Positions 1 through 64,000 of a stretch of DNA of 64,000 nt are shown in pieces (positions within the stretch are counted from its first letter, which is position 1; each line of letters opens with the position of its first letter). This DNA comes from Eledone cirrhosa (lineage: Eukaryota), in assembly GCA_964016885.1 (NCBI GenBank), contig OZ024743.1, positions 62,000,001 to 62,064,000 on the forward strand. Direction: 5' to 3'. The notes beneath the pieces are model-generated. The model did no database searches. It worked only from the letters and a program-made list of their open reading frames with translations, and had not been told where the DNA came from. Both the position numbers and the translations under genes were made by a program.

Positions 1-1011
1 CACTCCACTGCAAAGATACCACACACCCTCCCGTGTCACATTGTCCTTCCGACATCGTAACAAAAGGGAGGAGCTACCATAGAAATGAGTTTAAAAAGAA
101 AGAGTTAAGCTGTGTTATTAAAAACTGTTATTAATTCTTAAATGAATATTGAAATACCCAACTGGTGACTCTAACTGTATTAGTGGCGGTACTAAGCGGG
201 TTGTTTGAAGTGATTTTGTTTTTTATGGCATGTTGAGAGAAGTGAAACGAAATGAACTGGACCTCCATCAGTTTCAATGGTTGATGTTTTAGTTATTCCA
301 TAAACAAAACAGCCTCCTCGTGAAATGTACGTGTTAATAGCTAAGCATTTCATAAACACATGTACCCTTAATGATGTTTCCAAGGAGTTTCAGCGTGATA
401 CAGTGTGTGTGAAGGTTGGCCCTTCGAATTATAATGACAGTCCATCCGACGGGTTTTCAAAGTACCCTTCTACCCAGTTTTACTCACAAGACATGAGAGT
501 ACCTGAGGCTATTGAAAACCACTTGCCCAATATGACAGGAAGAGGTGATCAAACATTAGACCGAGTGATTGCGAGGCGAACTCCTAAATCATTTGGCCAT
601 TTTGAGTCCTAAAGGAGTAAAATAGGTGAGGATTTTTAACACCAAAAGTCACTGTATCTTCTGGCTAATTGAAGAAACTCTGTCAATTGTAAAGAGTGTC
701 ACTAGCTGGAAACATAACACCGTGAACCCACTACAACAATGAGTATTGTCAGTGAAATAGAGGTCGTAATGTTCGGGAACATCCGCTGTTTTAGATACGT
801 TGATATCAGCTAAGGATAGCATTGTCAAATAAAAGATTCCTAATAAATCTTAACGTGTTCTTCTATACATACATATATGTGTATGTGTGTGTGTGTCTTT
901 TCTATACACACACACACATATATATATATACGTGTGTCTGTCGCGTGTGTTATGACTGTGTGTATATGTTGTATGTTTTGTGTGAGTACCTATTGTGTGT
1001 GTGTCTACACT

Positions 1012-1046
<35 letters not shown>

Positions 1047-1317
1047 GGGTGGTGGGCGACACAGACAGTCAACTACAAATGTTTGTGTATTTATATATGC
1101 GTATCTGTGTGTGAGGAGAGAAATGGGGAGAGAGACACAGAGAACTACATGCGTTTGTGTTGGGGGAGGGATAATGGTTCCTAGCAGCAGTAACAATAGA
1201 AATATTGTATTACATACTCAGCAGTGAGTATGTAAACCCAATACATGCCTAACGTAGATTAACAGTTAGTTGTACCAATTTAATTAGTGTCTACCTTTCA
1301 CTCATGTAAATTATCGC

Positions 1318-1500
1318 GAAGACCTGCTAACCACTGTGAAGAAAAGAAAAGGAGATGGTACAGTGGTGTGACAAGATCTGATGGATTGACTAAGACCATC
1401 CTCCAAGGAACAGTTCAGGAGAAAAGAAAACAAGGACGTTAGAAGAAAAGAATGGGCAGATAGCATCATGAAATAGACCGATAAAGACTTCGCAACAATT
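1318..1500 (+). mobile_element. Decayed RTE-type LINE 3' fragment
   Basis: Manual translation EDLLTTVKKRK..WY..VTRSDGLTKTILQGTVQEKRKQGR*KKR-WAD resembles the RTE ORF C-terminus; stops and frameshifts present. Confidence 0.6.
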
Positions 1501-1756
1501 CGAGTCCTGACTTACGACAAGGATAAATGAAGGGAAGTGTTACACTACTCCACCACCCTTCTGTGCCACCTCCACAACCCGGGAGGGTCACAGGATCGGT
1601 AATTTTATCAGTAAGATTAGCAGAAGTAGAATTTGTTTGTTTGTTTGTTTGTTTGTTACTGTAGACCATGATAATTTGAGACCCACACTCGATATCTAGG
1701 AGCTGCATGTTCCAGTGCTGAAGGAAACGGCAAAAGATATTTCAGGTCAAATGAAA

Positions 1757-1910
1757 ATAATTGTTTCTATTTTAGGCACAAGGCCAGCAATTACCCAGTA
1801 CATTACTGGTACTTTATTTTATCGACCCCGTAAGGATGAAAGGCAAAGTTAACCTCGGCGGGATTTGAACTCAGATCATAAAGGGACGTAACTCTATGCT
1901 TCAAAGCATG
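1757..1910 (-). mobile_element. SINE family A copy (B-box GAGTTCAAATCCC, central GCCTTTCATCCTTACGGGGTCGATAAA domain, TAGAAACAATTATT tail)
   Basis: Reverse complement matches copies at 11491, 36798, 41818 and 52702. Confidence 0.85.
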
Positions 1911-3875
1911 GTCAAATGAAAATAATGTTCGTATAGTTGTGAGAGTAGAAAACTGATTTACCTTCTAATGTTATGTATGGGTCGGAGACGGAGCCTCTAG
2001 TTGGATATTCTACTTGCTGGAAATTAGTTACACCCCTTTAAGTTGCACCCAGCCAACTTTGTTTTATTATTGTGCGGTTAACATTGGATTTGAAAAAAAT
2101 GGAAGTTTCCGATTGCAGGAACACATGTGCAAGGATCGGGGTCTCGAATGACGATCTTCTAGTGAAGAAGGAATTGGTGCAGACGTTAGCGCAAAAGATG
2201 GAGGGTGGAATGCAAATGAGTAACGAGATGAGGAGAAACGAGGGAATCAAGAATGTCTGAGTGGAAGTAACATGAGACCAGCCTGATCTGGAGAGTAATA
2301 ATCATTCTATTAAAGGTAGGACAAAGAGAGGAGAACAATTTTGGCTAGGAATCTGACTCCATCAGAGCTGACCTGGCGAGTCTAAATGACAAGAACTTAA
2401 GTGTTGTAACACCCGGTTTTTCTATTCAGCACTTTTCTCAATTCTTCTTAGTTAGAACTACCTCATGTAGCATTTATATATTCTCTTTAACTGATAACGT
2501 TCAAGCTTAAGTTAGATATATACAACGCATCAGTATACTCTAAATATTCCATTTCCCAATGTAAAGAAGTGCTTGAAATCTGACCCAAGTACTCAAAATA
2601 ATGAAGAACCAAAAGACATTCATTTCAGGTTCGATATGTCTTCTACTAAAGCATCGGGTTGACCCAACCCTTGTTACAGAAATTTTTTTCAATGACCAAG
2701 CAGAGAGCTCTTTCGATGGTATATTATAAGGGTAGTATTGTTCCACAAAGTAACTTGTTGTTTTCTAAATGATATACTGTGCGAATGTTCGTATGGCTTT
2801 CTGGCATCAGCAAACAAAAATATCAAAGTAAAATACTGCAAAGTCAAATGTAACGTTGCAAGTTCGTATCGTTCCCGCGTTTTGCCTCTTAATTATAAGC
2901 TATACTGCGTGTTCGAAGAAAAAAAGGCTTTGTGGTATCTGAAAGTTGACAAAAAAGATATTTTGTTAAAGAATCCGTACATGTTACAATATCATCGAAG
3001 AGCTATTCTGGGAAGTTTCATAACTCTGCACACTACTGCACACTCATCTTTCTTTAAGAGTGTGTGGGGCGGCGGACATTACCATTTTGTTGAGAATGAA
3101 TGTCTTGGTACTGAATTAAATAACCCGCAAGACAAAATATATAGGTGAGTGCTCATGCTGTTTTCCATTTGCATACATTTGTTTAGTGGACGCCAGCTTG
3201 ACCGAAAGTTTAAATAGTTTCATCCACAATGATTAGGTCGTGGGTTTGATCCCACTGGCTGACATCTTGGACAAGTGTCATTCGTTATAATCTCGTATTG
3301 ACTCTTGCATTATGAGTGAAATTGTACAGACGGAAACCGTTTGAAGCCCGTCAGATGCACTGTATCTGTAATTTAGAAAGCCCAGCCTTGTCATGCTGAA
3401 TCTTACTCAACCACTGATAAAATGCCATTGCGCTATTTGCTTTGGCGATTTACATTTCGGATCTAATTCCTGCTAAGTTCACGAGCTGCCAGTTAGGTTA
3501 ATAAAACAACAGGAACACTTACCGTCGAAACCGACAGAGATTTATATCACATTTATATACATTAATAGATATATTGCCAAACACGCCTTCAAGCATATAG
3601 TAACAGAAATAATGTCCAGTGGTGAGGGAGGGCTATTTCTGATTATCGTATTGTGTGATCATGTTTTTATTATCACATACGTACACCTCACCATAACTCC
3701 CCTCGCCATTCTGTTCTATTCCAGTGGTTTGGTGGTTAAACTCCTCGACGTCAAGCTGACGGCGAGATCGTGTGTTGTTGATTGCTATTCCAGAAGGCAT
3801 TTTAATTCTGTAATTTCCGCATAAAATAAACAATTCGGAAGTTGTGTGACAGTGTGTGTGGACGCGTATTATCTG

Positions 3876-3922
<47 letters not shown>

Positions 3923-3929
3923 TAAGTAC

Positions 3930-4139
3930 AAAGAAAGTGCCCAAGCGCAGAAATGCTATAAAAATAGGGTGAACACAATTAAAAAACGGAAAGAGATGTT
4001 GCCATCGGCCACATCTGGAAGATATGGAGTTCACGTCCTTATAGCGGCTGTTGGTAACTTCTTTTTCTGTCTTTTAAGGGTCTATATTCTATTGTACGAT
4101 CTATTTTTATAGCATTCCTGCGCTTGAGCACTTTCTTTA
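3930..4139. repeat. Fold-back element with ~37 bp imperfect terminal inverted arms, between TA-rich runs
   Basis: AAGAAAGTGCCCAAGCGCAGAAATGCTATAAAAATAG versus CTATTTTTATAGCATTCCTGCGCTTGAGCACTTTCTT. Confidence 0.7.
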
Positions 4140-4291
4140 TATTATACATATATTCGCAACGCTTCAAAATCCTTAAATTCGGCTTCGTATATTGTTTATA
4201 TATATATATATATATATATAAAAGGGTAAACAGAAATAACAAAGCAAACAACACAGTACAATGAAGAAATATATTGGTTTAACGCTTGATA

Positions 4292-4500
4292 TTCCAACAA
4301 ATTCATGAGGGCATCCAAGTATCCACAATATTACCCACAATGCACTACGATTAACAGTGTCGAAAGCTTTAGTAAGGTCCACAAATACTTGGTACAGTGT
4401 CACTCGCTGCTCAACACACTTCTCCATAAGCTGACAGGCTGAAGAAATCACCACCCAGCTCTGAATCGTCACTGAATCTCAGGGATGGCACCAGGGCAGA
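4292..4500 (-). mobile_element. LINE (RTE-like) reverse transcriptase fragment
   Basis: ORF 4173..4472 contains QLMEKC..VFVDLTKAFDTVNRSALW..L..LGCP, the non-LTR RT motif. Confidence 0.8.
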
Positions 4501-4932
4501 TCCATTTTATTAGATGGTTCAACAAGGCCTTGAATAAGACTTTCTACCGATTCGAACATTTCAGGCGTGAAGATAAGTTGCACAGAAACGGTATCGTCCA
4601 AGGGATAAGAATTTCACCTTTCTCTCTACCTAAACACCACCACCACATCTGTTAAAACTAAATCTGTGCACTCCATCACTGCAATTCAGCAAATTCATTG
4701 AGTGAGCTAGACGGTGGCCGGGGACCGTGAATTAATACCAGCGATCTTCGTTAATTTTATATTGTCTCTCTCTCTCTCTCTCACTATATATATATTAGAA
4801 AGTGAGGTTTTTTTTACAAAATGAAAAGTAACCGAGGTGTCCTACACGAGTGAAAGTATAAAGAAAAAGAGATGAAATCGAAAATGCAACTGGAGTCTTA
4901 TTTTTTTTTTAAATATATATATTTATTTGGTT

Positions 4933-4970
4933 CCTTTACCGGTTTCGCAGTTCTTCTCCTTTTCAAAAGG
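4933..4970 (-). ncRNA. Type I hammerhead ribozyme, U3-A8 core variant (family shared with 23043)
   Basis: Minus strand CCTT-TTGAAAA-GGAG aagaa CTGC-GAAAC cg GTA-AAGG; stem I CCTT/AAGG, palindromic stem III ACCGGT, one stem II mismatch. Confidence 0.65.
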
Positions 4971-5179
4971 TGAGTTGAGATGGAGGGTCTGTGGTTTTTC
5001 TCACATCTGGTTGGTCTCTGAATGTTACTTGTTTTATATGGAAAAAGTGGCTCGAAATGCCAGGTTTTTCGAGAAGTAATTTGATTGGTTTGTCAATAAT
5101 TATAATAAATTTCGCGCCAGTTCGCGTTACAATAGTTCTTCAAATAAGAGGGGGGGGGGTTGTCACAGGTTGTTTTTTC

Positions 5180-5950
<771 letters not shown>

Positions 5951-5987
5951 GGAAGATGATTCTATTAGTAGAAATGGGGGAGGGAGT

Positions 5988-6039
<52 letters not shown>

Positions 6040-6959
6040 GTATATGTTAATATAAATATTTGTATGTATGTATGTTTGAATGTACATTACTTGAGTGCTT
6101 CTGGTAACATATAACCCAGTACAACCTGTCGCATGGTCAAGTCGTCGGCGACTAAACCGGCAACCCCACCAAGTTTACTTGGTGAGGAGTGTGATTTTGG
6201 ACACCCTGAAGGACAAAAAAACAAAACCTGGCAAAGGGTGGAAGAACTCATAAGAGTCAACGGCTATCCAAAAATGTGTAAATATGTATGTACATATGTA
6301 TATATGTATGTATATATATGTATCTATATATATATATGTATATACATGTATGCATGTGTATGTATATACAGGTATGCATGTGTATGTATATGCGCGGGGA
6401 CATAGAAACAATCGGGCTGGATACCCGGTCGCGTGGTTAAACCACTGGGAGTGAAGGACCCCTAGCATTTGTCAGGGCATTCTTCTAGGAGAAGACAACT
6501 CAGGAAACTTGGATAACTCCGACATAAAACCAGTGGCTCAGTAGTTACCGATGATGTTGATCTTTTCTTCCTTTCGGGTTATATCTACTGTCGCTCAGAG
6601 AGTGGGATTGGCTCAGTGCACAATCTTTCCTCACTTACAAAAAAAAAGTTTCACGCACAGGCATTGCATGATAGCATTAATTGATAATTATTAATAATGA
6701 TATATCGTGGATTGGCCCTACTCGATATCGAGGGGGCAGCCATCATGTATGTATGTTTGTCAAAGAGCGGGGTAACTTGGGAGAGTTAATGGCCATCCAA
6801 TACAGATTTTTTTGTTTTTTTCTTTGTTTTTGAGCGAGAGGCTCCTAGTCTTCATTAAGACTAAAATCTAGGTCTAGGTTTGCGAACAGTTCTTCTTTTT
6901 GGGTAAATGCATTCGATTTTCAGAGGGTGAGATTGAAGCCGTGCAAAGCCTTTCCACAC

Positions 6960-7124
6960 ATAAAAAGGTTCAAGCACAGACATCGCTTGATATGTGACAT
7001 TTTTGCCGATGCAAGGTATTGCTGGCCATAGGCAAGTCCGTAGTAGGACTAAAAAGCGACGTCCGGTGATACTCATGTTTAAGTATCAAGCGATGGCATG
7101 ACTCGAAATCGAGGTGCAGCCATC

Positions 7125-7127
<3 letters not shown>
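6960..7127 (+). mobile_element. Retroposon 3' end with CAT-repeat tail; second copy at ~58340-58520
   Basis: Shared GCTGGCCATAG.CAAGTCCGTA...AAGTATCAAGCGATGGCAT.ACTCGAAATCGAG.T.CAGCCATCAT. Confidence 0.7.
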
Positions 7128-7192
<65 letters not shown>

Positions 7193-7266
7193 AATATATA
7201 TACATATGAATATATATATATGTGTATATATGTATGTATAAATGTATATATGTGTGTATATATATG

Positions 7267-7359
<93 letters not shown>

Positions 7360-7373
7360 GTATATATGCATAC

Positions 7374-7445
<72 letters not shown>

Positions 7446-7928
7446 GTGTGCGTGTGTGTGTGTACGTATATATGAGAGAGGGAGACATAAGCACCATAAT
7501 AGAGGGGGGAGAAAGTTGAGACTCATATATGAGTATACACAGAAAGTGAGCAAGACCTTTAAGAGAGAAAGAGGGAGAGAGGGGACAGAAAGATATTATA
7601 ATAGCCTATGAAATAGAGAAAGGGTTTCGTGATTTTAGTAAGACAAATATATAAAAGGGAGTCAGATAAAGAGAGGGAAGAGAGGAGAGAGAGAATGAAG
7701 GTGAAAGTTTGAAAAAAGATTACATGTAGAGGAAGAGGAAATGAGAATGATGAAGTGTAAAGATGTTAGGATTTCCTTGAATGAGTTGTAACAGACTGGA
7801 ACTGGAGGAGAAAAAGTTCCATCAACAAAGCCGGCGCCCTCGGCTAACTCTAAAATGTGCACTCCCTTCTCCCAGTTACGCGTCCCATTTTCTATCTCTC
7901 CAGTAAGTGTGTTTCTGTGTGTACTATC

Positions 7929-8021
<93 letters not shown>

Positions 8022-8509
8022 CGTGTAGCTAATTATTATCCGTGAAAGTTACGCGGTGTCGTCACGAATATGTATATATCAGGGGCGAGGGGTCCGTGCA
8101 TGCAACGCATGCAGTGCATACGTTATAGAATCTTGAGTTGATCAATTGCGTCGGCTGAAGCAAGCAGAATTTTGACTGCTTACTATACTACGTATAGACA
8201 CAAAAAAGATAACGCACACACACACACACACAAACACATACACACAAACACATACACATAAACACACGACAGCTTTGGAGCAAGCAGAAATAAGACTGCT
8301 TCCTAATTCGGAGACCAATAAAAAGATAACACACCCACACACCCACACTAGATAACACTACATGCGGCTTTGACCGTAAGGGTCATTTAGAGGGAATTGG
8401 GGGGGGGGGATAAGGCAGCACAGCCCCACTTTCCGCCATGGCGATTGGACTGCGTGCCCTGCTTTCCAGGTTACCCTTCGCCAATGATATATATGTGTGT
8501 TTGTTTATC

Positions 8510-8552
<43 letters not shown>

Positions 8553-9249
8553 ACCTATGTTGTGTATATAGGGCAGGTGTCTGGGTATTTTGTGTCGAAC
8601 CTTAGCCCTACTACGTTTGCCCCTCTCTTCCACAAAATAATTTCAACCTACAATATGCTAAGTCGGCAAATCTAGATATTGGTACTGCTTTCTCTGGCTA
8701 GACTATATAGAAAAGAATTACTAACTTGCATGTACTACTACACAGTCTACACTCACCTACGCCAAATCATACAAAGCTCCCCCATTATTTTAATACTTCG
8801 ACAATGTTGCTACGCGATAAAGATGTTTAGGGTCATATTAATTGGAGGAAATATTTTCAATATAATTATATAAATATATATAAAACTGTAATCCATTAAG
8901 TTTCAGTAATACACCTTTCCGAGCGGTGTGCGCCCTAGATAGCTGCCCCGCTTACCTTAATGGCGGCGCTAGCCCTGTCCATCACACAGTGTTTATTTAA
9001 GAGACGTGTCGAAAACCTCCATGTTGTTTACATACTTGGGGAATTTGGATTGGCGGCGTCTGGACAGCTGCAAAGGGGTTTTCCGGCTTACTTCTCTCCA
9101 CATCACTATCATCACCAACACTACCTATATTTATATTTATCAAATGCCTCCCTCGCCTCCTATGACACAAACTATATCTCTTTTTTAAAGGAATCAAATG
9201 GCTACATTGGCACCATTATAACCTACCAGGCCTGTATAATTATTCCGAA

Positions 9250-9338
<89 letters not shown>

Positions 9339-9368
9339 AATATATATATTTATATATATAAATATATA

Positions 9369-9450
<82 letters not shown>

Positions 9451-9486
9451 AATATATATATTTATATATATATATATAAATATATA

Positions 9487-9558
<72 letters not shown>

Positions 9559-10284
9559 CATACATATACATATTTATGTACATATATTATGGTCTTTATC
9601 TTTGAAAGTTACGTTGTGTCGTCAGGAATATGTGTGTATGTACATGTGTGTATGTGTGTGTATGTGTATCTGCGTGTGCATTTGTGTGTGTGTGTGTGTG
9701 TTGATAGGACTCATAATCTTGAATAAAACCATGTTCAGCTTTTAAATAACCTCTAAATTAGATTTTATCACAATGCTTTTAAAAACTGCTCCAAACCAAT
9801 TCACACACACGCACACACGCACCATACATACATACATAAATACATACATACGTGCGTGAGTGTATGCATACATACACACACATGCATGAATACATACATA
9901 CATAGACAATAGAGGGGATCATCATCATCATCATCATCATCATCGTTTAACGTCCATCTTCCACGCTAGCATGGGTTAGACGGTTTTGTATCATTTGATG
10001 CGGGAATGGTCTCGCTCGTACGGAAGTGTCTCTGGTAGGTTTTTTTACAGCTGAATGCCCTTCCTAACACCAATCACATTTACAGTGTTGACTGGGAGCC
10101 TTTTTAACGTGTCTCCTACACGGCCACCTTACAGTGTGCACTGTTGTGTCATCGACACAGTGGATGGAACGGGAAAGGGAGGGTGGGGTAGGGAGTGGCG
10201 GTAGGGTGTATATGGGGTTAAGAGGTGCCTACTGACAGGAGGTGTGTATGCAATGGTAGTCGGGTCTTCTGTACAACTGAATGG

Positions 10285-10453
10285 CACTAAAGGTCTCGAT
10301 CCAGTGTCATTGTCTTAGAGAGGTGTAGGTGGGCAAGGTCAGTTTTTATCAACTCGTCCCAGGTTTTTCTTGGTCTACCCACTTCATCAATTTTCATTGC
10401 CCTGCACTTTTTTATGCAGCTGTCGTCCTTCATGCGCATCACATGTCCATACC
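10285..10453 (-). mobile_element. RTE-type LINE 3' fragment
   Basis: WYGHVMRMKDDSCIKKC...GRPRKTWDELIKTDL. Confidence 0.8.
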
Positions 10454-11054
10454 ATAAATCATTAAAATAGCCTGGCATGGAGTTCCGACAAGTTTATGAC
10501 ATCCCACCTTGAAGAATATCTCTATGCAATACAGGAACAAGAAATCCCTACCAAGTAACTGCTACTCAAAAGAGGCGGGCTATCAATCGACAATAAATGT
10601 AGGCTATGTAAAACAAAGATCGAAGATGTTAGACGCATTGTTGCCAACTGCGAAAGAATGTCGTCTCGTTATTACCTCCCTATGAGACACGATGTGTGTG
10701 TACATACATACATACATACATACATACAAACAAACAAACAATGTTTTTCCGTTCAGAACAGAAGAGGTTGACAATTAAAGTAAGATACTAAATACACGAG
10801 ACAGGAAGAGTACTTAGTAATATTTCTTTTATTTCAGGTTGCTTCCCTCCATTCATCTGGGAAAAGGGAGTTGTACCTGTATTTCAAAACGGCCAGGCTT
10901 GTCTTACATTGTGTTATGGGGAATCTCCTTGAGATCTATGTGATTGGTAGCGTATCCGTAAAATACCCAACTATTTGCACGTTAATTTCATGACCAGGCT
11001 GTTCCATTGATTGACTCATCTGGAAGACTCGTCGAAAGAACCGAAGGAGATCTA

Positions 11055-11105
<51 letters not shown>

Positions 11106-11490
11106 AGGCAACAAGGAGACTTTCGGTGTTCTTGACTCCCGGACCACACCCCTACTCACTGCTATCAGAGCGGAGTTGGCCGCTCGCAGGTGTGAGCCCT
11201 GTGAGGTGGAGTGGCTGTTCCAACGTGTCATCCTCGCTATCCTTCAGAGCATTGTATTCTCCAGCGTGTCGGCCGGGACCCAGAGATAAAGAGTAAGTTT
11301 GTTGGAAGTGGAGAATACTCGTTCGGACCTCATTTTCTCTCTATTGCTTTAAAAATCTCTTCAAAGCCCACAAGGAGGCTTCTAGTCGGTCACTCAGCGG
11401 GTAGAAATAGCAGCTAAATTTCCTCACACAATATTCTAACGGCTTGCGAAAAGCAAGACTAAATGAGATGACATTATTCTAAATATACAA

Positions 11491-11655
11491 GGGCGGTGGA
11501 TTGGCAGTATCGGTAGAGTTACGGCCCTTTATGGTCTGAGTTCAAATCTCGCCGAGGTTAACTTTGCCTTTCATCCTTACGGGGTCGATAAAATAAAGTA
11601 CCAGTAATACACTAGGTAATTGTTGGCCTTGTGCCAAAAGTAGAAACAATTATTC
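11491..11655 (+). mobile_element. SINE family A copy (internally deleted)
   Basis: GGCGGTGGATTGGCAGTATCGGTAG head, B-box, central domain, TAGAAACAATTATT tail. Confidence 0.85.
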
Positions 11656-12844
11656 TAAATAAGGAAGCTGGGTAGCTTTGATCAAAATTATGCTGGTGCT
11701 AAACACACGACACTACTAACTTCTACTCAATAACTATATTTACGACATGTCTAAGGTTAACTTTTAATTTAAAATGTAGAAACAGAATAGTTTTGAAATC
11801 ATAAAAATGTTGCAAGCAACTTAACGACTCTGCAGTTAACAATATATGTTTCAAATGTATGATTACTTGCTGTTAGGATGACAAAGTTTTAGTACCGTAA
11901 CTAAATCTGGTCAATTGACAACTTTAAAAATAGCGAAAGTGACCGATTATCACATCGGGATGTGGAAATTATGTTTCCCTAGTTCTTTCATTGGTAATGC
12001 TATCTGCCTGTCGAAACTTCTGGCAGATGATGGTGTTTGAACTCAGAACACGCAGAGCCAGATCAGACGCCGGAAAGTATCCTGTTCGGCTCTTTAAGAA
12101 TTCTGTTGAACCCCCTCCTTTGGAATGGTAATTTATTTATCTATCCTGGAAGGATGAAAGATAAAATGGACCTTGGGGTATCGAAGTGAGGCGAAACAAA
12201 TACTGTTGCATTTAATCTGACGCTCTCACGACTCTGCCAATTTGCCTTTATACAGGTACTCTCACTGGTTCTTTGTGTTTTCTAGGGTAGCGAGAATTAC
12301 GTTAAGGATACACATGTCTTGGGAATCCGTTGATGGCCTATTCCATTCCCTCTCTTCTTTTATTTTATGTTTTTGGTGTTTAGTCAAGGTGGTCAATTTG
12401 GCAGAGTATTCAGAGTTTTGAATATTTGTTCAGGGTCTCCGTGTTTTCAGTTCACATCTCACCGGTAAAGAAAGTAGCGGTCCAGTGCAAGTACATCCTT
12501 CTCTCCTTCCAGCTGTCACATTTTGGATGCTTCTCTTGATCTAGGAAAGAAGGGTTGAGAGAGTGACTGCCTCTGCTCACGACTACATGAGCACCTATAA
12601 CCCTTAAGGAAAGCATGGTACATACTACCAAATATTACTCGATTGAGAATGACGGCTTTTGTTAGTTTTGTTATTTGGTCCTCAGTTTGGTCTGGCCGTG
12701 GTAATATGATGAAAGGTTATGCAAGCAAAACCATTTCGTGTTTTGTGGAGGGGGGGGGGGGTTAAGAATAATTCCGTCGGGTCTTGTTTGATGGAAATTT
12801 AGCTGCTATTTTTAGCAGTTCAAATGACCACATATTGGCTCATT

Positions 12845-13242
12845 AATAATGGTTTCTGATTTATGCACAATGCCAACAATGTTTTGGGGAAGAAAGTGTG
12901 TTACTATTTTATTGACCACGTAAAGATGAAAGGCAAAGGTACTCGTAACTTGGCCGGGATTTTAATTCAGAACAAGGCTCAATAATAATGTTTCTACTTT
13001 TTGCACAAGGCCAGCAATTGATCAGTGCATCACTGGTACTTTATGTTATCGACCCGTAAGGATGAAAGGCAAAGTTAACCTCGGCGGATTTAAACTCAGA
13101 CCGTAAAGGGACATAACTCTATGCTGCAAAGCATGGCGTCCGACTCTCTGCTGATACGGAATCGGAGCCATTACCTTATGTTCAAGTCTATAATTCATAG
13201 TTACTTTACAATACAGGCAGGTTATTTTTGTCTTATATATAC

Positions 13243-13274
<32 letters not shown>

Positions 13275-13470
13275 GAAATAATTGTTTCCTCTTTTTGGCA
13301 CAAGGCCATCAATTATCCCAGTGCATTACTGGTACTTTATTTTATCGACCCCATAAGGATGAAAGGCAAAGTTAACCTCGGTGGGATTTGAACTCAGAAT
13401 GACAAGGGCCGTAACTCTATGCATCAAAGTATGGCGTCCGACCCTCTACCGATACTGCCAATCCACCGAA
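12845..13470 (-). mobile_element. Cluster of three SINE family A copies
   Basis: Three GATGAAAGGCAAAG blocks in the same orientation. Confidence 0.8.
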
Positions 13471-14043
13471 ACAGGATACTTCCCTTAATGCAGACACAAA
13501 ATAATATCCAATAATTATGTATATATATATATATATATATATGTGGGTGGGGGGAACTAATTTTAGCTTAGTTTAATATAATTTTCTTTCATCCTAAACG
13601 CTCCATGTATTTGCCGGAAATCGGCGCCATTAACCATAGTGAAAAATCTGTGAAATATCTGCTAACGATCTAAACTCATTAGACCATCTCCCTTCGGGGT
13701 CTCTCTTAGTACTATCATAACTAGCAGCTGGTCTGGTTATACACAAAGACATGTCTATTAGCGTCAGTTAACATATTTCAACTACCTTTATGTCGGCTCA
13801 ACATTTCCCCCATCAATGAAACTTCGGATTCATTGGTGAAAAATAATGATTTGTGGCATGCATGCCAATCCCAAGAATATGTCGAAAGTGCCGAAAGTAG
13901 GTCACGGAGTCATCAATAACTTATTGTGGTAGAATGGAATGGACATTCGTCGGTTTAAAACAAGGAGTATTCCAGTTGTTCGGTCAGTTACAACTTAGCT
14001 TTAATTCAAAGTTCGTAATTCGCTCAATATATATATATATAAG

Positions 14044-14241
14044 TGTTATGATGGTGTGACACACCTGTTCTGTATATCTGTACAGGTATTCACCAGGCGT
14101 AATTCCGAACTACCAACGAGAGACTACAACGAGACTCTGTACACACATTTCCCCTGACAGTCCACATCAGTGCTTATTTATAGAGTTTCGCCTAGTCCAC
14201 ATTTAGTTAAACGGTGGTATTCAGGGATTTACCGCACAACA
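14044..14241 (-). mobile_element. Possible short solo LTR
   Basis: TGTT...AACA termini, CTATAAATAAG on the minus strand, near-duplicated flanks ATAAG/ATAAA. Confidence 0.35.
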
Positions 14242-14324
14242 ATAAACAAAAGGCAAATAGAAATACCAAAGCAAACGACACAGTACAATGTAAAAAATAT
14301 ATTAGTTTTAAGCTTCATATAGTA

Positions 14325-14358
14325 GGAACGTTTCGGAAGCTAATCCTTCATCAGAAAA
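14325..14358 (-). ncRNA. Minimal hammerhead core (family shared with 16597 and the 4220-4290 tail)
   Basis: CTGATGA-aGGAttagctTCC-GAAACGTT on minus; stem I not intact. Confidence 0.5.
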
Positions 14359-14974
14359 TCGAATATGAAATTAAAGAAGAAATACAAAGATAGAGGAAAG
14401 AGGGTAGTGGATTAAACGAAATAAATTTCTTTGAGAAAAAGTAAGTCTATTCAAGTCACCACCTCGTGGAAAATTGTTGACACTGGCGTTATTGTATAAG
14501 AAAATCAGTTGGTCATGTTTTAAAAGCGGTGATCGACCGCGTCTACCTTAAAAGGAAAAGATAATTTTGCACATAGAGCATGCGTATGTGCGTATAATAT
14601 ATATATATAATATATATTAATAAAGCTGACGGTCGTATATATGTATGTATCTATGTACGTAACAAAATTTTGGCCAAACGGCTGCACCATAGATGTAACT
14701 TTTTCCAAGGAAGAAAGTGAGCTTCCGAGAGACGAGCAACAACTCAATTTATGAAAAAACCACGGCAATAAAGTATATTCGAAATGAGGAAGCAATTCGA
14801 ATAGCGGAGTTGTCTCTCTGCATTATGCCAGTGCAACTGTTTCAACATACAGACACACTCGCACAGCAGAATCGAAACAGGTTTGTAATACTTACACTTC
14901 CAAGTACATATATATTTTTTCTTTACCTGTCTTCTCTTATCGTCTGTTTATCCAAGCGAAGTTAGGTACGTCAG

Positions 14975-15545
<571 letters not shown>

Positions 15546-16329
15546 CTACCTGGTCCGTCCGGCTGGCGATCGGCTATATATACTGGCATTTTGTCTTTTC
15601 AGGAAGCCTCCCTCAACTCCAGTGCAAAGATACCGCACGCCCTCTCAAGTCACATTGTCGTTCTGAGTAGGTATCAAGAGGGGAGCTATTGTGGTGACTC
15701 ATTCCTGACGCGTGAAAAATACCACCACCACCACTAGAATGTTCAACGACCATAATCACTCGATTCCGTGGTAAAAGTTACAACGGTGGTGTTGGACCAT
15801 CAGTTTTGCCACAATCCTGCTAACCGACTGGTATGTATATATTTACGACACTTATACACATTTAAATAAACTTTCCTAAATTACAGATGTGAGTAAGCAA
15901 ATTTTTCATTCATTCATAAACCAATGGTACATTTATTATTTTATTTTATTTTATTTGTGCTTTTTAAAATAGCCTTCACATTTTGTTTGAATTTCAGAGG
16001 TTCTGATTGTGAAAAAAATAAAAAAGGATAAATAAAATCTAAATTTAGTGTTTTGGTCATGCCGTTTTCACTGACAACATACCTAATGATTCTTCCAAGT
16101 GCAAAGCATTATATATGCTTACTGTAATAGGGAGCAATATTTAAAAATCCACCACTAGATAAAACTAATAATATTTTTATGTACATGATTTGCTTTAAAC
16201 AAACGACAATAAATATTCTGCTATAATTCCTACTTTAGTTAAAATTCAGCAATCATATTTCAATGGTCAAATATTGAAACTTTAATAAAATAGCCGGGAA
16301 TTACTGGGTGGCTCAGCTAGTATATATAT

Positions 16330-16530
16330 ATAGAAATAGATCCACGACAGTAAATTCACCATTTCCGAGAACAATTGTTTTATCTTAGTACGGAAAAGGA
16401 AGAACAATTTATTTCCTTTTCCGTACCATCTCATTAAAAACCGAGCTGATGATCCGTCTAAGATGAAACAATTGTCCCATGGACTGAGTGCTCTACTACT
16501 ACGGATATGACACACCAGTGTTCTACTATA
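16330..16530 (+). mobile_element. Fold-back HHR element (family shared with 56390-56520); HHR at 16441-16476 has lost its 3' stem I strand
   Basis: CCGAG-CTGATGA-..-GAAAC aatt GT; inverted left arm preserves ACAATTGTT-CTCGG; shared tail GTCCCATGGACTGAGTGCTCTAC. Confidence 0.6.
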
Positions 16531-16596
16531 TCTTATCTAAAGACATTTTTTCCAAATCCAACCCGCCCATCCCCTCAATCTATCTTATTTCTCATT

Positions 16597-16632
16597 CTTT
16601 CTGATGAAGGATTAGCGTCCGAAACGTTAACA
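16597..16632 (+). ncRNA. Minimal hammerhead ribozyme core
   Basis: TT-CTGATGA-aGGAttagcgTCC-GAAACGTT-AA; weak stem I. Confidence 0.55.
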
Positions 16633-17004
16633 CCCTCTTCCTGCTATATCAAGCGTTAACCTAATATATCCCTTCCATATACTGTACCGATTATGTTGTT
16701 ATTTCTGTTTACCTTTTACATACATATATATATATATATAAATTTTGAGTATATGTTGGTTGTATACCAAAACTTCAGTATGCAGATTGGAGCACTCGAC
16801 AAAGTGCGCAGGTTGGTTTGGTTACTCCGGAGTAATGTAAAATAAAATAAAATAAATAAGTCAAATGTTTAAAATTTGGCTTCGTTTATATGATTCCAGT
16901 TCCTCAGTGAAATAACAACCCAACCAGGAACTGGGCATATCAGAGTATTGACAAAGTTATACACCTCAACAACATGTGTACTCGTCTCTATCACACTAAT
17001 TCGA

Positions 17005-17059
17005 ACTGCCTGAAGAGGTCACAGCCAAAGATGGCTGTCACCGAAATATATATAGCAGT
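17005..17059 (+). ncRNA. Type I hammerhead ribozyme
   Basis: ACTGC-CTGAAGA-GGTcACAGCC aaagat GGCTGTcACC-GAAATATATATA-GCAGT then AATAAA; all three stems pair. Confidence 0.85.
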
Positions 17060-17105
17060 AATAAACGAAGCCAAATTTTAAACATTTGGCTTATTTATTT
17101 TATTT

Positions 17106-17161
<56 letters not shown>

Positions 17162-17425
17162 GGAAAAAATGAAACAAAATTTCATTTCCCACTCTTAGTT
17201 CGGCTGTTACTTAAATATAAGTACGTATACGTACATACATATATGTATACAGACGTACAGTAGTATGTATATATATATACATACATGCACACATATATAT
17301 ATATGTACGTATGGATTCACCAAACATTTATTATAATGCTCGGTGTGTTTGTAAACAAACATCCCGTATAAAGCCGCAGTCTCTAGCAACCACCGTTGCT
17401 CGTTTGTTCAACACTGACAAAGGAA

Positions 17426-17466
17426 CGCTGTACTAGTTTCAAGCTTATTAGCTATCGTCAGCAACG
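17426..17466 (-). ncRNA. Type I hammerhead ribozyme
   Basis: CGTTG-CTGACGA-tAGCT aata AGCTt-GAAAC ta GTA-CAGCG on minus. Confidence 0.85.
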
Positions 17467-17809
17467 TATACCTTCCTGCCAGATTGTTGAACGTCCGAAA
17501 GTATATACTTTTCTTATGCATATTAACGGCTGAGTAGCCCAATTTGCGTATCAAGTGGGTTAATCGGCAGGGTGCACCGAAAACGATGTACGTCTGTATA
17601 CATATATGTATGTACGTATACATACTTATATTTAAGTAACAGCCGTACTAAGAGTGGGAAATGAAATATCGTTTCATTTTTTCCGTTTATTGTTTTCGGT
17701 GCACCCTGCCGATTAACCCACTCGATATGCAAATTGGGCTACTCAGCCGTTAATATGCATAAGGAAAGTATATACTTTCGGACGTTCAACAATCTGGCAG
17801 GAAGGTATA

Positions 17810-17850
17810 CGTTGCTGACGATAGCTAACAAGCTTGAAACTAGTACAGCG
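17810..17850 (+). ncRNA. Type I hammerhead ribozyme
   Basis: CGTTG-CTGACGA-tAGCT aaca AGCTt-GAAAC ta GTA-CAGCG. Confidence 0.85.
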
Positions 17851-18056
17851 TTCCTTTGTCAGTGTTGAACAAACGAGTAGCGGTGGTTGCTAGACACTGC
17901 GGCTTAATACGGGATGTTTGTTTACAAACACACCGAGCATTATAATAAATGTTTGGTGAATCCATACGTACATATATATATGTGTGCATGTATGTATATA
18001 TATATACATACTACTGTACTTCTGTATACATATATGTATGTACGTATACATACTTA

Positions 18057-18152
<96 letters not shown>

Positions 18153-18199
18153 TTTATGTACATATATATATACATATATATATATATATATTTATATAC

Positions 18200-18231
<32 letters not shown>

Positions 18232-18251
18232 TTATATACATATATATATAC

Positions 18252-18303
<52 letters not shown>

Positions 18304-18304
18304 C

Positions 18305-18354
<50 letters not shown>

Positions 18355-18428
18355 GAATATACATATATATACACATATATATAAAAATTCATATATATAT
18401 ATATATATACACATATATATAAAAATTC

Positions 18429-18475
<47 letters not shown>

Positions 18476-18660
18476 CACATATATATAAAAATTCATATAT
18501 ATATATATACACATATATATATATATACATATATATACATATATAAATACATATATATATCAAAAATTAAATTAGGTTTGTCATGTCTGAGAGACATGCG
18601 CCATATTCACTGCAGAATAAGCTCAGCTCAAAGATTCCAATGAATATATCCGAGCATTTT

Positions 18661-20640
18661 ATATCAACTAGAAATAGATTGACACATATATATATATAAA
18701 ATAAACTTGTAGTAAGACCCCTTACGCCCCCCCCCCCCTGTCGGATAATGGACCAGGCCTAGTTGTCTCCCCCTGGTTGAGAATACTATTTAAGTAAGCA
18801 GCAATATTACTTTCTCAGACAAGCCACGGAGACAGCAAACAGCTCATTCTCTTTGGACCGCGGACATGAACAGACGTGAAAGGATTCGCTCCTCAAAAAA
18901 TATTAACCATGCTGGCTTCGTGAGGGACTAGGTGAAAATGCCCTCCTTCGGATCAAGGACGCCACGATATCTCGACTAATATGCATTCGCTTATTCCTTC
19001 GTTATTCCTGCACCGGAGAATATAATTACACTACTTCTATTAACCCACAAGGTATGTTTGAATTGACATTGTACATAATTTATTAAATGTTGCATTTAAT
19101 AAAGAATCGTTGATTTTTTACTGTTCACCCCCCTTCTGGAGTCATTTATTTCTACAAAGAGAAACGATGTATTGTCCATTCATGTACAATCATTCGTTTC
19201 CTTTATTGGTGACCCCTTCGTATTTGCCTGTTGAGCGAACGCCTGTTCCTGAACCACCATCATCGCCTGTCCCTACACCACCACCATCGCCACGTTACAA
19301 GACCACGACCCGTTCAGGTCGTAGGGTCTACTGGCCCAAAACATTTTGCAGCACCGTCTATATTTAGACTGTGTTAGCTGCACCTTTTTTTGCTCTGTGT
19401 TTCTGCTTTTTTGGGGGGCTTTTTTTATGCATGCCTGTTTTTTAACATTTTTCAAATCCTTATTCTGGATTTAACGATTGGTAGAGCGAATAGCTCCCCC
19501 TTGTTGCGTTGTTCGTCGTCTTACTCCACGTGTGAGTAATAACATCGATTTTCGATGATTTGAAAATCTGGCAGGGGATACTGTAGTAAGACGCCTTACG
19601 CCCCCCTGTCGGATAATGGACCAGGCCTAGTTGTCTCCCCCTGGTTGAGAACACTATTTAAGTAAGCAGCAGTATTACTTTCTCAGACAAGCCACGGAGA
19701 CAGCAAACAGCTCACTCTCTTTGGACTGCGGACATGAACAGACGTGAAAGGATTCGCTCCTCCAGAAAAATATTAACCATGCTGGCTTCGTGAGGGACTA
19801 GGTGAAAATGCTCTCCTTCGGATCAAGGACGCCACGATATCTCGACTAATATACATTCGCTTATTCCTTCGTTATTCCTGCACCGGAGAATATAATTACA
19901 CTACTTCTATTAACCCACAAGGTATGTTTGAATTGACATTGTACATAATTTATTAAATGTTGCATTTAATAAAGAATCGTTGATTTTTTACTGTTCACCC
20001 CCCTTCTGGAGTCATTTATTTCTACAAAGAGAAACGATGTATTGTCCATTCATCTACAATCATTCGTTTCCTTTAAACACATGAAACAATCTCAGGGAAT
20101 AATTTGTAAAGTGTGTAAGCACACATAGCTAAGTAGGTAACTAATTAAAGTTTAACTAGAACTTCAAATATAGATACCTTTTTAAAATGATTAATCTCCT
20201 ATTTCTTTAAATAAAAAATATATTTCACCAATTAACCAGTAAATCACAGCGGTTAAATCCCGGATGGTTACCTATTCACGCCACTGGGACGACGCGGTGC
20301 GATGTCTGTATGTTTTATGAAATGCAACACGTGGTTCGAGTCATTCACAGATTTGCATTTGCTGTGTAAACGCAGACGGTTGGATCTTCTCCTTTGGTGG
20401 CAATCCGGCATTTGACCGGTGTGATTTACTGGTAAATTGGTGAAATATATTGTTTATTTAAAGAAATATATACAAAGGACATTAATCATTTTAAAAGGTA
20501 TCTATATTTGAAGTTCTAGTTAAACTTTAATTAGTTACCTACCTAGTTATGTGTGCTTACACACTTTACAAATTAATCCACGAGATTGTTTCATGTGTTT
20601 CTTTTATATATATATGTGTGAATCTATTTCTAGTTGATAT
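18661..20640. mobile_element. Palindromic MITE (~610 bp once the LTR insertion is removed)
   Basis: ATATCAACTAGAAATAGATT at 18661 pairs with AATCTATTTCTAGTTGATAT at ~20621-20640; arms continue 20076-20275 versus 20395-20600. Confidence 0.8.
18708..20075 (+). mobile_element. Non-autonomous Gypsy-type LTR retroelement (LTRs 18708-19205 and 19582-20075, 376 bp internal)
   Basis: Near-identical ~495 bp direct repeats starting TGTAG; PBS TGGTGACCCC at 19207-19216; purine tract GGCAGGGGA before the 3' LTR; pol C-terminal remnant TTRSGRRVYWP; flanks AACT/AACA. Confidence 0.85.
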
Positions 20641-20736
20641 ATATATATATATATATACACATATATATATACACATATATGTATACATATATATATATAT
20701 ATATATAAATACATATATATATATATATATATATAA

Positions 20737-20800
<64 letters not shown>

Positions 20801-21459
20801 ACATATATATATACATGTATACATATATATATATAATGTTTATGCATGTGTGTATGTATATTGATATATACATACATGTATTATACATACTTAAACGTTT
20901 AATCGGAAACAAACCAAACGTTTCAAACGGAATTGAAAGATCCCATTAATCTATTATTAGGGATGGTCTTTCCCCACCCACCCCACACTACACTTCCATC
21001 CATCCATACATACATACATACATACATACATACATACATACACAGAAACATATATATGTATATATATATTTATAAACACACACACAGCGCGACGAAACCC
21101 TTTAAGGAACAGCTATATAGTGACCCAGATATTTTCATGGCTATTGTCGTTGTGTTCTCTCTGCCGAACCCCAACTTGAAATAACCATACACCATAACAT
21201 CTAGCTAGATTAATTTTGTTATTGTTATTTTAATACTGTTATGGTTGTAGTTGTTGTCACCTTTGTTATTATTAATATTGTTATTATTTTGTTAAGTACC
21301 AGTAATGTACTGGAAAGTTGCTGGCCTTGTGCCAGAAGTAGAAACAATTATTGTTGTGTTTGTTGTTATTTTTATTGTTGTACAAATTAAGATAGATGGG
21401 AGTGATTCTGCTATTATGCTTATATTTGAATAGAATACGTGTGTGTGTGTATATGTGTT

Positions 21460-21490
<31 letters not shown>

Positions 21491-21591
21491 GTATGTATAT
21501 ATATAAGTACTTTTGTATATGTATATATATATATATATAAATATATGTATGTGTGTATATGTATTTATGCATATATATATATATATGTGTG

Positions 21592-21634
<43 letters not shown>

Positions 21635-21775
21635 ATGTATATGTGTGCGTGTGTGTATGTATATATATATATATGTGCGTGTGTATGTATGTATATATAT
21701 ATGTGGGTGATTTGGGGTGTGTGCATGAGTGTATATATGTATCTGTGTGTGCGTATATATGTATATATGTATCGC

Positions 21776-21832
<57 letters not shown>

Positions 21833-21857
21833 GTATATATATATGTATATATATATG

Positions 21858-21892
<35 letters not shown>

Positions 21893-21893
21893 G

Positions 21894-22023
<130 letters not shown>

Positions 22024-22284
22024 GATCGGTATAGATAATATTTACTTATCATTATCCTTATTATTATTATTTCCTCTATTAGATTTAAAAGGTTCCATCT
22101 TGTATGCAGCCATCTCTAGTTGCTTACTTAATAAGATGACATGAAATGGGTAAAACCTTAGCGAAAATTATTATCAGCAGCAACAACATCAACAACACTG
22201 ACATCAATAATAACATTGTGAATTAGAATCTAATAATTGAAATATATAAATATCTGTGTGTGTGTGGGGGGGGGGGGGGTGCAG

Positions 22285-22445
22285 GCATGGCCGTGTGATT
22301 ATGGAGTACGTTTCGCAACCATGATGTTCTGCGTTCAATCCTGCTTACGGAACCTTGGTCATAGTGATTTCTATTTTGACGTCGGGTTGTCCAATGACTT
22401 TAGGGTAAAATTTGGTGGGGTGGATATTGTAATGAAGCCTGATAT
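22285..22445 (+). mobile_element. tRNA-derived SINE family C (related copies ~3190-3350 +, 23200-23360 -, 33200-33330 -, 54510-54660 -)
   Basis: Degenerate A/B boxes (GTTCAATCC) and related body sequence. Confidence 0.55.
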
Positions 22446-22513
22446 ACGTCTATCTATCTATTTATCTATCTATCTATTCTATACATATATGTATATATAT
22501 ATATATATATATA

Positions 22514-22677
22514 TCACTGAGGAGGTCACAGAAGGTCTGACGAAAGAACTTGAGACAATATATAAACAACCATCCGTTCATTGAACCAACCAACTGGAAA
22601 TTTATAATAAATTGAAGTGATACCCTCAGGTGCGTGTGTTTTTATTGGCAGCATCACCCTTCCAAAGTATAACAATA
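22514..22677 (+). mobile_element. Solo pLTR fragment of the 39810-41388 Penelope family, starting at its hammerhead
   Basis: TCA-CTGAGGA-gGTCAcagaaggtcTGAC-GAAAGAACTT...CCAAAGTATAACAAT aligns to 41193-41386; (TA)n on both sides. Confidence 0.8.
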
Positions 22678-22708
<31 letters not shown>

Positions 22709-22837
22709 ATGACATTCTCAGTACATACTGACAATTTAGTGGTATACTTATCGAGGAAAATAGAGAAAATTTCGATTTGTTCTTCGGCAACTAGGCTACC
22801 CATATGTTTATTGCATAAAACGGTATTATATACACCT

Positions 22838-22911
<74 letters not shown>

Positions 22912-23042
22912 AGTGAGGTTTTTTTTACAAAGTGAAAAATAACCGAGGTGCCCCACACGAATGAAAGTATAAAGAAAAAAAGATGAAATCGAAAATGCAA
23001 CTGGAGTCTTATTTTTTTAAAAATATATATATTTATTTGGTT

Positions 23043-23080
23043 CCTTTACCGGTTTCGCAGTTCTTCTGCTTTTCAAAAGT
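23043..23080 (-). ncRNA. Type I hammerhead ribozyme, U3-A8 core variant, in element 22908-23116
   Basis: CTT-TTGAAAA-GCAG aagaa CTGC-GAAAC cg GTA-AAG on minus; element is a close copy of 4797-5008. Confidence 0.7.
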
Positions 23081-23118
23081 AGAATTGAGATGGAGGGTCT
23101 GTGGTTTTCTCACATCTA

Positions 23119-23160
<42 letters not shown>

Positions 23161-23636
23161 TGGGTGTCCATATATAGATATACATATATATTTTAGTTTC
23201 GTAACTGTCTCCGTCTACCCAATTCCACTCACAGATAAATCCCACTTTCCCATGAGTCTATCGTAAATTACACTTGACCAAAAGCCCACGTTGTGGGATC
23301 GAACTCGGAATCTGGTGATTGCGAAGCAAATCCATTAACCATTCGTCCATACTGCATCCACATATGTGAATAATGTTTGCCAAAAAAAAATTCCTTTTAA
23401 AACTATAGATAAATGCTTTTTTTTTATTATTTATTTTTCTGAATTATCTATACAAGCCTCAGGTTTTACAAGCGTACATAATTAGTGATGATGCGTGGCT
23501 TAATAGTTAAAGTGTTTGACGCACGTATGTATATCAACAATTTGGTTGGTGGGAAATACACCAACAGAGCGTTCAACATATTAAATGCACGCACGTTAGG
23601 GTCTTACATATGTAATAGAGATAGAAAATATGCATA

Positions 23637-24075
23637 CGATGTACACTCACAAGGTTTTGAGACTTTTATCAGAAAGGCATTTAACTCAGATCAACACAAA
23701 CTCTAGTCTACCACAAATTAGGATCCTCCAAGTTCAATGCATTTATTGTAGCGTTAAAGCCACTTCTAAAGACCCCTTTCTCGTCCTCCAAAATGAAGGT
23801 GTCCAGGGTGCCTGTCACAGCCTCCTTCATCTCTTCCACATCCTCAAAGTGGATACCCCTGAGCTTCTCTTTCAGCTTCGGGAACATCCAGAAGTCATAT
23901 GGGGCTAAGTCTGAACTATAGGGAAGTTGAAGGGCTGTCTTGATCCCCATATCGGTCAAGTAGCTGGTCACCAGGATGGATTTGTGGCAGGGGGCATTGA
24001 CTTGGTGCAGGTGCCACTGACCATATTTGAAGAGTGCTAGTCGCTTGGGACGAAATCTCTTTCTGAATTACCTTA
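23637..24075 (-). mobile_element. Mariner transposase 3' remnant with TIR-like end
   Basis: LPYSSDLAPYDFWMFPKLKEKLRGIHFEDVEEMKEAVT (YSPDLAPxD motif). Confidence 0.9.
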
Positions 24076-24411
24076 ATAGACATACGGTAGGAGCTTCCTC
24101 AAAATGTAATACACGAGCTGGTTACACTTAGAATGCTTTTCATCATAAGTTTGTCGAATCGGAGCTGATCTTTGGGGGAAATAGCAACAACAACAACAAC
24201 AAAAACAACAACATCAACAACAATAACGAGAGCAACGACAATAAAAACGCCGAAAACAGTGACATAAGGGCAAAGACAACAACTACAAGAACAACAGCTA
24301 AAACAACGATGACAACAACAACAACTATGTAAGTTTAATCAAGATTTGATGTGTTCGTGTTTTCAATTATACAAATCATATTTTAACTAAACACTCTAAC
24401 TTGGTGTTTAT

Positions 24412-24867
24412 AGTTAAAATACATTGGTTTCACTCAAATACAAACACGGACATACATATGGAGGCATACGTAAATATACACATACACACATACACACTCT
24501 CACACACAGACACACACATCCATACACACAGATACATATACACACATACATACAAATACATACACGTGTATACACGCATAGGCACACACACAAATACACA
24601 TACATTTACATACACGGACATACATGCATACACAGACTTATATACACGCACAGTCAAACACACACATACATACATACATACATACACAAATAAACTGACA
24701 GATACACACACACACACACATGTACACACAAATACACTCACAGGCACACACAAAGCTACACAGATACAAACGATACCTTCACGGAGACACACACTCACAC
24801 ACTCATTCCTCTAAAGAAACTCCACCAACACATACACAAATTGATACACACATGTGTACATACATAG

Positions 24868-24928
<61 letters not shown>

Positions 24929-25150
24929 TACAAACATACACATTGACGGGGTTAAAATACATTGGTTTCACTCAAATATAAACACGGACATACATATGGA
25001 GGCATACGTAAATATACACATACACACATACACACTCTCACACACAGACACACACATGCATACACACAGATACATATACACACATACATACAAATACACA
25101 CAGATACATACACGTGTACACACGCATAGGCACACCGACATGCACATACA
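24412..25150. repeat. Direct duplication (24412-~24600 and 24950-~25135) within CA-rich sequence
   Basis: GTTAAAATACATTGGTTTCACTCAAATA.AAACACGGACATACATATGGAGGCATACG occurs twice. Confidence 0.85.
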
Positions 25151-25728
25151 CACTCATCCCTCTAGAGAAACTCCGTCGCTGCCCCCGCTCCGCTACAGAC
25201 AAATTCAATATGTCTATGAGAGGTTCCATCTGATATTTATCAAAACGTCTCATTGTAGTGTTAGTTTTTGTTATTGTAGATCTAGGTCAACCTAATTAAT
25301 TTATATCCTATCTATATAGGTCATTAATTATGCAATCATTGTGTAATCGGCCTTTCTCATCGACACTTCATTTCTACTAGTCTTAGGACTATTATGTATC
25401 ACCAACAAATACGCGTGTAATTAATTTCAACCAATCTTTGTCAACAATTAAGTAGTTTCAGTTGGGAAACAAATATATTTGCCATCAGCCATAATAGAAC
25501 GATATATGTATTTATGTATATATATGTGTATATATATACATAAATAAACTAACAAAGTCAATCTGTAAACGCAAAAGTGGATATTTCAAAAAACGTTGCA
25601 ACCGGAGGAAGACAGGAAGACGATACTTTGGTTCGTGGAAACGTTCGCTATGCAAATAAGTAATGGTATAAACAAAACATATACTTAGCTCCCACATCAA
25701 GACGTAAAATATCCACGTATAGATCGTA

Positions 25729-26003
25729 CTATCCGTTAGGGTATAACGTGGGGCTGTAATACAGGAAAGTTTTGTGCAATTTATGTTTACAAGCCGAAAT
25801 TGCCTCAGATTTTTTGTTTAAGATGTGGTCTGTGGCGTAGAGTATTTCCAGGGCCTCAGCGGCGCAGAGGTCGCATGGTCTTTTATTTCCGTTATACGAT
25901 CTAGCCCGAGCTAGGATCTCCCAGTGTAACTTATATTGGGTGTGGTTGTCTTTCAGACTCCAGATATAAGCTGAAAGTGACGTCATATTCCTTCTTGGAT
26001 TTT
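25729..26003 (-). pseudogene. Penelope-like element GIY-YIG endonuclease C-terminal half, inverted upstream of the RT
   Basis: TSLSAYIWSLKD..YKLHWEILARARSY....CDLCAAEALEIL....ILNKKSEAISACKHK. Confidence 0.8.
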
Positions 26004-26071
26004 AGTCTTCAAATTTATTATTATTACTATTTGGCTCCCTCGGTTGAGCACTCTACTGACTAATATTCATC

Positions 26072-27670
26072 ATGCAGAAACAACATCTGAATATTTCCAC
26101 AAAGAACATACCCGTACCAAGCAGGAAAACATACCTAAAACTCCTGATTCAGAAAACAGACGCGTTCATTAAAAGGTTGCATTGGCGTGCCTTTTATTTC
26201 GATAATCCGCAAAAAGCAGACAACAAACAGGATAAATTTGGATTTAAAACCTATAATAACCCCCCGTGTAACCCAGCATTGCTACCCTTCGAAAATGATG
26301 TCTTGGAACTCATTCGGAGTATCAAATTTCGGAATAGGAGCAATTCCTTCCAGCAAGACCTGAAGAATAGAATTCGTTCTATTAAGGATTCTAATGCCGT
26401 GCACGTCCATTCCGACAAAACTGGCAACCTATATCAAGTGGAGCGCAGTACTTACCATCAACTACTACATAATGCTGTAACTAAGGATTACCGTAAAACT
26501 AATCGGTGCGTCATCAATGAAATCAACGATGCTGGGTTTAAAATCACATCTGATCTCAACATTCTGGACCGGACCGAACCTCTGGACCCTATTTCTCCCC
26601 ACTTTACCCTGAAGGATCACAAATCCAATTTTCCGAACAACCCCTCTATTCGGCTTATTAACCCTACGAAGTCCGATTTAGGTAGACTTAGTAAAACGAT
26701 TCTTGATAGAATTATACCTGAAATTAGAAGTTTGGCCCCTCTTGCACTGTGGAACAATTCTTTCGCGGTGATTGATTGGTTCAACGGCATATGTAACAAG
26801 GAACATTGCCGTTTTATCCAATTCGACATCAACAATTACTACTCCTCCATCACTTTACCACTTCTCCTTAGAGCTATCAATTTCGCTAAAACACTCACAG
26901 TGGTTAAGGATTTCGATGTTGATGTCATCATCAATGCCGAAAGTCGGTGATTAATTTCGACGACTCTATTTGAATTAAAAAACCCAATAGTACCCCATTC
27001 GACGTGAGTATGGGCGCTAGTGATTCTGCGGAGGTTACTGATCTTATCGGCCTTTTCCTTCTTTTCTCTATCAAGGACAAATTCCCCAACGCGGGCGGTG
27101 GTTTGTACCGTGACGATGGTCTTTTGTCCATAAATAAGTGCGGACCTCGTGCTTGCGACAGGTTCAGAAAAGAACTCACAGCCTTCTTTAAAGGCTTCAA
27201 CCTCTCTATACAGGTTGAGGCCAATCTCTCGGTTGTTAATTACCTCGACGTTACCCTCAATTTATTGAATGGGTTGTATTACCCGTATAGAAAGCCGAAT
27301 GATACGCTTAATTACATAAGTAAGCATTCCAACCATCCTGCCAGCATAACCAAGAACCTGGTAAGAAACGTTTCGTTGAGGCTTTCCCGTCTTTCCACTA
27401 ACGAGAGTATTTTCAACGACCATTCCACTTATTACAATGAAGCTCTTGCTCGAAGTGGATTTGTCGTTAAGGTAGCGTATACAGAGTACGAAAATAGACC
27501 TAGAAGAAATAGATCCCGTCGCATTTGTTGGTATAACCCACCATATAATATGGAGGTGGCCACACCATTAGCTAAGTTCTTTCTTTCCCTTATTACGAAG
27601 CATTTTCCCCCTACACATAAATATAGTAAAATTTTTAATAGAAATACTATTAAAATTTCTTACTCTACAA
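26072..27670 (+). pseudogene. Penelope-like retroelement reverse transcriptase (frameshift ~26938, TGA for Trp at ~26971, truncated after ISYS)
   Basis: STKNIP, SDKTGNLY, TLKDHK.NF.NNP..RLINP.KS, FIQFDI..YYSSI, FDVSMG, GLYRDDGL, NYLDVTLNL, SNHP, WYNPPY, IFNRNTIKISYS. Confidence 0.92.
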
Positions 27671-27939
27671 AAATAATTTGTCGAGCCAAAATTAGCCAAA
27701 ACTGCTACTATAGTTCATAGTGACGGTTCGGCTGCTGTCTTCTTAACAAAACACTTCTCACTGATTAACCTCGATGTTACGTGATTAATTCTTTTGAATT
27801 TGCCACCGACGCAGTAGGCAGTGATTTTTTTCAATGACTTGGAACCTAGTCCACGCTTTGCTTTTTTCCATCCACTGAATTATTTTTGTATAAATTACCT
27901 GTGTCCACGCATTGCCTGGAAACTTAGCTGAGAATAGAC

Positions 27940-28018
27940 TTCCCTGATGACGAAAGGCTTCTCCGTACGTTTCTTCGGAAACTATGTTTATTCCCTTTCA
28001 GAAACTAATTAGTTGGAG
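27940..28018 (+). ncRNA. Type I hammerhead ribozyme with extended stem II, downstream of the Penelope RT
   Basis: TTCC-CTGATGA-cGAAAGG...CCTTTCa-GAAAC taatta GTT-GGAG; palindromic stem III ACTAATTAGT. Confidence 0.75.
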
Positions 28019-28063
28019 TGAAATTTTAGTAAGTTAATTTTTATAATTTTCTTATTTTACGTC

Positions 28064-28101
<38 letters not shown>

Positions 28102-28149
28102 ATGAAATGACAGGAGGCTGGATTTGTGTAAATCCTTGAAAGGTTTATT

Positions 28150-28207
28150 ATACTATGATAATTTCAATGACCGGGTTCCGTATGAATCCGGTGATATCAT
28201 CAGGTAT
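28150..28207 (-). ncRNA. Type I hammerhead ribozyme (mirror of 28297)
   Basis: Reverse complement of 28297-28354. Confidence 0.75.
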
Positions 28208-28296
28208 TCGAAATATAATACGTGAATGTAATAGGTAAAATCCATGGGGCTGAGCCCCATGGATTTTACCTATTACATTCACGTATTATATTTCGA

Positions 28297-28354
28297 ATAC
28301 CTGATGATATCACCGGATTCATACGGAACCCGGTCATTGAAATTATCATAGTAT
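28297..28354 (+). ncRNA. Type I hammerhead ribozyme
   Basis: ATAC-CTGATGA-tATcACCGG..CCGGTcATt-GAAAT tatc ATA-GTAT then AATAAA. Confidence 0.75.
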
Positions 28355-28545
28355 AATAAACCTTTCAAGGATTTACACAAATCCAGCCTCCTGTCATTTC
28401 ATTATAATATTTAACTCCGTAATAGCACCACCAACTACAAAAACAAAGACGGTTGAACTGCTTTACGTTGAGTACTCTCTATATTATTGCATTACGATTG
28501 ACCATACGGAATAGACCAGCTCTATACAGTGGTGAACCTCAAACC

Positions 28546-28598
<53 letters not shown>

Positions 28599-28602
28599 AA
28601 TG

Positions 28603-29098
28603 TCGACTCTGGATGTCGGTGAGCATGTCCAGCCAACCTCAGTCTCCTCTGTGTCACTTTTGAGCTGACTTTTGGGATGCTCCCATACAGCTCTGAGTTT
28701 TTCATCCTCAGTGTATACCAATTAATGTTCCGAGCCATCCTCAGCATTCTCGTGTAGCACCCATCCACCATCTCAGTGAGTTTCTTGGTCAGTGTCCAAG
28801 TCTCAGACCCATACAGCAGCACAGACTCCACTACAGCAATGAAGAGGCGGATTTTCAGGTCTCTACGAAGGTCCGACTTCCACACCGATCTCAAGCTGTG
28901 GCACGCCGCCCAGGCCTTGCTCTTCCTCTCAACCACATCATCTTCCGTATTCCCAATCTTTCCTCCCAAATACAGGAAGTTCTCAACCAATTCCAGCGGC
29001 TTCCCGCCTACATTAGTGATCCCCTCTGGCTTCTCAACATTCTCTACCAGATATTTTGTTTTAGTCTCATTCATTCTCAGCCCCACACTCATCGACAC
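28603..29098 (-). pseudogene. RTE-type LINE RT C-terminal fragment (inverted 5' part)
   Basis: VGLRMNETKTKY..ENFLYLG..VESVLLYGSETWTLTK..DGCYTRMLR..RRLRLAGHAHRHPE. Confidence 0.9.
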
Positions 29099-29104
29099 AG
29101 TCTC

Positions 29105-29268
29105 AACCTACATGGACACACTAGAAGAGGAAGACCAAGGTTAACGTATGTTGATGCCCTAAGGACAGACACTGGTCTCTTGGAGATGCAGGACATGGCA
29201 GCGATAATGAGAGACAGAGACCGCTGGAAAGAACTCGTCCATGGATCTCGGGAATTTTACCCGCCTTA
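29105..29268 (+). mobile_element. 3' end of the same RTE-type LINE in opposite orientation
   Basis: HGHTRRGRPRLTYVDALRTDTGL..MAAIMRDRDRWKELV. Confidence 0.85.
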
Positions 29269-29274
29269 GAGAGA

Positions 29275-29431
29275 TATATGAAAAAAAGGAAAAGAATGAC
29301 TTCACTTGTAGTTCTAAACAATTTGATTTAATTTTATAATATTATAATATTATAAAATTAAATCAAAGTGAAGTCATTCTTTTCCTTTTTTTTCAAATAT
29401 ACCTAACTGTACCCACGATCTCACACATTTT

Positions 29432-29433
<2 letters not shown>
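29275..29433. repeat. Short fold-back TA-associated element; same family at 56290-56372
   Basis: GAAAAGAATGACTTC / GAAGTCATTCTTTTC arms and tail ATACCTAACTGTACC..GATCTCACACATTTTCC. Confidence 0.75.
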
Positions 29434-29508
<75 letters not shown>

Positions 29509-30093
29509 CATGAGAAGAATGAATACTGCGTGGTTGCATATGGGTTACATATGATAAAAATAGTCTTTCATCAGTTATTTTCCAACCTTCATTGGTATTT
29601 CATCGCTTTAAAAATCGTATACCTCTAGTTGGTGAGAGCAATAGCTAAATAAAGCTATTGGGACAAGTAAATCGCGTAAAGCGAGCGAGACAAGTAAACG
29701 AACATAGAAGGATAGCAACGCAAAGATAGGAAAAAACAAGCACATGGGAGTCCGATCAGCTTAAGCCGTGTGGATTTCATGAGCGAGAGACAACAGACCG
29801 TGCGACGCGAGTGAGGTGTGAGCAAGAAAGGACCCCACTTCAGGCCAAACGGGAGGAAGTGAGAAGGGGAGAAGCAGAGAGTGAGTGAGTGGAAGTGTGA
29901 GGAAGAGGCCAGTCGAGAGAAAGTGTAACTGACAGAGGGGCGAAAGAATGTGAGAGAAACAGAGAGAGGGGGGAAGCAGTAAGAGAGAAACAGACAAACG
30001 CAGCTGGGGAAATTATATATAAAAAACATGAGAAGAATGAATACTGCGTGGTTGCACATGGGTTACATATGGGGGGGGGGGGCTTTATATACA

Positions 30094-30133
<40 letters not shown>

Positions 30134-32898
30134 ATAATATATATCACATTCAAGGTTGTGGATGTAGGTGCACCTACTGATTATCAACTCGCATTGAGCT
30201 TAAGCCTGACTTTGTTAAACGTATAGTTTTTTCTCAACTTGACATATATATATGCATATACATATATAGTTCAAGATAAGACGAATACAGAAATACAATT
30301 ACAAAATCTTATTAGTCTCGCGTTTGCTAAAAAAGGAAAATGAATGTTAGTCCTTCATCATGAAAGAGCAAAGTTCGGAGAAACAGGAGGTTAAAAATTT
30401 AAAAAAGAACAATTTGAGAAAAAAAATGAGGCAAAAGGGGTTTATAAGGATTTGTGAGGTGGGCAGGCAAGTAATTATGTTAGAAGTAAATTATTAAATA
30501 TCATTTTTATCTTTAATCACTTCCACATGTCAATATTCAATATATATTATCGGGCTACATTTGTGCAAACTATTTATTTATCAAAACGCAAATTTCCCAC
30601 TCTGCATGATTGCTCATACATCTGGTAATCCTGGGTATAGCTTGCCAATCCTGGACTCCAAAATTTAAATACATTCAACGCTATTGCTGTAATTATTGAT
30701 AGCACGGTTCCACTAGTTCTAATGGAGTGTGACGTCGTAAACTTAGTTGAAATAAGATATGTACCAAACACAGACGCTGATCATGCCAAAGCTTATTTCG
30801 ACTTCCCTGATGTTAAGCAAGTTTGAGTATTCCAGTTCGATGCAGTCAACCCACTAGTTGCTGCTGTTCATTTCTTTTCAACTGAGTGGTCTGGAAAAAG
30901 AAAAGGTCCTAATGAAGTAATAGGGGCATGTCTTGGAAATTTTAAACCAGGTGGTGCTCATTTCTTTCTAGATATGAATATAGCCGAATTCGTCAAGAGG
31001 GGGAAGGGGGGGGGGGAGAAGAAGAATCGATCCCACGATTGGTATTATATATATATCGACTACGAAAAGTCGAAAAGCAAAGATGACCGCGGCGGGATTT
31101 GAACTCAGGGAGCAACGTGGCATTTAATCCGACACCCTATCAACTCTGTCAATTCGCACAATGGACAAAACGTACATCCGTCCCAGGAACCAAACCTATA
31201 ACGATACGCTCGTAAGTCCAACACACTAACCATTAACTGCTCGTTTTCAAAGCCAAGTTAAAAGAAATTATTATTTCAAAAGGGCTGTAAGTGGTTCAAT
31301 GGAGAGTAATGGAGGTGAGCAGCGTAAAAAATGTATTCTAAAAGATTTCATAAGGGTATGATGTGAAGCAATACCTCTAAGATGATCAAATCATTTACTT
31401 TAGGTAAAGACAGTCTTAATTTGTAGGTGAAGAAAACTCGCTGAAAGTTTAGATATAAAAATATGGCATGTACAACTTATTTCAAAATTGAAAGAGAGGT
31501 AGGTGTAATTGTGCGACAGACAAAACAAAAGAGATTAATGTTGTATGTGTGAATTGAGAGATACTTCCACAAACCTCAACACCATTGCTACAATATCACC
31601 ACCATCGGCACCACAGCGATCGTTAACATCACATCACCACCGACATCACCATTATGTTTGTTACCATCACATCATCACCACTGACAACAGCATCAACACC
31701 ATCCCGATCGTTGCAATCACGCTATCATCATCACTGAATCACCCCAACAGCAATCGTTACTATCACAACAATCACTATCAACAACACCACAAACAGTTCT
31801 ACCAAAAAGCTGACACTAATATCACCATCACAAACTGAACCACCACCAATACCACCACCAATACCACCACCACCATGATCACCACCACCAATACCACCAC
31901 CACCATGATCACCACCACCAATACTACCATCATCAACACCGCCAACGGCAGAAATAACATCATCATTACCAGTACTGTCGCCACCTCATCATATTTACTA
32001 TAAGTACTGATGTTAATGTCAATGACACTACCATCATGAGTAAGCGTTACTTCCCCATTTTGAAGTTCAGTTTTTAGCATGTTCGGCTCACAATGGTAAG
32101 GTCAACAGTTCGATTCGCAACAGCACGTTTTGTCCTTGTGTAAGATACTTTATTTAATGTTGCTCTACTCCACATAGCAGACAAAAATGATGAGTTGTGC
32201 CTTTAACTTAAAAAGCCAGTCTTGTCCTCCACTGTGTCACACTGAATCTCCCTGAGAACTACAATAAGGATACACGTTTCTGTGGAATGCTGAGCCATTT
32301 GCATGTTAATTTCACGTGGAAGGCTGTACTGTTGTTTGAATAACTGAACATTCGTTGTCAGAACTGACTAAGTCTCAACATCACTGAGAGACCAAGACTT
32401 TGTGCTATCGTATAAACTACATATTCAAAGGTTCAGTCTTCTCACACACCGTGTCACACCTAAATTCATAGATACCAACATTAAGGGTATACGTGTCTGT
32501 GGAATGCTCAGTGACGAGCTTGTTAATTTCAAGAGCAGGCTGTCCCGTTGTTCGAACAACTAGAACACACGCCATCGGAACTGACGGAGGTTCAACACAT
32601 GGCGTTTTGGCCTGTTGGCGTGTTGGTGTGTTGACAGCAAACAGTAATTAAGTTTCCGCTAGCTTGATTAGACATTTGTTTAGACCAGATGTTGTTATAG
32701 TAGAGTTGTGATGACAGGAAAGATAGGATACCAACATTGACTGACAAAAGCCCTGGAGATATATATGTGAAAAAATTAAGGCGAGCAGCCAAAAATGAAA
32801 TCAATGAATGGACCTCCATCGGTTTCGATTATTAGATTTCCAGTAGTTCGATGAAGGGTACAGCTTGTTCATGAAATTAACGTGTAAGTGTCTAAGCA

Positions 32899-33110
32899 GG
32901 AAAGAACCGCTGGACAGATTTTACGGGCAAAACCAACTGGCAAGAGACCCAGGGGTATACCCCGAGCAAGATGGTTGGATAACATCCATGACCTTGGCTG
33001 GTCGCGCTTGGGAATATAACCGGATCAGTTAGAGACGGTTGCTTCTGACAGGACCCACTGGGGGGAGCGTTTGAAGACTCTGTCCCCACGACCATCTCAG
33101 GAATTAGGAA
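32899..33110 (+). mobile_element. 5'-truncated RTE LINE inserted in a SINE with a 13 bp TSD
   Basis: AAGTGTCTAAGCA at 32886-32898 and 33111-33123; homologous to 44005-44160. Confidence 0.85.
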
Positions 33111-33741
33111 AAGTGTCTAAGCATTCCACAGGCCCGTGTGCCCTTAAAGTAATTCTCAGGGAAACTAAACGCGACAAGGCTGACCCATTAAATCGCAATT
33201 TCTCTCCCAATGCACGGGTCGATCCGAAGCTATGGTGAGTGACACTTGCCCAAGAGGGCCATGAAGCAGTGAGATCGAACCTGGGGTTTAATTATTGCGA
33301 AGTGAACTTCTTAACCGTTCAGCCACGCTGCGTCCACAGCGGTTATTAAAGACGAGTTGTGATGACAGCAAAGATACGATTGATACCAATGTCGATTGAT
33401 AAAGTATTGGGTGATATGTGAGAAAGAAAAAAGCAAAATAAACAGCTGCAAAATATGAAACGTGAAAGCGTGTAACAATAGTTCTCCCAAAGATGGCAGC
33501 TGGTATAATGACTACTAACAAATAAGTTGCTGCTGTTGTTATTGTTGTTGTAGCTGCTGCTGCTGTTGTTGTTTAACTCTACGTTAGCAGACGTATGGTG
33601 AATGGTATACGGAACATAACCAAACTGTCTTTTAGTTCTGATATTTGTGTTTTTCAGTCTATTTGAAAACTTTAACAACAGGCATAATCATTATCATTGT
33701 TTGTTGTTTAGTTTTAAGTTGACTCTGGTCGAGTAGACATA

Positions 33742-34025
33742 CCGGGTGTTGAAAACTTCCTGGCTTAAGGGTATCGCAAAAGGATAGAACTGTTACCCTT
33801 ACAGGGGTGGTAGGACAGCTGCAATAACTGTGTGAATGTGAGAGTGGAATATGTTGAATAAAATCATAATTAATTAATCCTCTTGTATTTTCTTTTAACA
33901 AAAACTCCTGCATTTTCTTTTAATTGATACTCCTGCATTTTCTTTTAACTAATACTCCTGTTTTCTTTTAACCTATCCTCCTGTATTTTCTTTTACCCAA
34001 AGCCAGGAACTTTTCAGCTCCCGGG
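33742..34025. mobile_element. Mariner-derived MITE with TA TSD and internal ~23 bp tandem repeats
   Basis: CCGGGTGTTGAAAACTTCCTGGCTT / AAGCCAGGAACTTTTCAGCTCCCGG; related to the mariner end at 53748. Confidence 0.75.
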
Positions 34026-34227
34026 TATGGTCAAAGATATCCCGGACATGGCCAATGTCTTTGTTTTTTCATATATAGTATTTTTCCATAACTGGTACAA
34101 TCATCTGTGGTCAAAATGACAAGAATTTCAGTTGATATCAGAACAGTGGAATGGAAGTAACATTTGTATAAATATTTGTTGTTGCTATGATTGTTGTTGT
34201 CTAACTTCGTTGAACTAAACCGTTGTT

Positions 34228-34545
34228 GTGAAGGCGTGTAACTTAGTAGTTAGGGCGTTTTGCTCGCGGTCGGAAGATCGTGAGTTCGATCACTGGTGGT
34301 ACGTTGTGCCCTTGAGCAAGAAAGATTATTTCATCTTACTCCAGTCAACTCGGTTAGCAATAATGAGTTGTACTTATAGTTCAGAAGGTCAGTCTTGTCG
34401 CATACTGAGTCAGGATGAATCTTTGTGGGAATTACATTAAGGGTACACGTGTCTATGGAATGCTCAGCCACTTCCTTTCACAAGTTCACAAATCCGTTGA
34501 TCGAACAACTGGATAACTCGTCGTCAGAACAGACGGATGTCCATT
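34228..34545 (+). mobile_element. tRNA-derived SINE family B, near full length (fragments at ~255-400, 10870-11050, 32080-32590, 32810-33190, 45120-45260, 53530-53660, 54325-54490)
   Basis: A-box/B-box head (GAGTTCGATC) plus shared TAAGGGTACACGTGTCT.TGGAATGCTCAGCCA...GATCGAACAACTGGA body. Confidence 0.75.
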
Positions 34546-36191
34546 CGTGGATCTGTTACTGCTCGCCTGTTTGTTTTTTTTTCAAACACCTCACGAACGT
34601 CATTAAATTTTCTATAGAAATAAACAGTGTGTATGTAGGCATGTATATATGTGTGTATATATGTATGCATATACGTATGTATATACGTAGGTATGTAGGA
34701 TAGATAGGTAGGTAGGATGTATGTATGTATGTATGTATGTATGTATGTATGTATGTGTGTATGTAGAGGCCAATGGTAACAGTTTGAGTCAATCATAGAT
34801 TATGGCGGTGGCAGAATCACAGATGGTGAACAGTTGGCTAGAATTCTGAAGATATCTTATTTAATGTCTTATATTTCTGAGTTCAAATACTGCTGTGGCT
34901 GACTTTGTTTTCCTTGTTTTGTTAATAAAATATATACCAGCTATATATTGGTTCTAATCAATTAACTAGCCTCTTAAAATTTCAGAAAAATAGCGTTACA
35001 CCTAAACCAATATTTGTCTAAATCATCACTGTCATTATTTTTACTGCTTTTTTTTTTCTTCTAGAAGCTTTTGTGTTGTTAATATCTTTGCAGTTATGGC
35101 GAATCCTTATCCTTGTCAAGGAAATTTAATATTGAAACGAAGACAGGGTAAATATTATTTATTTAGGAGATATAATTTTACCCATTAGACACGGTTTCGT
35201 ATTTCGCCATATAACCTTCCTTCGCGGCTTTTGTCTGTGCGTAATCTATACAGATATGTGAACTTCGTCACACAGGTTTCGTTGCCTGATTTAACAAGCT
35301 GAATATTTGATGTTCCCTTACTTTCGAATTGGTAGGGTAGTGGTAGATAAAACTGCAGATTTCGTCAGTTTGATGTAATCTTTAATTCTTTCATTCATTG
35401 CTTTTTTACTGGTTTTAAATCAGTAAACTGTGGCCATGCTGGGGTAACGCTTAAAAGAAATTTAGTCGATCATATCGACCCCAGTACATATTTTTTACTG
35501 TCTGATATGTATCTTATCGTTCTCTTTTTGTCGAACCACTTTGTTGCGGAACAAAGACACTGATACACACAAACACACACGCACGAGTGTATGTGTGTGT
35601 GTGTGTCTGTGTTTCTGTGTGTGTGCGTGTGTGTGTATAAATAGAATTAGAAGCTTTTAGAATTAGATTGACTGCAGAACGTGAGAATCGAACCCACATC
35701 TCTTATGTTTGCGACGAGTGTGTTAGAGCGATTACATTCCCACGCATGCTAATGCTATTTTTTCCGTTATGGGGATTCATATGCCCTAATATTAGACTAT
35801 TTTCTGTAGTTAAAAATAAGGTGAAAGCTACTAATTCTATTTTCAAAAATGTTCAATCATCACCGTATTCGAATTCATAAGTCCTTACACACGAACACGC
35901 ACACGCACATGCACGCACACTTTTGATACCGACCTACCCAAAACAGTTTCTGGTTCAATAATGTCAAATATCCATTTTAATGTGTTCCTATCTAAATTAA
36001 AGTCTTCCACTGTAATTTGATCTGAGAACATTTTCTTAACTTATGTTATAAATATCATCTTAATAATTAAATAATTAATAAATTTAGTAAATCCTTCAAC
36101 ATTTTTCATTAATTGAATTACTGGAGTGTATTTCATTAGAAATATTACCACAAAGGGGTTGACTAAACATTTAACGTATGGACCACAGCAT

Positions 36192-36192
36192 A

Positions 36193-36246
<54 letters not shown>

Positions 36247-36321
36247 CAGCAGCAGCAGCAGCAGCAGTAGTAGAGATGGTAGTGGTGGTAGTAGTAGAAA
36301 TAGTAGCTGTAGTATTAGGGA

Positions 36322-36357
<36 letters not shown>

Positions 36358-36450
36358 TGGTAGTAGCAGAAGCAGCTGTAGTAGTGGTAGTGTTGGTGAT
36401 TGTAGTAGCAATAATAGTAGCAGCAGTAATGGTAGTCGTAGTGGTAGTAC
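36192..36450. repeat. (TAG)n/(CAG)n/(TGG)n trinucleotide repeat
   Basis: Seen directly. Confidence 0.95.
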
Positions 36451-36797
36451 AGTCCCAGATTTAGTTGGTGATTATTGAGGCGTCGATTGGGAAGGGTCAT
36501 GTAAAATACTACAAATATACATAAATATATGGGTCAGTGATTCGGAGAGCTGTTTAGGGTACTAAAACACTGTATTGTTATGAAGCTGCTTATTGTAGGA
36601 TTAAATAGTTTCAGCTTACCTTATAAATTAATGTCAATGAGAATTTGCCTGTCTTTACATACACCAATATATTAATGATGTTTTCCCCCTTCTTCCTTTA
36701 TTATTATTCCCACACAATATCGTCCTGTGCCGTCTTTAGTGTCGCCTTAATGTGAGCCCTGTGTGGCTAATAAAGAAAGCATTATTATTAGGGCAGA

Positions 36798-37287
36798 TCG
36801 GCGGTGGATTGTCAGTATCGGTAGCGGGTCGGACGCCATGTTTTGCAGCAAAGAGTTACGGCCCTTTATGGTCTGAGTTCAAATTCCGTCGAGGTTAACT
36901 TTGCCTTTCATCCTTACGGGCCGATAAAATAAAGCACCAGTAATACACTGGGATAATTGCTGGCCTTGTGCCAAAAGTAGAAACAATTATTAGGGCAGTA
37001 TCGGTAGAGGGTCGGACGCCATGCTTTGACGCATAGAATTACTGCCCTTGCCATTCTGAGTTCAAATCCCGCCGAGGTTAACTTTGCCTTTCATCCTTAC
37101 GGGGTCGATAAAATACAGTACCAGTAATGCACTGGGTATTTTCTGGCCTTGTGCCAATAGTAGAAACAATTATTAGGGTGGTGGATTGGCAGTATCGGTA
37201 GAGAGTCGGACACTTTGCTTTGCAGCATAGAGTTACGGCCTTTTACGTTCTCAGTTCAAATCCTACCGAGGTTAGCCTTAGCCTTTG
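36798..37287 (+). mobile_element. Three head-to-tail SINE family A copies
   Basis: Units joined at AAACAATTATT-AGGG; third copy 3'-truncated. Confidence 0.9.
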
Positions 37288-37624
37288 CAACAATTTGAAT
37301 GAGAACATATAACTTCGCATATTGAGATGTCGAAGAAGAGTCGGGCCCGGGTCACTGTTATTGTACCCTCAGTTGATCAATATCAACACAATTATAATAT
37401 GCCATTAAAATTTCTACATATGCTGCAACACTGTCTTTGATTATACATAAACTCTGCAATACAACCCCAACATGAGACCTTATAACAGTATTGTGCTTCG
37501 AACGCAGCGCCGCCTATAACTGTAGTTACACACCTAACATTAGATTTGATGTTTACACAATACTAATGTGTTAAGTACCTTACTGTGGTTACCCCCGATT
37601 GAACCTGGGATTCACACACACACG

Positions 37625-37686
<62 letters not shown>

Positions 37687-38249
37687 ACGGTTTTGTAGTA
37701 GCTGGACTTAATCATATTCAAACTCGCCCAGAGACGACTTGAGTTGCTCTATACCTTGTATATTTTACTTACTTATTACTAACACATACATACATGCAAA
37801 CATACATACAAGTATATATGTATGTATGTTATGGTCACGGTCATGCCTCTATTACTCCAACTAAATATTTCTTTAAAATATATATATGAGGCCATGTCCT
37901 GTCGATTAGAGAGGATCCTTTCAATAAATAAAACTTTCTGAAGGTCAACATGTTCAAAATGTTCAGGTCAGATCATTGATATCTCATTAAATAACTACTT
38001 CTAACGTGGCTGGTTCGTGCTGGTACTGTGGGGCCCCTACATACATACATACATACATACATACATACATACATACATACATACATACATACATACATAC
38101 ATACATACACTTGTACGTATACATGTTCATGCATATTTACATATATACATACCAAAATGCATTCATACATATATACATTCATACATATAGACACACACAT
38201 TCATAACGACACATATACTACATCTGCCCTCCCTAGTTCTTGTGCTCAA

Positions 38250-38570
<321 letters not shown>

Positions 38571-38900
38571 TCTCTATTCCTCTCTCCCCCTCTTCCCTTT
38601 CCTCCTCTCCAGCTCTATCTCCCTATGTTCCCTATTTTACTGCCCCCCCCCCCCCATTTCTCCCGGCCATACTCCTGTCTCTCTTTATCTGTCCCAGAAG
38701 TCGAGAAAGCAAAACACCTCCATAAATGACATTTTTCAAAGCAATCAACTGAGGGTTTTTTGCTGTTAGTTTTTGTATGTTTTTCTCTCACCTTGTCCTT
38801 CCTTTTCTTCTGGTAGGTGATTTTGGTTGTTGTTGTTGATGATGATGATGATGATGAAGTGGTGGTGGTGGTAGAATTTGTCATTTTTCTACTCTGTTGC

Positions 38901-38957
<57 letters not shown>

Positions 38958-39284
38958 GCTGGTGGTGGAGATGGTGGAGTTAGAATTTGTCATTTTCTTC
39001 TCTGTTACTGTTGTTGTTGTGGTGGTGGTGGTGTTGGTGTTCTAGAAGATGGAGGGAAAAGCCAGGTAGTAGATGATATATGCCGCTGCCACATTCTTCT
39101 GTACAGTTTGCTGTGTTCCTCACAGCGGGAGTAGTAATATTGTGTCTGTCCTTGTCATGATATTTTATAATACTTTTCATTGGTGGCGGTGATGCTGCTT
39201 GTAGTCGTCATTATAATGGTGGTCGAAGTTGTTGTGGTGGTGATAATAGTGGTGGTAACCTTTGTGGTAAATAGTGTTTTTTAT

Positions 39285-39314
<30 letters not shown>

Positions 39315-39319
<5 letters not shown>

Positions 39320-39508
39320 AAAAAGTATGACCCCGACGGCAGATCTCAAGCCGTTTCGACGGCTATTTTTACTCCAGAAATAGCCGTCGAAACGGCTTGA
39401 GCTCTGCCGTCGGGGTCATACTTTTTCCTATTTACCACTCTACTACCCTAATTATTGAGTACTCTGGTGCGTTATGGTCCATCTGGTTCCTTACCACATT
39501 TCCTTTGT
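39315..39508 (+). mobile_element. Fold-back element carrying only the 3' half of a hammerhead
   Basis: Palindrome 39315-39431; GAAACGGC ttgagctct GCCGTC forms a 5 bp stem III plus GUC triplet; CUGANGA is missing at the fold-back axis. Confidence 0.65.
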
Positions 39509-39535
39509 TATATATATATATATATATAAAAGTGG

Positions 39536-39582
39536 CTTCTACAGGACTAGAACTGTTTCTTTCAAAAGAAATCATCAGGACT
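39536..39582 (-). ncRNA. Hammerhead in fold-back element 39528-39722 (family shared with 55005 and 56045)
   Basis: TC-CTGATGA-TTTC tttt GAAA-GAAACAG ttctagtc CTGTA-GA on minus; right-arm copy has a decayed core CTAATAA. Confidence 0.7.
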
Positions 39583-39781
39583 TTCCTAATAATTTCTTTT
39601 GAATGAAACAGTTCTAATCCTGTAGAAGCCACTTCTATTTTAAACATCATGTTTACACTCTACTAATGTATTGAATATTTTAATAACTGAGGTTACCCCC
39701 CTCCGATCGAACCCGGGACTCATATGCTCTAACATGGCCTCAGCCAGATGGTTGGAACAAGTAAAAGAGTAAAAGATATAT

Positions 39782-39812
<31 letters not shown>

Positions 39813-39992
39813 TGTTATACTTTGGGAGAGTCATGTTGCCAATAAGAAACACACGCACCATACGCTTTCATTTCAATTTATTATAAATTTTATAAATTTT
39901 ATATATATAAATTTTATAAATTTTATATATATAAATTTTATAAATTTCCGGTTGGCTGGTTGGTTCCACAACCGGATGGTTGTTCTGATATT

Positions 39993-40035
39993 GTCAAAGT
40001 TCTTTCGTCACACATTCTGTGACCTCTTCAGTTAC
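39993..40035 (-). ncRNA. Hammerhead in the inverted pLTR
   Basis: Mirror of 41192-41234 with one stem I mismatch. Confidence 0.75.
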
Positions 40036-41191
40036 TGGGGATTCTTTTCTTTGTTTTGTGCCTCTCCTTTGTTCTGTCCTACGCCATCCCATGACTCTCT
40101 AATACCTGATCCACCGAAACTCAGCTGTTTCGGATCACACCAAAATCAACATACTGATTGCGGATTTAGTAAGGGTGATGAGGAACGTGTCCCGCGTGTG
40201 CAACCCCAAAGAATTAGAGAGACACATACAACACTTCATCCACCGTATGCAGTTCTCTGGCTATAATCAGAGAGATAAGATCAGAGTATATAGAGGAGCC
40301 AGAACCAAATGGGAAAAAATGGGAAATAATGATACAAATGGGACCTGCCATTGTATAGGAGCAAATTTTGGAATATAATAGAAAGAACTAGGAATAAGGT
40401 TAATAGAATAAACTCATGGTATGATAGCAATAAATACCAGAGTGTAATGTCCATCAATACAACCCCTAGAGGTCAACTAGCTTACAAATTTAGAAGGGCC
40501 CTATATAAACTTAAACTAAATATTAAGATAGTGGAAAGCCCAGGTACTTCCATAAAACACTTATTAGTAATACACACCCTTTTGAAAGACTTCCCTATAT
40601 AGATAAGGAAATGCATAATCTGTAAGCTAAGTCCCCATATTAACTGTAAAACTAGAAACATAGTATATAGCATAAGATGTACTGAGGGACAATGTAAAAA
40701 TAAGAATATAATGCACATAGGTGAGACAGCTCGTAGCATAGGAGAATGATTAAATGAACACTGGCGAGAACTCCAAGATAGAAAAGACTCATCAATACTC
40801 CACCAACATGCTAAAATAGAACATAAGGGCAAATTAGAGAACATAGAGATAAAAATAGAATCTACACAGAGAAAAGACGCAATGCTTAGACAAATCACAG
40901 AGGCAATAAACATAAATGAACTCCAACCAAAATTAAATAGAAAACATGAATGGAATAGCAACATCACAACTTATAATTAAGGACAAAATGAAAAACACAC
41001 ACACATAGAACAAACAACTAACTAGTAACATGTAAATAAACAAATAAATAAACAAATACAAACAAACAAATAAAAACACACACAGACACCCGGATGTAAC
41101 ACAAGCGCAAACTAAGCACACAATACACACAAAAACAAGATGGCGTAGGACAGAACAAAGGAGAGGCACAAAACAAAGAAAAGAATCCCCA

Positions 41192-41234
41192 GTCACTGAA
41201 GAGGTCACAGAATGTGTGACGAAAGAACTTTGAC
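41192..41234 (+). ncRNA. Type I hammerhead ribozyme in the Penelope pLTR
   Basis: GTCA-CTGAAGA-gGTCACA gaatg TGTGAC-GAAAG aa CTT-TGAC. Confidence 0.82.
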
Positions 41235-41441
41235 AATATAAGAACAACAATCCTGTTGGAAGCAACCAACCGGAAATTTATAAAATTTATATTTATAAAA
41301 TTTATAAAATTTATAATAAATTGAAGTGAAAGCAACTGGTGCGTGTGTTTTTTACTGGCAACATGACTCTCCCAAAGTATAACAATATCGGTTTTAACAC
41401 ACGTTTTCAGATAAAGAATCTTGCTAACAAATTCAGAAATG

Positions 41442-41482
<41 letters not shown>

Positions 41483-41499
41483 GGAGAGGGAGAGAGAGA

Positions 41500-41567
<68 letters not shown>

Positions 41568-41817
41568 TAAAATCGCAACCGCGGCACCAAGAGGTTTCGG
41601 CTTGTGCGTTCAGGAAGCCTATTTAATTATGCCCCAGCATGGCCTCAGCCGGATGGCTGGAACAGGCAAAAGAGAAAAAGAGTATTATATATATATATAT
41701 ATAATTAATTACATCCGTCATCCGCAATCCAATTTAATTTGGTCGTATGTAACATGCTTTCGCAGTCAAGAATAGTAACAGACACCTAAACAAGTTAAAC
41801 TATTAATAAATATTCTA

Positions 41818-42040
41818 GGGTGTTGGATTGGCAGTATCGGTTGAGGGTCGAACGCCATGCTTTGCAGCATAGAGTTACGGTCCTTTATGGTCTGAGTTCA
41901 AATCCCGCCGAGGTTAACTTTACCTTTCATCCTTACGGGGTCGATAAAATAAAGTACCAGTCACGCACTGGGATCGATTTAATCGACTTTCCCCTCCCCA
42001 AAAATTGCTGGCCTTGTGCCTATATAAGAAACCACTATTA
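41818..42040 (+). mobile_element. SINE family A copy, longer variant
   Basis: Head, B-box, central domain and extra GATTTAATCGACTTTCCCC segment also seen at 52702-52915. Confidence 0.88.
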
Positions 42041-42061
42041 ATAAATATTCTAAACTTCCAC

Positions 42062-42121
<60 letters not shown>

Positions 42122-42462
42122 TGTCTTTCATTTGACAATTTCTTCACTTATCTATCTTGTGCTACGACGACACTAAGGTTGGATTGCTACTACCGAGGAA
42201 GGGAAGTAAAAGAAAAAGAAGCCTCCACATCTCGCTGCCTTACATGTTACGACACCTTCTGACAATCTCTTCAACAAACGAATGTTCCATGGACCTATGG
42301 TAAACTCATTAGTCGAACTCATTGACATGAAGTTATTGTAATGAGAAGGGACTCAACTTCCTACATTCTCACATATCCATGTGTACGCTCATAACTTGTG
42401 AATTTGTTCAAGTTTGTCAATACATTAAACACATACATATTAGTATACACAAGGGTGTAGAT

Positions 42463-42556
42463 CAGGGGTTCTTAAAGTGGGCGTTGAGAATGTCCAGGGG
42501 TGCACTGGGGCGGCAGAGATGATATAATAGTATATTAAATATCAAACGATATATAG

Positions 42557-42587
<31 letters not shown>

Positions 42588-43662
42588 AAAAAATATATAT
42601 ATAATATTTATTTATACATAGTATATATTATAGTTATCTGAGGCCAAAATCAAAGGTGGAATTTTTGTTGGACCTCAGATAAAGAAGGTGTTTGAGCCTA
42701 CCGAGTTCTCCAATAAGCTCAATGGGATTGAAAGAACAGCATGGAACTGTTTCAAGGCAGTTGTTAAGGGCTTCCTGGGCAACTACAGAGCTGAAAACTA
42801 CCAGCAACTGGTGCAGGATCTGATAAAGGCTTTTGGCGCCAGGAAATGCAGAACAAGGCGAACGATTCCACCAAGATGTGATAGAGATAGAGCGGAGGTA
42901 CTAGGGCCACTACAATGAAAAAATGATGGGGGACTATATCTGGGGGCTAGTGCGGGAATGCGACCTGGACTACAACCGCAAATCCAGGAAATCCAGTCAT
43001 TTCTGACGTGTATAAGTTGCTTTATAAGTGTTATTTGTTTTTACTTGTTTGCTTTTGATAAGCTTGTGTAATAAAATAAATATATAATCTGTTGATTTAA
43101 TTATATGAACTGATAAATTTTTTTTTAAATGTGTTTTTTCTTGAAAAATATGAAAATTTCGAAATATCAAACTCCTGACCACAAACCCAAACTTCTGATT
43201 AAATAATAGTGTTTTTTTATAATAATGGGATATAACAAACCATGAAATGACACTTAGAACCGGGGAACAAAAAATATGTTACACGGTGTTATAAGTGTTA
43301 TAATATAACGGCCGTTAACCGGAAGTCTTGACATTTGATAGTTTTAAAGAAGTGAATTTTAAAGATTAAGCTATAAAATATATTTAATCAACAGCCACGA
43401 AATTTAGCACATAAATTATGTAATATTCATTCATTATTTATTCAAAGTAATCCAACTTATTTTACAAACGGGGCAAAAAAATATATTCTGGACGCAATCC
43501 CGCAGACCTTCCTTTATTATAGTTAAGATTAACGATTTTATTTATTGTATATTATTTACAATTTGTGTGTTGGCAGGTTTTTTCTGGAAATAGGGGCGGG
43601 GGCGCTGAGGGTATTACGTGTCAGTGAGGGGGTTGGTGGCCCAATAAGTTTGAGAACCTCTG
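42463..43662. mobile_element. Non-autonomous hAT (Charlie-like ends) element with 8 bp TSD
   Basis: TIRs CAGGGGTTCTTAAA / TTTGAGAACCTCTG; GTGTAGAT duplicated at 42455-42462 and 43663-43670. Confidence 0.88.
42633..43288 (+). pseudogene. DNA transposase 3' remnant plus terminus, probably Chapaev3 (CMC), inside the hAT element
   Basis: LSEAKIKGGIFVGPQIKKV..ERTAWNCFKAVVKGFLGNY..EQGERFHQD..MMGDYIW; end GTTACACGGTG. Superfamily assignment is from memory of the motif. Confidence 0.65.
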
Positions 43663-43884
43663 GTGTAGATAGATGACAGAGTTGAAGAATCGATACTTTC
43701 TGATAGAGTAATAGGCAGTGGCGGTGCTACTACTAAAGCCCACTAGGTTGCTGCATAGAACGTAGACCACGGGGTAACATATTCCTGAAACTTTAAAGAT
43801 TACAGTTTTATACAGATTTGTATAATTAGATTACAAGATTACAAGCGGGCGCCGAAATAGGATTTCTCCGAGGGTCTTTGAAGT

Positions 43885-44200
43885 AACGTTACTCGATAAA
43901 GTGCGTAGCTCGGAGATCAGGAAATCACTCCACGTAGAGCCGCTACTTTTATAAAGTGAGATATTACAGCTCCGATACTATGGGCTTGAGGTTAGAATGT
44001 TTCAGGGAAGAATCGCTGGATGGATTTTACGGGAAAAACCAACCGGCAAGAGACTCAGGGGTAGACCCCGGGCAAGATGGTTGGATAACATCCAGAAGCT
44101 TAGCTGGTCACGCTTGGGGATCCAGCCGGGTCAGTTGGAGGCGGTTACTTCTGACTTTCTCAAGAAGAAGAAGAAGAAGAAGAAGAAGAAGAAGAAGAAG
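43885..44200 (+). mobile_element. RTE LINE 3' end followed by (AAG)n
   Basis: DKVRSSEIRKSLHVEPLLL..RMFQGRIAGWILREKPTGKRLRGRPRARWLDNI. Confidence 0.85.
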
Positions 44201-45278
44201 ATTTCCTGCGATTCATAAAATAATTACTAGACATCTTTACGGAGTAGCAGCGTTGTGGAAATATCGAAAGCAGCGGAGAGGAATATTGGAAGTTTTGACC
44301 AGTCACATAATTTGGTGTGGACTGTGTAATGGAAGATGCAGGTCTAGTAATTTTCCTAGTTCCTAGTATATATATATGTGTGTGTAGACAGAGATGATGG
44401 ATAGATAGGTAGATAGTTACGTGTTGTCCAAGTTTAATACGTATACCTATAAATATATATGTATGAATAAATATATACATGCATGTATACAAAAATATGT
44501 TGACGACAAAGACTTCTACTTCGCGCTTGACATCCAAGGTGTTACCATATGAAGAGGAAATGAAAAAACTCTGCCAAGAGCTCTTCTGGGATTTTGTTTC
44601 ACTATTTTGTTTTTATCACTTCGTGGTTGTACAAGGTGGTTGTCACATGACCATTGTGTTTTATTATTATGATACATGTGTGTGTGCCTGTGTCTTGTTT
44701 TTCTGTGTCTTTGTGTGTGTGTGTGCGTGTGCGTGTGTGTGTGTGTGTGCACGTTAACTTGTTTAGCCTGACTCTGCGTTATATCACAGCGACTACATTC
44801 TCAATGTACACAATATAGCAAATAGTATTGAGCAAATGGTATTGAGATGTTTCCTTAGGAAAGGTGACTTTCGTGTAGTTCTTCCTGCGTGTGTGACTGC
44901 TTCAGTAGGGGATGGATTACTTTTTACTGGATCATTATTTTTTTTTCTTCTGCATGTGAACTCAGATGTGACTTGTCAACTAGGGTGTTCGCCTCACAAT
45001 CGTAAGTTTAATTTCCGTCGTCGGCGTTTCCTCTCTTTCAATAACAAACATTATTTCGCAAGTACCAGTAATGCACTGGGTAATTGCTGGCCTTGTGCCA
45101 AAAGTTAGAAACAATTATTTCGCATTGCTCCAGTTCAATCGGCCGGGAAAAAATGAATTGTACCAATAATTCAAATGTTTCACCTTGTCAAACTGCCTCG
45201 TGCTGAATCTCCCTGAGAATTACATGATGAATACAATTGTCTGTTGAATATCCGACATTGGAACAACGTTTAGAATAT

Positions 45279-45414
<136 letters not shown>

Positions 45415-45977
45415 ATACATTAACAGAGAAAGCTTTAAGCAATACTCCGACCGGCTTCCGTCTCACTCAACAAACATTAGGATATACCAAGTATAATCTC
45501 AATTATACGTTTGGGGTGCTAACTATACGTATTTTGCAGATAGCCAGTTGTATTATTTTATATGAGACACAATTAAATACATCTCTCTTTCCAAACGATT
45601 GTTTCATTATAAGTTTTCTACAAGTTGGGAAAATAATGTCCAGGTTATGTAGAAGCCTACACATAGTCTATAGGAATATATTCAGGTGGGCACTTATAAA
45701 TCACCAGTGGATGCCCGACAATATCGATATAAAAAAAAACCCTACCAATATTAACATTCAGCGATGGTACTCGTCAGTGTTAGAGTGATCGCCAAATTTG
45801 AAATTCCAGCAGTCTCACAAAGAGAAATCTCAGACCGTCACCAAGCGGGAAGGGGAGGTCATCGCAAAACATAAAAGGATAAAATAATATGCACGCAGGT
45901 CAATTAATTCTGTCAAGAATTTTAACCATGCGCGAAGAACTCAATTGGATATAAAAAAAAAAAAATATATGCATGTA

Positions 45978-46044
<67 letters not shown>

Positions 46045-46287
46045 ATATATACATATATATACAGTGGCGGACTGGGTCTAAAAATATTGGTTGCCAGGAG
46101 ATGAAGGGGGGCAACCTACATATAGAATGCTATCATTTAATTTTTATAATGAATAAATAACATTTTCGAAAAATACATAAGTGGAAACAAAACAGTGCAA
46201 TCAAAATTTTTGCGGAAAAATATCTTACATTCTCCAATAAAAAATATTATGTATTTTGCAAAATCCTGAAACTTTCAATAATGACCA

Positions 46288-47010
46288 GAAGTCGAGCCTA
46301 AATATTACTAATAGCTCTAGGAAAGCCATCAACGAGACCACATCATTTTAATTTCGATTTTGAATGTAGGTTTCTAATTATCGATTTTCGTTAGAATTTT
46401 GTAGCTGTCTCGCTGGCCTAATTGGGGGTATCATGGACGGTGGTGATCCTTGTCTGAAGTTCGAGTCTGGTCAGCAGTAGGGTTTCCGGTAAACTTTTCC
46501 AGTTTTTTTTTTATGGGATGTAAAATAAAAACTGAAAAAGGTTACATGTACTACTTGACCAGGATTGAACACAAAGATAGGATATCCACCTTCTCTAACA
46601 CCTACCGCTAGGCCACAGAGACAACTACAAACGTCTTATGATATTCATACTCATAAACCTACTTTCAAAATTTTCAAAACAAAGTGTTGTGGTGTCGTTC
46701 ATGTCTTTCTTAAGGTTATTGCTCTTACTTAAGGTCGACTTCTAAATTATTTGGGTATTCCATAAACGACATCCTCGTTTTGCTTCGCATCTATCTAGAC
46801 TACATTTTAACCTGTAATCCATGTTTCATTTCTGTTGCTTCTTGTTTCCCCCAACCCCCTCTCTCGCTCTCTCTCTCTCTCTCTCTTTCTTCCACTCTCT
46901 TTCTCTCCCTCTCTCTCTTTCTCTCTGTGATATTTGAATCTACTATGATTTTGGCTTACTTTCTTCATATATATGTTTTCGCATGTCAGATGATTACAAT
47001 GATTGGCATT
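46288..47010. repeat. Copy 1 of a diverged local duplication containing a palindromic MITE with tRNA-like arms
   Basis: Colinear with 48365-49040 plus 49845-49895. Confidence 0.85.
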
Positions 47011-47018
47011 ATATATAT

Positions 47019-47156
<138 letters not shown>

Positions 47157-47208
47157 TTGAAAACGTGAAGAATAACATGGTCAACAGTACAAAAAAGGGA
47201 TTTATTTA

Positions 47209-47321
47209 CAGTCTGATAATTGTTTCACTGATTAAGTTGTCTAAGAATTGCTGAACACTTGAAGCAATGCCACTCAATTTTAAATACGATGTTAGCTTAA
47301 CCAGATCATCGGAGGTAACTG
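47209..47321 (-). ncRNA. Hammerhead-like motif, U4C core, long stem II insertion (decayed)
   Basis: CAGTtacCT-CCGATGA-tCTGGTTAAG...CTTAATCAGt-GAAACaattATC-AGACTG on minus. Confidence 0.55.
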
Positions 47322-47990
47322 CTATATAGCCGGTAATTTTACAAATTCAAATTACACCATCATTAATAATATTAATAATAAAGATAGAGAGAGATACAGA
47401 AAAGAAAGAAAGAAAAAAGAAAAAGGAGAAAGGAAAACAGAGAAAGATATAGAGAGAAAAAGACAGAGAAAGGAGGAGAGAAAGAGGAGAGAAAAGGTTA
47501 AAGGAGAAATGAAGGTAGAGAAAAATAATATCAACAATAAATGAATAAATGCTAGTATATGAATAAATGAAAATAAATAAATAAGTGTTAATAAAGAAGT
47601 TACATCGAGGATGTTATAAAACAATACAAAATATGAAAATAAATAAATAAAAATGTGCCAAGAAAAGTAAACATATTAAGATTATTGAGAGTGGTTATAT
47701 TGTTGGTGGTTAAAATATAGAGATACGAAGGTATAAACATGATAATGTTAAATATATTTATGTGTGTATTGGTTATTTTAATAAATTAATTATATAATTA
47801 ATTAATTATTTGATTAATTAGTTGTAAGTTATATTAGAAGTGAAAATAATATAAGATAAAATAAGATAGAATGCCAGAGATGAAATAAATTTAGAGAGAG
47901 ATATCTTTCTATCGGTTGGAGCTTCCTGACTATCCGTTAAGGTTGTCTTTTTTTCCGGGTATGTCAATATTTATTTATAAAACAAATCTG

Positions 47991-48056
47991 TATTTTATCT
48001 GATGAAAGCGCACCATAATTTGCCTTGGTTGCCCTTGAAATATGCATAATAAAATA
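47991..48056 (+). ncRNA. Type I hammerhead ribozyme
   Basis: TATTTTAT-CTGATGA-AAG.GCACCA..TGGTTGC.CTT-GAAAT atgc ATA-ATAAAATA; 8 bp stem I. Confidence 0.8.
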
Positions 48057-48167
48057 AATATGGTTTTATAAATATAGTTTCCATTTATTAATATATTGTA
48101 TATTTACTCCACTAATTGTTGAGTGCTTTATATCAGTTATAAAAATGTTTAAATTAAATATAACCTC

Positions 48168-48234
<67 letters not shown>

Positions 48235-48364
48235 TTACGTATGTATGTGAGTGTGTGTGTGTGTGTGTGTGTATTATTTGTTTGCTAAAATAATCAAATT
48301 AAATTAATTCAACAGTTAAACACACAGAAATATAAGGTTGTTACGAAAGGGCCAGTAGATTGAC

Positions 48365-48783
48365 AAGTCGACCCTAAATACTACTAATAGCTCGAGGAAA
48401 GCCATGAATGACGCCACATCTTTTTAACTTCGATTTTGAAAGTAGGTTTATAATTATCAATTTTCATTATACTTTTGTAGCTGTAGCGGTGGCCTAGTTG
48501 GAGGAATCATAGACGGTGGTGATCCTGGTCTGAAGTTCAGTCCTGGTCAGGAGTAGAGTTCCCGCTAAACCTTTTAAGTTTTTTTTTCTATTGGTTGTAA
48601 AATAGAAACTAAAAAAGGTTACATGTACATCTTGACCTGGATTGAACCCAAGGTCAGGATCTCCACCGTCTCTAGTACCTACCGCTAGACCACAGAGACA
48701 ACTATGTAAATCTTCTGAAAATTCATATTTATAAACCTACTTTCTAATTTCATAATGTTATTGCTCCTACTTAAGGTTGACTT
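48365..48783. mobile_element. Palindromic MITE with a tRNA-like unit in each arm
   Basis: Ends AAGTCGACCCTAA / TTAAGGTTGACTT; minus arm TGGTCTAGCGG (A-box) and GGTTCAATCC (B-box); oligo-T after each unit. Confidence 0.65.
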
Positions 48784-48893
48784 CTAAATCATTTGGGTGT
48801 TCCATAAACTACATCCTCGTTTTGCATCTCATCTATCTAGACTACATTTTAACCTGTAATCCATGTTTCATTTCTGTTCCACCTCATTTCTCC

Positions 48894-48972
<79 letters not shown>

Positions 48973-49217
48973 ACTCACTCTCTCTCACTTTCTCTCTGTG
49001 ATATTTGAATCTACTATGATTTGGGCTTATCTTATTCCTATATATATATATATATATTAGAATTGGAGCTCTGAAATAGCAATATATATATGGATGTATA
49101 TATAATGTATTTTGCAATACACTTTATGCTTAATTAAAAGCATTTTGAAGACCGTAAGCTATTGTTTTAGAGTAGTGACAAATTCACTTACTTTGATCTC
49201 AGCAAACAGGGGAGATA

Positions 49218-49262
49218 AGCCGACAAGGTCTTGTTTCGCTTTTGTTGAAGCTTATCAAGGCT
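49218..49262 (-). ncRNA. Type I hammerhead, U3-A8 variant (mirror copy)
   Basis: Reverse complement of 49671-49715 with one loop III change. Confidence 0.8.
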
Positions 49263-49670
49263 AACTACTCCCTCCTGTCTACCGAGATCACTGATGTTAT
49301 ATTCTTATAGAATTCTAGTAAATAATCAGGAACTGATTATACAGAGCGGTTGTTGGTCAGGCAGAAATTAAAAATTAGAATTGGAGCTCTGAAATAGCAA
49401 TATATATATGGATGTATATATATAATGTATTTTGCAATACACTTTATGCTTAATTAAAAGCATTTTGAAGACCGTAAGCTATTGTTGTAAAGTAGTGACA
49501 AATTCACTTACTTTGATACATCCATATATATATTGCTATTTCAGAGCTCCAATTCTAATTTTTGCTTTCTGCCTGACCAACAACCGCTCTGTATAATTAG
49601 TTCCTGATTATTTACTAGAATTCTATAAGAATATAACATCAGTGATCTCGGTAGACAGGAGGGAGTAGTT

Positions 49671-49715
49671 AGCCTTGATAAGCTTCAACAAAAGCGAAAC
49701 AAGGCCTTGTCGGCT
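49671..49715 (+). ncRNA. Type I hammerhead ribozyme, U3-A8 core variant
   Basis: AGCC-TTGATAA-GCTT caacaa AAGC-GAAACAA ggcc TTGTC-GGCT; stem I extends via GGGAG/CTCCC. Confidence 0.82.
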
Positions 49716-49911
49716 TATCTCCCTTGTTTGCTGAGATCAAAGTAAGTGAATTTGTCACTACTCTAAAACAATAGCTTACGGTCTTCAAAATGCTTTTAAT
49801 TAAGCATAAAGTGTATTGCAAAATACATTATATATACATATATATATATGTTTTTGCATGTCAGTTAGATTAAAACTTACAATGATTGGCATTATATATA
49901 TATATAAACAC

Positions 49912-49942
<31 letters not shown>

Positions 49943-50005
49943 CATCCGTATGTGGTTGATGGCTGAGAGAAAGGAGTATGTAATACCGAAGTAGAGTTTT
50001 AATAT

Positions 50006-50048
50006 TCTTTTCTGAAGACCCTGTGATAAACAGGCGAAACGCCAGAGT
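50006..50048 (+). ncRNA. Decayed hammerhead motif
   Basis: CTGAAGA-cCCTGT gataa ACAGGc-GAAAC; NUH triplet not intact. Confidence 0.45.
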
Positions 50049-50087
50049 AACAAGACTCATTATTCAGCCTTAACAAAATGAATATAT

Positions 50088-50147
<60 letters not shown>

Positions 50148-50218
50148 ATGTGTGTGTGTGTGAGTGTGTGTGTGTGTGCGTGTGCGTGTGTGTGTGTGTG
50201 TGCGTGCGTGTGTGTGCG

Positions 50219-50253
<35 letters not shown>

Positions 50254-50566
50254 CTGTGCATGTATACGCACAAGCAATAAACCAATAAAGACATTGAAAT
50301 GGACATACAAAGTTTCTATGTTAATCTAGAAAGTTGAGAAACAGCTTATAACATCTGTCACGAGTTAAACATAGTTCGTACATGCACACATTCACAACTG
50401 CAATCACACACACGCACGCACACAGACACACACAGACACACACATACACACACACACATATATATATATATATACATACACAAACACACACATACACACA
50501 CATACATACATACATACATACATACATACATACATACATACATACATACATACATACATACATACA

Positions 50567-50597
<31 letters not shown>

Positions 50598-51020
50598 GTA
50601 TGTGTATTTATATATAAATATATACACACAAACATATGTTGGTAAGTTGTGTACACATACACTCACGGACACAGGCAAATATGAATGGTAAAACTACACA
50701 CATAGTGAGACCTACTTGGTGATGGTCATTCAATTATAATTTAAAGGGAATATGAAAACAGTGGTGTGTGTTTGTGTGAGTGTTTATACTTGTGGGTATT
50801 GAGGTGGGTGTATGGTTAGGAAGGCGGCAGGGGAAAAGTATGGTGAGGTATGGGTTGACGGCATGTGAGGGTGGGGGAAAAAATTGATGTGTATGGTAGT
50901 GAGAGGTGGGTGAAAGATAAACATGTCTATATACCTACATCATAGATTGTATTAACACATACATAAATATGCATATATACATCTACACAAACATATATAT
51001 ATTTATATATATATATATTT

Positions 51021-51088
<68 letters not shown>

Positions 51089-51125
51089 CTGTGTCTGTCT
51101 GTGTGTCTGTGTGTGTGTCTGTGTA

Positions 51126-51187
<62 letters not shown>

Positions 51188-52701
51188 CATATATACCTTG
51201 TGTGCGTATATATATTTTACGCAAACATATGTTAATACCACTACATAAACACCTTCAACTAAACACATATTAGGAGACATTATGTGGTTGCTTAAACTGT
51301 TAAAAATATCAGTCAAATCCCAAATAAATTAACTCTACTATGTTTAGAAAGGAAAGCTACATTAAAAATGTAGTCATATATACTAACTAAAAAGACAACA
51401 TGGCCTTGACTGGGCTGTCTTTGAACATAAACCAGACCTTATACTAAACAACGATATCAACAAAAATAACAAGATTATTCATGAAATTTATGTACATAGA
51501 TGACCAACCAGTAATTAATATATGTATACGTGTATCTTCGAATGTGTGTAGGCTTGTGTGGTATTAAACATACAAACGGTCCATGAGTAAGCATCCATAT
51601 ACATTCACATTTACAAATCTGATTTACAAAGGCGGCGAGTTGGCAGAGTCGTTAGAACGTCGAATAGAATCCTTTATGGTAACCGTTCCGACTCTCTGCT
51701 CTCTCAGTTAAAATTCCGCCGAGGTCAACTTTGCCTTTCATCCTTGCGAGGTAGTTCCAGTCTATATCTCATTCTCATTTTCTCGCTCTTACTTTCTATC
51801 CTTCTCTAGAAGAAATCTGCTGTACTCATGCCTGGAGACGGATGGCCTCCGCCTGGCTTAAAATGCTCAAGAAACGCCGTATGTCAATACGGCGCCCCAA
51901 TGACTCTATCAGGAGTTATGGGACCATACATACATTACAAACGTGTGCGTGTATAAGGTCTCTTTATAGTTGCTCGAGAGAAAGAGTTAATGCGTGTGTG
52001 TGGAAGCTAAAGAAAAAGTATGAGGTGAACCAGACCTTTTAAGGGCTGATAGTCATAGCAAATACGGGCCAGGTTACAGAGCAGCCCATATCGACCGTGT
52101 TAGATGGCAGTCTCTTGTTTTCTTGAGCAATGCTTACTAGGGAGCAAGGAGTAGGCGTAACTAACCAACTGATAGATACATACATATATATATGTGTGTG
52201 GGGGGAAGGTAAAAAGGAAAAATATTTGTTGTCTGCGAATACTAATTATTTTAACTCTCAGAACATTTTTAAAGGATGTCTACATCTCAAAGGCCAAATC
52301 CTTGCTAAGTGAAAACACTCAATGAATTCAACTGATTTTCAACCACCTTCATATTGATTTCTATACTTTCTTAATAATTTTTCTCTTTCCACACATACAT
52401 AATACGGTACACCTGTACTACTCAACACCATAGCTTAATAAATATAAACATCTCTATATTATATACCACGACATAATACCATACAACTGCTATATGGAGT
52501 ACACACTAATAGATGTGCACAAACATAGCCATCTTGGAGTCATTTCGCTTTGTTATATTATGTTTTCACATAGAAGCGTTTAACACGGTATCTTTAAAAT
52601 CGTCCAAGCTCCTGCTGACTAGGTTACTGAAGTTGATCGTTCTTACAATCAGGGGGGGGCTCAAAATTGGGCCCTGAAACTTTAGGTAGCGCTTTTGTTC
52701 C

Positions 52702-52915
52702 ATGGCAGAATCGGTAAAGCGCCAGACAACATGCTTTGCAGTATAGAGTTACGGCCCTTTACCTTCTGAGTTCAAATCCCGTCGGGGTTAACTTTGCCTT
52801 TCATCCTTACGGGTCGATAAACTAAAGCACCAGTGATACACTGAGGTTGGTTTAATCGACTTTCCCTTCCAACTTCAAATTGCTGCCTTTGTGCCAAATG
52901 TAGAAACAATTATTA
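52702..52915 (+). mobile_element. SINE family A copy
   Basis: B-box, central domain, TAGAAACAATTATT tail. Confidence 0.85.
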
Positions 52916-52929
52916 TTATAATTATTGTT

Positions 52930-53095
52930 ATATTTTACAGAGAAGTGATATTTACAAGTCCATTTCTGTTTCATTCGGTGATGAAATCGTCAGAAACGGC
53001 TTTCTGGCGATTTCATCGCCAAATGAAACTGAAATAATCTCGGTAAAATAAAATAAATACATTGTCTACTTTATTTGTGGTTCCCTACCGTCTTT
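52930..53095. mobile_element. Decayed fold-back HHR element
   Basis: Minus arm CTGACGA-tTTC atcacc GAAt-GAAACAG aaatggac TTGTA; axis at AGAAACGGCTTTCT. Confidence 0.55.
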
Positions 53096-53747
53096 ATAGT
53101 TCTGGATAAACAAGACGAACAGGGATATAACAACACAAAGTTTTATTAGTTTCACGCTTGTTGGAAAAGGAAAAGGAATGCTTCAACGTATCAGAAAAGA
53201 GCGGATGTATGTTGAAGCTTTGTGTTCATAGATAGGCCTTTAACCCTTGATGCAGTTGTAGAGACGTCGACTGTGGATTTAAATCTGGCAGAGTATATCC
53301 CTCTCCAGGTCTGAACACTGACGAATTCTTCCAGAGAGAGGGAATAATGGGGAAGGCACAAAGAAATAAAAATGAAGAATCAACCCCTGGGTTGACTGGT
53401 ACTTTATTTATTTACCTCAAAAGGATTGATGGCAAAGTTTACCTCGGCAGAATTTGAACTTGGAGCGCAGATAACCGAACGCATATCACAAAGTATTCTA
53501 TCTGATGTAATTTGCCGGTTTCTCTGTATGGATCTCCATCTGTTTCTACGACGAATGCTCCAATTATTGGATCAACGGAACTGCCTGCTCATGAAATGAA
53601 TGTGCCAGTAATTGAACATACTAGAGACACGTGTTTAGCATGACACAATGTATGACAAGGCTTGGGCATAATAAACATGAAGAGGACTTCTTAATCTTTC
53701 GATTATGCTGCGTCGACATTTTCGGTATAGGTATATATATATATATA

Positions 53748-53960
53748 CGAGGATGCGTTGACATGTTCCTGGCTTTGGGTAGAAGAAAATACAGGAGAAT
53801 CAGTTAATTGTGATTTTATTCAACATATTCCCATCTCAGATTCACACACTTATTGGAGCGATCCTTCATTTTTCCTGAGCCCTGTAAAAAGAACTTGGAA
53901 GGCTGGGCCTCCAACCAGGCCTCAATGATATACTTAAAGCTAGGAAATTTTGAACACTCC
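53748..53960 (-). mobile_element. Mariner 3' end with TIR
   Basis: IIEAWLEAQPSKFFLQG..K.KDR.NKCVNLRWEYVE*; TA followed by CGAGGATGCGTTGACATGTTCCTGGCTTT. Confidence 0.8.
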
Positions 53961-53984
53961 TTCGTGTGTGTATATAATCTTTCC

Positions 53985-54051
<67 letters not shown>

Positions 54052-54930
54052 GCACGCATACGCTTAGGCTTAAATGGATTCATACAACTGCAAGTGTTTG
54101 TGTGTGTCTTTAAGTGAGCACTTGCTTCTGAACAAATGAGTGTGCCCACATATGTGTATATGTGTTCCCAATATTGTGTATTTCTCCCACACAACACGGA
54201 ACCTATGTAAGATCATGAACATGTTATAACAGCTGATCAACAACATTTTCATAACAAAAATATCCCCAGAGATACAAAACTATCTGCCGTTCTACTCCTC
54301 TACACATCTATCAACCTCTCTGAAATGGACCTCCGTCGGTTTCAATGGTGAGTGTTCCAGTTGTTCGATCAATGGAGCCGCTTGTTCATGAAATTAACGT
54401 GCAAGTGGCTAAGCTTTCCACATGCGCTTGTAAATTTAACTTAATTCTCATGGTGATTCAGTGTCACACAGTGGGTTATCAGGCTGGCCCTTAGTACAAA
54501 TATATCCAACAGGCTTCTAAACAATTTCCGCCTGCCCAATTTAACTCACAAGGCATTAATTGGCACGAGGCTATAGTAAATTATGCTGGTACAAGATACC
54601 ACTAGGTGGGATTGAACCTGAGGCCTAATCATTGCGAACTTCTTAACAATTCAGCCATGATGCTTCCACTCATCTATTCTTCTACTAATCTCTTTAATCC
54701 CTCGTGCCACCTCTATATGTCTTTACCTATCGCTGTGTCTATCTATCTATTTGTCTGTCTATCTATGTATTTATCTATTTATCTATCCATTTACCTCTCT
54801 GTCACTTCATCTGTCGGTGTATTTCTCGATCTATTAGTCTATCTATCCGTCTATCCCCCTATCTATCTATCTATCTATTGATCGATCTACATGTGGGTGT
54901 ATTTATTAACTTATGCGTCTATTCGTGTGT

Positions 54931-55001
<71 letters not shown>

Positions 55002-55018
55002 TAATTTTATAGAAGGAG

Positions 55019-55065
55019 CTTCTACAGGACTAGTACTGTTTCATTCAGATGAAATCTTCAGGAAC
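55019..55065 (-). ncRNA. Hammerhead in fold-back element 55005-55190
   Basis: TTC-CTGAAGA-tTTC atct GAAt-GAAACAG tactagtc CTGTA-GAA on minus. Confidence 0.75.
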
Positions 55066-55190
55066 ATTTCATCTGAATGAAACAGTACTAGTCCTGTAGA
55101 AGCTCCTTCTATAAAATAAAAAAATTTTACTCTGCCATGTATTGAGTACCTTACTTACTGTGGTTATCCCCGACTCAACCCGGGACCTAC

Positions 55191-55225
<35 letters not shown>

Positions 55226-55272
55226 AAGACTGCAGAATAACATGGTCGGCTGTACAAAAAGTGTTTTATTTA

Positions 55273-55386
55273 CAGTATTAACAATTGTTTCATTGATCAG
55301 GTGAGCCTAAAGGTTGCTAATCACTCGAAGTTACGTCACTCGACTTAAGTACAGTGTGTGTGTCTGATCAAATCATCGGAAAACTG
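55273..55386 (-). ncRNA. Hammerhead-like motif, U4C core, long stem II (mirror copy)
   Basis: Near reverse complement of 55515-55629. Confidence 0.6.
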
Positions 55387-55514
55387 GAGGGTGTAACGCA
55401 TGGCATTGGTATTTATAGATACCAATGCCATGTGTTACACCCTCCAGTTTTCCGATGATTTGATCAGAGACACACACTGTACTTAAGGATACCAATGCCA
55501 TGTGTTACACCCTC

Positions 55515-55629
55515 CAGTTTTCCGATGATTTGATCAGAGACACACACTGTACTTCAGGTCGAGTGACCCAGCTTCGAGTGATTAGCAACCTTTAGGCTCA
55601 CCTGATCAATGAAACAATTGTTAATACTG
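55515..55629 (+). ncRNA. Hammerhead-like motif, U4C core, long stem II insertion
   Basis: CAGTtTT-CCGATGA-tTTGATCAG..~64 nt..CTGATCAAt-GAAAC aatt GTT-AAtACTG. Confidence 0.62.
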
Positions 55630-55840
55630 TAAATAAAACACTTTTTGTACAGCCGATCATGTTATTCTTCACTCTTTCACTATTATTACTCCAAGAATGA
55701 CCTGCATGGGAATTCTCGCAAACTCGCTACCTAACTAAGGAAACCTCTTGTTGAATCAAACAATGCCGTACATTAAAACTAGCCATAGTACAACCTACTC
55801 CCAACCTCTAACTGGATTACCTTAAACGATAACTTGTTAT

Positions 55841-55903
<63 letters not shown>

Positions 55904-56001
55904 ACACAATATATATATATAATGTATGTGGACATATATATATGTATACATATATATATGTGTGTGTATATGTGTGTATGTGTGCGCGCGTGTGTATGTG
56001 T

Positions 56002-56043
<42 letters not shown>

Positions 56044-56109
56044 TTTAATATAGAAATTGCTTCTACGTGACTAGAACTGATTCAATCGAAGGAAATCATC
56101 AGAAAGAGC

Positions 56110-56155
56110 TTTCCTGATGATTTACTTCGAATGAAACAGTTCAATCCTGTAGAAG
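56110..56155 (+). ncRNA. Hammerhead in fold-back element 56043-56240
   Basis: TTTC-CTGATGA-tTTa cttc gAAt-GAAACAG ttcaatc CTGTA-GAAG; mirrored core TCATCAG at 56096-56102. Confidence 0.65.
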
Positions 56156-56248
56156 CCATTTGTATATTAAATCCTGTATACTCTACTATGTATTGAATAC
56201 CCTACTTACTGTGGTTACTCCCGATTATAACTGGGATATACATATATA

Positions 56249-56294
<46 letters not shown>

Positions 56295-56528
56295 AAATGT
56301 GTGAGATCCTTGGTACAGTTAGGTATATTTGAAAAAAAGAAAAAGAATGACTTCTTTTCCTTTTTTTCAAATATATATATATATATATATAGAAATGGTA
56401 ACACAACAGTAGTTCACCATACCTCGGTATGGTGAACTAACTGTTGTGTTACTACTTCTACCAAACTCGTCCCATGGACTGAGTGCTCTACCACTACGGA
56501 TATTACCTTCCTGTGTTCTACCTCTCTC

Positions 56529-56567
<39 letters not shown>

Positions 56568-56682
56568 ATATATATACTCTCCACGCCTAATTTCTGTCTC
56601 CCTTATCTATTATCTATATTGATATAGCTATATCCTCCTCCTAGCTATACATCATCATCTATAGTGTGTGTGTGTGTGTGTA

Positions 56683-56784
<102 letters not shown>

Positions 56785-57776
56785 TTATTGAAGCCATAGT
56801 TGTACGAAAGTAGCTATGAATCGTCATCTAAATTAACCCGATCAACACTCAAAGAATTCATTGTTTCAGAGTGGCACTTGATAATTCGATTTTGAAAAGA
56901 CAGTGAAAAGAAAACATAGACAAGATAAAAAGCGTGCCGCCTCGGGCACAGTCCTCAGATGGGCGCGTTACTGAACCTTAATATATCCCAGTTTTATACA
57001 GATTTGTATAATAATTTTGATACGTAACAGCAGCACTGTGAAAATATCCAATGTGGACGAGTGGTAATGTATGGCATTATGATGTGGCATGAGTGTGTGT
57101 GTGGACTGTGCTGTAGAAACTGCAGGCTTAGTAATTATATTTTTATAGTAGATGTTTACTTTAAGATTTCAATGAAGCTAGTAATATCGGCGAAACTTTG
57201 AAGTAAAAAGTCACTGTTAATAATAAATATGATATATATTATATAAATGAGTGTGTGTGTGGAGAGAGAGAGGGGGGTAGAGAGAGAAGGAAGGGAGAGA
57301 GAGGGGGGAGGGAGAGAGAGAGAGCAGGCTGAGGCAGACAGACAGGAAGATAGGCAGACAGGCAGACAAATGAGCAAACAGACAGATACACAAACAGACA
57401 TATAGACAGTCAGATAGATGAAATACACACCACTTCGCTTCTACATAGAATAGAGTCAAAAAGCCTTCTAGTGATCCCAACAGAGTAATAATTCTTCCAA
57501 AGAAGTCATTCTTTTGGGGCCATTACATTGGATACCTCCCAGTTCACTGATGAAATTAAAGGGTTTAGGGAACATAGCTGGGAATATTAATCTACTGGGT
57601 TAACAATAAGTATATTCCAGGGAATCTACTGCACATCCACTGTGTTCCCTAGTCAAAAGAGAGCTATAGCCTGGTGTCCTATCGGCGATGTGTATCTCGC
57701 GGATGATGCAACACTGTTCACAGTTCATAGATCCCATAGCGTTACTATTCCTGAGGTATTTATGCATACACATATG

Positions 57777-57870
<94 letters not shown>

Positions 57871-57993
57871 TGTATGTATAGTATATTTGGCAATATACCG
57901 TATGTTTAATAAAAAAACATTTAGAAGACCATACGCTATCAGTTTTAAAGTAGTGACTATGTAACTTACTTCATTTCGGCGAAAGAAGGGAGA

Positions 57994-58039
57994 GGAGCTG
58001 ACAGTCTGTTTCACCCTGGTTGGCGTTCATCAGAGCACC
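57994..58039 (-). ncRNA. Type I hammerhead in a truncated relative (57870-58045) of the 310/318 bp families
   Basis: GGtGCT-CTGATGA-ACgCC aacca GGGT-GAAACA gac TGTC-AGCtCC; flank CATTTAGAAGACCATACGCTAT..AAGTAGTGAC matches 49141-49180. Confidence 0.78.
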
Positions 58040-58043
58040 AATC

Positions 58044-58106
<63 letters not shown>

Positions 58107-58158
58107 CCACTGCATTTTAAGTTACCTTAAATAGCAACTACACAACCATTTCTATTCT

Positions 58159-58247
<89 letters not shown>

Positions 58248-58531
58248 TATATTTGTGGGTCGAGAGACTCTCATAGTCTTCATTAATAACGTCTTTATAG
58301 GAGAAGGTTACTCTGATATAAAACCTGCGACTTCGAAAAACTTCAAGCACAGGCATTGCATGATATGTGACATTTTTGGCGATACATGGCATGGCTGTCC
58401 ATGGCATTGCTGGCCATAGACAAGTCCGTAACAGGATTAAAAAGCCACGTCAGTAATGTTCATGCTTAAGTATCAAGCGATGGCATTACTCGAAATCGAG
58501 ATACAGCCATCATCATCATCATATATATATA

Positions 58532-58573
<42 letters not shown>

Positions 58574-59349
58574 AAGTTATATTTAAAATTGTTGGGTTAC
58601 AACTAGTAAATATTTATAACTGATATAAAAGCACTCGACAAATATTTGGAGTATATTTACAATATTAAATAATAAATAATTCTTTCACATATTAAATAAT
58701 AAATAATTCTTTCACAGATCCAAGTAAAAAATCTTCAACGGCACTATCAGGCGTACTCTGGCAACTTAAGCTAGATAACGTTAGATATTCGACGGCTTGG
58801 AATATAGTCTCAAGAGGGATTCCTTTTAATTCATCCTCTGAGGCATGTGACCTCTGCGCAGAGGAGATATTCTTTATACTAAAATCTAAAAATTCCCTTA
58901 ACCTACGGACAAATTTATTCAGTTGTTGCAAACATAGATTAAACTCAACGTTTAAATATAAATTTAAATTTAAAATGTAGTATATTTAGTTTGATTTATA
59001 TTTATATGGGAAACTAGCCGATAAATTTTTTGATTCCTAAATCTTTGATTCCCTCTTTTTACTCTTTTTTTATTGTTTATTTTTATTTTATTTTTATCTA
59101 ATCTAAACATTCCTCATAAAAAATTAAGCTACCCTAAAAGCTGATGCTCCAAATTTTTTGAATTAACCTTACACTAGATAAACTTCTATATTAAATATAA
59201 GAACATATTTAGACCTAATTGGACATCATAATCTTTTTGAAATGATCTTTACTAGATGTGATTTGATAGATAATTTTTGGCTTTGTCTTGTAATGAACTT
59301 GGCAATATATTGTCAATTAACTTTGAAGGGTTGTTCTTTGTGGTTTATT

Positions 59350-59510
59350 TTTATTTTTTTTATTTATTTTTATTTTTATTTTTATTTTTATTTTTATTTT
59401 TATTTTTATTTTTATTTTTATTTTTATTTTTATTTTTATTTTTATTTTTATTTTTATTTTTATTTTTATTTTTATTTTTATTTTTATTTTTATTTTTATT
59501 TTTATTTTTA

Positions 59511-59541
<31 letters not shown>

Positions 59542-59545
59542 TTTT
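59350..59545. repeat. (TTTTTA)n hexamer repeat
   Basis: Seen directly. Confidence 0.97.
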
Positions 59546-60559
59546 ATTATTGTAGTATTCTATAATATTTTTTATTTTTTATTTTTAATATCTTTAATAT
59601 GTAAATTTTTAATACGTAATATTTTTTAATACGTAGTATTTTTAATATGTAATATTTTTATTATGTAATATTCTTTCGTAATATTTTTTAGTTTTCTATT
59701 CTATATTTTTACTTATTATTATTATTTTTATTTTTAGTTTTGTTTATAATATATATTTTTATTTTTATTTTTTTATTAGTATATTGAAATCTGCTCTCTA
59801 TTTCTGCTTGATAGATAATCTTGTAGAGTTATGACAGGAATAATAATACGCTCAAATTTTTATACCACATTGAGAATGTTTTCCGTGAACTTAGAGTTTG
59901 CAGAGTGAATCAGTTGGATTCGCATGGATGTTTGTAGCTGTCACATAAACATATGAATTTTTTTAAAACTAAACATAAGATAATTAATTTTCACACATTA
60001 TGGATACTTGTCTCATTCAGGAATACTGATATTTACAATATAGTGTAAGTTTTATAAATACTAATACATTAAAACATAGGGTTTTTGCGCCTCGAATATG
60101 TCTGGCTATTTTAAAATTTTTTTTCTGTCGCTATTTTTTCCTCTCTCTATATTTTTTTCTCTCTATATATCTCCCTTACATTAATACCTGAGCTAAATAA
60201 ATAAATAAATAAATAAATGTATCATTGATACATTTACTCAAAATGACCTCCCACTACCTAATTTTCTATATATATATGTATCTATCTCTATTTCCTCTCT
60301 CTATATATATGTCTCTTTCTGTTTCTTTACATGAAGTTCTTCGCTTTATCTATCTTTCCATCTCTCTATTTTGTTCCATGCATTTCTTCTTTTTCTTTTT
60401 CTTCTTTTTCTTCCTTTTCTTCGTTTTGTCTTTCTTTCTTTTTTCTCTCTTTCTTTCTCTCTGTATAAAATTTTTTCACTGCCAGCGTAAACCTCTTCAA
60501 ATGAAGTCGGTGTTATTACGGTATGTCGAATCTATTTATCTATAAAACTGTTTATATTG

Positions 60560-60625
60560 TATTTTGTCTGATGAAGGCATAGCATATTGTTAATATGATA
60601 TCCCCGAAATATATATAATGAAATA
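60560..60625 (+). ncRNA. Type I hammerhead ribozyme (family shared with 47991)
   Basis: TATTTTGT-CTGATGA-aGG.ATA.CATATT..AATATG.TAT.CC-GAAATATATATA-ATGAAATA; same downstream tail AATAAATATGGTTTTATAAATATAG. Confidence 0.72.
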
Positions 60626-60665
60626 AATATGGTTTTATAAATATAGTTTTCCATTTATTTAATAT

Positions 60666-60696
<31 letters not shown>

Positions 60697-60817
60697 ATAT
60701 AGACATAGAATATTCGAAAATATTCTGTATGTTTATAATAAACATTTTGAAGACCTAATCGCTATAGAATAGAATACGTCACGTATTACAATTAGATTCT
60801 CGATAAAAGCAAGGGAA

Positions 60818-60860
60818 GTAATCTACGCGTTTCATTCTTGTTAGAAATCTTCAGGACTAC
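60818..60860 (-). ncRNA. Minimal type I hammerhead (identical copies 61128-61170, 61438-61480, 61748-61790)
   Basis: GTAGTC-CTGAAGA-tTTCT aaca AGAAt-GAAAC gc GTA-GATTAC on minus. Confidence 0.88.
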
Positions 60861-62119
60861 ATATCCAGTGCTTTTATCGAGAATGACACAGCTAGAGACT
60901 TATAGAATACTTAGCTGTGTACAGGAACTGGTTTGAAAGAGCGGTTGCCGGTCCGGCAGAAATTAGAAATTGGAATAAATGCTCTGAAATAGCGATATAT
61001 ATGTGAATATAGACATAGAATATTCGAAAATATTCTGTATGTTTATAATAAACATTTTGAAGACCTAATCGCTATAGAATAGAATACGTCACGTATTACA
61101 ATTAGATTCTCGATAAAAGCAAGGGAAGTAATCTACGCGTTTCATTCTTGTTAGAAATCTTCAGGACTACATATCCAGTGCTTTTATCGAGAATGACACA
61201 GCTAGAGACTTATAGAATACTTAGCTGTGTACAGGAACTGGTTTGAAAGAGCGGTTGCCGGTCCGGCAGAAATTAGAAATTGGAATAAATGCTCTGAAAT
61301 AGCGATATATATGTGAATATAGACATAGAATATTCGAAAATATTCTGTATGTTTATAATAAACATTTTGAAGACCTAATCGCTATAGAATAGAATACGTC
61401 ACGTATTACAATTAGATTCTCGATAAAAGCAAGGGAAGTAATCTACGCGTTTCATTCTTGTTAGAAATCTTCAGGACTACATATCCAGTGCTTTTATCGA
61501 GAATGACACAGCTAGAGACTTATAGAATACTTAGCTGTGTACAGGAACTGGTTTGAAAGAGCGGTTGCCGGTCCGGCAGAAATTAGAAATTGGAATAAAT
61601 GCTCTGAAATAGCGATATATATGTGAATATAGACATAGAATATTCGAAAATATTCTGTATGTTTATAATAAACATTTTGAAGACCTAATCGCTATAGAAT
61701 AGAATACGTCACGTATTACAATTAGATTCTCGATAAAAGCAAGGGAAGTAATCTACGCGTTTCATTCTTGTTAGAAATCTTCAGGACTACATATCCAGTG
61801 CTTTTATCGAGAATGACACAGCTAGAGACTTATAGAATACTTAGCTGTGTACAGGAACTGGTTTGAAAGAGCGGTTGCCGGTCCGGCAGAAATTAGAAAT
61901 TGGAATAAATGCTCTGAAATAGCGATATATATGTGAATATAGACATAGAATATTCGAAAATATTCTGTATGTTTATAATAAACATTTTGAAGACCTAATC
62001 GCTATAGAATAGAATACGTCACGTATTACAATTAGATTCTCGATAAAACCAGTTCCTGTACACAGCTAAGTATTCTATAAGTCTCTAGCTGTGTCATTCT
62101 CGATAAAAGCACTGGATAT

Positions 62120-62162
62120 GTAGTCCTGAAGATTTCTAACAAGAATGAAACGCGTAGATTAC
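62120..62162 (+). ncRNA. Minimal type I hammerhead (second copy 62430-62472)
   Basis: GTAGTC-CTGAAGA-tTTCT aaca AGAAt-GAAAC gc GTA-GATTAC. Confidence 0.88.
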
Positions 62163-62625
62163 TTCCCTTGCTTTTATCGAGAATCTAATTGTAATACGTG
62201 ACGTATTCTATTCTATAGCGATTAGGTCTTCAAAATGTTTATTATAAACATACAGAATATTTTCGAATATTCTATGTCTATATTCACATATATATCGCTA
62301 TTTCAGAGCATTTATTCCAATTTCTAATTTCTGCCGGACCGGCAACCGCTCTTTCAAACCAGTTCCTGTACACAGCTAAGTATTCTATAAGTCTCTAGCT
62401 GTGTCATTCTCGATAAAAGCACTGGATATGTAGTCCTGAAGATTTCTAACAAGAATGAAACGCGTAGATTACTTCCCTTGCTTTTATCGAGAATCTAATT
62501 GTAATACGTGACGTATTCTATTCTATAGCGATTAAGTCTTCAAAATGTTTATTATAAACATACAGAATATTTTCGAATATTCTATGTCTATATTCACATA
62601 TATATCGCTATTTCAGAGCATTTAT

Positions 62626-62764
<139 letters not shown>

Positions 62765-62924
62765 ATACGCACAAATATTTAGTTCAAGAATAAGCCATAC
62801 AAACACAGATATATGAGTGTGTGATCATGTTTGTGTCCATGTCGTGGTTTTAACTCGTAACATACTACTTTTACAATAAAGAGATCAATAAAATGTACTG
62901 GCATCGATGTGATTGACTAAAGTC

Positions 62925-63262
62925 CCGTTAAGGTTTTGCTCCATGGCCGCAGTCTAATGACTGAAACCAGCAAAACAGTAAACGGGTAAAGTAGATTAGT
63001 CTCTAAGAGACATAGACATTGTAATGAGTAAAATGTATTTAAGGCTGTGCCCCAGCATGGCCGCTATCTAATGACTGAAATCAATAAAAAGTAAAAAAGT
63101 ATCGCAGGCTATAGTCTCTGAAATGGACACAGAGACATTGTAATAAGTACTTGGATCTAGAATTTATTTAAGGTGGTGCTCCAATATGGCCGCTATATAA
63201 TGACTGAAACCAGTAAAAGGATAAAGTAGGTTAAAGACTCTAGCATAGATACACATTGTAAT
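62925..63262 (+). repeat. Three tandem ~120 bp units built on a SINE-like 3' end
   Basis: ATGGCCGC....TAATGACTGAAA.CA..AAAA...ACATTGTAAT repeated three times. Confidence 0.75.
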
Positions 63263-64000
63263 GTCGGTTAAACAGATAAAACTCATTAAATATTCAAGAG
63301 AATTTGAAACCCATAAAAGGGATACAGTTAGAAAAATATTACATATACCGACATGTTTTATATTCACTCTCACGTGAGACAAAAGGGATCGTTTTTTGCT
63401 TTTGGGAAATATTTATAGTGCTAATTACAGGTAAATGAACTTCAATAGAACAACTTTTCTATGTTTGATGTTCGTATTGCTATTGTTGTTGTTACTTGCC
63501 CTTCTACAATCCCCAGTCCCTTCCTCCACTTCATATCCCTCTAATGTAACTTATATCATTTGACCAAATTTCAAAACAGGTTTCATTACAACTTCAAGCA
63601 GACGGACCCCGGACCCACTGGGGTTAATATTATAAGTAGTAGTAGTAGTAGTAGTAGTAGTTGTAGTAGTAGTAGTAGTAGTAGTAGCAGTGGTAGTAGT
63701 AGTAGTTGTAGTAGTAGTAACATCACCACCATCATCGTTGTTATTTTTCTTCTTGTTTGCTGAGAACACTCACGTTTCACACAGCACATATTAGAAAATA
63801 TTTTTTTCCCTGATTATTTGAGGGAAAATTATTTTTTTCCTTCTCTTCACGAACAAAGGGCTTCAGATAATTTAAACGTCTACCTCATTACCGTTGGTTA
63901 GAAAATAGGATACATCCTTAAACATTTCTATTGAACACGTATGTTTTTGTAAACATCCATTTTGCTTTAATTATTACTAGTTCAATATTGCCCCATCTGA

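What the first reader, a model, noticed from the sequence alone, without database searches (positions are those of the whole stretch)
22908..23116. Second, apparently unrelated family with a U3-A8 hammerhead (UUGAAAA); copies at 4933 and 23043
Seen: two copies 18 kb apart both keep UUGAAAA, GAAAC-CG-GUA and pairing stems. Each has a different single stem mismatch, so the consensus pairs fully (CCUU/AAGG, GCAG/CUGC). I see no flank similarity to the 318 bp family. Inference: the same compensatory core arose or spread independently, perhaps favoured by AT mutational bias.
Basis: partly seen in the sequence, partly recalled or inferred. Interest (0 to 1): 0.72.

Follow-up and report, generated by a model that had tools for sequence, protein, structure and literature searches.

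The report
Hammerhead leader of a Penelope retrotransposon
The two repeats are pieces of a very abundant, young jumping gene of the known Penelope type, and their ribozyme-like motif carries an already described base-pair swap; most copies still contain the predicted cut site intact, so the motif likely cuts slowly or seldom before the RNA is copied.

Summary
The two copies are real (93% identical; minimal type I hammerhead, U3-A8 core, minus strand). They are not a stand-alone family. [quoted passage not shown] U3-A8 is inherited from source elements: no C3-G8 match was found. U3-A8 in PLE hammerheads is in print (Schistosoma, PMC4209133), and this scan noted it before on other DNA of this genome. 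The stem I 'mismatch' at 23080 marks a subfamily of 3,590 exact matches, not private decay. Among 100 copies taken in genome order, 53 start 61-75 nt upstream of the predicted cut, about 30 nt behind a TATA box; 88 span the scissile bond; 3' ends fall at +79 or +142. The 209-bp unit is therefore most likely the RNA leader copied from an internal priming site on uncleaved RNA. A sister PLE (10,374 matches) has U3-A8 plus A13C. Cleavage and expression are untested. Verdict: a new member of a known kind, with useful side observations.

The parts
22908..23117 (-). Copy 2: solo, 5'-short insertion of the PLE leader/pLTR end, from the 5' hotspot (-72) to the long 3' end (+142)
   Evidence: (94% to element L103)
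23043..23080 (-). Minimal type I hammerhead, ACUU-stem-I subfamily; core U3-A9 at 23076-23070, stem II 23069-23057, GAAA 23056-23053, predicted cut between 23047 and 23046
   Evidence: cleavage not tested
23048..23053 (-). Palindrome ACCGGU (stem III region); predicted 6-bp intermolecular duplex, -8.3 kcal/mol
22908..22967 (-). About 60-nt optional 'tail' between the two fixed 3' ends (+79 and +142); in full-length elements it lies just ahead of the ORF1 ATG
22841..22908 (.). (TA)n array at the 3' end of copy 2 (insertion target)
23117..23157 (.). (TA)n array at the 5' end of copy 2
4797..6004 (-). Copy 1: 5'-truncated insertion of about 1.2 kb, 3' UTR/pLTR only (with an internal ~350-bp duplication), no ORF
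4933..4970 (-). Minimal hammerhead of copy 1 (CCUU stem I; G for C in stem II, which breaks one pair)
5032..5038 (-). TATAAAA, 30 nt upstream of the A of AGATG where most short copies begin; candidate TATA box
   Evidence: function inferred
5084..5088 (-). CCAAT about 80 nt upstream of the same A; candidate CCAAT box
   Evidence: function inferred

Best explanation
The 209-bp repeat is the hammerhead-bearing pLTR end of a young Neptune-type Penelope-like retrotransposon with at least 11,000 copies, and the short copies likely arise when its reverse transcriptase primes inside the RNA leader and copies back to the RNA's 5' end on a template that the hammerhead has likely not yet cut. Shown: the repeat continues through a 1.0-1.3 kb UTR into an RT + GIY-YIG frame; full-length copies carry direct or inverted partial copies upstream; insertions sit in (TA)n; 3' ends fall at two fixed sites; 5' ends cluster at -61 to -75. 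Inferred: a promoter in the pLTR (CCAAT -79, TATA -30) starts the RNA about 72 nt before the predicted cut; the endonuclease nicks (TA)n on both strands; the two DNA ends prime at +79 and +142 (both end in a TA-like microhomology), giving two-armed insertions; priming in the leader yields 150- or 210-nt copies (copy 2), and priming in the downstream pLTR yields longer 5'-truncated copies (copy 1). The U3-A8 core keeps the 3-8 pair and was fixed once in the ancestor of this family and its sister. The ribozyme is predicted to be slow, needing a partner through the ACCGGU palindrome or the element's protein.
For: Link to the ORF: L002, L010, L015, L016, L028 run on into GIY-YIG coding sequence (PF01541 E 5e-7). 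11 of 150 scored matches have a 775-codon frame with RVT_1 (E 5e-6, below the curated cut-off) and GIY-YIG (above it). 12 of 12 long-ORF copies fetched have the hammerhead about 1 kb behind the ORF; 5 of 12 have a direct upstream partial copy, 4 more only an inverted one, 3 neither. Neptune marks read from the sequence: CX4CxxC linker, CxxC inside GIY-YIG, DKG (definitions in PMC8557442). Of 21 insertions in the first 30 core matches, 17 are two-armed; each pairs one long end with one shorter end, exactly +79 in 13. Of 100 copies in genome order: 5' ends 53 at -75..-61, 88 at or before -6, 4 at -3..+4 (2 exactly at the cut); 3' ends 56 at +142, 33 at +79. TATA at -30 and CCAAT at -79. U3-A8 in 75 of 75 parsed copies, 8 unparsed. 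Two compensated pairs against the sister family. The anole PLE primes internally at two sites, uses unprocessed RNA and needs protein for hammerhead cleavage (PMC11167929).
Against: No RNA evidence for the start site or for cleavage. The clade rests on motifs, not on a tree with reference PLEs. The D. virilis Penelope promoter is described as TATA-less (PMC2377424 abstract), so a TATA promoter here would differ. 12 of 100 copies start at or after the predicted cut, which random truncation or some cleavage could explain. Cleaved and religated circles would also keep the bond, though they would not explain a 5' hotspot. The covariation rests on only two events between two related families (134 of 500 shuffles reach 2 pairs). 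The 100 copies come from one 27-Mb stretch of C1 and include paired arms, so they are not fully independent.
Confidence: 0.8

Rival explanations
1. The hammerhead is now vestigial or serves only as a structure (for example a protein-binding site); cleavage is not needed for this lineage to spread.
For: 88 of 100 copies span the scissile bond. A subfamily with only 3 contiguous stem I pairs reached 3,590 exact matches. The sister family changed the normally invariant A13 to C and has an all-A-U 3-bp stem I, yet has 10,374 matches. The monomer hammerhead fold evaluates at -0.4 to +7.0 kcal/mol against MFE folds of -6.2 to -8.1. Catalytic mutants did not impair insertion in the anole PLE in vitro (PMC11167929).
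Against: Both families keep UUGAAAA, G12, A14, A15, U16, A17 and the ACCGGU palindrome at 56% RT identity, with two compensated pairs. All 12 long-ORF copies have the fully paired CCUU stem. U3-A8 is itself compensatory.
Confidence: 0.25
2. The -72 hotspot is an RT stall or template-switch site, or the end of a processed RNA, rather than a transcription start.
For: Inversion junctions fall at the same site. No RNA data.
Against: TATAAAA lies 30 nt and CCAAT 79 nt upstream. The sister family has a CATAAAA motif and short copies starting at a similar place (seen by eye, not counted).
Confidence: 0.15
3. It is an independent 209-bp non-autonomous family (SINE-like or retrozyme) with its own hammerhead.
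For: About half of the copies are only 150-210 nt long.
Against: The same sequence is the terminus of full-length coding elements. No head-to-tail arrays of the unit were seen: the C3 array is a ~930-bp unit of other sequence that carries one copy each. Short copies are explained by fixed 5' and 3' ends.
Confidence: 0.05
4. U3-A8 arose several times in this genome because AT-biased mutation drives C3-G8 to U3-A8 through a tolerated U3-G8 step.
For: Both changes are GC-to-AT transitions. The 318-bp family is unrelated to this element and resembles a C3-G8 array. One copy with U3-G8 was seen (L053), though it is more simply a later mutation.
Against: At least ten other hammerhead families in the same loci keep C3-G8. 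The element is 37% GC, like the window. Within this lineage the change is a single ancestral event. No tree across families was built.
Confidence: 0.35

Closest known systems
Minimal hammerheads in PLE pLTRs, including the U3-A8 variant of Schistosoma mansoni Cercyon elements (Cervera and de la Pena 2014, PMC4209133; parts 1-2 of 4 read)
   Same: Type I, short stem I, G10.1-C11.1, palindromic short stem III, U3-A8 core, mostly solo copies from truncated PLEs, some in opposite-strand pairs
   Different: 4-bp stem II and no extra base after A9; 11,336 near-identical matches against about 1,300 heterogeneous hits; the sister family adds A13C
Neptune-clade EN+ PLEs (as defined in Craig et al. 2021, PMC8557442; passages read)
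   Same: RT with DKG, CX2-5CxxC linker, C-terminal GIY-YIG with internal cysteines, (TA)n target, tandem and inverted partial copies, optional tail
   Different: Tail of about 60 nt rather than 30-40; a separate ORF1 joined by a likely -1 frameshift (the Fig. 1 legend mentions an optional ORF1 frameshift in PLEs, but the figure showing which clade was not visible)
Poseidon element of Anolis carolinensis, PAc (Frangieh et al. 2024, PMC11167929; parts 1-2 of 4 read)
   Same: Two internal priming sites that bracket the tail, AT-rich target cut on both strands, unprocessed RNA as main template
   Different: PAc has a C3-G8 core overlapping the ORF start and primes inside the ORF; here priming maps to the 5' UTR ahead of ORF1, and the evidence is genomic only
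Animal non-LTR retrozymes (bioRxiv 10.64898/2026.07.22.740005; part 1 of 5 read)
   Same: Type I hammerhead, PLE-related
   Different: Retrozymes are tandem non-coding units; this sequence is the end of a coding element. The 318-bp and 310-bp families in the window fit retrozymes better

Membership tests
Type I hammerhead ribozyme | Core C3 U4 G5 A6 N7 G8 A9 / G12 A13 A14 A15 / U16 H17, with a Watson-Crick 3-8 pair | tested here: met
   All met, with U3-A8 in place of C3-G8; this covariation is natural and reported active in vitro (PMC3088659 passage)
Type I hammerhead ribozyme | Stems I-III supported by covariation | tested here: inconclusive
   2 compensated pairs between this family and its sister; stem III invariant; only two events
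Type I hammerhead ribozyme | Self-cleavage after H17 | not testable with these tools
   No assay; only 2 of 100 genomic 5' ends lie exactly at the site
PLE minimal (dimer-type) hammerhead | Short palindromic stem III, located in the pLTR | tested here: met
   ACCGGU, predicted self-duplex -8.3 kcal/mol; in both pLTRs of L101-L103
EN+ Penelope-like element | RT plus GIY-YIG endonuclease in one frame | tested here: met
   775-codon frame; GIY-YIG above the Pfam cut-off, RVT_1 E 4.9e-6 below it; DKG and GxKF motifs in the sequence
EN+ Penelope-like element | pLTRs from partial tandems, inverted 5'-truncated copies, optional tail | tested here: met
Neptune clade | C-terminal EN with CX2-5CxxC linker and CCHH cysteines; (TA)n targets | tested here: met
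   CGRSNCGTC linker and CKGC in GIY-YIG; TA flanks
Neptune clade | Placement in an RT phylogeny | not tested
   No reference PLE sequences were available from the tools used
Naiad or Hydra clade | N-terminal EN and DKA (Naiad); no CCHH and DKT (Hydra) | tested here: not met
   EN is C-terminal, DKG, cysteines present
Non-LTR retrozyme | Non-coding head-to-tail tandem units, each with a hammerhead | tested here: not met
   The unit is contiguous with a coding element; no head-to-tail arrays of the unit in the loci examined

The most novel reading that the evidence does not exclude
This PLE lineage is losing hammerhead chemistry while keeping the fold: U3-A8 in the common ancestor, a weakened stem I in one subfamily, and a fixed A13C in a 10,000-copy sister family, with nearly nine in ten insertions copied from uncut RNA. 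Either a doubly changed core (U3-A8 with C13) still cleaves, which would widen the hammerhead consensus, or the motif has a non-catalytic job in PLE transposition. The natural series makes the open question of what PLE hammerheads are for directly testable.
Probability: 0.3. Interest if true: 0.55.

Novelty: new member of a known kind. Interest (0 to 1): 0.3.

Why it matters
The U3-A8 core itself is not new. The value is that a young family of over 11,000 copies records PLE mechanism in the genome: a likely start site, two priming sites used one per arm, and templates that mostly keep the cut site. This extends an in vitro result on one lizard element to an in vivo record in another clade. The two related families give a natural series of hammerhead cores (CCUU, ACUU, A13C) for asking whether cleavage matters to transposition. 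Standard CUGANGA...GAAA descriptors would miss over 20,000 motifs in this genome.

Tried and rejected
Rfam scan: no hammerhead among the 150 of 275 rows shown, which are nearly all microRNA models hitting simple repeats. Repeat finder on the whole window: swamped by microsatellites. The tandem array at C3:68.08-68.11 Mb was fetched as a possible full-length tandem; it is a ~930-bp unit of other DNA carrying one short copy each. Sequencing runs: no RNA holder listed, so no reads were laid and nothing follows for expression. ESM Atlas on ORF1: best hits gag/PNMA-like at 0.85 and 0.84, under the tool's 0.9 mark, a lead only. No stimulatory structure behind the slippery heptamer is shared: a weak hairpin (-8.7 kcal/mol) in this family, none in the sister; pseudoknots were not modelled. 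An outgroup hammerhead for a third PLE family (L105, L223) was sought and not found, so no tree of core states was made. Literature searches with no hit: 'hammerhead' + 'A13C'; 'Penelope-like' + 'ribosomal frameshift' + 'GIY-YIG'; 'hammerhead ribozyme' + 'A13' + 'C3-G8' + 'inactive'. 'hammerhead' + 'octopus' + 'ribozyme' gave nothing on this family by its listing. Lunse et al. 2017 on PLE hammerhead dimers was not held; I saw only its title and a review's account (PMC6765202 passages). It, the supplements of PMC4209133 and PMC8557442 (not opened), and Repbase may already list this family or A13C.

Full report
Observation. The stretch 22908-23116 aligns to 4797-5007 at 93%. On the minus strand each holds a type I hammerhead outline: stem I, UUGAAAA, a 4-bp stem II with a 5-nt loop, GAAA, CCGG, UA, AAGG. 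The predicted cuts lie between 23047/23046 and 4937/4936. The 23 kb copy lies between two (TA)n arrays. The window is G000:C4:62000001-62064000 of a 3.0-Gb animal genome; that it is cephalopod-like is my inference and an earlier AI note, not tested.

Copy number and core. A 32-nt pattern that leaves positions 3, 7 and 8 free has 11,336 exact matches against 0 for the reversed control; 99 of the first 100 listed are U3-A8. Forcing position 3 to be not U gives 59 matches, all listed, none with G8. In 100 copies picked by a motif downstream of the ribozyme, 75 of 75 parsed cores are U3-A8 and 8 could not be parsed. So U3-A8 is inherited from the source elements. Stem I has two states: CACCUU (35 of 75) and CUACUU (32 of 75; 3,590 exact matches genome-wide). 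The stem II change in copy 1 is a rare departure.

What the repeat belongs to. Eight of the first 30 loci continue upstream into shared sequence, as does the window copy at 4.8 kb, to about 6004. In L002, L010, L015, L016 and L028 this leads to a GIY-YIG coding end. Searching with that peptide gave 150 scored matches at 95-100%, 11 in 775-codon open frames. I fetched those 11 and one of 769 codons. All 12 carry the hammerhead about 1 kb behind the frame, with the CCUU stem. The frame has RT and C-terminal GIY-YIG matches, a DKG motif, a CX4CxxC linker and two cysteines inside GIY-YIG. Five of 12 have a direct partial copy upstream, four more only an inverted one, three neither. By the definitions in PMC8557442 (passages) this is a Neptune-type EN+ PLE of about 4.7 kb; no tree was run.

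How the short copies likely arise. In the 100 copies (the first 100 of 15,194 matches, all on C1), 3' ends lie at +142 (56) or +79 (33) from the predicted cut, 11 elsewhere. 5' ends lie at -75..-61 in 53, further upstream in 28, at -57..-6 in 7, at 0..+4 in 4 and at +7..+23 in 8. A TATAAAA starts 30 nt and a CCAAT 79 nt before the A at -72. Among the 21 insertions represented by the first 30 core matches, 17 are two-armed, and each joins one long end to one shorter end, exactly +79 in 13. In full-length elements the +142 end runs straight into the ORF1 start. The simplest reading (inference) is that the pLTR holds a promoter, the RNA starts near -72, the hammerhead sits in its leader, and RT primes at +79 and +142 from the two nicked strands of a TA array. 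Priming in the leader runs off the RNA end and gives the 209-bp unit. This matches the anole PLE, which primes at two internal sites bracketing the tail, uses unprocessed RNA and shows hammerhead cleavage only with protein (PMC11167929). Against it: no RNA data, a TATA-less promoter in D. virilis Penelope (PMC2377424 abstract), and 12 copies starting at or after the cut.

Is the ribozyme active? Not tested. The palindrome ACCGGU gives a predicted 6-bp duplex of -8.3 kcal/mol, while the monomer hammerhead folds evaluate at -0.4 to +7.0 kcal/mol. This fits the dimer-type minimal hammerheads, which cleave weakly in vitro (PMC4209133). U3-A8 is natural and reported active (PMC3088659) and was found in S. 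mansoni PLEs with about 1,300 hits (PMC4209133). That 88 of 100 copies span the scissile bond implies that cleavage before reverse transcription is uncommon, or is undone by ligation.

Sister family. A related PLE (ORF2 about 56%, ORF1 about 44% amino-acid identity) carries UUGAAAA, GCAUU/AAUGC, GCAA, CCGG, UA. It has 10,374 exact matches, 98 of the first 100 with C at position 13. Two pairs are compensated between the families, C-G to U-A in stem I and G-C to U-A in stem II; this is only two events. U3-A8 therefore predates their split. I found no paper on A13C in two searches, but the most relevant paper was not held and supplements were not opened.

Independent origin and AT bias. The 318-bp family (window 49081-49852; tandem and inverted copies genome-wide) has no match to the element (best E 2.9) and a weak match to the C3-G8 310-bp array at 60685-62636 (E 5e-7). 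Its hammerhead has a long stem III and a GUC site. Separate origins are thus plausible. AT bias is possible but unshown: at least ten other families in the same loci keep C3-G8 (counted by eye).

Earlier notes of this scan, read after my own analysis, report U3-A8 in PLE ends and two-armed insertions with fixed ends elsewhere in this genome. They are not independent support. Look-ups near this place and by the ORF1 sequence returned nothing.

Verdict. Real; a new member of a known kind; interest 0.3. The side findings (start-site hotspot, uncut templates, A13C sister, conserved slippery heptamer) are worth more than the headline claim.

Noticed in passing
L216 (minus strand, hammerheads at 1765 and 6570 counted on that strand); L217, L219: Sister PLE family whose hammerhead has U3-A8 plus GCAA in place of GAAA (A13C); 10,374 exact matches genome-wide.
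   Followed up: partly
L103:3080-6516: A 400-aa ORF1 overlaps the RT-EN frame, which has no Met before codon 163, in the -1 frame. A U UUU UUA heptamer lies in the overlap in 12 of 12 long-ORF copies, and the same 12-mer is in 5 sister copies with different flanks: likely -1 frameshifting. ORF1 has no Pfam match and only a weak gag/PNMA-like lead.
   Followed up: partly
window 49081-49852: The 318-bp U3-A8 family (UUGAUAA, long stem III) as an inverted pair; tandem arrays elsewhere; weakly similar to the 310-bp C3-G8 array.
   Followed up: partly
window 60685-62636: Two-armed array of near-identical 310-bp units, each with a C3-G8 minimal hammerhead (CUGAAGA ... GAAACGCGUA); retrozyme-like.
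   Followed up: no
window 17010, 17461/17815, 47999, 50012, 58033, 22517: Further C3-G8 hammerhead-like motifs of different families; the one near 22517 looks decayed.
   Followed up: no
L031-L033 (G000:C3:68084700-68107800): Array of 26 units of about 930 bp, each carrying one short copy of this family after other sequence; a solo insertion amplified as part of a satellite-like unit.
   Followed up: partly
L064:2935-6287: An APE-type non-LTR element with long frames (338 and 819 codons) lies just upstream of a broken PLE copy.
   Followed up: no
window 28211-28293 and 55363-55468: Perfect or near-perfect hairpins (inverted repeats) that gave sub-threshold microRNA matches.
   Followed up: no

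Follow-up and report, generated by a model that had tools for sequence, protein, structure and literature searches.

The insertion at 49038..49849 of the window is very probably that of a non-coding retrozyme of about 318 nt with Penelope-type ends, whose type I hammerhead carries U3-A8 in place of the canonical C3-G8 pair, a state present in about 5,000 copies that selection for self-cleavage has likely maintained. The window is the whole 64,000-nucleotide stretch of the Eledone cirrhosa genome analysed here (assembly GCA_964016885.1, contig OZ024743.1, positions 62,000,001 to 62,064,000). Judged from trees of genomic copies, the U3-A8 state has arisen more than once within the family, and it has likely reverted once to C3-G8. 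We tentatively go further, to a reading that we place somewhat short of an even chance: a single lineage toggled its 3-8 pair three times, each paired state rising to copy numbers in the hundreds or thousands while mismatched states were never amplified, with the inactive intermediate crossed by means of the partner's core in a double hammerhead.

Two inverted retrozyme copies in a TA repeat

A sequence-only reading of the window had placed a retrozyme at 49058..49838 and had reported UUGAUAA cores with intact stems in both copies. The element is real, and on re-reading the sequence both cores are as described, with stems I, II and III paired. What needed correction was the layout: the copies are not a tandem pair but inverted, diverging copies of a 318-nt unit within (TA)n, and because they lie head to head the locus carries one ribozyme per strand and is likely a dead end as a source of monomers. 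The parts of the insertion are as follows.

49038..49057, no strand: (TA)n target at the left end of the insertion
49056..49517, minus strand: main arm, 1.45 units of the 318-nt element, against (TA)n
49516..49849, plus strand: inverted arm of about one unit, facing the main arm head to head and running into (TA)n
49669..49717, plus strand: type I hammerhead, plus copy (U3 at 49675, A8 at 49680)
49216..49264, minus strand: type I hammerhead, minus copy (U3 at 49258, A8 at 49253, C17 at 49222)
49643..49739, plus strand: long hairpin extending stem I and enclosing the ribozyme (z=-5.6 against shuffles, for 49632-49742)
49194-49290, minus strand: mirror copy of the long hairpin
49742..49747, plus strand: GTAAGT, a splice-donor-like motif about 30 nt past the cut site

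The main arm is 5'-truncated 24 nt downstream of a predicted cleavage site and has a 3' end of the longer type (+165) with a tail, and the inverted arm has one of the shorter type (+137); the right end of the insertion also enters TA repeats, at about 49839-49849. In the plus copy, stem I (AGCC, 49671-49674) is followed by the UUGAUAA core (49675-49681), by stem II (49682-49695; GCUU/AAGC closed by a hexaloop), by GAAA (49696-49699) and by a stem III formed by a 12-nt palindrome (49699-49710), and the cut is predicted after C17 at 49711. The two hammerheads differ by one base in loop III, and the copies are 97.6% alike over 294 nt. Both have the build of a type I hammerhead, with three helices around the core N3-U4-G5-A6-N7-N8-A9 / GAAA / UH and stem I open. 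A relaxed hammerhead descriptor run over both strands of the window returned four matches, of which only those at 49675 (plus) and 49258 (minus) are U3-A8. Rfam's top model on a 651-nt stretch was HH9 (23.2 and 22.8 bits, E 0.003-0.004), with scores below the gathering score of 52, and a scan of the whole window, swamped by microsatellites, gave no hammerhead among the 150 of 197 matches listed. The GTAAGT motif is retained in lineages A, B, D and E of the family and absent from C.

Two related elements lie further along the window.

57858..58045, minus strand: truncated copy of sister subfamily B, core CUGAUGA (C3-G8), C3 at 58033
60685..62619, no strand: family C array of 310-nt tandem units plus an inverted arm, core CUGAAGA (C3-G8), 6-nt palindromic stem III

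These had been put forward as canonical C3-G8 homologues at 57994 and 60818. Both cores are indeed C3-G8; the description of the first has to be amended, as its hammerhead (57994-58037) is 5'-truncated beside the core and has one stem II mismatch, unlike the other copies of subfamily B, which are intact. The first C3 of the family C array is at 60854 on the minus strand, in the hammerhead at 60818-60860, and stem II of this family begins with a U-U mismatch. Many family C loci have 310-nt units that are 100% identical, which marks the family as very young; it is probably still active. Four further hammerhead-like C3-G8 motifs, outside the element family (17010, 47999, about 50011-50060 and about 60567-60630), are likely remnants of other Penelope pseudo-LTRs.

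Copy number and linkage of positions 3 and 8

A DNA search of the genome, in which 40 of 1,850 candidates were scored, gave 138 matches spread over many contigs; tandem copies are spaced by 318 nt, and inverted partners occur. The same 318-nt period is seen in another locus, L004, and arrays of the family reach 6.5 units; at the family level, these are non-coding tandem units in the 170-400 nt range with one hammerhead each, as in non-LTR retrozymes. The window's own subfamily was counted with a 34-letter pattern that left positions 3, 7 and 8 free, which had 470 exact matches in the genome against none for the reversed pattern, a difference beyond chance. U3-A8 is fixed in this subfamily (467 of 470, the others being two with a base other than U at position 3 and one U3-G8, with no C3-G8), so that the alternative named in the sequence-only reading, a C3-G8 family consensus with U3 and A8 occurring independently, does not describe it. 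For the superfamily, counts were anchored on a downstream block common to the relatives, again with no matches for reversed controls, and gave 20,451 C3-G8, 4,975 U3-A8, 107 U3-G8 and 101 C3-A8. Positions 3 and 8 are thus linked across genomic copies, as had been proposed (r2=0.95; 208 mismatched among 25,634, about 8,145 being expected under independence). The warning that searches with CUGANGA would miss the variant was equally apt, as about one fifth of the superfamily's ribozymes (4,975 of 25,634) would be overlooked. By hand count, family C made up 89 of the first 100 C3-G8 matches and likely supplies most of the 20,451, and about 3 of the first 100 U3-A8 matches were not ribozymes. Linkage within a clonal family mostly reflects descent, and we therefore place the weight of the argument on two or three independent double swaps together with the covariation of the stems.

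The mismatched class is itself smaller than it appears. By a rough rule, 24 of 60 mismatched matches that were fetched resemble chimeras at inversion junctions, so that 208 overstates the number of true single mutants. The antisense strand of the unit holds core-like words that inversion junctions use as microhomology (L087, L095, L127 and similar loci), and this generates false mismatched cores. Of the 36 mismatched copies that are real, 13 share their locus with another unit, which is canonical in nine cases and has the same U3-G8 in four (from two insertions). An apparent amplified C3-A8 subfamily (L114, L115) was rejected, both copies sitting in a larger duplicated block, and no amplified subfamily with a mismatched 3-8 pair was found in the backgrounds sampled. 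Contigs from three other organisms span the core, at low depth in two of them, and positions 3 and 8 are not among the differences listed; lineage A may therefore occur beyond this genome.

History of the 3-8 pair

The tree was built from 66 full-length copies, taken from 72 clusters of 231 paired-core copies with six outgroup clusters omitted, and with positions 3 and 8 masked; the copies had been chosen by a pattern that demands most core bases. It takes the form of a ladder, from F, G and family C (C3-G8) to D and E (U3-A8), then to B and B2 (C3-G8), and finally to A (U3-A8), which includes the window's element. This places both paired states within one superfamily and bears out the earlier proposal of core covariation inside a single element lineage. 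Families F and G are two other abundant retrozymes with C3-G8 cores; their stem III is a 6-nt palindrome, and they are colinear, if distantly, with the superfamily. Examples are the following.

L069:870-1300: family F or G example
L195:70-500: family F or G example
L237:560-880: family F or G example

With the full unit, the tree calls for three changes of the 3-8 state, each forced by starred branches. Tests on the full unit, with positions 3 and 8 masked, reject one origin of U3-A8 (AU p=3.6e-7) and, with less force, a clade uniting D and E (p=0.011). When the ribozyme region and the outgroups are left out, a single origin is still rejected (p=2.3e-5) and two changes suffice. Two swaps are therefore firm, and the reversal hinges on the root. 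Divergence among copies, estimated from 2-22 copies per group, is 0.114 in D2, 0.085 in E1, 0.071 in E2, 0.062 in B, 0.04-0.06 in B2, 0.043 at the root of A and 0.025 in young A, with one D branch being younger (0.05), and these ages favour the order U3-A8, C3-G8, U3-A8 along one lineage.

Lineage D has U3-A8 in 80 of 82 copies and C3-G8 in none, and the E1 background (n=44) has 39 U3-A8, three C3-G8 and two others. In the 28-letter context of the last switch, which contains both paired states and scarcely any mixed ones, a hand count of the first 100 of 119 matches gave 70 C3-G8, 24 U3-A8, two C3-A8, no U3-G8 and four others. The two groups at this switch are separated by 9-10 fixed differences, all within the ribozyme hairpin.

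Probable selection on the ribozyme hairpin

Among 16 chosen representatives, 16 of 19 stem pairs have been altered on both sides, and 88% of cells pair, compared with 73% after shuffling and 35-47% after sliding. Changes per site on internal branches are 1.47 in the ribozyme hairpin against 0.44 elsewhere, and terminal rates are alike (3.0 and 2.5). Nine core positions (U4, G5, A6, A9, G12-A15.1 and U16.1) show no change on internal branches, in rows that had been selected by a core-demanding pattern; two further samples, of 96 and 98 copies, were drawn with anchors outside the core, and in these, broken cores are limited to single loci or arrays. Taken together, the sequence patterns suggest that the U3-A8 pair is likely retained by selection for self-cleavage. 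A comparison of shared with rare changes in the subfamily was not significant (core 0 of 15, other positions 32 of 162; p=0.13). Some arrays share a core-breaking change, as with an A9G common to all four units of L330, and two U3-G8 tandem pairs exist, so that an intact core is dispensable for some insertions.

The hairpin from -45 to +70 relative to position 3 has changed about three times faster than the remainder of the unit between subfamilies in all lineages, with 116 of 175 changes in 37% of the sites. A-to-I editing was rejected as the driver of this rapid change, as there is no excess of A>G (A>G 19, G>A 19, T>C 20, C>T 14).

Insertion ends and the probable Penelope connection

Of about 150 runs, 52 have their 3' end at one fixed position, +139 from the cut site, and 33 at another, +165. 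Inverted arms for the most part use one of the two positions each, and the cut site is read through in arrays that reach 6.5 units. Fixed 3' ends combined with read-through arrays exclude a cut linear monomer as the template, whereas a circle or an uncut multimer fits. Variants unique to an array's locus are common to all units in nine cases, to some units in 18 and private in 232. The copies show 5' truncation, an inverted 5' copy, a one-sided tail and a microsatellite target, as expected of a non-autonomous Penelope-like element.

The 5' ends are less informative. In an older sample, in which some events are inverted pairs and not independent, 11 of 70 lay within 5 nt of the cut site (p=0.005), nine of these being assigned to U3-A8 lineages, and 24 of 70 lay in -5..+20 (p=3e-4); polymerase stalling in the hairpin could account for this excess. 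In the window's subfamily 5' ends are nearly uniform, and an 11-nt interval picked post hoc holds 7 of 85 (p=0.03). The genomic 5' ends thus lend weak support to cleavage.

Other Penelope-like remains are present in the window, together with a fragment of another class of element.

25732-27720: broken Penelope-like element of a very large young family
40482-40970, plus strand: degraded 3' end of another Penelope-like open reading frame
28484-29104, minus strand: open reading frame fragment that we take to be from a LINE-type reverse transcriptase

The element at 25732-27720 presumably has a reverse transcriptase followed by a C-terminal GIY-YIG-like domain; a Pfam search of its two window reading frames returned no families. 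Its family comprises 55,781 candidates, the best 150 of which are 93-96% identical, and several have a 713-aa open frame. An autonomous partner was not found there, as the blocks of our element occur in none of 20 loci of this family, and the 3' regions of six other Penelope-like fragments are, by eye, unlike the element. A relative of the reading frame at 40482-40970, in L263, has a downstream hammerhead of its own.

Predicted folding and a proposed cycle

The monomer is predicted to fold with a blocked core, positions 3-5 being paired to the stem III 5' arm, at -43.9 kcal/mol, whereas the active shape comes to -38.1; the same blocking fold is predicted in most lineages that were folded. Without constraints, the dimer is predicted to form a double hammerhead with open cores, its two units joined by the 12-nt palindrome; it reaches -96.5 kcal/mol, and two separate monomers -87.8. 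On these models, the U3-A8 RNA is predicted to be still able to cut itself, and the dimer agrees with an earlier model in which multimers are cut and monomer circles persist (PMC4209133). That position 3 should covary strictly, in a three-way manner, with position 15.4 of stem III is retained as no more than a hypothesis, since young U3-A8 subfamilies with CAUG or CAGAG arms break or wobble the blocking fold.

By analogy with known retrozymes, transcripts of tandem arrays would be cut into monomers, which would circularise and remain stable. A Penelope reverse transcriptase and endonuclease acting in trans may then prime at a fixed site and copy round the circle into TA repeats. Only Watson-Crick 3-8 pairs would found new subfamilies; a single mutant might be carried for one round, cut by its partner's core in the dimer, and would not amplify until the second change had occurred. 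In each half of the double hammerhead, one strand carries both position 3 and position 8, so that a mismatched unit could be cut by its partner, and we infer that this would explain why mismatched pairs are inserted yet never amplified.

Alternative explanations

Part of the case for repeated change could be accounted for by recombination, and we consider it somewhat unlikely, though far from negligible, that lineage A acquired U3-A8 as a short patch, by recombination or template switching from D or E, so that a functional ribozyme had one mutational origin. The root of A differs from its C3-G8 sister at -4, 3, 7 and 8 together, and because these four differences match an 11-nt stretch of E1, a patch is a live rival to new point mutations; there is also no position-7 intermediate in the first 100 of the 119 matches to the last-switch context, and lineage D had probably not yet stopped amplifying around then (pairwise divergence of 0.05, compared with 0.043-0.061). 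Such a patch would span 11 nt at most, however, whereas the remaining five or six fixed differences are spread over an 80-nt hairpin and mostly unlike D or E, the -4 base is already present in one C3-G8 sister copy (L133), and most lineages have U at position 7 in any case. The number of switches is a related matter: we regard it as unlikely that there were only two gains of U3-A8 (one in D and E together, one in A), both from C3-G8 ancestors and with no reversal. Without the ribozyme region and without F and G, two changes are enough and D and E fall on one side of a branch (91/74, not starred), and family C and the outgroups are long branches. Against this stand the rejection of a D plus E clade with the full unit (p=0.011), the joining of E1 to B plus A at 100/99, and the greater divergence of D2, E1 and E2 (0.114, 0.085 and 0.071) than of B (0.062).

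Both of these alternatives concern the path by which the pair changed; a third would dispense with cleavage. Here the ribozyme would be weak or inactive, U3-A8 would have hitchhiked in a master copy spread by Penelope from multimeric transcripts, and linkage would be shared descent. A high r2 can be obtained from clonal amplification alone, core-defective templates are occasionally inserted, and precedents point the same way: Naiad Penelope-like elements have spread without canonical hammerheads (PMC8557442), minimal hammerheads of Penelope-like elements are described as poor cleavers in vitro (PMC4209133), and U3-A8 gave no rescue in one mutational scan (PMC9901934). We nevertheless find this explanation improbable, given that two or three separate double swaps occurred with no single mutant being amplified, and that after the last swap stems I, II and III still changed on both sides while the core stayed unchanged. 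The reading that we prefer is that of a probably self-cleaving retrozyme whose 3-8 pair switched more than once.

Discussion

Position 8 is one of the two catalytic nucleotides of the hammerhead (PMC9901934), and a swap of the 3-8 pair has to pass through a mismatch; this family offers time-ordered natural ribozymes on both sides of that step. Neighbouring lineages are only 9-14 changes apart, nearly all of them in the ribozyme hairpin, which makes it testable which of the surrounding changes permit U3-A8 and whether complementation in a dimer bridges the valley. If the toggling reading is true, the genome holds a dated fossil record of compensatory evolution at the active site of a ribozyme. 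The family also adds to the evidence that Penelope machinery moves animal retrozymes and that their cleavage is under selection.

Several known systems bear on the pair itself. The C3-G8 pair has been confirmed (PMC3884650), and when one type III hammerhead was scanned by pairwise mutation, the G3-C8 swap was the only one to restore activity (PMC9901934), from which it follows that the activity of U3-A8 depends on context. Covariation of C3-G8 to U3-A8 has been described in several natural hammerheads, with in vitro activity cited there (Perreault et al. 2011, PMC3088659); those variants are scattered, and are reported there with neither lineage history nor copy counts, whereas here a single family is traced. 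A further precedent is in the hammerheads of the Cercyon Penelope-like elements of Schistosoma mansoni, for which about 1,300 U3-A8 matches have been given (Cervera and de la Peña 2014, PMC4209133) and whose supplement file 2 has the UUGAUAA heptamer. The U3-A8 swap itself is therefore already known from nature, including from Penelope-associated hammerheads. The Schistosoma motifs, as described, are minimal, mostly single and heterogeneous; unlike them, the motif described here is full-sized, its stem II having 4 bp and a hexaloop, its stem I being extended and its stem III being a 12-nt palindrome, and it lies in young tandem units with a traceable history.

As an element, it closely resembles the retrozymes of the metazoan non-LTR type (Cervera and de la Peña 2020, PMC7229834; Li et al. 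2026, bioRxiv 10.64898/2026.07.22.740005), which likewise are non-coding tandem units in the 170-400 nt range with one type I hammerhead each and thousands of copies, and for which, with a mussel example, a Penelope origin was proposed as it is here. Non-LTR retrozymes accumulate as circular RNA, as this element would in the proposed cycle. The word "covariation" does not occur in the accessible main text of either paper, nor does "ribozyme" in that of an octopus repeat annotation (PMC13282606), and a literature search that covered few subscription journals found no paper on this family or on repeated 3-8 switching in one lineage. A plant LTR retrozyme, with its LTRs, type III hammerhead and 4-bp target-site duplications, was rejected as a model in view of the type I topology, the tandem and inverted units and the TA flanks. 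Like the insertions of Penelope-like elements (Craig et al. 2021, PMC8557442), those of this family are truncated at the 5' end, include partial tandems and an inverted 5' copy, carry a tail at one end and lie in microsatellite targets; unlike those elements, ours has no open reading frame, and its tail offset is about 26 nt, against 30-40 bp. Beyond the published metazoan retrozymes, it has U3-A8 in about 5,000 copies, and its frequent 5' inverted arms, fixed 3' ends and TA targets are seen directly. What is new is thus the scale of the U3-A8 state and its repeated switching inside one dated family.
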